The notes below the pieces were generated by a model. It did no database searches, was not told where the DNA came from, and worked only from the letters and a program-made list of their open reading frames with translations. A program made the position numbers and the translations under genes. This document shows, piece after piece, positions 1-56,890 of a stretch of 56,890 nucleotides of DNA (its first letter is position 1; every line of letters begins with the position of its first letter). Origin of the DNA: Syntrophomonadaceae bacterium (lineage in GTDB: Bacteria > Bacillota > Dethiobacteria > DTU022); assembly GCA_003554615.1 (NCBI GenBank), contig PWGX01000008.1:1-56890 (forward strand), in the 5' to 3' direction.

Positions 1-346
1 CAAAAGGAGGTTCGTGGGTTAGTGAAACGGCAATCGCGGTAATCTTTTTTTCCCGGGCCAGGCGGGAAGCCTCCCCGCACAGTTTGACCAGAGGTTGTTT
101 TCCCCGGGAGGTAAAGATTTCCACCTCTTTTAAGGCGGCCGGGCCGATACCGCAGCCGATCGCTTTTAAAACTGCTTCCTTGGCGGCGTACCGGGCGGCA
201 AGGGAAGCAGGCGAAGCCTTTTGGTCCAGGAAGCGCTGTTTTTCCAGGCTTGTAAAAATCCTGTCCATAAAACGCTCAGGGTATTTTTCAAGGATTCTTT
301 TAATTCTTTCTACTGCTACCAAATCCACACCAACACCGAGGAACAT
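1..346 (-). CDS. acpS: holo-[acyl-carrier-protein] synthase (3' end runs off the window)
   Basis: Not in the ORF track. Manual translation from ATG at 346: MFLGVGVDLVAVERIKRILEKYPERFMDRIFT...AARYAAKEAVLKAIG...VSLTHE, with GxDxV and AAKEA motifs; GGAGGTGA RBS upstream. Confidence 0.93.
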   Translation of the reverse strand, partial: MFLGVGVDLVAVERIKRILEKYPERFMDRIFTSLEKQRFLDQKASPASLAARYAAKEAVLKAIGCGIGPAALKEVEIFTSRGKQPLVKLCGEASRLAREKKITAIAVSLTHEPPF

Positions 347-494
347 TAACTCACCTCCAAGGCAGATTATAGCATATTCATAGTTAAACAACTGAAAAAC
401 TCTGAAGGTATATTGATTTTTAATCATGGTTGTGGTAATCTTTAGAAGATATAACACCTCGTTTATCGGGGCTATTTTAGGAGGTAATGTTTTA

Positions 495-692
495 ATGCAA
501 GGTAAGGTTAAATGGTTTAACCCTGAAAAGGGGTACGGCTTCATTGAAGTCGATGAAGGAAAAGATGTTTTTGTGCATTACTCGGAGGTCCAGGAAGAAG
601 GCTTTAAAACTTTGGAAGAAGGACAGGAAGTCGAGTTTGAAATCGTAGAAGGCAACCGCGGCCCGCAGGCTGCAAATGTAGTGAAGATGTAA
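495..692 (+). CDS. cspA: cold-shock protein (CSD family)
   Basis: [17 protein letters not shown]...DVFVHYS (RNP1/RNP2); start moved to ATG 495 after an AGGAGG RBS. Confidence 0.95.
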
Positions 693-748
693 CCCCTTTA
701 TTAATCTTTTAACTAATCAAAAAGAACCTGATAAAAAAAATTAAACTG

Positions 749-776
749 GCCGGCATTAAATGCCGGCTTTATTTTG
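749..776 (+). terminator. intrinsic terminator after the csp gene
   Basis: GCCGGCAT-taa-ATGCCGGC hairpin followed by a T-rich tract. Confidence 0.75.
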
Positions 777-796
777 TTAAAAAATTGATTTAACCG

Positions 797-825
797 TTGA
801 CAGTATTTAATTGAGGTGTTATTCT
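797..825 (+). promoter_or_regulatory. sigmaA promoter of iscR-iscS-iscU
   Basis: TTGACA(797-802)-N17-TATTCT(820-825) with extended -10 TG. Confidence 0.75.
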
Positions 826-837
826 TTTTTTTGTCGG

Positions 838-862
838 ATACCCGACTTGTTTGGTCGGAATT
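838..862. promoter_or_regulatory. IscR type-1-like operator
   Basis: ATACCCGACTTGTTTGGTCGGAATT resembles the type-1 consensus ATASYYGACTRwwwYAGTCRRSTAT and lies between promoter and iscR start. Confidence 0.65.
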
Positions 863-885
863 CTAAAAAAGTGGTGTATACAGGG

Positions 886-1314
886 ATGAGGTTATCGGCA
901 AAAGTGGAATATGGCGTAAGGGCCATGGCAATTCTTGCCTATTATTATCAAACCGGCCCTTTACCGTTAAGAGAAATTGCGGAACAGGAAAGCATATCCC
1001 TAAATTTCCTGGAGCAAATTGTTCCGGATCTCAGGCGTAATGGTTTGATCTCCAGTGTGCGTGGTTCTCGTGGAGGTTACATGCTTTCCCGGCCCCCGGC
1101 CGAGATCAATATTGGAGATATAGTCCGGGCTGTCGAGGGGCCGATTGCCCCGGTGGATTGCCTGGCTGAAAATGCCGATGATCCCTGCTGTAACCGCAAG
1201 GATGGATGCCTGACCAGGCAGGTTTGGGAGAAGCTGAGAGATAAAATCAACGATGTTTTGGATGATGTATCTCTTGATGAGCTAATTGATGTTAAGCCGA
1301 CCAACATAACGTAA
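886..1314 (+). CDS. iscR: Rrf2-family Fe-S cluster regulator (IscR-like)
   Basis: MRLSAKVEYGVRAM...SVRGSRGGY winged helix; C-terminal Cys cluster (DCL...CC...GCLT); heads the iscS-iscU operon; start at ATG 886. Confidence 0.85.
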   Translation: MRLSAKVEYGVRAMAILAYYYQTGPLPLREIAEQESISLNFLEQIVPDLRRNGLISSVRGSRGGYMLSRPPAEINIGDIVRAVEGPIAPVDCLAENADDPCCNRKDGCLTRQVWEKLRDKINDVLDDVSLDELIDVKPTNIT

Positions 1315-1329
1315 AGGGAGGAGTATAAA

Positions 1330-2493
1330 ATGCAAAGTCGGCTGGTTTATATGGATCATGGCGCGACCACTCCAGTTAGGAAAGAAGTTTTTGATTATAT
1401 GGCGCCTTATTTCCAGGAACAGTATAGCAACCCTTCCAGCCTGCATGCCCCGGGCAGAGAGGTGCGCCAGGCAGTGGAAGAAGCCCGGGAAAAAACAGCC
1501 TCTGCGCTGGGAGCAAATGAGGACGAAATTTATTTTACCGCCGGGGGTACGGAGTCCAATAATATAGCCCTGCGCGGTGTGGCAAAAAAACGGACCAAGC
1601 CGGGACATATAATTACTTCTTCTGTTGAACACCATGCAGTGCTGGATGTTTGTAAAAACCTGGAAAACGAAGGCCACCGGGTTAAGTACCTGCCGGTAAA
1701 TCAGTACGGGAGGGTCGATCCGGAATCATTAAAGGAAGCCATAGAAGATGACACCTTTATGATCTCGATCATGGCTGCCAACAATGAAATTGGCACCCTG
1801 CAGCCGGTCCGCGAGCTTGGAGCGGTGGCCAGGGAAAAGGGGATCCTTTTTCATACCGATGCCGTCCAGGTTGTTGGACAGCTGCCGTTTAATGTAGCCG
1901 ATCTAAATGCCGATTTTCTGTCTTTGTCGGCTCACAAGTTTAACGGACCGAAAGGGATTGGAGCTCTTTACATGAGAAAGGGTATAAAAATCGACCCCCT
2001 CTACCGGGGAGGGAGCCAGGAGAGGAAACTGCGGCCGGGGACGGAAAATGTTCCCGGTATTATCGGCCTTGGCAAAGCGATTGAACTGGCCGTATCTGAA
2101 ATTCCTGAAAAGAAAAAGAAGCTGGAGCATTTAAGAGACCGTCTTATAAAAGGCCTGCGTGATATTGGAGAGGTCTATTTGAACGGTCATCCCAAAGAAC
2201 GCCTGCCCGGCAATGTAAACGTAAGCTTTCAATACATAGAAGGGGAATCGGTGCTTCTCAGTCTTGACATGGAAGGTATTGCTGCTTCCAGCGGTTCGGC
2301 CTGTTCTTCTGGTTCACTGGAACCGTCTCATGTTTTATCGGCGATGGGGCTCGATCATTCCATGGCCCATGGATCTGTGCGATTTAGCCTTGGTTATGGC
2401 AACAGTGAAGAAGATATTGATTATGTGCTGGAAAAAGCCTCACCGATTGTAGAGAGGCTGCGCAGCATGTCTCCGACTTATCATGCCCGCTGA
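1330..2493 (+). CDS. iscS: cysteine desulfurase IscS/NifS
   Basis: YMDHGATTP, SAHKFNGPKG (PLP Lys) and SSGSACSS catalytic Cys. Confidence 0.95.
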   Translation: MQSRLVYMDHGATTPVRKEVFDYMAPYFQEQYSNPSSLHAPGREVRQAVEEAREKTASALGANEDEIYFTAGGTESNNIALRGVAKKRTKPGHIITSSVEHHAVLDVCKNLENEGHRVKYLPVNQYGRVDPESLKEAIEDDTFMISIMAANNEIGTLQPVRELGAVAREKGILFHTDAVQVVGQLPFNVADLNADFLSLSAHKFNGPKGIGALYMRKGIKIDPLYRGGSQERKLRPGTENVPGIIGLGKAIELAVSEIPEKKKKLEHLRDRLIKGLRDIGEVYLNGHPKERLPGNVNVSFQYIEGESVLLSLDMEGIAASSGSACSSGSLEPSHVLSAMGLDHSMAHGSVRFSLGYGNSEEDIDYVLEKASPIVERLRSMSPTYHAR

Positions 2494-2523
2494 AGGTTTA
2501 AAAGACGAAAGGAGAAACGTTGG

Positions 2524-2898
2524 ATGTACAGCGAGAAAGTAATGGATCACTTTACCAATCCCCGCAATGTGGGTGAACTTCCTGACGCAGATGCAATTGG
2601 CGAAACTGGCAGTTTTAAATGCGGCGATACCATGAAGCTTTACCTCAAGGTCAAAGATGATCGGATCGAGGATATAAAGTTCCAGACCTTTGGCTGTGGG
2701 GCGGCGATTGCCAGCAGCAGCATGTTGACTGAGATGGTAAAAGGCAGAACCATCGATGAAGCGGCCCGGGTGACCAACCAGGATGTTGCCGATCAATTGG
2801 GCGGACTGCCGCCCCTTAAGCTGCACTGTTCAAACCTGGCGGCGGATGCCCTCCAGAATGCAATTGGCGATTATAAAAGCAGGCAGCATTCAAGATAA
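2524..2898 (+). CDS. iscU: Fe-S cluster scaffold IscU/NifU
   Basis: MYSEKVMDHFTNPRNVG, CGD, FGCGAAIAS, KLHCSNLA. Confidence 0.95.
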   Translation: MYSEKVMDHFTNPRNVGELPDADAIGETGSFKCGDTMKLYLKVKDDRIEDIKFQTFGCGAAIASSSMLTEMVKGRTIDEAARVTNQDVADQLGGLPPLKLHCSNLAADALQNAIGDYKSRQHSR

Positions 2899-2938
2899 GC
2901 AATTGGCATGGATTGTTTCTGTTTGTACTGTGATCAGC

Positions 2939-2968
2939 TTGACAAAACCCCCTCAAAAATGATATTTT
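2939..2968 (+). promoter_or_regulatory. sigmaA promoter of the hrcA-dnaK operon
   Basis: TTGACA(2939-2944)-N18-TATTTT with TG extension, directly before CIRCE. Confidence 0.6.
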
Positions 2969-2978
2969 TTTAGTAGCT

Positions 2979-3005
2979 TTAGCACTCTATAGTTTGGAGT
3001 GCTAA
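2979..3005. promoter_or_regulatory. CIRCE element (HrcA operator)
   Basis: Perfect TTAGCACTC-N9-GAGTGCTAA. Confidence 0.97.
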
Positions 3006-3029
3006 AGAGCGAAACGGGGGGGATTAAGA

Positions 3030-4067
3030 ATGACTGCTGAATTGAACGATAGAAAAGAGCAGATTCTTCGATCCGTAGTTATTAATTATATTAAAACAGC
3101 TGAGCCTGTCGGTTCACGTACAATATCCAGATCCCATCCCGGCGGCCTCAGCTCAGCAACAATCAGGAATGAGATGGCCGACCTGGAGGAAATGGGGTAC
3201 CTGGCTCAGCCTCATACTTCCGCCGGAAGAATTCCATCCCAGCGGGGATATCGTTATTATGTCGACGACTTAATGGATTTGAACGAATTAAGTGAGGATG
3301 TTGAAGAGAAGATCAGCACCTCCCTTAGCGCAGGCAAGATGCGAGAGATCGAACAGATTATTATGAACTCGACCAGGGTATTGTCATCTGCCACCAATCA
3401 GACTTCCTTGATTATGGGCCCGCAGTTCAAGAAAAGCGCTTTTCATCAACTTAGAATACTACCCCTGGATGAAAAAAGGGGACTGGTAGTTTTAATTACC
3501 GATACTGGTTTTATAAAGAACAAGGTCATCGATTTTCAGCATCAGTTAAGCCAGACTGAACTGCAGCAGATTGTTTCCTATTTGAACCAAAAACTGTACG
3601 GGTTAACTATTGACCAGGTTACCACTTCACTAATTAACGAGCTGAAAAGAGATCTGTTCCGGCGCCTGGAAATCCTGGAACAGGCATTTATCCTCCTTGA
3701 AGAAAGCCTCAAGGAAGAAAAGCAGATCCGGGTATTCCTCGGAGGGACAACCAATATCCTGAATCAGCCTGAATTTAAAGATGTAGATAAGATCCGCAGG
3801 ATGCTTAACCTGTTTGAACAGGAACCGCTCCTGTTCAAAATCCTTGAGGACACTTCAAGCGAAGACAATATCGTGGTGCGGATAGGCTCTGAGAATGAAT
3901 TTGAAGACATTAAAGAATGTACCCTGATCACGGGCACCTACCGGATCCATGATAAAACCCTGGGGACTGTAGGAGTTCTCGGGCCGACCAGGATGGATTA
4001 CGGGAAGGTGATCAGCGTTATGCGCCGTCTTGTCGATCAGCTTAACCAGAGTCTCAGCAGTTCCTGA
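3030..4067 (+). CDS. hrcA: heat-inducible transcription repressor
   Basis: EPVGSR, SSATIRNEMADLEEMGYL, PHTSAGRIPS, GVLGPTRMDY; CIRCE upstream. Confidence 0.97.
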   Translation: MTAELNDRKEQILRSVVINYIKTAEPVGSRTISRSHPGGLSSATIRNEMADLEEMGYLAQPHTSAGRIPSQRGYRYYVDDLMDLNELSEDVEEKISTSLSAGKMREIEQIIMNSTRVLSSATNQTSLIMGPQFKKSAFHQLRILPLDEKRGLVVLITDTGFIKNKVIDFQHQLSQTELQQIVSYLNQKLYGLTIDQVTTSLINELKRDLFRRLEILEQAFILLEESLKEEKQIRVFLGGTTNILNQPEFKDVDKIRRMLNLFEQEPLLFKILEDTSSEDNIVVRIGSENEFEDIKECTLITGTYRIHDKTLGTVGVLGPTRMDYGKVISVMRRLVDQLNQSLSSS

Positions 4068-4169
4068 CCGGGTTAAACTACAGGCGGGGGGTACGGCAGT
4101 ACACTGAATTTATTTAGGACTGTGGACTCTTTATTACCATCAATCTTATACGAGCAGGTGAAATTTTTT

Positions 4170-4829
4170 ATGTCCGGGAAAAAACGGAAAGAACAACAAG
4201 CAGAACAATCTGCAGAACAGGAAGAACGACAGCAGGGACAAATGGAACAGGAAACAGTGCTCGAAAGAGAACCTGGCAAGTCCGGAGTGGAACAAGAGCT
4301 GCCGGATCAAAATGATAATGATCTAGCAGCTGAAAAGGACGGGTTAACTGAAGAAGAACCAGGGCAGGAAGAAGAAACGGCAGAAGCGGAATGGATGCAG
4401 GAAAAAGAAGAACTCCTGGACCGGCTGAAGCGAAAGCAGGCCGAAATGGACAATTTACGGCGGATTAGCAAGATGGAACAGGCTGAAGCAAAGGATTACG
4501 CCCTTCACGATTTTTTGAGCAGGCTCCTGCCGGTAGTGGATAACCTGGAACGGGCCCTGGAATCTGCCCGTTCTGATCAAAAAGTCCCCGATACCCATGT
4601 TGACGGACTGGAAATGATCTATAAGCAAATCTTTCAGATCCTGGAGCAGGAAGGGGTTAGTGTCATAGAGGCGGAAGGAAATCCTTTTGATCCGCACTGC
4701 CATCATGCCGTGATGGCAGTGGAAAGTGATGAAACAGAACCAGGAAACGTCGTAGAAGAGCTTCAGCGGGGTTACCGTCACCGGGAAAGGGTCCTTCGGC
4801 CGGCCATGGTTAAAGTTTGCCGTGAATAA
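4170..4829 (+). CDS. grpE: nucleotide exchange factor GrpE
   Basis: LLPVVDNLERAL, FDPHCHHAV, QRGY...VLRPAMVKV; ATG 4170 taken as start. Confidence 0.95.
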   Translation: MSGKKRKEQQAEQSAEQEERQQGQMEQETVLEREPGKSGVEQELPDQNDNDLAAEKDGLTEEEPGQEEETAEAEWMQEKEELLDRLKRKQAEMDNLRRISKMEQAEAKDYALHDFLSRLLPVVDNLERALESARSDQKVPDTHVDGLEMIYKQIFQILEQEGVSVIEAEGNPFDPHCHHAVMAVESDETEPGNVVEELQRGYRHRERVLRPAMVKVCRE

Positions 4830-4865
4830 ATTGCAGTCATATACTTTACAAGGAGGACAGGAAAA

Positions 4866-6743
4866 ATGGGAAAAGTTGTAGGAATTGACCTTGGAACCAC
4901 CAACTCAGCAGTTGCCGCTCTAATTGGTAGCGAACCTGAAATTATTGCAAATGCCGAGGGCAGCAGGGTGACGCCCTCTGTAGTGGCTTTTACAAAAGAC
5001 GGCCAGCGTTTATTGGGCCAGGTAGCAAAGCGCCAGGCTGTGACCAACCCTGAACGGACCATCGTCTCGATCAAGCGTGAAATGGGAACCAATCACAAGG
5101 TAAAAATTGATGATAAAGAATATACACCTCAGGAAATTTCAGCAATGGTTTTGCAAAAATTGAAAGCCGATGCCGAAAGCTATCTTGGCGAAGAAGTTAC
5201 CCAGGCGGTTATCACGGTCCCCGCTTATTTTACCGACAGCCAGCGTCAGGCCACGAAGGACGCGGGGACGATTGCCGGGATGGAAGTGCTTAGGATTATA
5301 AACGAACCGACAGCGGCAGCCCTTGCCTATGGGCTGGATAAAAAAGGTGAAGACCAGAAGATAATGGTTTTTGACCTGGGCGGAGGAACTTTTGACGTGT
5401 CCGTTTTGGAACTCGGAGACGATGTGGTTGAAGTTAAAGCCAGCAGCGGCAATAACCGCCTGGGCGGTGACGATTTTGATCAGCGCGTTGTCGATTATAT
5501 TGCCGACGAATTTAAAAAAGACCACGGTATTGACCTGCGCCAGGACAGGATGGCCCTCCAGCGTTTAATGGAAGCGGCGGAAAAAGCGAAAGTGGAACTA
5601 TCTTCAGTAACTTCCACCGATATCAACCTGCCTTTTGTTACCGCCACCCAGGAGGGGCCAAAACACCTTCATATGACCCTGACCAGGGCCAAGTTTGATG
5701 AATTAACCGGCGATCTTGTCGAAAAGACCATGGGCCCGACCAGGCAGGCATTAGCCGATGCTGAATTGAGCACCGATGAGATTGATAAAATTATCCTGGT
5801 GGGAGGGTCGACCAGGATTCCTGCTGTCCAGGATGCCATCCGCAACCTGCTAGGCAAGGAACCGCATAAAGGCGTAAACCCCGATGAGGTTGTGGCCATG
5901 GGGGCGGCTTACCAGGCGGCTGTCCTGGGCGGCGAAGCAAAAGATGTTCTGCTTCTTGATGTAACTCCCCTGTCACTGGGCATCGAAACTCTTGGCGGTG
6001 TTTTTACAAAGATTATTGAGCGTAATACAACCATTCCCACCGAGAAAAAACAAATTTTCTCCACCGCCGCCGACAACCAGACCAGTGTTGATATTCACAT
6101 CTTGCAGGGAGAAAGAGCCATGGCAGCCGATAATAAGACCCTGGGGCGGTTTATGCTCGATGGAATTCCCCCGGCGCCCCGCGGTGTTCCTCAGATTGAG
6201 GTAAGTTTTAATATTGATGCCAATGGCATTGTCAATGTTTCCGCCAAGGACCTGGCCACGAACCGCGAACAAAAAATATCTATTACGGCTTCCAGCGGGC
6301 TGGAAAAAGATCAAATTGACGAAATGGTTAACGAGGCCGAGAAATTTGCCGAGGAAGACCGCAAGCGCAAGGAATTGGCCGAAGCTCGCAACCAGGCCGA
6401 CAGCCTGGCCTACAGCGCAGAAAAAGCTCTGAAGGATCTGGGTGATAAAGTAGAACCAGACAAAGCAGAAGAAGTCAAAAAGGCTGCCGAAGAACTGCGT
6501 GAAGCGGCCCGTGGAGAGGACCTGGAAAAGATCAAGGAAGCCACCGAAAAGGTGAATGGTTTTATGCATGAATTGTCTTCGAAGCTATATGAACAACAGC
6601 AGGCTGAAGCCCAGGAGGCGGGCGCCGAAAGCGGCAGCTCTCAGCCCGGTGGGGAAACAGCTGAAGATGAAAATGTAGTAGACGCCGAGTATGATATTCA
6701 TGAGGCGGATGCCGAAGAGAGCGAGGATAAGCAGGAGCAGTAG
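4866..6743 (+). CDS. dnaK: chaperone DnaK (Hsp70)
   Basis: [28 protein letters not shown] motifs. Confidence 0.98.
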
Positions 6744-6760
6744 AATTAACTCCATGCTAA

Positions 6761-6880
6761 TAGCATTTCTAATGCCGGGTTTTTGCCTGAATAACCGATC
6801 CGGTTGTCATAATCACCAACTGACCTTATAATTGATCAGGGCAAGATTTTGAGTTAGGCAGAAACCCGGCGTTAGTGTTA
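6761..6880. repeat. long imperfect inverted repeat / structured intergenic element
   Basis: CTAATGCCGGGTTTTTGCCTGA (6769-6790) pairs with TTAGGCAGAAACCCGGCGTTAG (6854-6875) using G-U pairs. Confidence 0.7.
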
Positions 6881-6976
6881 TACTATATGTGTGAGTCCAG
6901 CCTTTTTTAAAAGTTGGATGGAGCTAGACGGTTTTAGAAAACCATAAAATAATTACCAGGGCGAAAAGGATGATAT

Positions 6977-8128
6977 TTGAGTATGGAAAGACGGGATTAT
7001 TATGAAATTTTAGGACTGAACCGCAATGCCAGTGAAGCCGAAGTGAAAAAAGCGTACAGGAGGCTGGCCAAGCAGTATCATCCCGATTTAAACAAGGATG
7101 ATCCTGACGCCGAAAATAAATTTAAAGAGATGAAAGAAGCTTATGATGTCCTGAGCGATCCCCGGAAGAGAGAGCACTATGATCGCTTCGGCCATCAAGC
7201 CGGCGGCCCGGGTGGATTTGAAGGTTTTGGCGGCACCGGTTTTGGCCAGGCTGGTTTCGGCGGCATCGATGAAATATTTGAACAGTTTTTCGGTGGAATG
7301 GGCGGTATGGGTGCACGCCGCAGGCAGCGCGGACCCGAACAGGGGGACCACCTGCGCTATGATCTGGAGATTACCCTGGAAGAAGCTTTTCATGGCGGTG
7401 AAAAAGTAATTACCATACCGCGAACCGAAACCTGCCCTGATTGCGAAGGCAAGAAAACTAAATCCGCCGGCGGTTCCGAGACCTGTCCTTCATGCGGCGG
7501 CAGCGGACAGCAGCAGTATACCCGGAGCACACCTTTCGGCCGTTTTGTCAGCATGCAGGTCTGTGGTAACTGCAGGGGTGAAGGTGTAATTATAAGCGAC
7601 CCCTGTCCCACCTGCAGTGCCCAGGGCCGGATTGTGCAGGAAAGAAAAATTGAAATTAAAATACCACCCGGGGTGGAAGACGGTTCAAGGCTCAGGGTCA
7701 GCGGTGGTGGCGAAGCCGGTGTCCGCGGCGGACCTTCCGGAGATTTATATGTGGTGTTCCGGATCCGTCCCCACAAGGTGTTTCAGAGAAAAGGCAGTGA
7801 TTTGTGGATAGAAGAAACAATAAGCATTAGCCAGGCTGCCCTCGGCGTGGAAAAGGAAGTGCCGACTCTCGAGGGGACGGCTACCCTCAGGATCCCTGAA
7901 GGGACCCAGCACGGTACGACCTTCCGCTTAAAAGGGCAGGGTATGCCTCACCTGCGTGGTTCTGGACGGGGCGACTTGCGCGCAACAGTCAAGGTAAGTG
8001 TTCCCAAACGCCTCACACCTCGTCAGAAGGAGCTATTGGAAGAATTTGCTTATCTTAACGGTGAAGAAGTGGGGGTTGAAAACAAAGGTTTTTTTGACCG
8101 GATGAAAGATGCTTTTGGCGGCGGATAG
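6977..8128 (+). CDS. dnaJ: chaperone DnaJ
   Basis: J-domain HPD, G/F-rich region, four CxxCxxxG-type zinc repeats. Confidence 0.97.
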
Positions 8129-8151
8129 TAACCGGCAGCCCGGAGGTATAA

Positions 8152-8907
8152 ATGCACTACTTCTTTTTAGAAGGATACACCTTGACCGGTGGGCTGGAAG
8201 TAGACCTGCACGAACAAGATCTGAACCATGCTTACCGTGTCCTTCGCTTGAAACCCGGAGATAGGGTAGCCGTGGCCGATGCCCTGGGCAAGGCCTTAAG
8301 CGCAGTGATAACCGTATCCGAACCGCAGCGGGTCAGAGTCAGGCTTGGTGACGAACTTCCTTCAACTGAATCCCCGTTAAATATAACTTTGTTTCAATCA
8401 TTGTCCAGGGGCGAAAAAATGGACCTGGTCATCAGGCAGGCCGTGGAGTTGGGAGTTAAAAAGATCGTTCCTGTGGCTGTGTCGAGAAGTATACCCAACC
8501 TGGGCGGCTCTAAAGCGGAGAAAAAAATCAGGCGCTGGCAGAATATAGCCCGTTCAGCCGCAGCGCAGTGCCGCCGGGCTTTCCTGCCCCCGGTTGAACA
8601 GGCCCTTGACTTAAAAGATACCCTGGTCGAATTCAACAGATACCGGACCCTGGTTCCCTGGGAAGATGAATCAAGAATTTCATTATCCGGCGCTTTAAAA
8701 CAGCCTTGTCCGGAAGATAAGGCTGTTTTATTGTTTATTGGGCCCGAGGGAGGTTTTGAGAAAAGCGAAATAGAAGCGATCAGGGATTCCGGGGCCCAAA
8801 TAATCCACCTGGGGCCCAGGATTATGCGGACAGAAACAGCCGCCACCGCCGTTGTTGCTGTGATCCAGGCGGCATGGGGCGATCTGGGGAAAGAAAGGGA
8901 AATATAG
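8152..8907 (+). CDS. rsmE: 16S rRNA m3U1498 methyltransferase
   Basis: H..RVLRL, QAVELGV, IGPEGG, LGPRIMRTETA. Confidence 0.95.
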   Translation: MHYFFLEGYTLTGGLEVDLHEQDLNHAYRVLRLKPGDRVAVADALGKALSAVITVSEPQRVRVRLGDELPSTESPLNITLFQSLSRGEKMDLVIRQAVELGVKKIVPVAVSRSIPNLGGSKAEKKIRRWQNIARSAAAQCRRAFLPPVEQALDLKDTLVEFNRYRTLVPWEDESRISLSGALKQPCPEDKAVLLFIGPEGGFEKSEIEAIRDSGAQIIHLGPRIMRTETAATAVVAVIQAAWGDLGKEREI

Positions 8908-10220
8908 TGAAGAAAAAAGCTGCTTTTTTCACTCTCGGGTGCAAAGTTAATTTTTGCGAAACAGAAGCGCTGCAAGCGCTTTTTGAGCAGGCCGGTTACA
9001 AAATTACCGATTTTGACAACCAGGCTGATGTTTATGTGATCAACACCTGTACAGTGACCGGCAGCAGCGACCACAAATCAAGAAAAGCAATTCGGCGGGC
9101 CCGGAAACGTTCGCCCGGGGCCATCGTAATTGCTACAGGATGTTATGCCCAGGGTGCTCCAGAAAAAATTAAAGAAATGGAACAGGCCGATCTGATTGTC
9201 GGTAACCGGGAGCGAGAAAAACTACCCCAAATCTTAACTTCTCTGGAACCAGGTACTGCCCTGGATCTTGTATCGCCCCATCCTGCAGACAGCCGCTTTG
9301 AAATGCTCCCCCCGGTTAAAAGAAGGAATCGGACCAGGGGTTTCCTTAAAATCCAGGAAGGCTGCGATCAGCACTGCAGTTACTGTGTCGTGCCGTCGGT
9401 GAGGGGCCCTCTGCGAAGCCTTCATCCGGAAGAGGCAGTTCTAAGGGCTAAGAACCTGGTAGCTTCCGGGTGCCGGGAAATTGTTTTAACCGGCATCCAT
9501 TTAGGGTTTTACGGCGCCGAACTGGAGGATGTTTCCCTGCCTTCACTTTTGAAGGATCTGGAAGAAATACCGAATCTGTTCAGGCTTCGTCTGAGTTCCC
9601 TTGAACCCTCCGATATAAACGCAGAGCTCGTGGACCATATCACCGGATCCTGGATTGTCTGCCCGCATCTGCATATTCCTCTCCAGAGCGGTGACGGGGA
9701 AATACTGCGGCTGATGAACCGGCCCTACGAGCCAGTGGAATATCTTTACCTGGCCAAATGGTTGAAACAGGAAATCCCGGCCCTGGCCTTGAGCACCGAT
9801 ATTATTGTGGGTTTCCCGGGTGAAACAGAAAAGCATCACCGGCGCAGTATGAAATTGATCAAAGATATTGGCTTTAGCCGGCTCCATGTATTCAAATATT
9901 CACCGCGGCCTGGCACCCCGGCGGCCGATTATTCCGGCCAGGTCCCCAACAAAGTTAAAGACCGGCGCAGCAAAGAGGTGATCGAGCTGGGCGAAGAAAT
10001 GGCTTCTGCTTACCGGCGTCAATTTTTAGGCACTGTCCAACCGGTGCTTGTTGAAAAAGTAGTGCCTTACTCTTACGGTGAAGGTTTTACCCAACATTAC
10101 CTGCGGGTTAAAATTGATATGGATATAAAAGGCCTGCACTGGCGCGGCAAATTGATCAATGCCCGATTGGAAAAAGAAGACGGTTCTGAGATCAAGGCCA
10201 TTCGGGTTAAAAAGAAATAA
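8907..10220 (+). CDS. mtaB: tRNA t6A37 methylthiotransferase MtaB
   Basis: TLGCKVN, INTCTVT, radical SAM CDQHCSYC; GTG start at 8907 overlaps the rsmE stop. Confidence 0.93.
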   Translation: MKKKAAFFTLGCKVNFCETEALQALFEQAGYKITDFDNQADVYVINTCTVTGSSDHKSRKAIRRARKRSPGAIVIATGCYAQGAPEKIKEMEQADLIVGNREREKLPQILTSLEPGTALDLVSPHPADSRFEMLPPVKRRNRTRGFLKIQEGCDQHCSYCVVPSVRGPLRSLHPEEAVLRAKNLVASGCREIVLTGIHLGFYGAELEDVSLPSLLKDLEEIPNLFRLRLSSLEPSDINAELVDHITGSWIVCPHLHIPLQSGDGEILRLMNRPYEPVEYLYLAKWLKQEIPALALSTDIIVGFPGETEKHHRRSMKLIKDIGFSRLHVFKYSPRPGTPAADYSGQVPNKVKDRRSKEVIELGEEMASAYRRQFLGTVQPVLVEKVVPYSYGEGFTQHYLRVKIDMDIKGLHWRGKLINARLEKEDGSEIKAIRVKKK

Positions 10221-10250
10221 GGCGTCGGCATTTTTACGGTTTCTACATTA

Positions 10251-10994
10251 TCAATTCCTTCTTACAGGTTCTAAACTTTTTATCAGGACAGCCAGGTCCT
10301 TTAACTTTCCCCTGTAGGTACTGACGGGTTCTTTGTCAGTACGGTGCAGGAGTAAGTCTTCGACCAGGAAAGTATCTAACCCCGCTTTTGATGCACTGAG
10401 GTCTTCCAGGGTATCATTGCCTGCCATCAGGCACTTTTCTGGAGGACATTTAATAATCCGGGTGATTTCTGTAAAATAAGATGGGTTTGGCTTGCAGAAA
10501 TGCATATTTTCCATGGTGGTTACCAGGTCAAAATCATCCGGGGAGAATCCGCTCCAGGACAGGCGCTGTAAAATAGCGGCAGCCGGAAAAATAGGATTTG
10601 TAGCCAAAACCAGGATCAAGTTTTTTTCCCGGGCATATTCGACAACTGCCCGGGCATGGGGATGTACTTTGCCCCAGCATTGCAAGCTCGGAAAAACGTT
10701 ACGATAAAAGTCATCAACTATAGGTTGGATCTGTTTCTGGTTTTTGCCAATTCTTTTACAGAATTCCTTGTAAAAAATAGTTTCGTTTTTCTTATCCGGA
10801 TCATTGTCTTCGACCATGATCCTTGTTGCCTCAAAGAGATGCCTGATAAAATCATCACGGCTGAGATGGACGATAAATTGTTTGGACAGGGCTTCGAGAT
10901 AGGCCGGTATGAATTTTTCAATATCCAGGTCAAGCAGTGTGCCGTCTAAATCAATCAGCAGGGCTTCGTATTTCCCGGTCCTTCCTGCAGCCAT
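10251..10994 (-). CDS. HAD-superfamily hydrolase
   Basis: DLDGTLL motif I, ATNP, KP, GND...D motif IV. Confidence 0.85.
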   Translation of the reverse strand: MAAGRTGKYEALLIDLDGTLLDLDIEKFIPAYLEALSKQFIVHLSRDDFIRHLFEATRIMVEDNDPDKKNETIFYKEFCKRIGKNQKQIQPIVDDFYRNVFPSLQCWGKVHPHARAVVEYAREKNLILVLATNPIFPAAAILQRLSWSGFSPDDFDLVTTMENMHFCKPNPSYFTEITRIIKCPPEKCLMAGNDTLEDLSASKAGLDTFLVEDLLLHRTDKEPVSTYRGKLKDLAVLIKSLEPVRRN

Positions 10995-11377
10995 TATTCT
11001 TGTTCACCCTGGCTTTCACTTTCAGGAAAGTTCATTAATTCTTCGTCGTATATTTCATTGGTGGCATCGCCGATGATTTTTTGTACATCCTGCAGAAGAA
11101 CTATGGCCTTGTATTCCGCCTGTAAAAAACGTTTTGCTACCATGTTCATATTTACCACTTCCAGCAGTTTTTCCAGCTTTTCCTCCTGCTCTTTGGATAC
11201 TTCAATTCCGGACAGTTTTTGCCTCTGCAGCTCCATCTGTTTACCGCGCAGGTCGAGAATCATTTTTTTTGCTGTTTGATCAGCTTTTAATTCTTGCTGT
11301 GCCTTTTTAAGCTCCTTGAATTCTTCCGATTCTCGTAAAGCCCCTGCCAGTTTGTGAGCAGCGTCGTAAGGATTCAT
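10994..11377 (-). CDS. YlbF/YmcA (com_ylbF) family regulator
   Basis: MNPYDAAHKLAGALRESEEF...FLQAE helical pattern typical of the family. Confidence 0.8.
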   Translation of the reverse strand: MNPYDAAHKLAGALRESEEFKELKKAQQELKADQTAKKMILDLRGKQMELQRQKLSGIEVSKEQEEKLEKLLEVVNMNMVAKRFLQAEYKAIVLLQDVQKIIGDATNEIYDEELMNFPESESQGEQE

Positions 11378-11476
11378 AACTTTTATTTCTCCTTTGGAAG
11401 TTTAGGATTTTTATTTAACAGCCGGGTCAGTAATACACAGTCCGTTAATTGTTTACATATATAAATAAGGGAATTT

Positions 11477-12526
11477 TTATGCGGGAGCGGTAAATTTTTG
11501 GACTATCACAGCCATAACCTGGTCCGCTGCTTGATTCAGATCTGTAGCGTCTATTGTTTCTGTAAACCTGGAAGCCCCCGGCCTGGAGTCACTGTAAAAG
11601 TGATCGTAATAATCCCTGCATAATAATTCTGCAACAGTGTAATAATTTCCTTTTTTGATCATAGCTGTCAGCATCTCTGTTTTTCTTTTTCCCAAACGCC
11701 GTTCCAGAGATTTTAACGAGGATTCAAGCTGCCTTTGTATTTCATCACCCAGAGCAGCTTTGACATATGTATCAACAATGCGCTTTACCCTGACTTCAAA
11801 CGGGGCGGTCAAAAGGATATGCTCTCCCTGTTTCATCGCTTCCACGAAAAAGTGGGGGAGATAGATGTTGCCGATCCTTTGCCCTTCTCCCTCGGTAACC
11901 AGGTAGAGTTCGCTCCGGGCTTGATCGAGCTGTTCCAGCAGGAGGGCATCAAAATCTTTCTGGGACCGGGGTTTGTCAAAACCAACCGCCCCAAAAACGG
12001 ATCCGCGGTGCCTGGCCAGCCCTTCCAGATCTATGACCGGCACACCGCACTGTTCCAGTTTTTTTAAAACCAACGTTTTTCCTACACCCGTCAGGCCGTT
12101 CAGGACGTACAGCTTGCTTTTTAGGTTATAACCCCGGAGGCGTTCATTTACGTAACGTCGGTAAGCTTTATAGCCGTTTTTGAGCCTGTAAACCGGCACC
12201 CCGACCAGCGATAAGACCTGGTCCAGGCTCAAGCTGCGCATACCGCCCCTTTTGCAATAAAGGAGGGGCTTTTTGCTGCCGCTTGCCTTTGTTATGCTTT
12301 TGACCAGGGCCGGCAGCCTGGGGGCCACCATATCCAGGGCCGCTCTCCTGGCTTCATGTTCACCCATCTGGTAAAAAATGATGCTTAACTGGTAATACTC
12401 CCTGTCATCAAAAAGAGGAATGTTGACTGCCCCGGGTATTGAAGCTTCATAGTATTCGCCGGGTGAGCGGACGTCGATAAACAGCACATTATTTTGTTCC
12501 AGGGCTTCCCGGATATCTATTTCCAT
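11477..12526 (-). CDS. selU: tRNA 2-selenouridine synthase
   Basis: Rhodanese domain DVRSPGEY / YCKRGGMRS plus P-loop GLTGVGKT and DLEGLARHRGSVFG. Confidence 0.93.
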   Translation of the reverse strand: MEIDIREALEQNNVLFIDVRSPGEYYEASIPGAVNIPLFDDREYYQLSIIFYQMGEHEARRAALDMVAPRLPALVKSITKASGSKKPLLYCKRGGMRSLSLDQVLSLVGVPVYRLKNGYKAYRRYVNERLRGYNLKSKLYVLNGLTGVGKTLVLKKLEQCGVPVIDLEGLARHRGSVFGAVGFDKPRSQKDFDALLLEQLDQARSELYLVTEGEGQRIGNIYLPHFFVEAMKQGEHILLTAPFEVRVKRIVDTYVKAALGDEIQRQLESSLKSLERRLGKRKTEMLTAMIKKGNYYTVAELLCRDYYDHFYSDSRPGASRFTETIDATDLNQAADQVMAVIVQKFTAPA

Positions 12527-12920
12527 AATCTCTTCCCCCGAATACCAGCAGTTTTTTGTCTTATTTTATGCAGTAGATTTTGTTTCCTGATCCCGTTGCA
12601 ATTAAGTTCGGCCTGATCATTGATTAAGTATGGCTTAAATACATAATAGCATAGAACCGGGGTTAACAAAATGATTGCAGCTTCTGCCTGCAGTCAACTT
12701 ACAGGTAATTATCCGGGGCAAATAAAAAGAATTATTCTAAGGTATTAAGCGGATTGAGTAGGGATTATCTATCTACCAGCCATTATTACAAAAATTTTTT
12801 GCCGGAAAAAGGTAATAAAGGATCATTTAGCGAACTAATCACTATCATAGCTCGATCAAGGGGCTGTTTGCTTCTCAAGGCAATAGGGCTGTGTTATAAT
12901 AGCGGTCAGGAGGAATCAGT

Positions 12921-13283
12921 ATGTCGGCAGAATGCGTTTTTTGCAAGATCATTAACCGGGAGCTGGATGCAGATATTGTTTATGATGACGAAAAAACGGT
13001 TGCTTTTAAGGATATCAACCCCGCTGCTCCCGTCCATATCCTGGTAGTCCCGCGCAAGCATATTCCCACCCTTCTGGATATGGAAAAAGATGACGAGGGC
13101 CTGATTGGCCATTTACACTCAGTTGCAAATGAAATTGCCAAAGCTTTTAAGATCGATAAGAAAGGATACCGGATTGTGCTCAACTGCGGTGCTGATGCTG
13201 GACAAATTGTTTTTCATCTCCACCTCCACCTCCTGGGAGGAAGACCTTTGCTGCAGACCATAGCCAAGGGCAGGGGTGTTTAA
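12921..13283 (+). CDS. HIT family (histidine triad) nucleotide-binding protein
   Basis: CVFCKI, DINPAAPVHILVVP, HLHLHLLGG. Confidence 0.93.
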   Translation: MSAECVFCKIINRELDADIVYDDEKTVAFKDINPAAPVHILVVPRKHIPTLLDMEKDDEGLIGHLHSVANEIAKAFKIDKKGYRIVLNCGADAGQIVFHLHLHLLGGRPLLQTIAKGRGV

Positions 13284-13337
13284 ACTCAATGAATTACAGT
13301 CCCTGGGTATTGGTTTTAAGGAGAGGGGGGAAGAGTT

Positions 13338-13511
13338 ATGGCAGAAATAAAAATTGGCAAAAACGAGACCTTAGATAAAGCTTTGAAGAGGTTTAAGAAA
13401 CAATGTGCCCGCGCCGGGGTTATCTCTGAAGCCCGCCGGAGGGAGCATTATGAAAAGCCTAGTGTGCGCCGGAAAAAGAAAGCCGATGCTGCACGGAAAA
13501 GGCGCCGTTAA
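13338..13511 (+). CDS. rpsU: 30S ribosomal protein S21
   Basis: Not in the ORF track (57 aa). [57 protein letters not shown]. Confidence 0.96.
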
Positions 13512-13530
13512 TAAACAGGGAGGCAGTTGT

Positions 13531-13983
13531 ATGGCGGAAAAATCTCTATCAGAAAAGCTTGTAGAAGATCAAAAAGAAGCCCAAAAAGCCAAGGATAGGT
13601 TCCGTTTATCGGTAATCCGAATGCTCCGGTCAGAATTGCAAAACAGCACTATTGCCAAGAATGCTCCGCTTGATGCCGAAGAAGAACTGACAGCTCTGAC
13701 GAGGGAAGTAAAAAAACGCCAGGAATCCTTGGGCGATTATCAAAAAGCCAACCGCCAGGAGCTGCTTGATGACCTGGAACGTGAAATAGAAATTCTTAAA
13801 GAATATATGCCCGAACAGCTTTCTGAAGAAGAACTGGAAAGTATGGTTCGGGACGCAATCTCTGAAACCGGGGCTGAAACAAAGCGGGACATGGGCAAGG
13901 TAATGGGTCTGCTGATGCCTCGTGTTAAAGGCAAAGCCGAAGGCAATGTCGTTCGCCGGATGGTTGAAGAAAAACTGCAATAA
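13531..13983 (+). CDS. yqeY: GatB/YqeY domain protein
   Basis: LSVIRMLRS, REVKKRQES, EIEILKEYMPEQLS, DMGKVMG; ATG 13531 after GGAGG. Confidence 0.92.
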   Translation: MAEKSLSEKLVEDQKEAQKAKDRFRLSVIRMLRSELQNSTIAKNAPLDAEEELTALTREVKKRQESLGDYQKANRQELLDDLEREIEILKEYMPEQLSEEELESMVRDAISETGAETKRDMGKVMGLLMPRVKGKAEGNVVRRMVEEKLQ

Positions 13984-13988
13984 CTGAA

Positions 13989-14021
13989 ATAAAGGCCCGG
14001 CTTTTTAAGCCGGGCCTTTAT
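13989..14021. terminator. hairpin after yqeY (terminator-like)
   Basis: Perfect 15-bp inverted repeat ATAAAGGCCCGGCTT-ttt-AAGCCGGGCCTTTAT. Confidence 0.7.
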
Positions 14022-14037
14022 GTCTGGAGGACGGGTT

Positions 14038-15375
14038 GTGTCGGTAATAAAAAGAACTTTTTTATGGCTGGCTTGTCTGTTCTGCGGACTGCTTATTTTT
14101 ATGCCTTTTGGCAGCGGAGCAGCCGATAATAACACGGTAGTGGTTATTGAAATTAAGGGGACGATCAATCCGGGTACCACGAGCTATGTTGCTTATGCCT
14201 TCGAAGAGGCACTGAACATGGAAGCAGAAGCAGTGATCCTGGAACTTGATACTCCCGGCGGCTTTATCCACTCTGCCGAAGCAATCAGGCGAATCATGGA
14301 CGATCATGATCTACCGGTTTATGCTTTTGTCCGCCCCAATGCCATATCGGCGGGAGCATACCTGGCCCTGGCCGCCGATGAGATTTATATGGTCCCGGGC
14401 AGCACAATTGGCGCCGCCGAACCCAGCTACCTGGGAGTAGGTGAAGTTGATGAAAAGATGCTATCTGTCTGGGAAAAAGAGATGGCCGGGGTGGCCGAGC
14501 GCAGGGGCAGGGATCCGCTAATCGCTTCGGCCATGGTCCGCAGGGATATCGCCGTTGAAGGCCTGGTTGAGGAGGGTGTTTTGCTGACCCTGACTGCCGG
14601 AGAAGCCCTGGAAGTAGGGTACAGCGAAGGTACTGTAAATGACCATGCTTCATTGTTAACAGCAGTTGGCCTTGAAGAGGCCGAATGGCGCCCGGTTGAG
14701 CAGCGGGCTGTCGACGGTCTGGTAAGCTGGACGACCAATCCCGTGGTGGGTACTATTTTGCTGATGATCGGGTTGGGCGGATTGGCCCTGGAGGTTATAA
14801 CGGCCGGTTTTGGCGCCGCCGGGGCCATCAGCCTTGGTGCCTTTGCCCTTTATTTTGGGGGCAATATTGCTGCCGGGATGGCCGAGTACTGGGTTTTGAT
14901 CCTGTTCGCTTTCGGGATTGGATTGATGTTAATAGAGGCGGTGATGCCCGGATTTGGGGTTTTTGGCGTCGCCGGTTTAATTGCTACCATTTTTTCCATA
15001 GTGCTGGCGGCGGTCTCGGTTCAGACCGGGATGGTAATGCTGTTAATCTCAATAGTACTGGCTGCAGTTTTTTCCATCATTGCTTTCCGCTTTTTTGCTC
15101 GCCGGGGAGCCCTGCGCCATATTATTTTGTTTGAAGAAGAGACGTCCGACCTGGGTTATGTGGCCCCTCCCGACCAAAAAGATTTATCCGGAAGGACGGG
15201 GGTGGCCGTTACTTCGCTGCGTCCTTCCGGCGCGGCGGAAATTGATGGCAAACGAATTGATGTGGTCAGCGACGGCTCCTACATTGCCAAAGGGGAACCG
15301 GTTCGGGTTGACCGGGTTGAGGGTGTGCGGGTTATCGTTCGCAGCATCAAAGAGGATAAAGATGAGGGTGAGTAA
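14038..15375 (+). CDS. long NfeD family membrane-bound serine protease (YqeZ-like)
   Basis: Signal peptide, LDTPGG, AISAGAYLALA ClpP-like domain, TM block, C-terminal LRPSG...RIDVVS OB domain; precedes floA; GTG 14038 after GGAGG. Confidence 0.9.
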   Translation: MSVIKRTFLWLACLFCGLLIFMPFGSGAADNNTVVVIEIKGTINPGTTSYVAYAFEEALNMEAEAVILELDTPGGFIHSAEAIRRIMDDHDLPVYAFVRPNAISAGAYLALAADEIYMVPGSTIGAAEPSYLGVGEVDEKMLSVWEKEMAGVAERRGRDPLIASAMVRRDIAVEGLVEEGVLLTLTAGEALEVGYSEGTVNDHASLLTAVGLEEAEWRPVEQRAVDGLVSWTTNPVVGTILLMIGLGGLALEVITAGFGAAGAISLGAFALYFGGNIAAGMAEYWVLILFAFGIGLMLIEAVMPGFGVFGVAGLIATIFSIVLAAVSVQTGMVMLLISIVLAAVFSIIAFRFFARRGALRHIILFEEETSDLGYVAPPDQKDLSGRTGVAVTSLRPSGAAEIDGKRIDVVSDGSYIAKGEPVRVDRVEGVRVIVRSIKEDKDEGE

Positions 15376-15426
15376 AATTGAGGTTTGAATGGCGATTCAG
15401 AAAACCAGAAGCAGGAGGTTTGTTCG

Positions 15427-16422
15427 ATGATTGAAGGTTTAATTCCCCTGCTTGCGCTTATAATCGTTGTTGTAATATTTGTTGCAATTATTTTTAGTTT
15501 TATTCCCCTGGGCCTGTGGATTTCCGCCCTTGCCGCCCGGGTGCCTGTGGGAATTTTTTCACTGATTGGGATGCGGCTGCGCCGGGTAATCCCGGTCAAA
15601 ATTGTAGCCCCGTTGATTAAAGCCACCAAGGCCGGGCTTGACCTGAGCGTTAATAAACTTGAAGGGCACTTCCTGGCCGGGGGCAATGTCGACCGGGTTG
15701 TCAATGCCCTTATTGCCGCCCAGCGCGCCGAAATACCCCTGCAGTTTGAAAGGGCTGCCGCTATTGACCTGGCCGGGCGCGATGTCCTGGAAGCGGTTCA
15801 AATGAGTGTCAACCCCAAGGTCATTGAAACCCCTGTGGTAGCTGCTGTGGCCAAAGACGGGATTGAAGTCAAGGCCCGGGCCAAGGTTACAGTAAGGGCC
15901 AACATTGATCGCCTGGTCGGCGGGGCCGGTGAAGAAACCATCATTGCCAGGGTTGGCGAAGGTATTGTTACCACCATCGGTTCTTCGGACAACCACAAGG
16001 TGGTTTTGGAAAACCCGGATAAAATATCCAATACGGTATTGGAAAAAGGACTGGATTCGGGAACTGCTTATGAAATATTATCGATTGACGTAGCCGATGT
16101 CGATGTGGGCAAAAATATCGGGGCCCAACTCCAAACAGACCAGGCTGAAGCCGACAAGCGTATTGCCCAGGCCAAGGCTGAAGAGCGTCGGGCCATGGCT
16201 GTGGCCAAAGAACAGGAAATGATTGCCTCCGTCCAGGAAATGAGGGCCAAAGTTACCGAAGCAGAAGCAGAAGTGCCAAAGGCCCTTTCCCAGGCTTTGC
16301 GGGAAGGAAACATGGGAGTAATGGATTATTACCAGCTGAAAAATGTAATGGCTGATACCGATATGAGAGAAAGCATCGGTAAAATGGGCCAGGAAGATCA
16401 GGAAGAAGACAATAATAATTAA
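15427..16422 (+). CDS. floA: flotillin-like protein FloA (YqfA)
   Basis: [41 protein letters not shown]; ATG 15427 after AGGAGG. Confidence 0.95.
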
Positions 16423-16439
16423 AAGCAGGAGGCTTTCCA

Positions 16440-16928
16440 ATGGAAGGGATTATTACTTTTATTGTAATAATTATTATATTTAACCTGCTGAACCGGCTGG
16501 CAGGCGCTGCTAAAAGAAAGCAGCAACCTGTTTCCCGGAGGAGGACATATGATCAGTCCCGCCCGCTGCCCGAAAGGCCTGTTGAAAGAAAGGAAGAGGA
16601 GCCCCGCTATTTTCGATCCGCCAGGCCGGAAGATTTATTTGCCGGGTTAGAAGAAGATGACGAAAATGAAGAAGATGAAGAAGATGATGAAAGCGGCTAC
16701 GAAGTGGATCGGCAAGAGGAATGGCAGGCTGAAACCGGGACTGAAGAAGCTCTTATCAAGAAGAGAAGGGCAGAAAAAAGCGCTCCAACGGCCCTTTCTT
16801 CCAATAAGCTGGGGCAGTTGTTAAGCGATAAGGATTCTTTGGTGGCAGCCTTTATTTTCCACGAAGCCATATCGGGGCCACCGGCCCTGCGCAGAAAAGG
16901 GAAGACCGTTTTCAGCCGGCTGAGATAA
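16440..16928 (+). CDS. YqfB-like membrane-anchored protein
   Basis: N-terminal TM, acidic low-complexity middle, C-terminal A.I..E..GPP.A.R motif; position after floA. Confidence 0.6.
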   Translation: MEGIITFIVIIIIFNLLNRLAGAAKRKQQPVSRRRTYDQSRPLPERPVERKEEEPRYFRSARPEDLFAGLEEDDENEEDEEDDESGYEVDRQEEWQAETGTEEALIKKRRAEKSAPTALSSNKLGQLLSDKDSLVAAFIFHEAISGPPALRRKGKTVFSRLR

Positions 16929-16939
16929 GCGGGGAGGGT

Positions 16940-17851
16940 ATGATAATGTCCGGTAAAAAGTGCTGGGAAGGTATAAAAACTGGTGCTCCGGGGAACAGCG
17001 ATATCTTAATTATGGGAGTGCCTTTTGACGGGGCTGTTAGCGGTGCCCGGGGGGCAGCTGAGGCCCCTGGCAGGTTGAGAGAACTCTCCAAAAGTGCTAC
17101 GCCTTTGTCTGAAGAAGGAGTGGACCTGCGCAATTTGGTTATTTATGACCGGGACAATGTTCAGTTTAACCATGATTGGGCCGGCTATTTTATGGAGGTT
17201 GAAAAGCAAGCTTCAAACCTGCTTCAAACCGGCGGGTTACCCCTGTTCCTGGGCGGCGATCATTCAGTTACCATTCCCCTGGCCGGGGCTTTTGCCAGGT
17301 ATTATTACCCAAAGCCGGTAGGAATGGTCCATCTCGATGCCCACAGTGACCTGATGGATATCTACCAGGGTGAAAAATGGTCTCATGCGTGCCCTCAAAG
17401 GCGCTTTCTTGAACAGGATAATGTGAGCCCTGAAAATATGTTTTTAGTGGGGATCAGGGAATTTGAGCTTGAAGAGATAGAATTTATAAAGGATAATCCG
17501 GGCCTGGGCCTGGTAACTGCCCGCCGCTATTACCGGGAAGGACATAAGGCGATACTGGAGGAAATGGTCTCAAAATTAAAAAGCCTGGAAGCAATTTATC
17601 TTTCCATTGACATAGATATCCTTGATCCCGCTTATGCCCCGGGAACGGGTACTCCCCAGGCCGGGGGTGTTTCAACCAGGGAATTAATCGAGCTGGTGCG
17701 GGGTACGATGACCGGGCTGCCGGTCAAAACAATCGATCTTGTTGAAGTGGCTCCGCCGATTGACCCCTCCGATATTACTTCCAGGGCCGCCTTAAAAGTG
17801 ATCTACGAAATTTTTGCCGCTGTCGTTTCCTCAAAGGAACAAAATAATTAA
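16940..17851 (+). CDS. speB: agmatinase (ureohydrolase family)
   Basis: GGDHS, HLDAHSD, SHAC, DIDILDPAYAPGTGTP. Confidence 0.85.
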   Translation: MIMSGKKCWEGIKTGAPGNSDILIMGVPFDGAVSGARGAAEAPGRLRELSKSATPLSEEGVDLRNLVIYDRDNVQFNHDWAGYFMEVEKQASNLLQTGGLPLFLGGDHSVTIPLAGAFARYYYPKPVGMVHLDAHSDLMDIYQGEKWSHACPQRRFLEQDNVSPENMFLVGIREFELEEIEFIKDNPGLGLVTARRYYREGHKAILEEMVSKLKSLEAIYLSIDIDILDPAYAPGTGTPQAGGVSTRELIELVRGTMTGLPVKTIDLVEVAPPIDPSDITSRAALKVIYEIFAAVVSSKEQNN

Positions 17852-17940
17852 ACCCGCACCCGGCAATTTTCCAACTATCTAAGTTTAACAACAAGTGTTA
17901 AAATAGAATCTGCAAAGAATAGAAAGGAGAATGCTGCTTA

Positions 17941-18945
17941 TTGGCAGATAGTATTACGAGCAGGACCATAACGCTTGCCAGCGGAGATGAAGCGGTTCAG
18001 CTGCTGGGAAAACAGGATCGTCATTTCAGCCTGATCGAAGATAAGTTTGATGTTCGCCTGATCCCAAAAGGCCATGAATTAGTGATCGAAGGCAATTCTG
18101 AAGATGTGGAAGCGCTTTATGCCATGCTCCAGGAACTGCTTGCCCATATTCGTAAAGGCCATATGCTGAGCGGGCGGGAATTTGAATATGCCCTTAAACT
18201 TACCGCGCAGGGGGATGTTGGCTCGATCCGCTCCTTGTTCAGCGATTTAATCCTGGTGACGCCACGCGGCAAGCAGATCAGGCCGAAAACAATTGGCCAA
18301 AAAAAATACCTGGAAGCAATCCGTTCGCATGATATCGTTTTGTCAATTGGACCGGCCGGGACAGGCAAAACTTATCTGGCCCTGGCCATGGCGGTTGATG
18401 CCCTTAAGAGCAAGCAGGTGCAGCGCTTAATCCTGACCCGTCCCGCAGTGGAGGCGGGTGAGCATCTCGGCTTTTTGCCGGGCGACTTTCAGGAAAAAGT
18501 GGATCCGTACCTGCGGCCTATTTATGATGGGTTGTATGATCTTTTAGGAGTGGATGTTTTCCAAAAATACAGGGAAAAAGGAATTATTGAAATTGCCCCC
18601 CTGGCATACATGCGTGGACGGACCCTGGATGATTCATTTGTCATTCTTGATGAAGGCCAGAATGCCACTTCCGAACAAATGAAAATGCTTTTAACCAGGC
18701 TTGGTTTTGGCTCCAAGGCGGTGGTCACCGGGGACGTAACCCAGGTTGATCTGCCCGGCGGCAGATATTCGGGTTTAGAAGAAGCTTCCCGTATTTTGTC
18801 AGGCATCGAAGGGATTGCCCTTATATATCTCAGTGAAAAAGATGTAGTCCGACACCCCCTGGTTCAAAGCATCATCAAAGCCTACGAAGCATACAAGGGC
18901 TCAAAGGAAAGGGGTAGCAATGAAAAAGAAAACAAGGCTCAGTGA
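17941..18945 (+). CDS. phoH: PhoH family ATPase
   Basis: GPAGTGKT, RPAVEAGEHLGFLPGD, LAYMRGRTL, VVRHPLV. Confidence 0.95.
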   Translation: MADSITSRTITLASGDEAVQLLGKQDRHFSLIEDKFDVRLIPKGHELVIEGNSEDVEALYAMLQELLAHIRKGHMLSGREFEYALKLTAQGDVGSIRSLFSDLILVTPRGKQIRPKTIGQKKYLEAIRSHDIVLSIGPAGTGKTYLALAMAVDALKSKQVQRLILTRPAVEAGEHLGFLPGDFQEKVDPYLRPIYDGLYDLLGVDVFQKYREKGIIEIAPLAYMRGRTLDDSFVILDEGQNATSEQMKMLLTRLGFGSKAVVTGDVTQVDLPGGRYSGLEEASRILSGIEGIALIYLSEKDVVRHPLVQSIIKAYEAYKGSKERGSNEKENKAQ

Positions 18946-21025
18946 TATTTTTGACCGGTCTGTCTCATTTAAAGACAACGTCCGGTTGCAAAAACTTGTC
19001 CTGGTTGCTGTCCTCTTTTTTACTGTCTACCTGATCCTGGTTGTAGTCAGCATGCCGGCACGCCTGGATATATCGGTTGGCAGGCCCAGCCCCAGGACTA
19101 TTTATGCTCCCCGCGATGCTGAGGATTCATATGCTACTGAGCAGTTGCGCGAGGAGGCAGCCGAAAACGTGCCCGAAGTTTATGACTATGATCCCCTGGC
19201 CCTGGAAGGAGCTCTGGCGGAGATAGATCGATTTTTTGATCAAGTCGTGGAGATTAACGACATGAACGATGAACTGGAAACTGCAGACAAGGTGGAGATG
19301 ATCCAGGACCTCCTGCCCGAGGAAGTGGCGGCCGATACAGCGGCATCCCTGCTCACCAGCGAGGGCAACCTGAGGGATCTGCAGGAACGGTTGAATAATT
19401 CAGTCAGGGAAGTATTTGAAAATGGCATCAAAGAAAACGAAGTTGAGGCAGTCAGAAGAAGGCTTAGCCAGGAAATAGCTCTTTACCCTTCCAGTCCCGG
19501 TTTGAAGAGGGTTGCTGAAATCCTGGTGAACCCCCTGGTTGAGGTCAACCAATTTTATAATGAAGAAGCGACGGAAGAGGCAAGAGAACGAGCCCGTGAA
19601 GAAGTAGAACCGGTTATTATCATGCGCAACACCCTTATTGTCAGCGAAGGCGAGCCGGTTACCGAGCACCAGTATTCCCAGCTGGAAGATCTGGGTCTGA
19701 TCAGGGGGCATAGGGCTGATTACCCCGCCTATATCGGTCTATTTCTGCTTCTTGTGATCGTATTTGTGCTGGTGGGCATTTATATGTCCATTTTTGCCAA
19801 GGAAGTGTTTGTCAGCCCCAGGCTCCTCATGTTGATGGGGATAGTATTTTTGATCACCCTTCTGTTCTGCGTAGCGGCCAACTATTTTTCCGGATACCTG
19901 ATCCCGGTGGCTATCGGGGTGATCCTGATTACAGTAATGTTTGGTTACAAACTGGCCCTGATTATTAACCTGATCCTTGTCCTGACAGTGGGTCTGATTA
20001 CCGGGGGCAACTTTTCATATATGACGGTTGCCCTGACCGGGGGCCTTGTTTCAATATATGCCGTTACCAGGCTGAGCCAGACAAGCGACCTGGCCCGGGC
20101 CGGGTTCTTTGTAGCTGTGACCAATGCCTTTGTTATCATATCCACCTACCTTTTCTTCGGCAATGTCAGCCTGGAATATGACTCTTTGATTAACTTCAGT
20201 TACAGCATGATGGCCGGGATTGGAAGCGGCATATTCTCAGCTGTTGTCGCTATTGGTTTACTGCCGTACCTGGAAAGTTTCTTCGGGGTTACCACGGCCA
20301 TTACTTTGCTGGAATTATCAAACCCCAACCATCCGCTCTTGAAAGAAATGCTTTTAAAAGCACCGGGTACCTATTATCACAGCATGATGGTGTCCAACCT
20401 GGCCGAATCGGCTGCGGAAACAGTTAATGCCGATGCCCTGCTGACCAGGGTGGGTGCCTATTATCATGATATCGGCAAACTTAAAAGACCCTATTTTTTC
20501 TCGGAAAACCAGTTATCGGGCGATAACCCCCATACAAGGCTTACGCCAAATTTGAGTTCCCTGGTGATCAGTTCCCATCCCAAGGACGGGTTGGAGATTG
20601 GCAGGAAACACCGTCTGCCGGAGCCGATTCTCGAGATCGTGGCCCAGCATCATGGCAGCAGCATGGTTTCGTTCTTTTATCAGAAGGCCCTGGAAAGCGG
20701 CACCCAGGAAAAAGTATCTATGGACAAATTCCGCTATGAAGGGCCGAAACCGCAATCCAAGGAAGCGGCAATTGTTATGCTGGCCGACGCCGTCGAAGCG
20801 GGAGTCCGCTCCCTTAATAAGCCTTCCAGCAGCAGGGTGGAAACGATGGTTCGGCGGATGATCAAGGATAAACTTGAAGACGGCCAGCTGGATCAATCCG
20901 ATTTGACCCTGAAAGAACTGGATCAGATCGCAGAATCTTTTATCTATATTATGTCGGGGATTTATCATCAGCGGATAGAGTACCCGGAAAAAACCCTCAA
21001 AGCGGAACTGGAAAGCGGAACCTAA
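18920..21025 (+). CDS. pgpH: 7TM-HD phosphohydrolase (PgpH-like c-di-AMP phosphodiesterase)
   Basis: Extracellular domain, 7TM block, APGTYYHS, YYHDIGK, QHHG, MLADAVEA; conserved phoH-pgpH-ybeY order. Confidence 0.85.
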   Translation: MKKKTRLSDIFDRSVSFKDNVRLQKLVLVAVLFFTVYLILVVVSMPARLDISVGRPSPRTIYAPRDAEDSYATEQLREEAAENVPEVYDYDPLALEGALAEIDRFFDQVVEINDMNDELETADKVEMIQDLLPEEVAADTAASLLTSEGNLRDLQERLNNSVREVFENGIKENEVEAVRRRLSQEIALYPSSPGLKRVAEILVNPLVEVNQFYNEEATEEARERAREEVEPVIIMRNTLIVSEGEPVTEHQYSQLEDLGLIRGHRADYPAYIGLFLLLVIVFVLVGIYMSIFAKEVFVSPRLLMLMGIVFLITLLFCVAANYFSGYLIPVAIGVILITVMFGYKLALIINLILVLTVGLITGGNFSYMTVALTGGLVSIYAVTRLSQTSDLARAGFFVAVTNAFVIISTYLFFGNVSLEYDSLINFSYSMMAGIGSGIFSAVVAIGLLPYLESFFGVTTAITLLELSNPNHPLLKEMLLKAPGTYYHSMMVSNLAESAAETVNADALLTRVGAYYHDIGKLKRPYFFSENQLSGDNPHTRLTPNLSSLVISSHPKDGLEIGRKHRLPEPILEIVAQHHGSSMVSFFYQKALESGTQEKVSMDKFRYEGPKPQSKEAAIVMLADAVEAGVRSLNKPSSSRVETMVRRMIKDKLEDGQLDQSDLTLKELDQIAESFIYIMSGIYHQRIEYPEKTLKAELESGT

Positions 21026-21043
21026 GCATGAAGGGAGCGCTGT

Positions 21044-21502
21044 ATGGTAGTGGGCTTATATATTAACTGTCTGAACGAGGATTACAGGTTATCCAAACTC
21101 TTGACTGATGCGTTAACAGCAAACGTTGAGCGAATCTTGGAAGAATATAATCTTTCCGGCGGCGAGGTTGGTTTGATCCTGGTTGATGATCGGTATATAA
21201 GGTCGCTTAATAAACAGTACCGGGATAAAGATGCCCCCACTGATGTACTCTCATTCTCTTTTCTTGAACCTGACAGCGCAGACAGTGCCGGTGATAAGGA
21301 ATTTGCCGTGGGCGATATTTATGTCTCGGTGGACAGGGCCCGCGGGCAGGCACTAGATGCCGGGCACAGCCTGGAAAGAGAAATTATCCTTCTTGCCGTT
21401 CATGGCCTGCTTCATCTTCTTGGATACGATCACGAAGAGGAAGAAGAAAAGCAGCTGATGCAAAATAAAGAGCGAGAAATAATCGAACGATTTGACTTTT
21501 AG
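21044..21502 (+). CDS. ybeY: rRNA maturation endoribonuclease YbeY
   Basis: LNKQYR..D.PTDVLSF, HGLLHLLGYDH. Confidence 0.95.
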   Translation: MVVGLYINCLNEDYRLSKLLTDALTANVERILEEYNLSGGEVGLILVDDRYIRSLNKQYRDKDAPTDVLSFSFLEPDSADSAGDKEFAVGDIYVSVDRARGQALDAGHSLEREIILLAVHGLLHLLGYDHEEEEEKQLMQNKEREIIERFDF

Positions 21503-21520
21503 GCAGGCGGTGGGAGCAGG

Positions 21521-21898
21521 ATGCAAAAGGTACTTTTCAGCCTTAAGAATGCCTGTATAGGCCTGAGGCACTGCTTTTGTACCCAGCGCAATATGGTTGT
21601 ACATGCAGTTATCGGCGCCGTTGTGCTTTTAACGGCATTTTACCTGCATATACCGCTTACCGGAATGCTTTTTTTGCTCACAGCAATTATGGCTGTTATG
21701 GTAACAGAAGTGCTTAATACCGCCCTTGAACAGGTGATTGACCTGTTTACTACAGAGCGCAATTACTTTGCCCAAAAAGCAAAAGATCTAGCCGCCGGGG
21801 CCGTCCTGCTCACCTCTTTGTTTGCTGTCGTGGTGGGCCTGTGTATCCTTGGACCGCCCCTGCTGGAGCTGTTCAGGGACTTTTTGCTGCTTTATTAG
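21521..21898 (+). CDS. dgkA: diacylglycerol/undecaprenol kinase
   Basis: EVLNTALEQVID, AKDLAAGAV, three TM segments. Confidence 0.9.
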   Translation: MQKVLFSLKNACIGLRHCFCTQRNMVVHAVIGAVVLLTAFYLHIPLTGMLFLLTAIMAVMVTEVLNTALEQVIDLFTTERNYFAQKAKDLAAGAVLLTSLFAVVVGLCILGPPLLELFRDFLLLY

Positions 21899-21909
21899 GA
21901 GGTGGAATT

Positions 21910-22737
21910 ATGCTAAATGAAAGCCTCCTGGCAACGGCGCGGGCGGCCAGGATCAGGGCTTATGCCCCTTATTCCGGATTTCCGGTCGGCGCCGCCCTGC
22001 TTACTGAAGAAGGCGCGGTTATAACCGGGGCAAATGTTGAAAATTCTTCTTCCGGCATGACTGTTTGCGCTGAAAGGGCAGCTGTCATGGCGGCAGTCCA
22101 TGCCGGTTACCGTTCCTTTAAAAAAATTGCCGTTGTGGCCGATTGTTCGCCGCCTCCTTCTCCCTGTGGGGCCTGCAGGCAGGTTTTATGGGAATTGGCC
22201 GGCCCTGTTGAAGTAATTATGGGGAACCTGGAGAATGAAATATTGACGGAATCGCTGCAGGATTTATACCCCAACCCCTTTGGTTGTGGGAAGTGGATTG
22301 ATAATCCTGTGGATGAGAGTTTGTTTAATTCTGTGGAAGGCTGGCGGATACCGGTATCTTTTCATCCAATCGGTTACGTGGCCAATGATTTTAATGATTC
22401 CGATCATATTCCCGGCAATTACAAAGAGCTGCTGTCCAGGGTTGTCATCGCCCCGGAATTTGAAGAAGGCCTTTACCGGATCGAGGAAGAAGAGAAAATA
22501 AATATCATATCTTACCTGCACCGGGCCCGGGGATATACATTGAAAGGCAGGCGGCCGGGCCGGGGAAACGAAGTTTACGGCGTTTTTGTCTGCCGGGCTC
22601 CTTTAAGGCCCAATTCCATTGCCCAGACCACGGTAGACCTGGTTGACAGGGACAATAATGTTCTGACAGTGAGAGGTGCGGATCTGGCCAACGGGACGCC
22701 GATCCTTGATTTGAAGACGATCATGCCGGGCAATTAA
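21910..22737 (+). CDS. cdd: cytidine deaminase fused to a C-terminal TsaA/TrmO-like SAM-binding domain
   Basis: N-domain AYAPYS.FPVGAA, NVEN, CAER, PCGACRQ; C-domain (from ~22360) HPIGYV, EEGL..IE, GVF..RAP.RPNSI, DLANGTPILDLK; ATG 21910 after AGGAGG. Confidence 0.88.
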   Translation: MLNESLLATARAARIRAYAPYSGFPVGAALLTEEGAVITGANVENSSSGMTVCAERAAVMAAVHAGYRSFKKIAVVADCSPPPSPCGACRQVLWELAGPVEVIMGNLENEILTESLQDLYPNPFGCGKWIDNPVDESLFNSVEGWRIPVSFHPIGYVANDFNDSDHIPGNYKELLSRVVIAPEFEEGLYRIEEEEKINIISYLHRARGYTLKGRRPGRGNEVYGVFVCRAPLRPNSIAQTTVDLVDRDNNVLTVRGADLANGTPILDLKTIMPGN

Positions 22738-22756
22738 ACGGCGGCCTTCACTGCTC

Positions 22757-22784
22757 TTGCCGATCATCATTGCAGTGGTATAAT
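22757..22784 (+). promoter_or_regulatory. putative sigmaA promoter for era
   Basis: TTGCCG-N16-TATAAT with extended -10 TG. Confidence 0.5.
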
Positions 22785-22843
22785 TATTTCGCGATACCCT
22801 GATCCACGATAGCAGCAGAGAGAAGAAAAGAAGGGTTATAACT

Positions 22844-23731
22844 ATGCACCGTTCGGGTTTTGTGGCCTTGATTGGCCGGCCTAATGTCGGAAAATCGACC
22901 TTGCTCAATGCCCTGGTCAAAGAGAAAGTGGCTATTATATCTGAACGCCCCCAGACCACGAGGAATCAAATCAGGGCGGTATTGACCAGGCCTGAAGATC
23001 AACTGATCTTTATAGATACGCCCGGCCTGCACAAACCGAAGCATAAGCTTGGCTCGGCGATGGTCCAAAAAGCTCGCAATACAATCCACGAGGTGGATCT
23101 GATTTACTTTATTGTTGAAGCCCATTATCCACCGGGCGGGGGAGACCATTACATAGCTGAGATCCTGCAAAATTCTGTCACCCCTGTATTTTTAATCATG
23201 AACAAAACTGACCTTGCAGCGCCGGAAAAGCTCGATACCCACAGGGATCTATATCAGAGGCTGTGTCCTTTCACAGAGCATTTTTCCGTTTCTGCCCTTC
23301 AAGGTCATAATTTGGCGTATTTGGTGGAAACCACCGCTTCGTATTTTCCGGAAGGGCCGCAATACTATCCTCCGGATATGGTTACCGATCAACCGGAACG
23401 CTTTATTGCCGCGGAAATTATCCGGGAAAAGCTTATTACCCTGACCAGGCAGGAAATCCCCTTTTCCGTAGCAGTGGTCATCGAAGAAATGAAGCCCAGG
23501 GAAGATGGCGAATTACTTGACATTTGGGCGGAAATATACGTGGAAAGGAAATCCCAGGTAGGAATAATTGTTGGTAAAGGCGGGGCCATGCTAAAGGAGG
23601 CCGGAACCAGGGCCAGGCAGGAACTGGAGGCCCTGTTCGGACAGCATATTTTTCTTGACCTGAGGGTTAAAGTGAAGCGAGAATGGCGCAATCGCGATGA
23701 GGAATTGCGCCGCCTGGGTTACAGCGACTAA
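22844..23731 (+). CDS. era: GTPase Era
   Basis: GRPNVGKSTL, QTTRN, DTPG, NKTD, KH-domain GKGG. Confidence 0.97.
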   Translation: MHRSGFVALIGRPNVGKSTLLNALVKEKVAIISERPQTTRNQIRAVLTRPEDQLIFIDTPGLHKPKHKLGSAMVQKARNTIHEVDLIYFIVEAHYPPGGGDHYIAEILQNSVTPVFLIMNKTDLAAPEKLDTHRDLYQRLCPFTEHFSVSALQGHNLAYLVETTASYFPEGPQYYPPDMVTDQPERFIAAEIIREKLITLTRQEIPFSVAVVIEEMKPREDGELLDIWAEIYVERKSQVGIIVGKGGAMLKEAGTRARQELEALFGQHIFLDLRVKVKREWRNRDEELRRLGYSD

Positions 23732-23750
23732 AAAGGACTGGGGAGAAAAA

Positions 23751-24482
23751 ATGGCCGGCCGAATATTTAAAGATGAAGGCCTTGTGCTGCGGACCCGGAT
23801 CCTCGGTGAAGCGGACCGCCTGGTCACCCTGCTGACCTGCGGAGGAGGGAAGTTTGAAGCCGTGGCCCGGGGCGCCCGTAAAATGAAAAGCAAACTGGCG
23901 GCCGGGATTGACCTTTTTACCCGCGGTGAATACACTTTTCACCGGGGCAAAACATGGCCGATTGTTACGGGACAGTTTCCCCTGGAACGATTTTTATGGT
24001 TCAGGGAAGACCCGGAGCTTTATCCTTACGGCCTTTACCTGGCCGAACTGACTGACCGCCTTGTCGCTGGAGAAGAACCGTCCCCGGAGCTTTACCGGCT
24101 GCTGCTCGAAGGATGGCGCCTTTTGGGCAAAAATTGTGATCGGGTGCTGGTTTTAAGAGCTTTTGAGCTTAAATTTGCCCATTACCTGGGATACAGTCCC
24201 GGCTTGCATTATTGTGCGGGATGCGGTTCCTCAGATACCGGCGGTTTTAGTCCAAGGGAAGGCAGCCTGTTATGCTTAGAGTGCCGTCCCGCTGATTATA
24301 TCAACCTGGACAGCGGCACGATTGCCCTGGCCCGGCGCTTGCTGGAAACCCCGCTGCAGCAGGTGGCCATGATCAGGCCGAGCGGCCGGCAAAAGGAAGA
24401 ACTGGCCCGGATGAATAACAGTTTTTTTGCGTATCATCTTGATCTGGGTGAATTAAAATCGAAGCGGCTGTTGAAGGAGTAA
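23751..24482 (+). CDS. recO: DNA repair protein RecO
   Basis: GEADRLVTLLT, ARGARK, FELK, CAGC/CLEC zinc finger; ATG 23751. Confidence 0.93.
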   Translation: MAGRIFKDEGLVLRTRILGEADRLVTLLTCGGGKFEAVARGARKMKSKLAAGIDLFTRGEYTFHRGKTWPIVTGQFPLERFLWFREDPELYPYGLYLAELTDRLVAGEEPSPELYRLLLEGWRLLGKNCDRVLVLRAFELKFAHYLGYSPGLHYCAGCGSSDTGGFSPREGSLLCLECRPADYINLDSGTIALARRLLETPLQQVAMIRPSGRQKEELARMNNSFFAYHLDLGELKSKRLLKE

Positions 24483-24559
24483 TTTTAGCGGCTGATAGGT
24501 AAAGACCTGCTGAAGAGCCGGCAGCAAAGGCTCTCGCCGGATAAAGGGGGATAACAGGA

Positions 24560-25027
24560 ATGAAAGTCGGAATAATAATTTACTCACAGACCGGGCACAC
24601 CAGGGAAGTCGCCGGCCTGCTGCAGCAAAATCTTGCAGAAAAAGGACACCAGGCCAGTATCGAAGAGATTACTATTAACGGTAAAACGCCCGCCCAACCG
24701 GGGCAGTTCGAGTTTTTGACCAAACCTGATCCGGTTCAGTATGATGCTGTGATCTTTGGCTCTCCGGTTCAAGCATTTAACCTCAACCCGGTCATGAGGG
24801 CCTACCTGGATCAGCTGCCATCGCTGCGCGGCAAAGAAGCGGCCTGCTTTATAACCAAGCAGCTTCCCGTAAAGTGGAGCGGCGGGACCCAGGCTGTTGG
24901 TAAAATCAAGTCCGCCTGCGAAGCGAAAGGGGCGATGGTTAAAGGTGCGGAAATTGTCTTTTGGACAGAAGGCAAACGCACCGAAAGCATTAATAAAGCC
25001 GTTGAAACCCTGGGCGGGTTATTTTAA
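24560..25027 (+). CDS. flavodoxin-family protein
   Basis: IIYSQTGHT FMN loop, YDAVIFGSPV, LRGKEAACFIT. Confidence 0.8.
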   Translation: MKVGIIIYSQTGHTREVAGLLQQNLAEKGHQASIEEITINGKTPAQPGQFEFLTKPDPVQYDAVIFGSPVQAFNLNPVMRAYLDQLPSLRGKEAACFITKQLPVKWSGGTQAVGKIKSACEAKGAMVKGAEIVFWTEGKRTESINKAVETLGGLF

Positions 25028-25123
25028 TCCGGATTATTCACAATCTGCCTGTTCATTTTTTAGTCATTATATATTATTCGGGATGCAGCGCTGTTCATGA
25101 TTAATTGGCAGGGCAAATATGAC

Positions 25124-25152
25124 TTGACAATGATGTGGCCAGTTGTTAGTAT
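25124..25152 (+). promoter_or_regulatory. sigmaA promoter of the glyQS leader
   Basis: TTGACA-N17-TAGTAT with extended -10 TG. Confidence 0.7.
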
Positions 25153-25174
25153 CTTTATAATCAAATAGGTATTT

Positions 25175-25386
25175 GGCAAAGATGGAAAGAAGTAACCGGA
25201 TCAATCCTTTTTAGCAGCGAGTCGGAGTTGGTGGGAGACCGGCAGGAAATTCGGTGAATGGCGTTCCTGAGCCAATCCCCAATTAAGCGGGTCGTGTCTT
25301 GATGGAAGCACGGCCAAGTAGGGTGGAACCGCGGGAACATCTCCCGTCCCTATGGCTTTTGAAAGCCACAGGGTGGGAGATTTTTA
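25175..25386 (+). promoter_or_regulatory. glycine T-box riboswitch
   Basis: Stem I with AGUA and distal-loop motifs, GGC specifier at 25260-25262, T-box AAGTAGGGTGGAACCGCG (25316-25333), terminator 25339-25385; precedes glyQS. Confidence 0.92.
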
Positions 25387-25389
25387 TAT

Positions 25390-25431
25390 GCTGTAAGCAT
25401 GCTCAAAGTAGCTGTAAGCATGCTCAAAGTA
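25390..25431. repeat. perfect 21-bp tandem duplication
   Basis: GCTGTAAGCATGCTCAAAGTA twice (25390-25410, 25411-25431). Confidence 0.95.
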
Positions 25432-25446
25432 AAGGAGGAATTTTTT

Positions 25447-26328
25447 TTGGACTTACAGACACTGATGATCAAATTCCAGGATTACTGGGCCTCACGCGGT
25501 TGCCTGATCTGGCAGCCCTATGATGTCGAAAAAGGGGCGGGAACCATGAACCCGGCAACTTTTTTAAAATCGCTGGGGCCTGAGCCGTGGTCGGTAGCTT
25601 ACGTGGAACCGTCCAGGAGGCCTGCGGACGGCCGGTACGGCGAAAACCCGAACCGCCTCTATCAGCACCTGCAGTACCAGGTCATAATTAAGCCCACGCC
25701 GGCGGATATCCAACAGCAGTACCTGGACAGCCTGGCCTACCTGGGTCTTGACCCGTTGGAGCATGATATCCGTTTTGTAGAAGACAACTGGGAAGCCCCG
25801 ACCCTCGGGGCCTGGGGCCTGGGCTGGGAAGTATGGCTGGACGGTATGGAAATTACCCAGTTTACATATTTTCAGCAAGTAGGCGGCTATGATGTGGAAG
25901 AAGTCCCGGTAGAGCTGACCTACGGGCTGGAAAGGATCGCCATGTACCTGCAGGATCGCGATAACGTTTTTGATCTGATCTGGACCGGGAACATTACCTA
26001 CGGCGAAGTATATAAAAGAGTGGAGTGGGAGCAATCCAGTTACAGTTTTGATTATGCTGACCGGGAGCTTTTATTTAAGCTGTTTGGGTTGTACGAAACC
26101 GAGGCCAAGCGGCTGCTGGAATTGAACCTGGTCTACCCGGCTTATGATTATATTTTGAAGTGTTCGCATACTTTCAACAACCTTGATGCCAGGGGGGCGA
26201 TCAGCGTTACTGAAAGAGCCGCCTATATTGGCCGGGTCCGGACCCTGGCCAGGCTTTGTGCCGAATGTTACCTGGAGCAGCGTGAAGCTGCCGGATACCC
26301 GTTAATGGCTGGAGGTGGAGTTAAGTGA
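25447..26328 (+). CDS. glyQ: glycine--tRNA ligase alpha subunit
   Basis: [36 protein letters not shown]; TTG 25447 after AAGGAGG. Confidence 0.97.
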
Positions 26329-28403
26329 CAGTAAACAGAGATTTTTTAATGGAGATCGGATGCGAGGAGATTCCGTCCCGGTTCTTGCCGGGGGCCATGG
26401 AACAGCTGGAACAGGGCGCCGCTTCCCTCCTGGAAGAAAAAAGGCTCGGGTACGGAAAAATTGAAACTTTTGCCACTCCCCGCCGCCTGGTTGTGTTGAT
26501 CAAAGATCTGGATTCTGAGCAGGCTGACCTGGTGGAAAAGATCAAGGGTCCTCCCGTGGACAAGGCCTATGATGAAAAGGGCGAACCAACCAGGGCCCTG
26601 CACGGGTTTGTTAAGAACCAGGATATTACCATGGAACAGGTGGAAGAAGAAGTAATTAAAAATGCCCCGTACGTGATGGCCCGTAAAGAGACCCCGGGCC
26701 GGCCGGCCGAAGAGCTTCTTCCGGAACTGATGCCGCAGTTAATAAAGAAACTGTCTTTCCCGAGACCCATGTACTGGCAGAGCAAAGATGTCCGCTTTGC
26801 ACGCCCGATCCGCTGGCTCCTGGCCCTTTACGGCGATAAGCCGGTCCGATTTAGGTTTGCCGGCTTGAAAGCGGATAATAAAACCTACGGTCATCGTTTT
26901 CTGGCTCCGGGCCCATTTGAAATAAGCAATGTGGAAAACTTTTTTGAATGCCTGGAGGAAAACTATATCGTCCTGGACCATAACCGCCGCCGGGATATGA
27001 TCCTGGAACAGCTTAAGGAAAAAGCTGAAGAAATTGGCGGGGTGGCCCTGGTTGACGACGATCTCCTTGAAGAGGTTACTTACCTGGTCGAATACCCTGT
27101 TGCCGTCGATGGTTGGTTTGACGAAGCCTACCTGGACCTTCCTCAGGAAGTGCCCATTACTTCCATGCAGAACCATCAACGTTATTTTCCAATTGTTGAG
27201 AAAGAGAGCGGACGGCTGCTCCCTTATTTTATCGGGATCAGCAATAACCGGTTTAATCCTAATATCCGAAAAGGCTATGCCAAGGTCCTACAGGCCCGCC
27301 TTGCCGACGGGCGGTTCTTCTTTAACGAAGATCGCAAAGAACCGCTGGAAAATTACGTGGAACAGTTGAAAAGCGTGATTTTCCTGGAGTCACTGGGTAA
27401 TCTGGACCAAAAAAGGGCCCGCCTGGTCGACCTGGCCGGCAAGCTGGGAGACGAGCTTAATTTACCGGCGGAAAGGATTGAAAAAACGCAGCGTATTGCC
27501 CACCTTTGCAAGGCCGACCTGGTTACCAGCATGGTCAAGGAGTTTACTGAACTCCAGGGGGTGATGGGCCGAGAATACGCCAGGCTCAGCGGTGAACCGG
27601 AAGAGGTGGCTGTGGGGATATACGAACACTATCTCCCCCGTTACCCGGGAGATGAGCTTCCCTCTTATACCGAATCAGCCCTTGTTTCCCTGGCTGATCG
27701 GCTTGATACCCTGGCCGGATGTTTTGCGATCGGGATTCAGCCCACCGGTTCCCAGGATCCATATGGGCTGCGCAGGCAGGCCCAGGGAGCGGTCAATATC
27801 CTCTTAAACCTGGAACTGGATTTAGCGCTAAACAGTTATATTGGCCACGCCCTCGACGTCCTTTCCGGTGCACTCGAATTAGATTCTGAAAAAAAGCAGC
27901 AGGTTAAACAAAACCTGCAGGATTTTCTGTTCCAGAGGATCCGCTTTGCTTTCCAGGAACGGGGTATAGCTAATGATGTTATCGAGGCTGTCCTGACAGT
28001 GCCTCTTAATACTGTCACTGAGTTATTCAACAGGGCTGCGGTACTGGATCAGCAGCAGCAAGGGCCGCTTTTGAATGATGTAATTGCAGCTTACAACCGG
28101 GTTGCCAACCTGGCCAGGAATGCACCGGGCAGCGAGCCGGATCCCTCCTTACTCGAAGAAGCGGCGGAAAAAGAACTGTATCAGCAGTGGCGGGAAGCCG
28201 AAACCAAATTTAACGGTGCTACCGGTCCTGTTGATAAACTGACAGTCTTGAGAGATTTGAAAAAACCGATTGACAGTTTTTTTGATCATGTGATGGTCAG
28301 GGTTGATAATGAAAAGTTGCGCTCCAACCGCTTAAACCTTCTGTCCGGGGTAACAAAATTGTTTAAACGGCTGGCTGACTTTTCAAAAATGCAAGCTCCT
28401 TAA
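26325..28403 (+). CDS. glyS: glycine--tRNA ligase beta subunit
   Basis: [37 protein letters not shown]. Confidence 0.97.
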
Positions 28404-28614
28404 AATAACCGGGTTTTAAGCAGGAACAGGACTGATCTGTATAGTATATTAAGATACAATAAGAAAATAATTGTACCTGTTTGGTATTCGGGAGCCGGGT
28501 TTTCGTGTTCAGGGGTGATAATCACTGAGGCTCCCGTATACTTAACCCAAAAATGGCGGACCTGTTTTTATTCCGGCGATAGTCCTGTTTAAGGTCCAGA
28601 AGAGGGGTTTATGA

Positions 28615-29442
28615 ATGGAATATTCCGGGGAAAAACCGGTAGTATATATAGTATCAGATTCTGTCGGCGAGACGGCTGAATTTGTGGTAAAAGCTGTGGC
28701 CAGCCAGTTTGATTCCGGCGAGATTGAAATGCGCCGGGTTCCTTTTGTTGAAACGAGGGAACAGATTGAAAAAGTTTTTAAGGAAGCAAAAACCTGCAAT
28801 GCTATCATTGCCTATACGATTGTGATCCCCGACCTGCGGCAGATGATTGCTGAAGAAGCCCCCAAACACTCTGTCCTCACCGCCGATATCCTCGGCTCGC
28901 TGATGGGCGCTTTTGCCCGCGCTACCTGTAAAGAACCGCACTTTGAAGCCGGCCGGCTTCGGCAGCTTGATGAGGAATATTTTCGCCGGGTGGCGGCGAT
29001 CGAATTCGCCGTAAAACATGATGACGGCAAAGACCCTCGCGGCCTCCTGGAAGCTGATGTAGTCCTGATCGGCGTTTCCCGCACTTCAAAAACGCCCCTC
29101 AGCATGTACCTTGCTCACCAGGGAATCAAGGTGGCCAACCTGCCGTTGGTTCCTGAGGTGGAACCACCTGAAGAATTGTTCTGGTTCCCGCCGCAGAAAA
29201 TTATGGGTTTGATCATAACCCCCCGCCACCTTCAACAAATCAGGAAGGAGCGCCTCAAGGCGCTGGGCCTTGATGAACACGCTGATTATGGGGCCGTAGG
29301 AAGGATCGAGGAAGAACTCGTTTATGCCCGAAGGCTCATGAAAAAAATTGGCTGTACTATTTTTGAGGTATCCGATAAAGCTGTGGAAGAGGTGGCTAAT
29401 CGGATTATCCGGATGCTCGAAGAAAGAGGAGGCGAAAGTTGA
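28615..29442 (+). CDS. pyruvate phosphate dikinase regulatory kinase/pyrophosphorylase (YqfL/PpsR family)
   Basis: SDSVGETAE, FAVKHDDG, GVSRTSKTPLSMYLA. Confidence 0.93.
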   Translation: MEYSGEKPVVYIVSDSVGETAEFVVKAVASQFDSGEIEMRRVPFVETREQIEKVFKEAKTCNAIIAYTIVIPDLRQMIAEEAPKHSVLTADILGSLMGAFARATCKEPHFEAGRLRQLDEEYFRRVAAIEFAVKHDDGKDPRGLLEADVVLIGVSRTSKTPLSMYLAHQGIKVANLPLVPEVEPPEELFWFPPQKIMGLIITPRHLQQIRKERLKALGLDEHADYGAVGRIEEELVYARRLMKKIGCTIFEVSDKAVEEVANRIIRMLEERGGES

Positions 29443-32099
29443 TGACCGGGCAGTATGTTTACACCTTCGAAGAAGGAGACCGATCAATGAAAGGCTTGCT
29501 GGGCGGGAAAGGGGCCAACCTGGCTGAAATGGCCGGAATAGGCCTTCCTGTTCCCCCGGGATTTACGGTTACGACCGAGGCCTGCAACCGCTATTTAAGC
29601 AGCGGTGAGAAACTCTGGCCGGAATTGAAAGAAGTGATACTGGATAATTTAAAAAAACTGGAAAAGAAAACCGGGCGCGAATTTGGAGGTGAAAACCCGC
29701 TCCTGCTGTCTGTTCGTTCCGGAGCGGTTGTTTCCATGCCCGGGATGATGGATACCATCTTAAATCTCGGTTTGAACCCCGAAACGGTCGAACATCTGGC
29801 CAAAGAATCCGGGGATCGCCATTTTGCCCTTGATTGTTACCGCCGGTTCCTGCAGATGTTTGGCGATGTGGTTTTAGAGGTTGAACACCATCACTTTGAA
29901 AATATATTAACGGAGGCCAGGCAAAAAAAACAGGTTGCCACAGATGCTGAACTGGAAGAAAAAGACCTGGAACAAATCGTTGCTGATTTCCTGGATCTGG
30001 TTAGAAAAGAAGTTGGCCGGGAATTTCCCCTGGACGTCGAAGATCAGCTTTTTATGGCCGTGGAGGCGGTCTTTAAATCATGGAATACTCCCCGGGCGAC
30101 AGTTTACCGCCAGGCCAATAAGATTCCTGCTGATCTCGGAACAGCGGTCAATGTCCAGGCCATGGTTTTTGGCAACATCGGCAATGACAGCGGAACCGGG
30201 GTTGCCTTCACCCGCAACCCTTCTACGGGAGAGCCAAAAATATACGGGGAATACCTGCTTGACGCCCAGGGTGAAGATGTTGTAGCCGGGATCCGTAACC
30301 CCAAGCCCCTGGAAGGCCTGAAAGAAGATTTGCCGGAAGCGTATGATCAGTTTATTGAAACCTGCCGGAATCTGGAAAGGCACTACCTGGATATGCAGGA
30401 CATCGAATTTACGATTGAAAGAGGAAAGCTGTACATGCTTCAGACCCGCACCGGTAAGCGAACGGCCCAAGCAGCCCTGCGGATAGCTGTGGACATGGTT
30501 GAAGAGGGCCTGATCGATAAAGAACAGGCTCTTGAAAAAGTGGAACCGGCCCAGCTGGAACAGCTCCTGCACTGGCAGATCGATCCCGAGGCCAAAATGA
30601 ACTATATCGCCAAAGGGCTTCCTGCATCACCGGGCGCGGCATCGGGAAAAGTTGTTTTTGATGCCGATCGGGCTCACGAAATGGCTCAGGAGGGGGAAAG
30701 AGTGCTTCTGGTCCGCCCTGAGACCACTCCTGATGATATTCACGGCATTATTGCCGCCCAGGGGGTATTGACCAGCCGGGGCGGCATGACCAGCCACGCC
30801 GCTGTAGTGGCCCGCGGTATGGGTAAACCCTGTGTCAGCGGCTGTGAAGATTTAAAGATCGACCTGACCAGGGGAATTTTTTATGTTGGAGGCCAGCAGT
30901 ATTCCGAGGGAGAAATCCTTTCCATTGACGGCACTACCGGCCAGGTTATCCTCGGTGAAGCGCCCCTGATTGAACCCCAGTTTAGCGAACAATTTTATGA
31001 ACTGCTCGGCTGGGCGGACGAAATTCGCCGCCTCAGGGTAAGGGCCAATGCAGACACCCCTGAAGACGCGCGCCGCTCGGTGGAACTGGGGGCGCAGGGT
31101 ATCGGCCTGTGCCGGACTGAGCATATGTTCATGGCAGCCAACAGGATTCCGTCAGTCCAGAAGATGATTTTGTCAGCCGATTCGGAAAAACGCAAAGAAG
31201 CCCTGGAAGAGCTGTTACCGATGCAGCAGGGGGACTTTAAGGGAATCTTATGGGAAATGGCCGGTTTACCGGTTACCATCCGCCTGCTTGACCCGCCCCT
31301 GCATGAATTTTTGCCAGACCGGGAAGAACTTCTTCTCGAGGTTGACAAAATGCGCCGGGAAGGCGGTGATCCGGAAAAACTCCGGAGAAAAGAAGAACTG
31401 CTTCAGAAAGTGCAGTCTCTTTCAGAATTTAATCCCATGCTCGGGCACCGCGGCTGCCGGTTGGGTTTGGTATACCCGGAAATATACCAGATGCAGGTCA
31501 GGGCAATTTTTTACGCTGCTTTTGAACTTCTCGATGCAGGGATCGATGCCGGGAAGCTGCAACCTGAAGTAATGATCCCCCTGGTAGGGCATTTTGAAGA
31601 AATGAAACGGATGAGAAAACTGGTAGAAGAAACAGTGGAAGAACTGTTTGAGGAGAAGGGAGCCAGGATTCCTTACTTGGTCGGGACTATGATCGAGCTC
31701 CCCCGGGCCTGCCTGGTGGCAGACCACCTGGCAAGTGCGGCAGAGTTTTTCTCCTTTGGGACCAATGATTTGACCCAGACCACCCTTGGTTACAGCAGGG
31801 ACGACTCGGAAGGTAAATTTTTACCCTTCTATATTCAACAAAAGGTTCTGAAAGCCAACCCCTTTGCCGAGATTGATGTTGAGGGGGTGGGCCGGTTAGT
31901 AGAAACTGCCATTGAAAAAGGCCGGAAAACCCGCCCTGATCTAAAACTTGGCATATGCGGAGAACACGGCGGCGATCCGGCCTCGATTCACTTCTTTAAC
32001 TCGGCCGGCCTTGACTACGTGAGCTGTTCTCCATATCGCCTGCCAATTGCCAGGCTTTCTGCAGCCAGGGCTGTAATTTCTGAAAAAGATCATAACTAA
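29439..32099 (+). CDS. ppdK: pyruvate, phosphate dikinase
   Basis: LLGGKGANLAEM, SVRSGA, GGMTSHAAVVARG (phospho-His), SFGTNDLTQ, GICGEHGG. Confidence 0.98.
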   Translation: MMTGQYVYTFEEGDRSMKGLLGGKGANLAEMAGIGLPVPPGFTVTTEACNRYLSSGEKLWPELKEVILDNLKKLEKKTGREFGGENPLLLSVRSGAVVSMPGMMDTILNLGLNPETVEHLAKESGDRHFALDCYRRFLQMFGDVVLEVEHHHFENILTEARQKKQVATDAELEEKDLEQIVADFLDLVRKEVGREFPLDVEDQLFMAVEAVFKSWNTPRATVYRQANKIPADLGTAVNVQAMVFGNIGNDSGTGVAFTRNPSTGEPKIYGEYLLDAQGEDVVAGIRNPKPLEGLKEDLPEAYDQFIETCRNLERHYLDMQDIEFTIERGKLYMLQTRTGKRTAQAALRIAVDMVEEGLIDKEQALEKVEPAQLEQLLHWQIDPEAKMNYIAKGLPASPGAASGKVVFDADRAHEMAQEGERVLLVRPETTPDDIHGIIAAQGVLTSRGGMTSHAAVVARGMGKPCVSGCEDLKIDLTRGIFYVGGQQYSEGEILSIDGTTGQVILGEAPLIEPQFSEQFYELLGWADEIRRLRVRANADTPEDARRSVELGAQGIGLCRTEHMFMAANRIPSVQKMILSADSEKRKEALEELLPMQQGDFKGILWEMAGLPVTIRLLDPPLHEFLPDREELLLEVDKMRREGGDPEKLRRKEELLQKVQSLSEFNPMLGHRGCRLGLVYPEIYQMQVRAIFYAAFELLDAGIDAGKLQPEVMIPLVGHFEEMKRMRKLVEETVEELFEEKGARIPYLVGTMIELPRACLVADHLASAAEFFSFGTNDLTQTTLGYSRDDSEGKFLPFYIQQKVLKANPFAEIDVEGVGRLVETAIEKGRKTRPDLKLGICGEHGGDPASIHFFNSAGLDYVSCSPYRLPIARLSAARAVISEKDHN

Positions 32100-32133
32100 A
32101 GCTGTTTTTATAAAATTGCCTTTACCTGCAAAC

Positions 32134-32158
32134 AGGAGAATAACTTTTTATGGCGAAT
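32134..32158 (+). promoter_or_regulatory. putative sigmaH promoter
   Basis: AGGA-N17-GAAT upstream of the oxidoreductase gene. Confidence 0.55.
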
Positions 32159-32195
32159 AATTTATAAGTTAAAATTGTTGCAAGGAGTGATCTAA

Positions 32196-34292
32196 TTGAC
32201 TCAACATGGAAACCAGGATTTAGCTTTAGAAAATATTCACCCGCCCTGTCAATCAGCCTGCCCGCTGCACCAGGGGGTCCGTGATTACTTGCTGGCCATT
32301 GCCACCGGTGATTTTGATCGGTCGCTGGCAATAATCAAAGAAACAAACCCTTTACCGTTTGTTTGCGGCACTATCTGCGCCCATCACTGTGAAGATGAAT
32401 GCCGCCGCAATGATGTCGACAAGCCGCCTTCAATCAGGGGGTTAAAACGGTTTGCCATTGAATACGGCAATGCGAAAGCACAGCCCCTGGCTGAAGGGCC
32501 AAAAATCGAAGGGAAGGTGGCAGTAATCGGAGCCGGCCCTTCCGGCCTCACCGCCGCTTATGATCTGGCCCGGATGGGAGCAAATGTAACAGTATTTGAC
32601 AATGATAACATGCCTGGAGGCGCCGTCCGCCACTATATCCCCCTTTACCGGCTGCCTGATGAAGTGGTAGATCAGGATATCGATGAAATCGCCGAACAGG
32701 GGGTTAAGTTTAAGTCCGGAGTTGAACTGGGTAAAGATATAACCATAGAGCAGCTGGAAAAAGAAGGTTACCAGTCTATTCTGCTGGCTATGGGGTTGCC
32801 GGTAAGCAGGGGCCTGAATTTGCCCGGTACCGAAGGAGAAGGTATATTATATGCTCTGCCTTTCTTGAAGAAGGTCAAGCGGGAAGGTTTTAAATTTGAA
32901 GGAAGCCCAACCGTGATCGTAATCGGAGGCGGAAATGTGGCCATGGACGTATCCCGTTCGGCTTTGCGGGCGGGCGCGGGCAAAGTCAAGCTGGCCTGCC
33001 TGGAGTGCGATGAAGAAATGCCCGCTTTCAGCTGGGAAATTGAAGAAGCCCAGGAAGAAGGAGTCGAAATGAACCCTTCCTGGGGTCCGGACGAAATTGT
33101 CAGGGAAAATGGCAAGATCAAAGGGCTCCAGCTGGTTGAGTGCACCTGCGTGTTTGATGAGCAGGGGCGTTTTAGTCCGGACTTTAACAAGGAAAATAAA
33201 AATCTTCTTGAAGGAGATATAGTGATCTTCGCTATCGGCCAGGGCGGCGATGCCGGGCCTGTCCGCGGCGAAGTTGACGTTGATGAACGCGGCCGGATCG
33301 TTTTTAATAACCGGACTATGGCTACCAGCCGTCCCGGAGTTTTCGCCTGTGGAGAAATGGTTGTCGGTCCCAGTACTGCCGTACAGTCCATGGGCAACGG
33401 CCGGGTGGCCGCAAAAGCGATTGCCAGTTATCTGCAGGGAGTACCTTTTGACAGTGCTGCCCTGGAAGAGGTGACTGAACTCGAAAAACTGGACTCCCAG
33501 GTGGCCGAAGAAATCGATCAGGTAGAGCGTAATCCCATCCCGATGATGACTCCGGAAGAACGGGTGCGCCACTTCAATCAGGCGGAACTGGGCTATGATC
33601 CTGAAACAGCAGTTTGTGAAGCCCGCCGCTGTCTGACCTGTGCCGCAGGGGCTCAGCGAATTGATGAACTTTGCGTTAACTGCCTGACCTGCGTCCGGAT
33701 CTGCCCTTATGATGTCCCTGTCATCAACGAAGAAGGCACGGTTACCATCCGCAATGAACACTGCCAGGCCTGTGGCCTGTGCATGGGGATCTGCCCGGTC
33801 TATGCCATCAAATTCCGCTCCTCTTATGTGGACGAAGCAGCCGATGCTATAGAACCGGCCGTGAAAGAACTGACTGACAACCGCAATGGAGAGCCGGCCA
33901 TGCTGGCTATAACCTGTGCTTACGGAGCCTTTGCCCTGCCGGAATTTGTAAACAAGGAGCATAAAAACACCGTGGTAGTCCGTTATCCATGTGTGGGTAA
34001 AGTTGATTCCCTCCACCTGCTTAAGGCGATCGAAGAGGGCGCTGACGGTGTGGTTGTGGTCGGCTGCAGCGAAAGCGATAAATTTAAGTGCCAGTATAAA
34101 GAAATCAGCCAGTGGGCGGAAAAACGAGTTAACCATGCTGCTGATTTGATGGAGTCAATCGGCCTGGAACGGGAAAGAATTTCCTTTGCCGAACTGGCCG
34201 GTGAAGAAATTGACAAGTTTGATCAGGTGGTAGCCGAAGCTGTTAAAAACCTTAAAGAAGGCGGCTCATCATCCGAGGGTGAAGAAGAATAA
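32196..34292 (+). CDS. GltD/NfnB-like FAD/NAD(P) oxidoreductase fused to a 2x[4Fe-4S] domain and an MvhD/FlpD domain
   Basis: CQSACP...CGTICAHHCEDEC, GAGPSG, GGGNVAMD, CVNCLTCVRICP, CQACGLCMGICP, then ITCAYG/RYPCVGKVD/GADGVVVVGC/CQY. Confidence 0.85.
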   Translation: MTQHGNQDLALENIHPPCQSACPLHQGVRDYLLAIATGDFDRSLAIIKETNPLPFVCGTICAHHCEDECRRNDVDKPPSIRGLKRFAIEYGNAKAQPLAEGPKIEGKVAVIGAGPSGLTAAYDLARMGANVTVFDNDNMPGGAVRHYIPLYRLPDEVVDQDIDEIAEQGVKFKSGVELGKDITIEQLEKEGYQSILLAMGLPVSRGLNLPGTEGEGILYALPFLKKVKREGFKFEGSPTVIVIGGGNVAMDVSRSALRAGAGKVKLACLECDEEMPAFSWEIEEAQEEGVEMNPSWGPDEIVRENGKIKGLQLVECTCVFDEQGRFSPDFNKENKNLLEGDIVIFAIGQGGDAGPVRGEVDVDERGRIVFNNRTMATSRPGVFACGEMVVGPSTAVQSMGNGRVAAKAIASYLQGVPFDSAALEEVTELEKLDSQVAEEIDQVERNPIPMMTPEERVRHFNQAELGYDPETAVCEARRCLTCAAGAQRIDELCVNCLTCVRICPYDVPVINEEGTVTIRNEHCQACGLCMGICPVYAIKFRSSYVDEAADAIEPAVKELTDNRNGEPAMLAITCAYGAFALPEFVNKEHKNTVVVRYPCVGKVDSLHLLKAIEEGADGVVVVGCSESDKFKCQYKEISQWAEKRVNHAADLMESIGLERERISFAELAGEEIDKFDQVVAEAVKNLKEGGSSSEGEEE

Positions 34293-34315
34293 GCCACCCT
34301 ATAAATTCAGGACTT

Positions 34316-34352
34316 AACAGCCCCGGGTGCCTGGTGGTGCACCGGGGCTGTT
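34316..34352 (+). terminator. hairpin after the oxidoreductase gene
   Basis: AACAGCCCCGG...CCGGGGCTGTT stem; weak U-tract. Confidence 0.6.
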
Positions 34353-34475
34353 GTAGTGTGCCCTGCATGTTTTTTAGCCTGGCTTTGAAAGCCCGTTGTG
34401 AGCGTGGCTTTACCACGTGAAAAGATGGTTCATTTATGTTTCCGTTTGGGTTGGTTTCAAACAAAAAATGAAGGC

Positions 34476-34500
34476 AGGAATTCAAACATAACTGTCGAAT
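34476..34500 (+). promoter_or_regulatory. putative sigmaH promoter upstream of dnaG-sigA
   Basis: GCAGGAATT...GTCGAAT (AGGA-N17-GAAT); the B. subtilis sigA operon is known to carry sigmaH promoters. Confidence 0.6.
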
Positions 34501-34682
34501 AGAATATACCTGAATGAAACCGGGCCGGGTTCTAATTTGTCTCCAATAAGAAAACAAATGATCACCAGAAGCACTCATGTTTAAATACGGTCAGGATTTA
34601 AAAATATACCTGGAGTTGAAAGGAAGGAAATAACTCTTAATAGGCATTAGTTTTAACCTGAATAAATAAGTCGATCGGGTTT

Positions 34683-34713
34683 ACCTCGTCTCTGTTTTCG
34701 AGATGGGGTTTTT
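34683..34713 (+). terminator. intrinsic terminator about 80 nt upstream of dnaG
   Basis: ACCTCGTCTC-N7-GAGATGGGGT followed by a T-run. Confidence 0.6.
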
Positions 34714-34795
34714 GTTATCTTGATATCCTGGATTAACTGCAGCTTTAGGGACTGGATTGTGAATTTGAAGCTAAGATCAGACGGCAGGGGTTTTT

Positions 34796-36610
34796 ATGAG
34801 CCGGGGCATACCGGAAAATGTTATCGAGGAAATCAGGCAGCACACTGACCTGGTAGAAGTGGTAGGGGAATATCTGAGCCTTGAAAGGAGAGGGAAAAAC
34901 ATGATCGGCCTCTGCCCCTTTCATAGTGAAAAAACCCCGTCTCTTACAGTTTCGCCCGAGAAACAGCTTTTTCACTGCTTTGGCTGTGGGGCTTCCGGTA
35001 ATGTTTTTAGCTTTATCATGCAGATTGACAACTTGACATTCCCGGAAGCGGCCCGATTTTTGGCCGGGCGAGCCGGGGTAAAAATCCCGGAACAGAAAAA
35101 ATCAGCACCGGCCGAAGACGATTTGAAAGCTAAAATATATCAGCTCAACCAGCTGGCTGCTAAATATTATGTTTATTGCTTAAACAACACCGGTGCCGGT
35201 AAAAAGGCTCTTGACTATTTGTATCGGAGGGGAATAGAACAAAAAACAATAGAGCAATTCATGATCGGTTATGCACCGGTGGATTGGACCGGCTTTTTCA
35301 GCTTTGCCCAAAAGAAAGGATTTAGTGCCGAGCTGCTGGTAAAAGCCGGCCTTGCATCGCCGGGTCGGCAGAAAGGTTTTTATGATCGGTTTCGAAACAG
35401 GATCGTTTTTCCGATCCTTGACATCAGCGGGAAAGTGGCCGGTTTTGGAGGCAGGCTTTTGAACGGTGAAGAAAAACAGGGTCCGAAGTATCTAAATTCG
35501 CCGGAAACGCCGGTTTTTGACAAAGGGTCAATCCTGTACGGGATGAACCTGGCCCGGGAATGGATCAGGCGGGAGAAGCTGGCCATTATGATGGAAGGTT
35601 ACACCGATGTGGTTACAGCTTATCAGGCCGGGATAAAGAATGCAGTTGCTTCTCTTGGCACATCATTAACGACCAGCCAGGCCCGCAGCCTCAGATCCCA
35701 GGCTGATACAGTAGTTACGGCCTATGATTCAGATAGTGCCGGCGAGGCTGCAACCTGGAGAGGATTGAGCATTCTGCAATCCACCGGATGCCTGGTTCAG
35801 GTAGCCGAGATGCCGGAAGGAAGTGATCCTGACGATTTTATCCGGGAACAGGGAGCGGATAAATTTCTGGAGATCACCCGCAATGCCTGCCCCCTGATGG
35901 AATACCGGCTGAGGCAGTTAAAGAAAAGGTACGATCTGTCCTCAGACCGAGGCCGTCGCGAATACACAGAAGAACTACTGGAGATATTGGTCACGGCTGG
36001 TAATCAGATTGAACAAAATTACTATTTAAAAAAAGCTGCTGAAGAACTCGGTGTTGATGAAGATGCACTGCGCAGCGAACTGAAAAAACGCCGTTACAGG
36101 GGAAACCGGTCCATGCAGGCAGGAAAACAGGAAGTGCCGGAGAAGAAACAACATATTAATATCAAACCTGCCGAAAAAATATTGATATCTTTAATGCTTC
36201 AGAGCAAGGAAATAGCAAAACAAGGTCGAAATCAATTACAATTGGATTTTATTGAAGATGAACGGGTCAGGAATATTTTTACCTTAATATTTGAACAAAC
36301 AAAAGATGAAAAAATGGCCTCTGTAGACAGGATATTAGATCATTTTGAAGATCCGCAGACAATTAATTTAATAACCGAGGCTGTAACCGATCCTGCTTTG
36401 CAGGATTTGTTACCCCAAACCGCGAAGCGTATGACAGAAGATTGTATCAACAAGTTGTACACGATTTGGGCAAAACGGAAACAAATAGAATTGCAGAAAA
36501 AACTAAAAGAACTGGAGCAGCAGGGTTCTGAAGAGCAGTTAGAGGAACTGCTGAAAGAACATCAGCACTTGTTGAAAAGAAAAGAAATTAACCCTTGCCG
36601 GATGGAATAA
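34796..36610 (+). CDS. dnaG: DNA primase
   Basis: [15 protein letters not shown] zinc finger, [32 protein letters not shown]. Confidence 0.97.
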
Positions 36611-36623
36611 GGAGGGGATATCA

Positions 36624-37739
36624 ATGGCTAAAGATATAGAAAAAACAATTTCCCTGGAAGACGCGCAGCAGGAATTAATCGAGCGCGGTAAAAATAAAGG
36701 CTCAATTAGTTATAAAGAGATCATTGAGACCCTTCAGCCGTATGATCTTTCAGTGGATGCACTCGACAACTTTTACGATAAACTGGCCCAGCACGGGATA
36801 GAAATAACTGATGATACCACAGCCGACGTTAAGGAAGATGCTAAACCTGCCCATACGGATGAAGAGGTAAAAGAGGAAGCAAGCAATCTTTTAGCGGTGC
36901 CGGAGGGAGTCACGGTAAATGATCCGGTTCGGATGTACTTGAAGGAGATTGGCAAAATTCCTCTGCTCACTTCGGAAGAGGAGGTTGAGCTGGCCAAGGC
37001 TATTGAGCAAAACGATGAGAACGCCAAAAGGCGTCTTGCCGAGGCTAACCTCCGCCTTGTAGTCAGCATAGCGAAAAAATATGTGGGACGGGGAATGCTG
37101 TTCCTGGACCTGATCCAGGAGGGCAACCTTGGCTTGATTAAGGCTGTAGAAAAATTTGATTATCGTAAAGGCTATAAATTCAGCACTTACGCTACCTGGT
37201 GGATCAGGCAGGCCATAACCAGGGCTATAGCCGATCAGGCCCGGACAATCCGCATCCCGGTCCACATGGTTGAAACCATCAACAAATTGATCCGTATTTC
37301 CAGGCAGCTGGTCCAGGATCTGGGCAGAGAGCCCTTGCCGGAAGAAATTGCTGAGGAGATGAATATCACTGAAGAGCGAGTCAGGGAAATCTTGAAAATA
37401 GCCCAGGAACCGGTTTCACTCGAAACGCCCATTGGTGAAGAAGATGACAGTCATCTCGGCGATTTTATTGAAGACCACGAAGCACAAGCTCCGGCAGATG
37501 CCGCCGCCTTCGAACTGCTCAAAGAGCAGCTTGAGGACGTGTTGGATACCCTTTCTGCGCGGGAAGAAAAAGTGCTGCGACTGCGTTTTGGCTTAGATGA
37601 TGGACGCTCAAGAACGCTTGAAGAAGTTGGACAGTACTTTGGAGTGACCAGGGAAAGGATCCGCCAGATAGAAGCTAAAGCGCTTCGCAAACTGCGCCAT
37701 CCCATGCGCAGCAAGCGCCTGCGCGACTACCTTGAATAA
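36624..37739 (+). CDS. sigA: RNA polymerase primary sigma factor
   Basis: [48 protein letters not shown]. Confidence 0.98.
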
Positions 37740-37760
37740 ACTAAAAAGGAGCAAATATTT

Positions 37761-37800
37761 GAGACAAGCCCTTGACGGGTTTGTCTCTATTCAGTATAAT
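37761..37800 (+). promoter_or_regulatory. hairpin after sigA overlapping the tRNA-Asn promoter
   Basis: GAGACAAGCCC-TTGAC-GGGTTTGTCTC hairpin; TTGACG(37772-37777)-N17-TATAAT(37795-37800). Confidence 0.75.
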
Positions 37801-37817
37801 ACAAATGCCGATAAGGT

Positions 37818-37892
37818 TCCTCAGTAGCTCAACGGCAGAGCGACCGGCTGTTAACCGGTAGGTTGCAGGTTCGAATCCTGCCTGGGGAGCCA
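37818..37892 (+). tRNA. tRNA-Asn(GTT)
   Basis: Acceptor TCCTCAG/CTGGGGA, anticodon loop CT-GTT-AA, TTCGAAT T-loop, encoded CCA. Confidence 0.96.
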
Positions 37893-37907
37893 ATTTTATG
37901 TACTTTT

Positions 37908-38588
37908 TTAACTGCTTTGCTTCTGCTTTCTCCAATCACAGCGATTCCTTTTGGAACAGAAGTCACAGGGAATCATACTGCTGTCGAGATCTTTCCCCCT
38001 GGGAATGATAAAAGAAACTGATTTCCTGGGGATCATCAGGCAGCTGTCTGATAAGCGGATTCCAATTTTATCGGCCGGTAAAATAGAAAAAACCAATCGC
38101 TGCTGCTCAATTGGCCATCCTTCCTGGCCGGGTTGAGCACGCATGCCCAGGGACAAGTCCAATTCGCAGGCTTTCTTGCTGATTATATCTTCTACAGTCT
38201 CCGAAACTTTGCGCACGGCCGCAATGCCGGCACCGTCTAGAGCTACTCCCATGATCGGATTTTCAGCCATTAGCTCCTGGACCCTTTGTTCAAGATCGCC
38301 GCCGATTGTGCATATGGCAATATTCAGGTGTTCTGCCCCGGCCATTGCTTTGCCAACCAGCGGCCCTTCAAAGCTTCCTCCCTCGAAGGTGATTTTCTGG
38401 TGTTCAAAGTCGGTTACCTCGATGATAGTATACATAGCCGCAGGATTGATCAGGGAATGGGTTTCTTCAATTACATCCCTTGCATTTTCAAAGAGCTTTG
38501 GTGAAGCCCTTTCCGGATCTATACCCTGGCCTTTTAGCACATCCTCCTCTGTAAGGGTAAAATCAAATTCAGTGACCAGTTCATACAT
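37908..38588 (-). CDS. stand-alone cobalamin-dependent methionine synthase activation-domain-like protein
   Basis: ICTIG..LE, ALDGAG, RAQPGQEGWP.EQQ, IGIRLSDSCLMIPRKSVS, C-terminal CDFC....RC. Confidence 0.75.
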   Translation of the reverse strand: MYELVTEFDFTLTEEDVLKGQGIDPERASPKLFENARDVIEETHSLINPAAMYTIIEVTDFEHQKITFEGGSFEGPLVGKAMAGAEHLNIAICTIGGDLEQRVQELMAENPIMGVALDGAGIAAVRKVSETVEDIISKKACELDLSLGMRAQPGQEGWPIEQQRLVFSILPADKIGIRLSDSCLMIPRKSVSFIIPRGKDLDSSMIPCDFCSKRNRCDWRKQKQSS

Positions 38589-38647
38589 GCAGTTTACCTC
38601 CTATATATAGAACAATCTGTTTATCATTTTAACTTGCTTCCACGTTC

Positions 38648-38677
38648 TTGACAACAATCTTTATGGTGTGTTAAACT
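38648..38677 (+). promoter_or_regulatory. sigmaA promoter of the tRNA(CAT)/tRNA-Glu pair
   Basis: TTGACA-N18-TAAACT with TG extension. Confidence 0.6.
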
Positions 38678-38716
38678 CATATAGCCGTAGGAGGTTAAGC
38701 TGATGGCAGGCGATGT

Positions 38717-38792
38717 GGGCCCATAGCTCAGCTGGAAGAGCTACCGGCTCATAACCGGTTGGTCCCAGGTTCGAGTCCTGGTGGGCCCACCA
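38717..38792 (+). tRNA. tRNA with CAT anticodon, most likely tRNA-Ile2 (lysidine)
   Basis: GGGCCCA/TGGGCCC acceptor with paired G1, ACCGG-CTCATAA-CCGGT anticodon arm, CCA; not initiator-like. Confidence 0.88.
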
Positions 38793-38800
38793 AGAATCCT

Positions 38801-38876
38801 GGCCCCTTCGTCTAATCGGTTAGGACACCAGCCTTTCAAGCTGGCAACAGGGGTTCGAATCCCCTAGGGGTCACCA
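38801..38876 (+). tRNA. tRNA-Glu(TTC)
   Basis: GGCCCCT/AGGGGTC acceptor, CCAGC-CTTTCAA-GCTGG arm, CCA. Confidence 0.96.
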
Positions 38877-38883
38877 ATTAGCT

Positions 38884-38920
38884 GAGCTAATGCTCAGCGA
38901 GAGAACAGCTGCCTTACAAG
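38884..38920 (+). pseudogene. degenerate 5' half of tRNA-Val(TAC)
   Basis: 32 of 38 positions match the 5' part of the intact tRNA-Val at 39786, ending in an identical CTGCCTTACAAG; no 3' half follows. Confidence 0.8.
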
Positions 38921-38933
38921 GCAAATTTTTTTG

Positions 38934-38973
38934 CACGCACGGGATATAAAAGTTCCGTGTGTGTTGTTTTTTT
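38934..38973 (+). terminator. terminator of the tRNA transcript
   Basis: CACGCACGGGA-N8-TTCCGTGTGTG followed by a T-run. Confidence 0.65.
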
Positions 38974-39199
38974 ATAGCGGCAATTTTCTTTTAAGGCTTT
39001 ACCTGCAGAAAGCCGCTGCCATAGATATTTTAAAGCAAGGGTACAATACAAAAGATACCGGACAAGCCAGTATCTTTAAATTGGATTTATGATGGCCTTT
39101 TCCAGACCTGGTTTAGGTTGACATCTGCAGGATTACCGAATAGATCCGGCCAAAGTTGCCCAGTAATACAAGGTAAGGAACTAACACTTAAGAATTGTT

Positions 39200-39640
39200 T
39201 TACTTGACAATCAGGACGTTGCATTCAGCACAGTGAGCGACTTTGTTGCTGACACTTCCCAGGAAAGCTTCTTTGATGCCTCTCAGGCCATGGCTGCCTA
39301 AAACAACCAGGTTAAAATCTTTTTTATTGACCATTTCGCATATCGCATCCGATGGTGTTTTTTGACCAAAAATTACACTGGTATTTACTTGTAACCCTTT
39401 TTCCCTGAAGGTTTCAGCTGCTTTTTCGACAATTGCCTCAGCCTCTCCCTGGATATTTTTTAAAATCCTGTTCCATTCCTCATCCGTGAAGTGAATACTG
39501 ACTCCGGGACTTACAATGTTTCCCCAGGTTACAGTTATAATAGTCACTTCGGCTTTTAGAGCTTCTGCAATAGGCAGGGCTTCGTCAACAACTTTTTTTG
39601 AATGATCAGAACCATCAATAGCCAGTAAAATTCGATACAT
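39200..39640 (-). CDS. universal stress protein
   Basis: MYRILLAIDGSDHS, LVVLGSHG..G.....LGSVSNKV...A.CNVLIVK; ATG 39640 after AGGAG. Confidence 0.93.
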   Translation of the reverse strand: MYRILLAIDGSDHSKKVVDEALPIAEALKAEVTIITVTWGNIVSPGVSIHFTDEEWNRILKNIQGEAEAIVEKAAETFREKGLQVNTSVIFGQKTPSDAICEMVNKKDFNLVVLGSHGLRGIKEAFLGSVSNKVAHCAECNVLIVK

Positions 39641-39745
39641 TTTCTTCACTCCTGTTTGATAAATTTAATTATTTTGTTTTAATACTTCGACAAGCGTGGT
39701 ATATACTCCTACAGGACGCACCGCAATAAACATATCTTTTGGTTC

Positions 39746-39774
39746 TTTACAATTAATTCAAAAACCCTTACAAT
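39746..39774 (+). promoter_or_regulatory. own sigmaA promoter of tRNA-Val
   Basis: TTTACA-N17-TACAAT, 11 nt before the tRNA. Confidence 0.6.
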
Positions 39775-39785
39775 AACAAATACAA

Positions 39786-39860
39786 GGGCGAATAGCTCAG
39801 CGGGAGAGCACCTGCCTTACAAGCAGGGGGTCGCAGGTTCAAAACCTGCTTCGCCCACCA
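39786..39860 (+). tRNA. tRNA-Val(TAC)
   Basis: GGGCGAA/TTCGCCC acceptor, CCTGC-CTTACAA-GCAGG arm, CCA. Confidence 0.96.
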
Positions 39861-39873
39861 TAGGGTTAACTGA

Positions 39874-39909
39874 ATTAGGGCCTTGCATAATGCCAGGCCC
39901 TAATATTTT
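39874..39909. terminator. terminator after tRNA-Val
   Basis: ATTAGGGCCT...AGGCCCTAAT stem followed by T-rich sequence. Confidence 0.65.
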
Positions 39910-39982
39910 GCCTCCGCTGCAGGCATTGCCCTGTCAATAGAAACCAACCTTGATTCATCTCTTGTTATATTCGTTGTTACTC

Positions 39983-40552
39983 TCATGGAGTCTCAATCTT
40001 TGAAGCGACTTCTTCTTCCCGCAGGTTCAACCCTGTTTTTATATCTTTCAGCTGATCATAAATATTAAAGAACAGGATGACCAACTCCAGGTAAACTCTT
40101 AAAAAAATAACAGCGACTAACGCTCCAATCGGGGCTGTAATCAGGGCAATAAACACTCTCCCAAAACCGGTGGCTCCAACAGCTATTATGGATGAAATTA
40201 TGGCAGTAAACATTCCCAGTCCGATGCCCAGTAATCCCAGGATATACAGAGCTTTTATGATTTTGGGTGTGACCATTTCGGTCATATTTACATCAAAAAG
40301 AGATGCTAAAAACCCTTTCCCCCTGGAACTAAAATTTTCCTCAGGCTCCTGGAATGCTTTTTGCGGTTCCGGCGGGATTTCCTCCGTGGGGGGGACTTGT
40401 TCCGGTGGGGTTTCCCTTCCTTCGTATGGCCCCGAAGTGCCCGCGGGTTCGTCCGTCCGGTCTAAAAAAGAATGACAGTGCTTGCATTTGATTGCCTTAA
40501 TTTTGATTTCTTCCCCGCAATGGGGGCATTCCTTGTATTCCTGGTCGTTCAT
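39983..40552 (-). CDS. zinc-ribbon plus DUF4282-like membrane protein
   Basis: CPHCGE...KCKHC, Pro/Glu linker, LFD.....VTPKIIK.LY and RVYLE TM domain. Confidence 0.75.
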   Translation of the reverse strand: MNDQEYKECPHCGEEIKIKAIKCKHCHSFLDRTDEPAGTSGPYEGRETPPEQVPPTEEIPPEPQKAFQEPEENFSSRGKGFLASLFDVNMTEMVTPKIIKALYILGLLGIGLGMFTAIISSIIAVGATGFGRVFIALITAPIGALVAVIFLRVYLELVILFFNIYDQLKDIKTGLNLREEEVASKIETP

Positions 40553-40899
40553 TTCCCGGCCTCCCTTTAATATTAGATTGTTTTAGCCTTATAAGCAGAT
40601 GTCCTTCATTATGATAATGGTGCTACTTGTAAAGTATAATTTAACCGGTGGAGGTTTACAATATCTAGATTTGGCTGTTCGGACGGTATTTGTATTAAAC
40701 AGCCCGGCAGGCCTTTATTATTAGCGGTTTTTTAAAGCAGGATTTTACGGCCCAAAAAAGAAGAAGATTTATTAGCGCTTTAAAATATTTATCTTACGTG
40801 TAAATACTAGTGGTTTAATCAAAAGAAACCGGAATTTGATGGATTATCCCCGGAATGTTTAGGCGGCTTGTTAAACATTAAAAAAGGAAGTGAAAGACT

Positions 40900-41478
40900 A
40901 TGGAAGTAAAAAAACCTGATCGGGAAGAAGCAATGGCCCTGCTGAGAAAACACAATCAGAATGAGGCTTTAATCAAACATGCTTTGGCGGTTGAAGCAGT
41001 CATGGGGCATTTTGCTGAGAAGTTTGGTGAAGATCCGGAAAAATGGCGGGCAATAGGTTTAATCCATGACCTGGATTATGAAAAATACCCCGACGAGCAC
41101 TGCCATAAAACAAGGGAAATGCTGGAGGAAGAAGGATGGCCTGAAGACTATATCCGGGCGGTGCAAAGCCATGGCTGGAAAATCTGCACAGATGTAGAAC
41201 CCAGGGAGCCTATGGAAAAAATCCTTTATGCCATAGATGAATTAACCGGCCTGATCGTGGCTACTGTTTTAATGCGGCCCAGCAAAAGCATTATGGATCT
41301 AAATGCCAAGTCGGTAAAAAAGAAATGGAAGCAAAAAGGTTTTGCAGCCGGTGTCGACCGCGGTATCATAGAAGAGGGGGCCAACCTTCTCGGCATGGAT
41401 GTTACCGAACTTATAGAGGAAACAATCAAGGGAATGCAGAATGCGGCAGACGAACTTGATTTAAAGGGCAACCTTTAA
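40900..41478 (+). CDS. HD-domain (HDIG-type) metal-dependent phosphohydrolase
   Basis: LIKHALAVE, GLIHDLD, SHG, DELTGLI, KGFAAGVDR. Confidence 0.85.
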   Translation: MEVKKPDREEAMALLRKHNQNEALIKHALAVEAVMGHFAEKFGEDPEKWRAIGLIHDLDYEKYPDEHCHKTREMLEEEGWPEDYIRAVQSHGWKICTDVEPREPMEKILYAIDELTGLIVATVLMRPSKSIMDLNAKSVKKKWKQKGFAAGVDRGIIEEGANLLGMDVTELIEETIKGMQNAADELDLKGNL

Positions 41479-41779
41479 ACTTTGCTTATAAAAAATTACT
41501 TCCAGTAGAGGGCCTGCTTGATTTAATCAGCCAGGTTCTTCATTTTGGATCGGATATTTAAAACTTATCCCCTCCTGTTCATTTCTTTGCTATGGCTTGA
41601 TGCTGAAAATGGGCTCGTCCCTGACAATAAGCCGTTAAGTTATTTCTTAAATTGTGTATTTCCCCCTGGAATCATGTATAATTTATTACAGTTCTAAAGA
41701 ATAACCATGTAACCTTGTATTACAGTAAATCCGGTTATGTTAAAAGCAAAAATAGGACTAATTTGCGGGAAGTGTTTTT

Positions 41780-42892
41780 TTGGGTGTATCAGCGAATAAT
41801 CATAAAGTAATTGTCGCCATGAGCGGTGGAGTAGATAGCTCTGTAGCGGCCTTTTTATTGAAGGAAGCCGGCTATGATGTAGTTGGTGTTACCCTTCGGA
41901 TGTGGGTTGATCCTTTGTCCGAAGCACAGGCAGGGGAAGAGGCTAAAAGCTGTTGTTCTTATGAAGCCGTCCTTGATGCTCAAAAAGTGGCCGCCCTGCT
42001 TGATATTCCCCATTACGTCTTAAACATGAAGGATGAATTCTATGAAAACGTTGTTTGTGATTTTACGTCCGAATACCTGCTGGGCAGAACCCCCAATCCC
42101 TGTGTTGAATGTAACCGGACCGTTAAATTCTCTTTTCTGCTGCAAAAAGCAAGGGGACTGGGAATTAACCGCCTGGCTACAGGGCATTATGCCCGCATAA
42201 AATATGATGAAACAAGTGGCAGCTATAAACTTTACCGGGGGGTTGACAGGCAGAAAGACCAGAGTTATATGCTTTATGTCCTCACCCAGGAAGAACTAAG
42301 AGCAAGCCTGTTTCCGGTTGGAGATAAGACCAAGCAGGAAATCCGGGAAATTGCAGAAAGAGGAAAGCTTAAGGTGGCAGGTAAAGAAGAGAGCCAGGAA
42401 ATATGTTTTATTCCCGACAACGATTACCGTTCTTTCATGGAGAGGATGTGCCCGGAAGCCGCCCGGCCGGGCGACATTTTTTCTACTTCCGGTGAAAAAC
42501 TTGGCCGTCACCAGGGGATAGCCTTTTATACGATCGGGCAGCGCAAAGGGCTGGGCATAACTTATTCTGAGCCTTTATATGTCATCGATATTGATCCTTC
42601 CGGGAACCGTATAATTGTAGGAACAGAACCGGAAACTTACAGCTCGGGGATGATCGTAGAAAAACTCAATTATATTTCCGGTACTGCTCCCTCAAAACCC
42701 TTTAAAATCGAGGTCAAGATACGTTATCGAGCCCTGGCTGTACCGGCCACCTTATACCCGCCGGAAAATGGTCATGCCAGGGTGGATTTTGAGTCAAAAC
42801 AGAAAGCGGTTACTCCCGGCCAGTCGGCGGTTTTTTATGACGGCGATGAAGTTTTGGGCGGCGGTTTAATTAATGGGCCCATAAAAAAATAA
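41780..42892 (+). CDS. mnmA: tRNA U34 2-thiouridylase
   Basis: AMSGGVDSS, TPNPCVECN, ATGHYAR, KDQSY, ESQEICF, YTIGQRKG, VTPGQSAV. Confidence 0.97.
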   Translation: MGVSANNHKVIVAMSGGVDSSVAAFLLKEAGYDVVGVTLRMWVDPLSEAQAGEEAKSCCSYEAVLDAQKVAALLDIPHYVLNMKDEFYENVVCDFTSEYLLGRTPNPCVECNRTVKFSFLLQKARGLGINRLATGHYARIKYDETSGSYKLYRGVDRQKDQSYMLYVLTQEELRASLFPVGDKTKQEIREIAERGKLKVAGKEESQEICFIPDNDYRSFMERMCPEAARPGDIFSTSGEKLGRHQGIAFYTIGQRKGLGITYSEPLYVIDIDPSGNRIIVGTEPETYSSGMIVEKLNYISGTAPSKPFKIEVKIRYRALAVPATLYPPENGHARVDFESKQKAVTPGQSAVFYDGDEVLGGGLINGPIKK

Positions 42893-42959
42893 GATAATCC
42901 GATTATAGGCATTACCGGGAATAATATCCTAAGATAGTTGGTCAAGGAGGAAAGGTGTC

Positions 42960-44273
42960 ATGAAAAAGGTAGTTGTATTCGGAGCCGGCAGAATAGCAGC
43001 CCCGTGTGTTCGACACATGCTCAAAGATCCTGATTTACAAGTGGTAGTAGTAGATAAGGTAATTGAAAACGCCCAAAAGATTATTGCCAATCATCCCGGT
43101 GGCGAAGCGGTTTCTTTGGACCTGCAGGATGCCGACAACTTAATAGATGAGGCAGATCTGGTGGTGAGCCTGCTGCCTCGCTTTTTAGATCTGCAGGTGA
43201 TTAATAAGTGTATTGAGCATAAGACATCTCTTGTTTTCCCTAATTTTTTATCGCCCGAAATAAAAGATCTGGATCAAAAAGCAAAGGAAGCCGGGATTAC
43301 TGTTCTTGGTGAAATTGGCTTGGATCCGGGAATTGATCACATGTCAGCCGTAAAAGTAATTGATGAAATTAAGGAAAAAGGCGGAGCAGTAAAAAAATTT
43401 AGTTCATGGTGCGGGGGGCTTCCCGCTCCGGATGCGGCAAATGAGCCGGTGAGGTACAAGTTTTCCTGGTCTCCAGAAGAGGCTATCGAAGCCTGCACCT
43501 GCCCGGCTCGTTTCCAGAAGCAAGGGAAAGAAATAAATATCTCCGGCAGTGAATTAATGAAACACTATTCTTTTAAAAATGTGGCGGGATGCGGTTGGTT
43601 TGAAGAATATCCTAACAGCGATGCTATTTTTTATATTGATATATACGGTATACCGGAAGTTGACACGATTTACCGGGGCACTTTTCGCTATCCCGGCTGG
43701 TGTGAAACCATAGCCTGTCTATATGAAGTTGGAATGTTTGACACCCGTGTTGAAGACGTCGGGAATATGACTTATAAGGAATATATTTGTAAGCGGATTG
43801 GTTTGTCAAGCAATGAAAATATTGCCAGGGCCCTGGCTGAATACCTGGGGGTCCGGGAGTATTCAGTGGTGATTAAAAATATTGAGTGGCTTGGGTTTTT
43901 TAACAATGAGCCTCTACCGTTTGAACAGGCTGCAGCAAAAGAAATTTTGTCAGATCTTTTATTAAAAAAACTCAGCTATGGTAAAGGGGAAAGAGACCTG
44001 GTGGTTATGGTCCATGAATTTGATGTTCTTCAACCGGGCGGAAAAGCGGGGCGAATTACATCGACCCTGGTTGAATACGGAGAACCGGACGGCGATTCGG
44101 CAATGGCCAGGACTACCGGACTTCCGGTGGCGATTGCCGCCAAAATTATTGTCAGGGGGAAATACGGCAAGCCGGGAGTGCAAATTCCTGTAGACAGGGA
44201 ATTGTATCGGCCTGTGCTAAAAGAACTGGAAGAATTAGGTATTTACTTGAAGGACACTTATGTTGAACTATAG
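42960..44273 (+). CDS. saccharopine dehydrogenase (NADP+, glutamate-forming type)
   Basis: GAGRI Rossmann fold, GLDPGIDHMSA, YKFSWSP, RGTFRY, SAMARTTG. Confidence 0.85.
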   Translation: MKKVVVFGAGRIAAPCVRHMLKDPDLQVVVVDKVIENAQKIIANHPGGEAVSLDLQDADNLIDEADLVVSLLPRFLDLQVINKCIEHKTSLVFPNFLSPEIKDLDQKAKEAGITVLGEIGLDPGIDHMSAVKVIDEIKEKGGAVKKFSSWCGGLPAPDAANEPVRYKFSWSPEEAIEACTCPARFQKQGKEINISGSELMKHYSFKNVAGCGWFEEYPNSDAIFYIDIYGIPEVDTIYRGTFRYPGWCETIACLYEVGMFDTRVEDVGNMTYKEYICKRIGLSSNENIARALAEYLGVREYSVVIKNIEWLGFFNNEPLPFEQAAAKEILSDLLLKKLSYGKGERDLVVMVHEFDVLQPGGKAGRITSTLVEYGEPDGDSAMARTTGLPVAIAAKIIVRGKYGKPGVQIPVDRELYRPVLKELEELGIYLKDTYVEL

Positions 44274-44520
44274 AAGGTAATTTATTCTGGTTTAATCGGA
44301 GGTTGAAGTTCATTATTGTTCAGGACTTTAATTATGGCATAAGCATCAGAAATGGGATGAGGTTCAGGTAGTAATTACAACAACTATTTCATCTGCTGCT
44401 TACAGGGTTCTCTTTTATTGTTTCCGGTTTAATGTTTCTTTTTAGTACAAGCCAAATCGGCAGGCGCTGTTTAAGCAGGATTGCCGGCAGGTGTTTTTAA
44501 ACAGTTAAATTGATTGTATT

Positions 44521-44796
44521 GTGCGGATTTCAAGCCTGAACAATGCTGAAAAAGACGGATCTACACTGCGGTTCAGGGCTAAAAAAGATTCAAAGCTGTG
44601 GCAGGTAGAAGTTGTTGATATTAGAAACAATGAAGTAGTCCACGAAATACCTACTGAACGGGCCTTTGAAGTGGCAAACCGAATCCAGGGTCTTTATGGA
44701 ATTCTAATGGATGAAAAATGGATGAAAAAAGGTAAGGTTGTTTTGACCTGGAGCTGCCAGGCTTTCCGTCCAGCTTTTTTAAAATCCCGGTTATAA
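44521..44796 (+). pseudogene. FlaG-like fragment with a frameshifting 11-bp duplication
   Basis: LRF........VEVVD..NNEVVHEIP.E....A......GILMDEK matches the FlaG C-domain pattern; ATGGATGAAAA duplicated at 44707-44728; no clear RBS or N-terminal region. Confidence 0.65.
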
Positions 44797-44887
44797 AATA
44801 GGAATACTTAAATTTACGCTTGACACCAGGGGCACAGCCCATCGGTACGGCTGGTTTTTCGCTCCCCACGCCTGGAGTTGTCCCATC

Positions 44888-44931
44888 AATATGATCTACT
44901 GCCCGACTGCCCGGCACCGGTAGATCATATT
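44888..44931. repeat. 14-bp inverted repeat
   Basis: AATATGATCTACTG...CGGTAGATCATATT. Confidence 0.7.
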
Positions 44932-45165
44932 TGCCAAAATCAAGTTACATTTGACAAATCGGTTCTCTACAAGAAATAAAACCAGGTAACCCCTTAGGAT
45001 CTAAAAATAAGGTGAAAAATATTTGCCTGTATCAATATTTGATATATGCAATAAAAATTACTCCCTTCCTTCCCGGCATTGTCAGTTGTTTTAATTTCCC
45101 CGGAAATATTCTAATGAGAGCCCGGATATGATAAGATTAGATCATAAAAGTCCGGTTTTATCGGT

Positions 45166-47208
45166 ATGGGATGGGGTGTTTTAGTGTCAGGGTATACAGC
45201 CGGTTTGAACCGATTAATTATTTTAGCTTTCTCCTTAATATTAACCACTAGTTTATTTGCTTTGATTCCTGCTTCCGGTGCTCGAGCTTCAAATAACGAT
45301 CTGCCTGATCATGGGAACGAATTAAGCCTGACCATCCTTTACACCAATGATGAACACGGTGCCTTGATCCCCCATTCCCCGGCCGTCGATTTTCACCCTT
45401 ACAGGGAAAACCCTGCTGTTGGCGGATATGCCCGCCTGGCAGCAGTTGTTGAGGAGGTCAGGCAGAAAAAAGAGGCTGCAGGAGAACCTGTGTTATTGTT
45501 TTCCGGCGGCGATTTTATAGGAGGGACAGCCTACAGCTGGCTGGCTCCCCTGGGCTATGCACCTGAATTAAGTATAAAACAAAAGATCGGTTATGATGCG
45601 GTGATAATCGGCAACCATGAGTACGATTACGGTCCTGGTGTTTTAGCTAAATATCTTAAAGAGGCCGGGTACCCGGAAGCCCACCAGGAAACAGCAGTCC
45701 TGGCTTCAAATACCCTGGCGCCCCCCGATCACCCCCTGGCCCGGGAACAGTTATACCGGGAAAACCACCTTATCTCCCTTGACAACGGCCTGAAGGTGGG
45801 ATTGTTTGGATTAATGGGCAAAGACGCCGTTGCAGTCACCACGGCCAACGAACCGGTTGAATTTTCCGATCAGCACCAAGCAGCCCGCCGGATGGTGGAA
45901 ACACTTGAACAGCAGGGAGCTGACCTGATCATTGCTCTTACCCATTCCGGGGTGGAGGAAGATCGGGGCCTGGCTGCCGATGTTGCAGGGATCGATGTTA
46001 TAGTTGGCGGGCACTGCCACACCGCCCTGGAAGAACCGGTTATTGTAAATGATACGATCATTGTCCAGGCCGGCGCGCACCTGGAGTATGTGGGGCATCT
46101 CGAACTGACCCTTGACCTGTCTTCCGGCACGGTAAGCATTCGTAACGATCCTGATCAAGCCCCTTTCCTAAAAAAACTGGATCACTCGATCCCTCTTCAT
46201 CCCGGCATTGATGAAGCGATCGGGGCCTATACGGACATATTAAACGAATATATCGAGGAAAAAACGCAGGGGCGCTTCCAGCATATACTGGATCCGGTTG
46301 CTTTTTCCGAATTTAAACTTCCGGATTACCCCCCGCTGCAGGAAACACCGATGGGGAATTTTGTTGCCGATGCGATGCGCCTGGTGACCGCTGAGAAAAC
46401 CGGCCACGATCCTGATTTTGCCGTTCAGGCCAACGGTGTAATCAGGGGCAGTATTATACCGGGCGCCATGCCCCATTCTTACGGCAAAATATCTTTCTAC
46501 GATCTGGTTGAGCTGGTGGGGTTGGGGATGGGAGAAGATGGTCATGCTGGTTACCCTCTTATTGCCGCTTACCTGACGGGAGATGAAATAAGGCGCATTC
46601 TCGAGGTAGCTGTTTTGATGGAAGAAGTAATGGGCAATACATATTTCCTCCAGTTTTCCGGATTGCGCTATGATTATAACCCCCATAACGCTGTTTTATT
46701 CACGGTGCCTTTTTTAAACCTCCCGGTTCCCACGACCAGGGCGGTTGTCAACGCCGAAAAATATACGGGAGAAGGCCGGCAGGTGCCGGGAGAAGGCCCT
46801 TATGTTCCGATTGAAAAAGGAGACGAAGAACTGTACTGCCTGGTTACGGATGCCTATATCGCTTCTTTCCTGCCGATGGTCGGCGAAATGATTCCCCGGC
46901 TGGACGTGGTTTTAAAAGACCGGGACGGCACCCCTGTCGCAGTTGAAGATATTGAGAAACTGATCGTTCATATCAATGATGAGGAACTTAAAGTATGGCA
47001 GGCTGTGGTGGAATATGCCGCCGATCAGCCGGTGGGAGATTCGGGCCTGCCTGAAATCGAACCCTATTATGCTGCCCCTGCCGGCAGGATTAACCCGGTG
47101 TGGACGATACCGCTGATCATGTGGCCGCTGGTATTTTTCCTGACCCTGGCCCTGGGAGGATGCTACCTGTACAGGAGAAGAAAGAAGGGCCGCACCAGGC
47201 TGCAATAA
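45166..47208 (+). CDS. exported 5'-nucleotidase / metallophosphoesterase with C-terminal membrane anchor
   Basis: Signal peptide (ARA), TNDEHG, GGD, GNHEYD, THSG, GGHCH, C-terminal TM followed by RRRKK. Confidence 0.88.
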   Translation: MGWGVLVSGYTAGLNRLIILAFSLILTTSLFALIPASGARASNNDLPDHGNELSLTILYTNDEHGALIPHSPAVDFHPYRENPAVGGYARLAAVVEEVRQKKEAAGEPVLLFSGGDFIGGTAYSWLAPLGYAPELSIKQKIGYDAVIIGNHEYDYGPGVLAKYLKEAGYPEAHQETAVLASNTLAPPDHPLAREQLYRENHLISLDNGLKVGLFGLMGKDAVAVTTANEPVEFSDQHQAARRMVETLEQQGADLIIALTHSGVEEDRGLAADVAGIDVIVGGHCHTALEEPVIVNDTIIVQAGAHLEYVGHLELTLDLSSGTVSIRNDPDQAPFLKKLDHSIPLHPGIDEAIGAYTDILNEYIEEKTQGRFQHILDPVAFSEFKLPDYPPLQETPMGNFVADAMRLVTAEKTGHDPDFAVQANGVIRGSIIPGAMPHSYGKISFYDLVELVGLGMGEDGHAGYPLIAAYLTGDEIRRILEVAVLMEEVMGNTYFLQFSGLRYDYNPHNAVLFTVPFLNLPVPTTRAVVNAEKYTGEGRQVPGEGPYVPIEKGDEELYCLVTDAYIASFLPMVGEMIPRLDVVLKDRDGTPVAVEDIEKLIVHINDEELKVWQAVVEYAADQPVGDSGLPEIEPYYAAPAGRINPVWTIPLIMWPLVFFLTLALGGCYLYRRRKKGRTRLQ

Positions 47209-47287
47209 GTGCCCGTCGGTAGACACTTTCCGGTAATTATGCTAACTTTAAGCAAGAAACTACCCATAAGATTGGAGCTGATGAGGT

Positions 47288-48163
47288 TTGAAATGCCTGG
47301 CCTGGATCGACGGTTATGTGTGTGATATCTCCGAAGGCCAAGTTCCCCTGGAAGACAGGGGGTACCTATTCGGGGACGGGGTTTATGAAGTGATTAAGAT
47401 TTACAATGAGAAACCGTTTTACCTGCACCCTCACCTGCAAAGACTGCAAAACAGCGCCAATGCCATTGATATTGAGATTCCCTATTCGATGGAAGAAATT
47501 GAAACAGAAATTAACGGTTTGATCGAGAAAAGCGAATGCAGGGGCGGTTATTTATATATGCAGTTGACCAGGGGCAGTGCAAAGAGAGATCACCTTTTAC
47601 CTGAGGGCACCAGGCCCTCCATGGTGATGTATGTGAGGGAATTTACCTCTCCGGCCTCCATAGAAGATATCAAACCATCTTCATGTATAACCCTGCCTGA
47701 CGAAAGATGGATGAATTGCTATATCAAGTCGGTCAACCTTTTACCAAACGTTTTAGCCCGGCATAAAGCTGCTGAAGCCGGAGCGGAAGAAGCAATATTT
47801 TATCGCTCCGGCGGGATAGTCACCGAAGGCACCCGGACCAATATTTTTGCAGTTATAGATGGCGTGGTCCGGACCCATCCGGAATCAAAGCTGATTTTAT
47901 CCGGGATCACCAGGATGATAGCGCTTGATATTTTAAAGAAACTTGATGTTACAGTATCTGAAGCGGCCTTTAAACTCGAAGATTTGGAAAATGCAGCGGA
48001 GGTGTGGACTACATCTACAGGCATGGAGATAGCCCCGGTGGCGAAAATTAACGGGCGCCCGGTTAGTGATACGGTTCCCGGCCCGATCTGTAAGAAATTA
48101 ATTGAAGAATTCTGGAAAAAAGTCGAAGCTGAATGTTACGATGGCGGTAAGCGCCGGGATTAA
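47288..48163 (+). CDS. dat: D-amino-acid aminotransferase (class IV PLP enzyme)
   Basis: EDRGYLFGDGVYEV, YMQLTRG..KRDH, IKSVNLLPN, TEG..TN, ILSGITR. Confidence 0.85.
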   Translation: MKCLAWIDGYVCDISEGQVPLEDRGYLFGDGVYEVIKIYNEKPFYLHPHLQRLQNSANAIDIEIPYSMEEIETEINGLIEKSECRGGYLYMQLTRGSAKRDHLLPEGTRPSMVMYVREFTSPASIEDIKPSSCITLPDERWMNCYIKSVNLLPNVLARHKAAEAGAEEAIFYRSGGIVTEGTRTNIFAVIDGVVRTHPESKLILSGITRMIALDILKKLDVTVSEAAFKLEDLENAAEVWTTSTGMEIAPVAKINGRPVSDTVPGPICKKLIEEFWKKVEAECYDGGKRRD

Positions 48164-48217
48164 CCGGCGGTGATAACTGCAAAGACTCCTCTAGCATTGT
48201 CGATAAGGGGTGTAAAA

Positions 48218-49336
48218 ATGCTGGCTAAAGTTAAAACGGTAGCCGCTTACATGGAAGAACTTGCGCCTTCCACGATTGCCATGTCCGGCGATCCGGTCGG
48301 GCTCCAGCTCGGCCATCCTGAAGCGGAGGTCAAAAAAATACTGGTCGCCCTTGATCCGGGCTTCGATGCTATCCGGGAAGCCGCAGAGGCTGAAGCTGAT
48401 ATGCTGGTAACCCACCACCCCCTGTTTTACAATAAGATTGTTTCCCTGGATGAAAGCAATCCATCCGGACACCTGGCTGCGGAAGCACTGAGAAAAGGCA
48501 TGTGCATATTCAGCGCTCATACCAATTATGATATTGCTCCCCGCGGTGTTAACTACCGCCTGGCAGAGGCGCTGGGCCTTCCGGCCGAACAGGGCCGGGT
48601 GGTAGAGGTGACCGGCAGTGAACAGCTTTTAAAACTGGTGGTATTTATACCGGCCGGCCATGAAGACAATATTCGCGGCGCTCTATCCAGGGCGGGGGCC
48701 GGCCAGATAGGCAATTACAGCCACTGTACTTTTCAAGTGCCGGGAACAGGAACGTTTATGCCCGGCGAGGGCACCGATCCCTATATCGGCAGCCGGGACA
48801 GGCTCGAAAAAGTTGAGGAAATGCGCATGGAAACTATTCTTCCGGCGACCAGGAAAAAGGAAGTAATTAAGGCCTTGATTGAAGCTCATCCTTATGAAGA
48901 GGTTGCCTATGATCTTTACCCGCTGGCCCTGGAGGGCGGAAGCATAGGCCTTGGCCTGCAGTTTGAACTGGAAACACCGATTTCAATGGAATTCATTCTA
49001 GATAAGTGCCGGGTTACATTAAAGGCGGAATCCCTGCGCAGCTGGGATGCCGGTAAAAGCAGCTTCAACCGGGTGGCATTATGTGGAGGCAGTGGAGGGT
49101 CTTTGATTGAGCCGGTGGTCCGGCAGGGGGCAGAACTCCTCATCTCAGGTGATTTCCGGTACCATGATTTAAAACTGGCCCAGGCTTACGACCTGGCCCT
49201 GGTTGATGCCGGCCATGATGCAACCGAGTGGCCGGGAGTGGTGTACCTCCACAAATACCTGGAGGAACGTTTGAAAGCTGATCGGTACGAAACCGGAGTT
49301 AACCTGCAAACTTCGGTTTCCCCGGGCTGGAAATAA
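48218..49336 (+). CDS. Nif3-like dinuclear metal-centre hexameric protein (YqfO type, with PII-like insert)
   Basis: DPVGLQLG, THHPLF, AHTNYD, KLVVFIP, AHPYEEVAYD, DAGH.ATE; ATG 48218. Confidence 0.92.
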   Translation: MLAKVKTVAAYMEELAPSTIAMSGDPVGLQLGHPEAEVKKILVALDPGFDAIREAAEAEADMLVTHHPLFYNKIVSLDESNPSGHLAAEALRKGMCIFSAHTNYDIAPRGVNYRLAEALGLPAEQGRVVEVTGSEQLLKLVVFIPAGHEDNIRGALSRAGAGQIGNYSHCTFQVPGTGTFMPGEGTDPYIGSRDRLEKVEEMRMETILPATRKKEVIKALIEAHPYEEVAYDLYPLALEGGSIGLGLQFELETPISMEFILDKCRVTLKAESLRSWDAGKSSFNRVALCGGSGGSLIEPVVRQGAELLISGDFRYHDLKLAQAYDLALVDAGHDATEWPGVVYLHKYLEERLKADRYETGVNLQTSVSPGWK

Positions 49337-49342
49337 CTTTTT

Positions 49343-49370
49343 AAAAAGGTAGGTTTACACCTACCTTTTT
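49343..49370. terminator. bidirectional terminator-like hairpin
   Basis: AAAAAGGTAGGT-ttac-ACCTACCTTTTT. Confidence 0.65.
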
Positions 49371-49395
49371 CATTAACCGAGAGGGGTGTATAAGG

Positions 49396-50106
49396 GTGCA
49401 ATTGAAGCTGCTTTGGGAATTACAGGAACTTGACCTCTCCATTAAAGGCCTTCAATTAAAAATTGAAGAAGCTCCCGGGTTGAGCGGGGTGCAGGAGGTA
49501 AAAGAAGACCTGGAAAACCTGGAAAATAATTATGCTGAAAAAGAAAACCGGCTTAAGTCAGCCCGTAAAGAGTTAAAACAGATGGAATTTGAAGAACAAT
49601 CTATTGTTGAAACCAGCAATGAGCTAAAGGACAACATGTACGGCGGCAAAGTCAGCAATGTTAAAGAGCTTGAACAAATGCAGCGACGGCTGGACAATTT
49701 GGCTGATAACAAGAAACAGCTGGAAGAAAAAATTATTAATTCAATGGAATTAATCGAGTCCCTGGAAGAAGAGCTGGGCGAGCTCGGGGAAAAAATTAGC
49801 CGGGCCAGGGAAGATCTTGAAATTAAGGAAAAGCAGCTTGCAGATGAGCTGGATCAATATAACCGGGAAGTTGAAAGGTTGCAGGTCCAAAGAGATGAAC
49901 TAACAGAAAAGCTTGATCAGAAATACCTTGAAAAATATTTGCTCCTGGCCCAAAAATACCAGGGCAAAGCCCTGGCCAGGGTTGTCGATGAGATCTGCGG
50001 CGGTTGTCGGGTGTTTATTTCTTCAGCCCAGCGGGGTCATCTTTACAATCCGAGCTCGATGGTGTATTGTGAAAACTGCGGGCGATTGCTGGTCAAACTG
50101 GACTAG
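49396..50106 (+). CDS. coiled-coil protein with C4 zinc ribbon (DUF164/CT398-like)
   Basis: L.ELQELD, long coiled coil, CGGC...CENCGR; this family is commonly found next to Nif3 genes. Confidence 0.88.
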   Translation: MQLKLLWELQELDLSIKGLQLKIEEAPGLSGVQEVKEDLENLENNYAEKENRLKSARKELKQMEFEEQSIVETSNELKDNMYGGKVSNVKELEQMQRRLDNLADNKKQLEEKIINSMELIESLEEELGELGEKISRAREDLEIKEKQLADELDQYNREVERLQVQRDELTEKLDQKYLEKYLLLAQKYQGKALARVVDEICGGCRVFISSAQRGHLYNPSSMVYCENCGRLLVKLD

Positions 50107-50175
50107 CCATGCAGCACAATAATTGCCTGAACTATTTTTAATAGAACCTGTAAAATTGATCCGGAGGTTTTTATT

Positions 50176-50988
50176 TTGGCTAAGAAAAATGAAAGACCAA
50201 AAGACCTGAAAAGACAACGCTGGGCGGCTATCGTAGCTGCTTTCCTGGCTTTTGGAATGGTGGCATCCGTAGTAGGGGGGTATCTCGGGCATACCCTTGG
50301 TGGAGAAGGCGCGGGCATCCCCCAGGAGCAGGCTGATCCTGAGCCCGAAGATTACCTGGACTACTATGAAGGTGAAGTAGAACGCCTGGAAGAGCACCTG
50401 GAAGAACATGATCCCAGTCCTGCAGTGCTCCAGGAGCTGGCCGAGAATTATCGCTATTTGAGCCTGATCAAGCAAATGTACTTCAATGATCATGAAGCGG
50501 TGGAAGAATACCAGGAAAGGCTGCTGTCCATCTATGAAACCCTGGCCGATATGGAACCTGAGAACCCCAGGTTTCGGCTGGAGCTGATCGGTTTTTATAA
50601 AGAACTGGAGAAAGATGAAGACCTGATATCTGATCAAATTACTATTTTGCAGGAATTGCTCCGCGAAAACCCTGATCCCGCGGTCCACCTTTCTTTTGTT
50701 ACCCTGCTTGATACCGGGAATATGGAAGAACTGCAGCAGGAAGAAATTGGATGGCTTTTTAATTATCTCGAAACGAGGGTAACAGAAGGCACGGCCGATA
50801 ATGAAGAACGCTTATACTATACTTTTTTACTTGGCGAATACCTGGGTGACCAGGCCACGGCCGAATCAATGCTCGAGGATATCCTGGAAGATGAAACAGA
50901 GGACAGCTGGATTTACAGGGAAGCCCAGAACTATTTGCGCTATCTTCAGAGCGAAGATGACGTCGAAGAAGATATTTACTTTGAATAA
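50176..50988 (+). CDS. membrane-anchored acidic helical-repeat (TPR-like) hypothetical protein
   Basis: Basic N-terminus, one TM (WAAIVAAFLAFGMVASVVGGYLG), then Glu/Asp-rich helices; GGAGG RBS. Confidence 0.7.
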   Translation: MAKKNERPKDLKRQRWAAIVAAFLAFGMVASVVGGYLGHTLGGEGAGIPQEQADPEPEDYLDYYEGEVERLEEHLEEHDPSPAVLQELAENYRYLSLIKQMYFNDHEAVEEYQERLLSIYETLADMEPENPRFRLELIGFYKELEKDEDLISDQITILQELLRENPDPAVHLSFVTLLDTGNMEELQQEEIGWLFNYLETRVTEGTADNEERLYYTFLLGEYLGDQATAESMLEDILEDETEDSWIYREAQNYLRYLQSEDDVEEDIYFE

Positions 50989-51021
50989 TTACCCGGAGAG
51001 GAAGCGTAATATACCCCTATT

Positions 51022-51783
51022 ATGGAAAGAGAAAGGTTAATTCGTCTTTTTGAAGAGCTGCGTGTACGCTTGATGATCATTGCGGGGGCAGTTTTTCTTT
51101 TTGCCATTATCAGCTTTACTTTTAGCGATCAAATCAGGCATATTTTGTTGATGCCCGCCGATATGGCATATGCAGGCCTCGATGCAGAGGGTCTGGATCT
51201 TCAACTCATCTTTTTGACTCCCTCAGAAGCGCTCCTGGCCAATCTGCGCCTGGCATTTATTACCAGTGGAATTGTAACCCTGCCCTTGATTCTTTATCAG
51301 CTGCTGGCCACTGCCATAACTGCCGTCGGAAAGACTAAACGGTCTGCTGTGCTGTTAACCCTGGTTATGTACATCCTTTTTGCCATGGGGCTTTCATTCG
51401 CCTATTTTGTGGTTCTTCCCTTTGCTTTGAATTTTTTTGTGGGCTTTTCCGGAGCCGACCTGGTTCCAAGCTTCAGCATTGCCCGTTATTTAACTTTTAC
51501 CACTTCCTTTATGCTGTCTTTTGGCCTGGTATTTCAAATGCCGGTGCTATTCTGGTTTCTGGGCAGTATAGGTCTGCTGACAACTGCATATTTACGAAAA
51601 AACCGCAAGTTTGCCCTGCTGATTATCATCATTTTTGCTTCGGTTCTGACCCCGCCCGATATATTTTCCCAGGTCTTAATGGCCATTCCCCTGATGTTAT
51701 TGTACGAGCTGGGGATATTCATGGTTTACCTGTCTCGGCGCAAGAAGAAAGATCAGGACTTGCCCGATGCGACCGCCGGTTAG
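51022..51783 (+). CDS. tatC: TatC family protein (divergent signal-binding site)
   Basis: EELRVRL, FAYFVVLP, FGLVFQMP, LTPPDIFSQVLMAIPLMLLYE; six TM segments. Confidence 0.9.
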   Translation: MERERLIRLFEELRVRLMIIAGAVFLFAIISFTFSDQIRHILLMPADMAYAGLDAEGLDLQLIFLTPSEALLANLRLAFITSGIVTLPLILYQLLATAITAVGKTKRSAVLLTLVMYILFAMGLSFAYFVVLPFALNFFVGFSGADLVPSFSIARYLTFTTSFMLSFGLVFQMPVLFWFLGSIGLLTTAYLRKNRKFALLIIIIFASVLTPPDIFSQVLMAIPLMLLYELGIFMVYLSRRKKKDQDLPDATAG

Positions 51784-51870
51784 TTGGGTCTTATATTTCT
51801 CATGAAGGGATAATGCGTTGATCTGTAGAAATATGTTCCAGATACTTCTGGGAAAGGCTGGATCTAGATT

Positions 51871-53406
51871 ATGAAACTGGCCGGAAATGGAGAATACCGG
51901 GGAGAATTATTAAATAATAAGCCGCACGGCCGGGGCACGGTTACCTGGCCGGACGGGAGCAGGTATAGCGGCGAATGGAAAAACGGGCGTTTCCACGGCG
52001 AAGGTACTTTTGTCTGGTCCAATGGCGATAAGTACGAAGGCCACTGGAAAGAAGATAAGATGCACGGCCGGGGTACGTATCTGTTTGCCGACTGGCGTAA
52101 ATATGTCGGAGAGTGGAAGAATGATCAAATGCACGGGCTGGGTACTTATTACTGGCCCACCGGTGAAAAATATGAAGGCGAATTTGTAGACGGCTTATAT
52201 GAAAGGCATGGCACTTTTACCTGGCCCGATGGAAAAAAATATACCGGTGAATGGAGGCAGGCCTACCGCCACGGTCAAGGCATGATGGTATGGCCGAATG
52301 GCAAGAGCTATAAAGGGCAGTGGGTTGAAGACCGCCGCGAGGGGACAGGAACCCAAATCTGGCCCGACGGACGCAGGTATGAAGGCGAGTGGAGAGACAA
52401 CCGGATGCACGGCCGGGGCACCTATACTTTTGCCGATGGGGCGAGATACGTAGGCACCTTTAAGCAGGGGCAGTTTACCGATAAAGGCCGTTACTTTTTC
52501 CCGGACGGCGCTGAATACAAAGGCAGGTTACAGGAAGGCTTGCCCCACGGCAGCGGCTCCGCCCTGTTGCCGGATAGGACCCGGTTTAAAGGAACTTATG
52601 AACATGGTAGAAATACCGGAACCGGCCGGTGTATTTTACCCGATGGAACAAAATATGTCGGGGAATGTAAAAATAACCGGCCCCATGGAAAAGGGACTTT
52701 GTATTTCCAGGATCAGTCTCGTTTTGTCGGAACCTTTAACCAGGGCGCGCTCCTGGACGAAGGGACCTTTTTTTTCCCCGATGGATCTCTATACAGTGGA
52801 GAGCTGGCCGGCGGCCGGCCCACTGGCGGGGGCGAGGTCGCCTATAAAGATGGAACGGCCTACAAGGGCGAGTTCAAGAATGGCAAAAAACACGGTTACG
52901 GGATCATGACCTGGAAGGATGGCTCTGAATATAAAGGTTACTGGCAGGATGATTTAATGGAAGGATCCGGCCTGTACCGTAGTACCGCTGGTGATCGTTA
53001 CGAAGGATCTTTTAAAAAAGGGCTGTATCATGGTGAAGGCTGCCTTGAAAAGCCTGATCGATCAATCTGGCGCGGCAGCTGGGAATCGGGCCTGATGCAT
53101 GGGCGCGGTTACTGTGAAATGGATGGAAAAGGTTCATACGAGGGCGAATTTGCCGCCGGCAAGTTCCTCGGCTGGGGCATCCGGACCTGGCCCGGGGAAA
53201 GCACCTACCGGGGACGGTGGTGGAAAGGTTACCCTCACGGGTACGGCACCTATAAACCGCTGGTTGGGGAACGGTTTACCGGAAACTGGTTTCTAGGGCG
53301 CCGGCATGGCTTTGGGCGGCTGGTGCCGGTAAATGATAAGGCCAAAAGAGGGTTCTGGTTCATAGGCATGGGCCCCTTTAAGCTTAAAACAGATGCTCCT
53401 TTATGA
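51871..53406 (+). CDS. MORN-repeat protein
   Basis: Roughly 20 tandem 23-aa YxGxWxxgxxHGxG..xwpDG repeats across the whole ORF; no signal peptide. Confidence 0.9.
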   Translation: MKLAGNGEYRGELLNNKPHGRGTVTWPDGSRYSGEWKNGRFHGEGTFVWSNGDKYEGHWKEDKMHGRGTYLFADWRKYVGEWKNDQMHGLGTYYWPTGEKYEGEFVDGLYERHGTFTWPDGKKYTGEWRQAYRHGQGMMVWPNGKSYKGQWVEDRREGTGTQIWPDGRRYEGEWRDNRMHGRGTYTFADGARYVGTFKQGQFTDKGRYFFPDGAEYKGRLQEGLPHGSGSALLPDRTRFKGTYEHGRNTGTGRCILPDGTKYVGECKNNRPHGKGTLYFQDQSRFVGTFNQGALLDEGTFFFPDGSLYSGELAGGRPTGGGEVAYKDGTAYKGEFKNGKKHGYGIMTWKDGSEYKGYWQDDLMEGSGLYRSTAGDRYEGSFKKGLYHGEGCLEKPDRSIWRGSWESGLMHGRGYCEMDGKGSYEGEFAAGKFLGWGIRTWPGESTYRGRWWKGYPHGYGTYKPLVGERFTGNWFLGRRHGFGRLVPVNDKAKRGFWFIGMGPFKLKTDAPL

Positions 53407-53536
53407 GCAGGGGCAGTGGGATAAAGCTTTTTCCCTGGCTGCCGAGAAGTATAACCTCGATGAAGTTGAAGTTATGTCTTACTACCTGGAATCCCTCGAA
53501 TTAGCTGATATGGCCGGTAACTGGAATAATTCTTAA
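53393..53536 (+). pseudogene. possible remnant of the 3' end of an EAL/HDOD (YuxH/PdeH-like) gene
   Basis: Manual translation MLLYEQGQWDKAFSLAAEKYNLDEVEVMSYYLESLELADMAGNWNNS resembles the YExGxW...YLxAxxxA C-terminal helices of that family. Confidence 0.4.
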
Positions 53537-53750
53537 TTTGACATCAAAAGTGAACCGTGATAAAGTTTACCTATATTTATGTGCATATTTATTATTTATT
53601 TTGCCTATTTCGGCCCTGATCTAACTGGAAATCCAGATCCGGCCGGGGCATGATTCCCTCTTTTTGCTATGCCGCCCAGGCTAACTCGTGCCGGTTTATA
53701 AAACTGCACTCTACTTCAACCAAATAAATATCTGAAAGGGGATTATAAAA

Positions 53751-54239
53751 TTGATTACTGAAAATGAGCAAAAAATATATGACCTCATGGACCAGCTGGG
53801 CATTCAATACACCCGTTATGAACATCCTCCGGTTTACACGGTCGAAGAAGCGCAGCAATACTGGAAAGATATCGAAGGAGCCCATTCAAAAAACCTGTTT
53901 TTAAGAAATAACAAGGGAAACCGCCATTTCCTGGTAGTCCTGGAGCAATCTAAATCGGCCGATTTGAAAGACCTTTCCGCCAAACTGGCTGCGGGCAAAC
54001 TTAGTTTTGCTTCTGAGCGCCGCTTGCAGGAGCACCTTGGACTTGAGACGGGGGCTGTTTCACCTTTCGGTATTATAAATGACGAGAAAAAAGCAGTTGC
54101 CCTGGTAATTGACCGCGCTTTGCAGAAAAAGGAATATGTCAATTTTCACCCCAATGTTAATACGGCCACGGTTAATCTTTCATTCAAGGATTTTGAAAAG
54201 TTCCTCAAGCACTGTGGCAACGAGGTTATCTATATTTAG
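53751..54239 (+). CDS. YbaK/ProX (PrdX-like) aminoacyl-tRNA editing domain protein
   Basis: EHPPVYTVEE, KNLFLRN, LSFAS, GAVSPFG, FHPNVNTAT. Confidence 0.9.
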   Translation: MITENEQKIYDLMDQLGIQYTRYEHPPVYTVEEAQQYWKDIEGAHSKNLFLRNNKGNRHFLVVLEQSKSADLKDLSAKLAAGKLSFASERRLQEHLGLETGAVSPFGIINDEKKAVALVIDRALQKKEYVNFHPNVNTATVNLSFKDFEKFLKHCGNEVIYI

Positions 54240-54273
54240 CCGGGAACCGGTGACTTAAAGCTATAAAGGTGGC

Positions 54274-56076
54274 ATGTCTCTTTTGAAAGAATTAAAGAGT
54301 ATTCAAAGCTTTTTACAGCAGGTCACAGGAGCTTTTGCAGGGGTAGTAGGTATAGAAATCGGCATTATCAGCAGCAACCTCGAAGTTATTGCCGGTAGCG
54401 GCTACTTCGAAAAAGAGGTGGGGACCGTATATGGCGAGGGCTGCATGACCCATAAAATAGTATCTTCTACCAGCGAGGAATCTATTTTTGTTGAGAACAC
54501 GTCCCATGTAGTTTGCTGTGCGGAATGTGAATACTCGGAAAGATGCGAAGTGCTTGCTTTTGTAATGCGCCCCATCGTCTACGGGGATGAAAAAATTGGC
54601 AGTATATCACTGCTGGCTCTGACCGAACAGCACCGCCGGAAACTGCTTAACCATTATGAAAAGATGCAGGATTTCCTGAGTAAATTGGGCAACATCATTT
54701 TGATTTCACTCAATGAAAAAAGAATGGAATCCAAGGTTACCAGCCTGATGAACCAGTTTAAAGATGTCATCAACTCTATTTATGAGGGCGTTATTGCCAT
54801 TAATAACCAGGGCATAATTACTAATATGAACCATGCTGCAGAAGAGATGCTGGATCTTGAGTATAACAGCGAAAACGGCTGTCATATTAACGACCTTTTC
54901 CCCGATTTTGTAGTAGAAGATGCCATCAGCAAGCATAACAGCGCCGGAGAAGATCTTTATTACGTAAATGAAGTGAGCTATACCGGTCCCGAAAACAAAA
55001 CCTTATACCTGTTTTATAATGTCACCCCTATGTATGAAGACGGAAGGGTTTCGGGGGCGGTTTTGACATTTCGTAAGAAAGAAGAAGTAGAGGAAATGGC
55101 CACCCGGATTATGAAAGAAAACAAAAAATCGACTTTTTCCGGTATTATCGGAGCCAGCGCGGAAATCAATGAAATCAAGGAAAAAATGAGGTTGATTGCT
55201 GCCACTGATTCGACCGTTTTAATTAGAGGCGAAACCGGAACCGGAAAGAGCATCTTTGCGCGCGCCATACATGAGGAAAGTCCTCGCCGGAAAAACCCTT
55301 TTGTTTCTGTGAGTTGTGCGGCCATACCCGCCACGCTGCTTGAATCGGAACTGTTTGGCTACGAAGAAGGAGCATTTACCGGGGCCCGCAAAGGCGGCAA
55401 ACCCGGAAAATTCGAGATGGCTCACGGCGGCACAATTTTTCTTGATGAAATCGGTGATATGCCTCTTGATTTTCAGGTAAAACTGCTGCACGTGATTGAG
55501 AATAAAAGCATAGCCCGGATCGGTGGAGTTTCATTTCGTGATGTCGATGTGCGCATTATTGCCGCTACCAACAGGGACCTGGAAGAATTGATTAAAGAAG
55601 GGAAATTCCGTGAAGATCTTTTTTACCGGATTAACGTTATCCCCTTTATCCTGCCCGGATTACGGGATCGTAAAGACGATATCATTCTTTTAATGCACCA
55701 CTTCCTCGATTATTACTCGGTGCGCCTTAATAAAAAGATTAAAGGGTTTGAAGAAGAAGCCCGTGAAGCCCTGCTTGCCTACCCCTGGCCGGGCAATGTC
55801 CGGGAATTGGAAAATGCTATCGAATATGCCATTAATATAGAGTCCGGAACTCAAATTAGCAAAAGCAGTTTGCCCGAAAAAATAACCAGGTATTACAGCA
55901 GAAGCGACTCAATTGGGATTGAAGATATTTCCTCGCTGGAGCAAAAAGCCATTAAAGCTGCCCTGCAAAAATACGGGTACAGCACCCGGGGCAAAGAAAA
56001 AGCTGCCAGCGCCCTCGGTATAAGCAGGGCTACCCTCTATCGAAAGCTAAAAGATATTGAAGTGGACGCTTCTTAA
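54274..56076 (+). CDS. sigma54-dependent enhancer-binding protein (sensor-PAS-AAA+-HTH)
   Basis: [52 protein letters not shown]. Confidence 0.95.
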
Positions 56077-56078
56077 TT

Positions 56079-56184
56079 TGATAAAAATTATCATTTTGAT
56101 AATACGCTGATCTTTCTTCATGTTTTCCGTCACTGCTATCCATTTTGCAGTATATCGCCGCACAGTGTTTCTAATTATGAGAAA
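56079..56184. promoter_or_regulatory. candidate upstream activator sites for the EBP
   Basis: ATTATCA-N3-TGATAAT (56087-56103) and TTTCTAA-N3-TGAGAAA (56168-56184), about 85-180 bp upstream of the -24 box. Confidence 0.5.
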
Positions 56185-56268
56185 GAACACCGTTATCAAT
56201 AATAAGCACGGTTTCTTTTTTTCCATATAACAAGGGCAGGATTGAGTTTTCGGGTAAATTTTAACGTA

Positions 56269-56284
56269 TGGCATGAATATTGCT
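56269..56284 (+). promoter_or_regulatory. sigma54 -24/-12 promoter
   Basis: TGGCAT-GAATA-TTGCT, canonical spacing, directly downstream of an EBP gene. Confidence 0.88.
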
Positions 56285-56427
56285 TTATTTATAAAGTAGA
56301 TTAATAATTTCCTCATGTAATGTTCGTTTTTAGATGCCAAAAAACAAGTTAGGGGGTTGATAAATGTAGCATGAAAACTCACCTTTTATCCCGCACTGAT
56401 AATCTTATTTTGAAGGAGGTATCCTAA

Positions 56428-56890
56428 GTGGTTGAGAAACAAACGGAACAAGAAAAAAGCATGTATGCCAAGCGAACGTTTTGGATTGCCCTTATTATCA
56501 TGCTTGTATTCGTGGTTTTTGGTATTGCCGCCCCGGATGCTTTTGGTGAGGCAGCCGGAACAGTTTTTGACTACATGGTGGAACAGTGGGGATGGTCTTT
56601 CATCCTCGGGGCTAGTCTTTTCCTGATTATGATTGTCTACCTGCTGTTGAGCCCGGTGGGTGAGATTAAGCTGGGTAAAGATGACGAAGAACCGGAGTAC
56701 GGTAACTTTACCTGGTTTGCGATGCTGTTTAGCTGCGGGATGGGTATCGGCCTCCTCTTCTGGGGAGTATCGGAGCCGATCTGGCACTACATGTGGCCGC
56801 CTTATGGCGAAGCGGGCATTCCCGCCGCTGTTCACATGGCGATGCGCTACTCATATTTCCACTGGGGCTTACATCCCTGGGCTATCTATG
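56428..56890 (+). CDS. BCCT family (betaine/carnitine/choline) transporter, truncated by the window end
   Basis: Not in the ORF track. GTG after AAGGAGG; manual translation contains IKLGKDDEEPEY, WFAMLFSCGMGIGLLFWGVSEP and FHWGLHPWAIY. Confidence 0.93.
   Translation, partial: MVEKQTEQEKSMYAKRTFWIALIIMLVFVVFGIAAPDAFGEAAGTVFDYMVEQWGWSFILGASLFLIMIVYLLLSPVGEIKLGKDDEEPEYGNFTWFAMLFSCGMGIGLLFWGVSEPIWHYMWPPYGEAGIPAAVHMAMRYSYFHWGLHPWAIY

Follow-up and report, generated by a model that had tools for sequence, protein, structure and literature searches.

Introduction

What does it mean for a cytidine deaminase gene (cdd) to lie in its ordinary slot between dgkA and era and to run on, in frame, into a second domain of the TsaA/TrmO type, and what might the resulting protein do? 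The locus that raises this question lies in a window of 56,890 nucleotides, the whole stretch of DNA analyzed here, from a soda-lake organism whose Bacillota family we call f1. The second domain resembles the short YaeB/TrmO_N proteins, which are widespread in archaea and present in some bacteria, and whose S-adenosylmethionine (SAM)-binding fold is unlike that of other methyltransferases. Fusion of such a barrel to a well-understood enzyme, conserved across 23 genera and arisen more than once, opens an orphan SAM-binding family to direct experiment. It also exposes an annotation gap, as the sources that name the fused proteins omit the barrel.

One Reading Frame, Two Domains

The initial annotation described a cdd gene in the dgkA-cdd-era slot that continues through a linker into a TsaA-type domain, and this description is borne out in full. 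Translation of 21910-22737 gives a 275-codon frame that is open throughout, with no internal stop, and the linker measures about 23 residues. The features of the locus are as follows.

18920-21025, + strand: HDIG membrane protein
21044-21502, + strand: ybeY, upstream (TIGR00043, 147.5 bits)
21521-21898, + strand: dgkA, immediately upstream (PF01219, DAGK_prokar, 101.8 bits)
21897-21902, + strand: Shine-Dalgarno AGGAGG, read from the sequence, 7 nt 5' of the ATG and overlapping the dgkA stop codon
21910-22737, + strand: fused open reading frame, 275 residues plus stop (P0001); same architecture in 120/120 homologues listed
21910-22284, + strand: cytidine deaminase domain of homotetrameric type, residues 1-125 (TIGR01354 above cut-off; Foldseek match to 1jtk)
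22285-22353, + strand: linker, residues 126-148 (poor conservation, high dN, pLDDT 72-78)
22342-22347, + strand: W145-R146 motif at the linker end (alignment of 120; absent from P0182, P0179, P0392 and P0395)
22354-22725, + strand: predicted TrmO_N (YaeB/UPF0066) SAM-binding beta-barrel, residues 149-272, short type without TrmO_C (PF01980; 2nv4 alignment; Foldseek; conservation)
22844-23731, + strand: era, immediately downstream (NF000908, 371.3 bits)
Further neighbors, same strand as the fusion: recO, a flavodoxin-like gene and glyQ

Domain models divide the protein accordingly. Pfam places dCMP_cyt_deam_1 at residues 4-103 (E 3.6e-16) and TrmO_N (PF01980) at residues 171-272 (E 5.6e-20; 72.1 bits against a cut-off of 26.8). 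The NCBIfam model cyt_deam_tetra (TIGR01354) covers residues 5-125 with 123.7 bits, above its curated equivalog cut-off of 113.65, and it also passes that cut-off in the genome search, with 125.7 bits. The NCBIfam model tRNA_TsaA/TrmO (TIGR00104) covers residues 149-271 with 72.5 bits, below its cut-off of 93.25. All of the motifs that had been quoted for the protein, namely CAER, PCGACRQ, ENSSSG, HPIGYV, GVFVCRAPLRPNSI and DLANGTPILDLKTI, are found in the translation.

A Genuine Fusion Conserved in One Family

A fused gene in a single assembly might reflect a stop or frameshift missed in the linker, and it was suggested from the outset that reads and related genomes be checked for one. Contigs of two further runs, neither of them marked as a potential source, span the linker with no letter gained or lost: record 6 of X8 (21939-22885) with one substitution, and record 13 of X9 (22060-22614) with zero. 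Both domains, 57-95% identical, also lie in one stop-free frame in 20 of 24 other f1 genomes, among them G008, where a contig end truncates the sequence. The remaining four consist of one contig-edge fragment, one stand-alone barrel on its own and two genomes with no match. Since the linker is bridged by contigs of two further runs and the one-frame architecture recurs in the relatives, the fusion is confirmed as a genuine conserved gene, neither an assembly artefact nor a chance joining.

The distribution of the gene follows the family closely. A search of all 149 genomes available for the class recovered the fused-type barrel, at no less than 51% identity and with E no higher than 2.9e-36, in 65 of the 72 other genomes of f1 and in none of the 76 class genomes outside f1. 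Any barrel match at all was found in 22 of those 76, the best having 40% identity (E 9.0e-16) or an E-value of 9.3e-20 (37% identity). With the Pfam model, TrmO_N was detected in 58 of 61 f1 genomes, spanning 23 genera, mostly as a single copy in an open frame of 272-340 aa. In four sister families, cdd is a separate open frame of 127-173 aa in each of 16 genomes, and 10 of the 16 also have TrmO_N matches, placed on a contig other than that of cdd or some 200 kb from it.

The best 120 homologues from a large protein collection are 271-303 aa long and 52-95% identical to the window protein, and every one of them carries PF00383 together with PF01980. Their taxon labels include Bacillota and Dethiobacteria MAGs, and the run labels point to metagenomes of soda lakes, salt lakes and sediments. 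Sources that name these proteins use "cytidine deaminase," the one exception being a garbled metaclust entry. Fused-type barrels are also seen as short open frames in P0390 (129 aa) and in P0126 and P0391 (91-110 aa), which may represent fission, frameshift or truncation by gene calling.

The Deaminase Half

The claim that the zinc and catalytic motifs of the deaminase are intact holds for the window protein and for its family. The zinc ligands C53, C86 and C89 and the catalytic E55 are present and invariant in 120/120 homologues, as are N42, E44, A54 and Q91, and the alignment adds N45 and P85 as further invariant or near-invariant deaminase residues. F24 and the C-terminal phenylalanine of the domain, F124, are each retained in 117 of the 120. 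By comparison with the Bacillus subtilis enzyme, we take F24, N42, E44 and the C-terminal phenylalanine to be residues of the nucleoside pocket. This half is 46-47% identical to B. subtilis CDA, and a Foldseek comparison with that structure (1jtk_A) gives E 1.6e-13, a TMt of 0.89 and an rmsd of 2.1 over 125 columns. Every sequence and fold feature tested thus agrees with membership of the homotetrameric CDA family, to which we assign the N-terminal half on these predictive grounds. Enzymes of this class enclose the nucleoside between subunits, and their C-terminus lies close to the active site of a neighboring subunit.

One supposed peculiarity of the deaminase proved not to be special. The motif ENSSSG had been read as a deviation from ENASYG, and a change of Y48 to S might have served as the mark of an altered enzyme. 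Position 48 (S in the window protein) varies within the fused family, however, being Y in 67, F in 25, S in 18, L in 4, P in 3 and H in 3 of the 120 sequences, and the motif is variable there too in 16 stand-alone cdd genes of the sister families. We have therefore rejected the substitution as a distinguishing feature.

The Barrel Half

Among solved structures, the best match to the C-terminal half is AF0241 (2nv4), with an E-value of 1.8e-15. Excerpts of the description of that protein (PMC4132733; Kimura 2014) have SAM held by Q22, R82, D111 and K122, the last contributed by the partner chain and the first contacting the amino group of SAM; they give Q25, R92, D125 and K136 as the equivalent residues of Escherichia coli TrmO. 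In the HMMER alignment, R82, D111 and K122 correspond to R229, D258 and K269 of the window protein, which are present in 118, 120 and 120 of the 120 fused sequences, respectively. The equivalent of Q22 is not kept: it falls at a gap or at N170, a position occupied by N in 88 of the 120 and otherwise by R, H, D, G or Q. No variation is seen at R233-P234-N235 or D267 among the 120 fused sequences. Mapped by motif alone, the residues Gly7, Pro74, Asn75 and Asp107 of Kimura 2014 correspond to G155, P234, N235 and D267. A Foldseek comparison with SAM-bound AF0241 gives a TMt of 0.78. The proposal that the second domain binds SAM consequently fares well for the arginine, aspartate and lysine contacts, which suggest a binding site, and less well for the glutamine contact, which is mostly asparagine.

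The initial annotation also named two departures from the usual TsaA motifs, and only one of them stood. VCRAP is not unusual and was set aside as a distinguishing feature, as ACR(S/A)P occurs in stand-alone relatives, where ACRSP was seen. The replacement of KPY by KT(V/I) is specific to the fusion family, with T in 117 of the 120 sequences. A further feature of the fused proteins is the pair that closes the linker, W145 (120/120) and R146 (119/120), which is absent from the stand-alone relatives read (P0182, P0179, P0392 and P0395).

Whether the barrel does what TrmO does is a separate matter. Excerpts of PMC4132733 state that E. coli TrmO requires a C-terminal domain with a DPRxxY motif to form m6t6A, that archaeal YaeB homologues are without this domain, and that m6t6A was never detected in the archaeal tRNAs analyzed. 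The window protein ends 3 residues past its barrel; neither TrmO_C (PF18389) nor any other further Pfam match appears at E-values up to 1, and the DPR motif is absent from the whole 275-aa sequence. Because the TIGR00104 cut-off is missed and the DPRxxY domain is absent, the barrel is best classed, as far as its sequence tells, as a short archaeal-type YaeB/TrmO_N and not as bona fide TrmO. For the same two reasons the formation of m6t6A may not be assumed for the fused protein, and the idea of TrmO-like methylation of t6A37 is weakened.

Selection, Linker and Predicted Structure

Both domains are under purifying selection. In alignment A1, comprising 120 fused proteins, the most common residue at a position has a mean frequency of 0.75 in the deaminase, 0.74 in the barrel and 0.45 in the linker. 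Codon comparison with 11 relatives gives dN/dS values of 0.055-0.49 for the deaminase domain, the maximum belonging to the closest pair, where changes are few. For the barrel, dS was finite and unsaturated in 6 of the 11 pairs, and these give 0.055-0.11, values equal to or below those of the deaminase. The dN of the linker is 3-4 times that of the domains.

An AlphaFold2 monomer built on A1 has a mean pLDDT of 86.4 and a pTM of 0.54, with values of 72-78 in the linker and below 50 in the loop 212-232 that holds R229. As the pTM is low despite a mean pLDDT of about 86, no fixed packing of the two domains is predicted. A complex prediction pairing the CDA domain (1-132) with the barrel (143-275), again using A1, scored 0.15 where the mark is 0.32, a result that weighs neither way on binding.

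Origins of the Two Halves

The deaminase half has an evident local history. Among 12 related loci, era adjoins the fusion in 11, the twelfth being truncated where its contig stops, and dgkA or ybeY stands on the other side in 10. The stand-alone cdd of the sister families lies beside era at 15 of 16 loci, the sixteenth locus stopping short of era, and dgkA or ybeY is present at 10 of the 16. We take this half to be the resident, vertically inherited cdd of the ybeY-dgkA-cdd-era slot, as gene order indicates.

The barrel appears to have come from elsewhere. The class's own TrmO_N genes are of three other kinds: canonical short proteins of 140-148 aa (with APRQ and KPY), proteins of about 270 aa whose C-terminal domain is unassigned, and proteins of about 179 aa. 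A maximum-likelihood tree places all three apart from the fused barrels, and we judge that the barrel half did not descend from the TrmO_N genes of its own class. In that tree the fused barrels fall into a single clade (support 100/99), which groups at 99/97 with its sisters P0179, an FmdE-TrmO_N protein, and P0182, a 139-aa stand-alone barrel. Among the matches listed, the nearest relatives form a "GLYRIE" subgroup comprising P0179 (FmdE-fused), P0182, P0392 and P0395, at 44-51% identity; P0395, labeled Methanosarcina and 44% identical, is the nearest stand-alone relative in that set with a taxon label. The support for the fused clade and its confinement to f1 (65/72 genomes against 0/76) point to a single origin, and the simplest history would be one acquisition of the barrel and one fusion at the base of f1.

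Fusions of the same two domains also occur outside that clade. These were sought in an exhaustive search of representative proteins, of which the best 150 of 12,885 matches were listed, followed by Pfam scans. P0272 (315 aa) is again CDA-TrmO_N, has canonical barrel motifs and is 41% identical to the window protein. P0123 and P0271 (283-289 aa) have the reverse order, TrmO_N-CDA, and P0271 is labeled as a Thermoproteota archaeon (MAG). On one metagenome contig (L119), the reverse fusion occupies 6995-7864; an M24 peptidase adjoins it, and a gene for a cytosine/purine/uracil permease lies 2.3 kb away. Among 80 loci listed for named-genome contigs, none matched P0123 over its full length, the loci being ordinary cdd genes alone. 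With groups named post hoc from the tree, AU tests rejected a single clade of all CDA-linked barrels (p = 0.0007) and a clade of f1 with P0272 (p = 0.008), and did not reject the union of P0272 with P0123 and P0271 (p = 0.27). Since a single clade is rejected, CDA and TrmO_N were fused at least two times independently, giving three architectures. Other fusion partners of cdd were seen as well: YbeY, DgkA, ABM, CoA-transferase, a nucleoside transporter and PF01996 (F420-0:glutamate ligase in the naming of one source).

Loss, Copy Number and Genome Content

The gene has been lost in one close relative. G012, a 100% complete genome of the same genus, has the order ybeY, dgkA, 205 nt, era; no T-CDA match was found in it, and the only barrel kept, elsewhere in the genome, is a canonical stand-alone one. 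So clean a loss of the whole gene indicates that the fusion is dispensable. In 4 of 5 f1 genomes searched, the fused gene is the sole T-CDA match. Two or more PF01980 matches occur in 9 of 61 f1 genomes searched, so that stand-alone barrels co-occur with the fusion family, an observation that bears on the separability of the halves. Among eight copies read from f1 genomes are seven small stand-alone barrels (98-179 aa); the eighth, in G059, has 268 aa and combines a barrel with an unassigned C-terminal domain. The window genome assembly is 71% complete and holds 21 tRNA genes, with a sole tRNA-Thr (UGU) and none for tRNA-Thr(GGU), the tRNA considered for m6t6A37. One RNA run covers only 22826-23000, the start of era, and the fusion gene was not sampled in it.

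What the Fused Protein May Do

We give about an even chance to a bifunctional protein in which a salvage deaminase is joined to a SAM-dependent methyltransferase of non-established target, with largely independent halves. The N-terminal half would be a zinc-dependent homotetrameric cytidine/deoxycytidine deaminase serving salvage or catabolism, and its product uridine could pass to the pyrimidine-nucleoside phosphorylase encoded in f1 genomes, which scores above cut-off in 5 of 5 searched; uridine kinase above cut-off was found in 0 of the same 5. The C-terminal half would be a class VIII YaeB/TrmO_N barrel that still binds SAM and is probably an active methyltransferase, its target most likely being RNA or another substrate and not established as t6A37. 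Such a barrel would have been gained once at the base of f1 and placed after the 3' end of cdd, with a flexible linker between the two. The deaminase tetramer may then pair the barrels, with K269 of one chain completing the SAM site of the other, in the manner of K122 in AF0241; the deaminase and the barrel would act on different substrates. Counted against this two-activity reading are the glutamine that is not kept, the loop around R229 with its pLDDT below 50, the TIGR00104 score below cut-off and the recurrence of the fusion.

That the fusion recurs, once in reversed order, favors a functional link between the two domains, as mere co-expression would not predict such a pattern, and it leads to a closer form of cooperation than the one just described. 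Coupling might occur at the nucleoside level, with the barrel methylating the substrate or product of the deaminase (or a modified cytidine or uridine), or acting as a SAM/SAH sensor that gates deamination. This we hold to be possible, though doubtful. The three architectures (f1, P0272, and P0123 with P0271) and the rejection of a single clade by the AU tests speak for it, as do the fusion-specific conservation of W145-R146 inside an otherwise variable linker, the permease gene 2.3 kb from the reverse fusion on L119, and the expected position of a C-terminal barrel near the neighboring active site in an enzyme of this class. The same evidence is tempered by the many unrelated partners with which cdd fuses, by the choice of the AU groups after the tree had been seen, by the absence of predicted domain-domain packing (pTM 0.54), and by the sister-family genomes that have both genes, where stand-alone TrmO_N and cdd lie on separate contigs or about 200 kb apart. 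A broader form of the idea, that the recurrent fusion means that short YaeB barrels in general work on pyrimidine nucleosides, methylating the deaminase's substrate or product or switching deamination through SAM/SAH, is in our view unlikely; if true, it would give a first lead on the function of archaeal YaeB proteins, the question of whose substrate dates from 2014.

Two other accounts were considered. The barrel could be non-catalytic, a module for oligomerization, stability or ligand binding, leaving the protein simply a cytidine deaminase, as the public names, where given, have it; the unconserved Q22 equivalent, the KT(V/I) in place of KPY, the missed TrmO equivalog cut-off and the dispensability of the gene seen in G012 would all fit. 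A mere scaffold, however, would not need three SAM contacts, RPN and D267 conserved at 98% or more, nor is a barrel dN/dS of 0.055-0.11, as strict as that of the deaminase domain, what this account would lead one to expect, and we regard it as improbable. Most improbable is a C-to-U editor of tRNA or another RNA, modeled on TrcP or ADAT2/3-TRM140, in which the barrel would provide targeting or a linked methylation. The initial annotation had entertained an editor of the CDAT8 or TrcP kind, and excerpts of PMC9553926 and PMC5733570 do supply precedents, to which the location in a ybeY-era cluster of RNA-maturation genes may be added. Yet the deaminase scores as a full equivalog of the tetrameric enzyme that acts on free nucleosides, with all pocket residues conserved, in a class that encloses its nucleoside between subunits, and it occupies the ancestral cdd slot in genomes where no second cdd was found; full equivalence and the only cdd found together argue against tRNA editing and weaken that proposal. 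The barrel is, moreover, without the domain that Kimura et al., in the excerpts of PMC4132733, hypothesize to bind tRNA.

Comparison with Known Systems

In the literature searched, cytidine deaminase and TrmO/YaeB are nowhere mentioned together, and the matches to "TsaA" are to unrelated work in immunology and base editing. The initial remark that no described CDA-TsaA fusion was known to its author is thereby upheld: the fusion is undescribed in that literature, though the proteins are already in public databases as "cytidine deaminase." An FmdE-UPF0066 architecture is mentioned in excerpts of PMC2954224.

Excerpts of PMC9553926 and PMC5733570 describe deaminases that are linked to another RNA-modifying activity or rely on one (TrcP; ADAT2/3-TRM140 of Trypanosoma brucei). 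As these sources go, TrcP of Vibrio cholerae, CDAT8 of Methanopyrus and ADAT2/3-TRM140 resemble the window protein in tying a deaminase fold to a second nucleic-acid module. They act on tRNA, whereas the window deaminase scores as an equivalog of free-nucleoside CDA, and Pfam finds no known RNA-binding domain in the window protein; the three systems may serve as analogies only.

The closest comparisons are made one half at a time. With E. coli TrmO, the window protein would share the N-terminal beta-barrel fold and the SAM residues R92, D125 and K136, and it differs in being without the DPRxxY C-terminal domain and below the TIGR00104 cut-off. AF0241 (2nv4) is nearer: both have a single TrmO_N, no DPRxxY domain, and the arginine, aspartate and lysine contacts to SAM. 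Unlike AF0241, the window barrel is fused to a deaminase, has the glutamine of PRQ replaced, mostly by asparagine, and carries KT(V/I) for KPY. At the other end of the protein, B. subtilis Cdd (1jtk) is alike in its CAE and PCGxCRQ motifs and in its fold, and the gene here lies between dgkA and era; to that plan the window protein adds a linker of about 23 aa and, at its C-terminus, a predicted SAM-binding barrel of 124 aa.

Variable Occurrence of the Fused Gene Within the Genus

The cytidine deaminase-TrmO_N fusion is missing from one genome of the same genus. In G012, a 100% complete genome, the contig carrying the corresponding locus (L015, G012:C49, 900-1500) reads ybeY-dgkA, 205 nt and then era, with no fused gene between them, and no homotetrameric-type cytidine deaminase (T-CDA) was found in this genome. 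Its sole TrmO_N protein is a canonical stand-alone form of 143 aa encoded away from the ybeY-dgkA-era locus (L107). At the corresponding loci of two further same-genus genomes, G001 and G011 (L006 and L007), no dgkA was detected in the stretch that separates ybeY from the fused gene.

Within the barrel coding region, a T>C difference at window position 22615 appears in two independent metagenome runs (X8 and X9), and probably represents strain variation. Downstream, the 106-nt gap separating the fused gene from era contains one promoter-like site:

22757-22784, + strand: TTGCCG, 16 nt, TATAAT, with TG preceding the -10

Such sites number 9 in the region vs. 6.3 +/- 2.5 in shuffles, which is no excess.

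Fusion Partners of the Deaminase and the Barrel

The same two domains occur in the reverse order on a metagenome contig (L119), where a permease gene lies on the same strand, 2.3 kb upstream:

3329-4654: cytosine/purine/uracil permease (PF02133)
6995-7864: TrmO_N-CDA gene

Among the matches listed, cdd is often fused (P0189, P0204, P0255, P0164, P0129, P0158, P0183, P0338). The fusions found comprise YbeY-CDA and DgkA-CDA, both of which mirror the gene order of the window, as well as ABM-CDA, CDA-CoA-transferase III and nucleoside-transporter-CDA; a further protein combines PF01996 with the deaminase domain PF00383 and is named F420-0:glutamate ligase/cytidine deaminase by JGI.

The barrel likewise has other partners. 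TrmO_N proteins of ~270 aa from sister families and G059, a genome of the window's own family (L102, L104, L108-L111, L115), share a conserved C-terminal domain of ~130 aa with the motif ...ARLANPPRFTF..., an unassigned partner of the barrel that matched neither TrmO_C (PF18389) nor, at an E-value of 0.01 or lower, any Pfam family. The closest relative of the window barrel among the matches listed, at 51% identity, is that of P0179, a 365-aa FmdE-TrmO_N fusion, an architecture that PMC2954224 notes only in passing.
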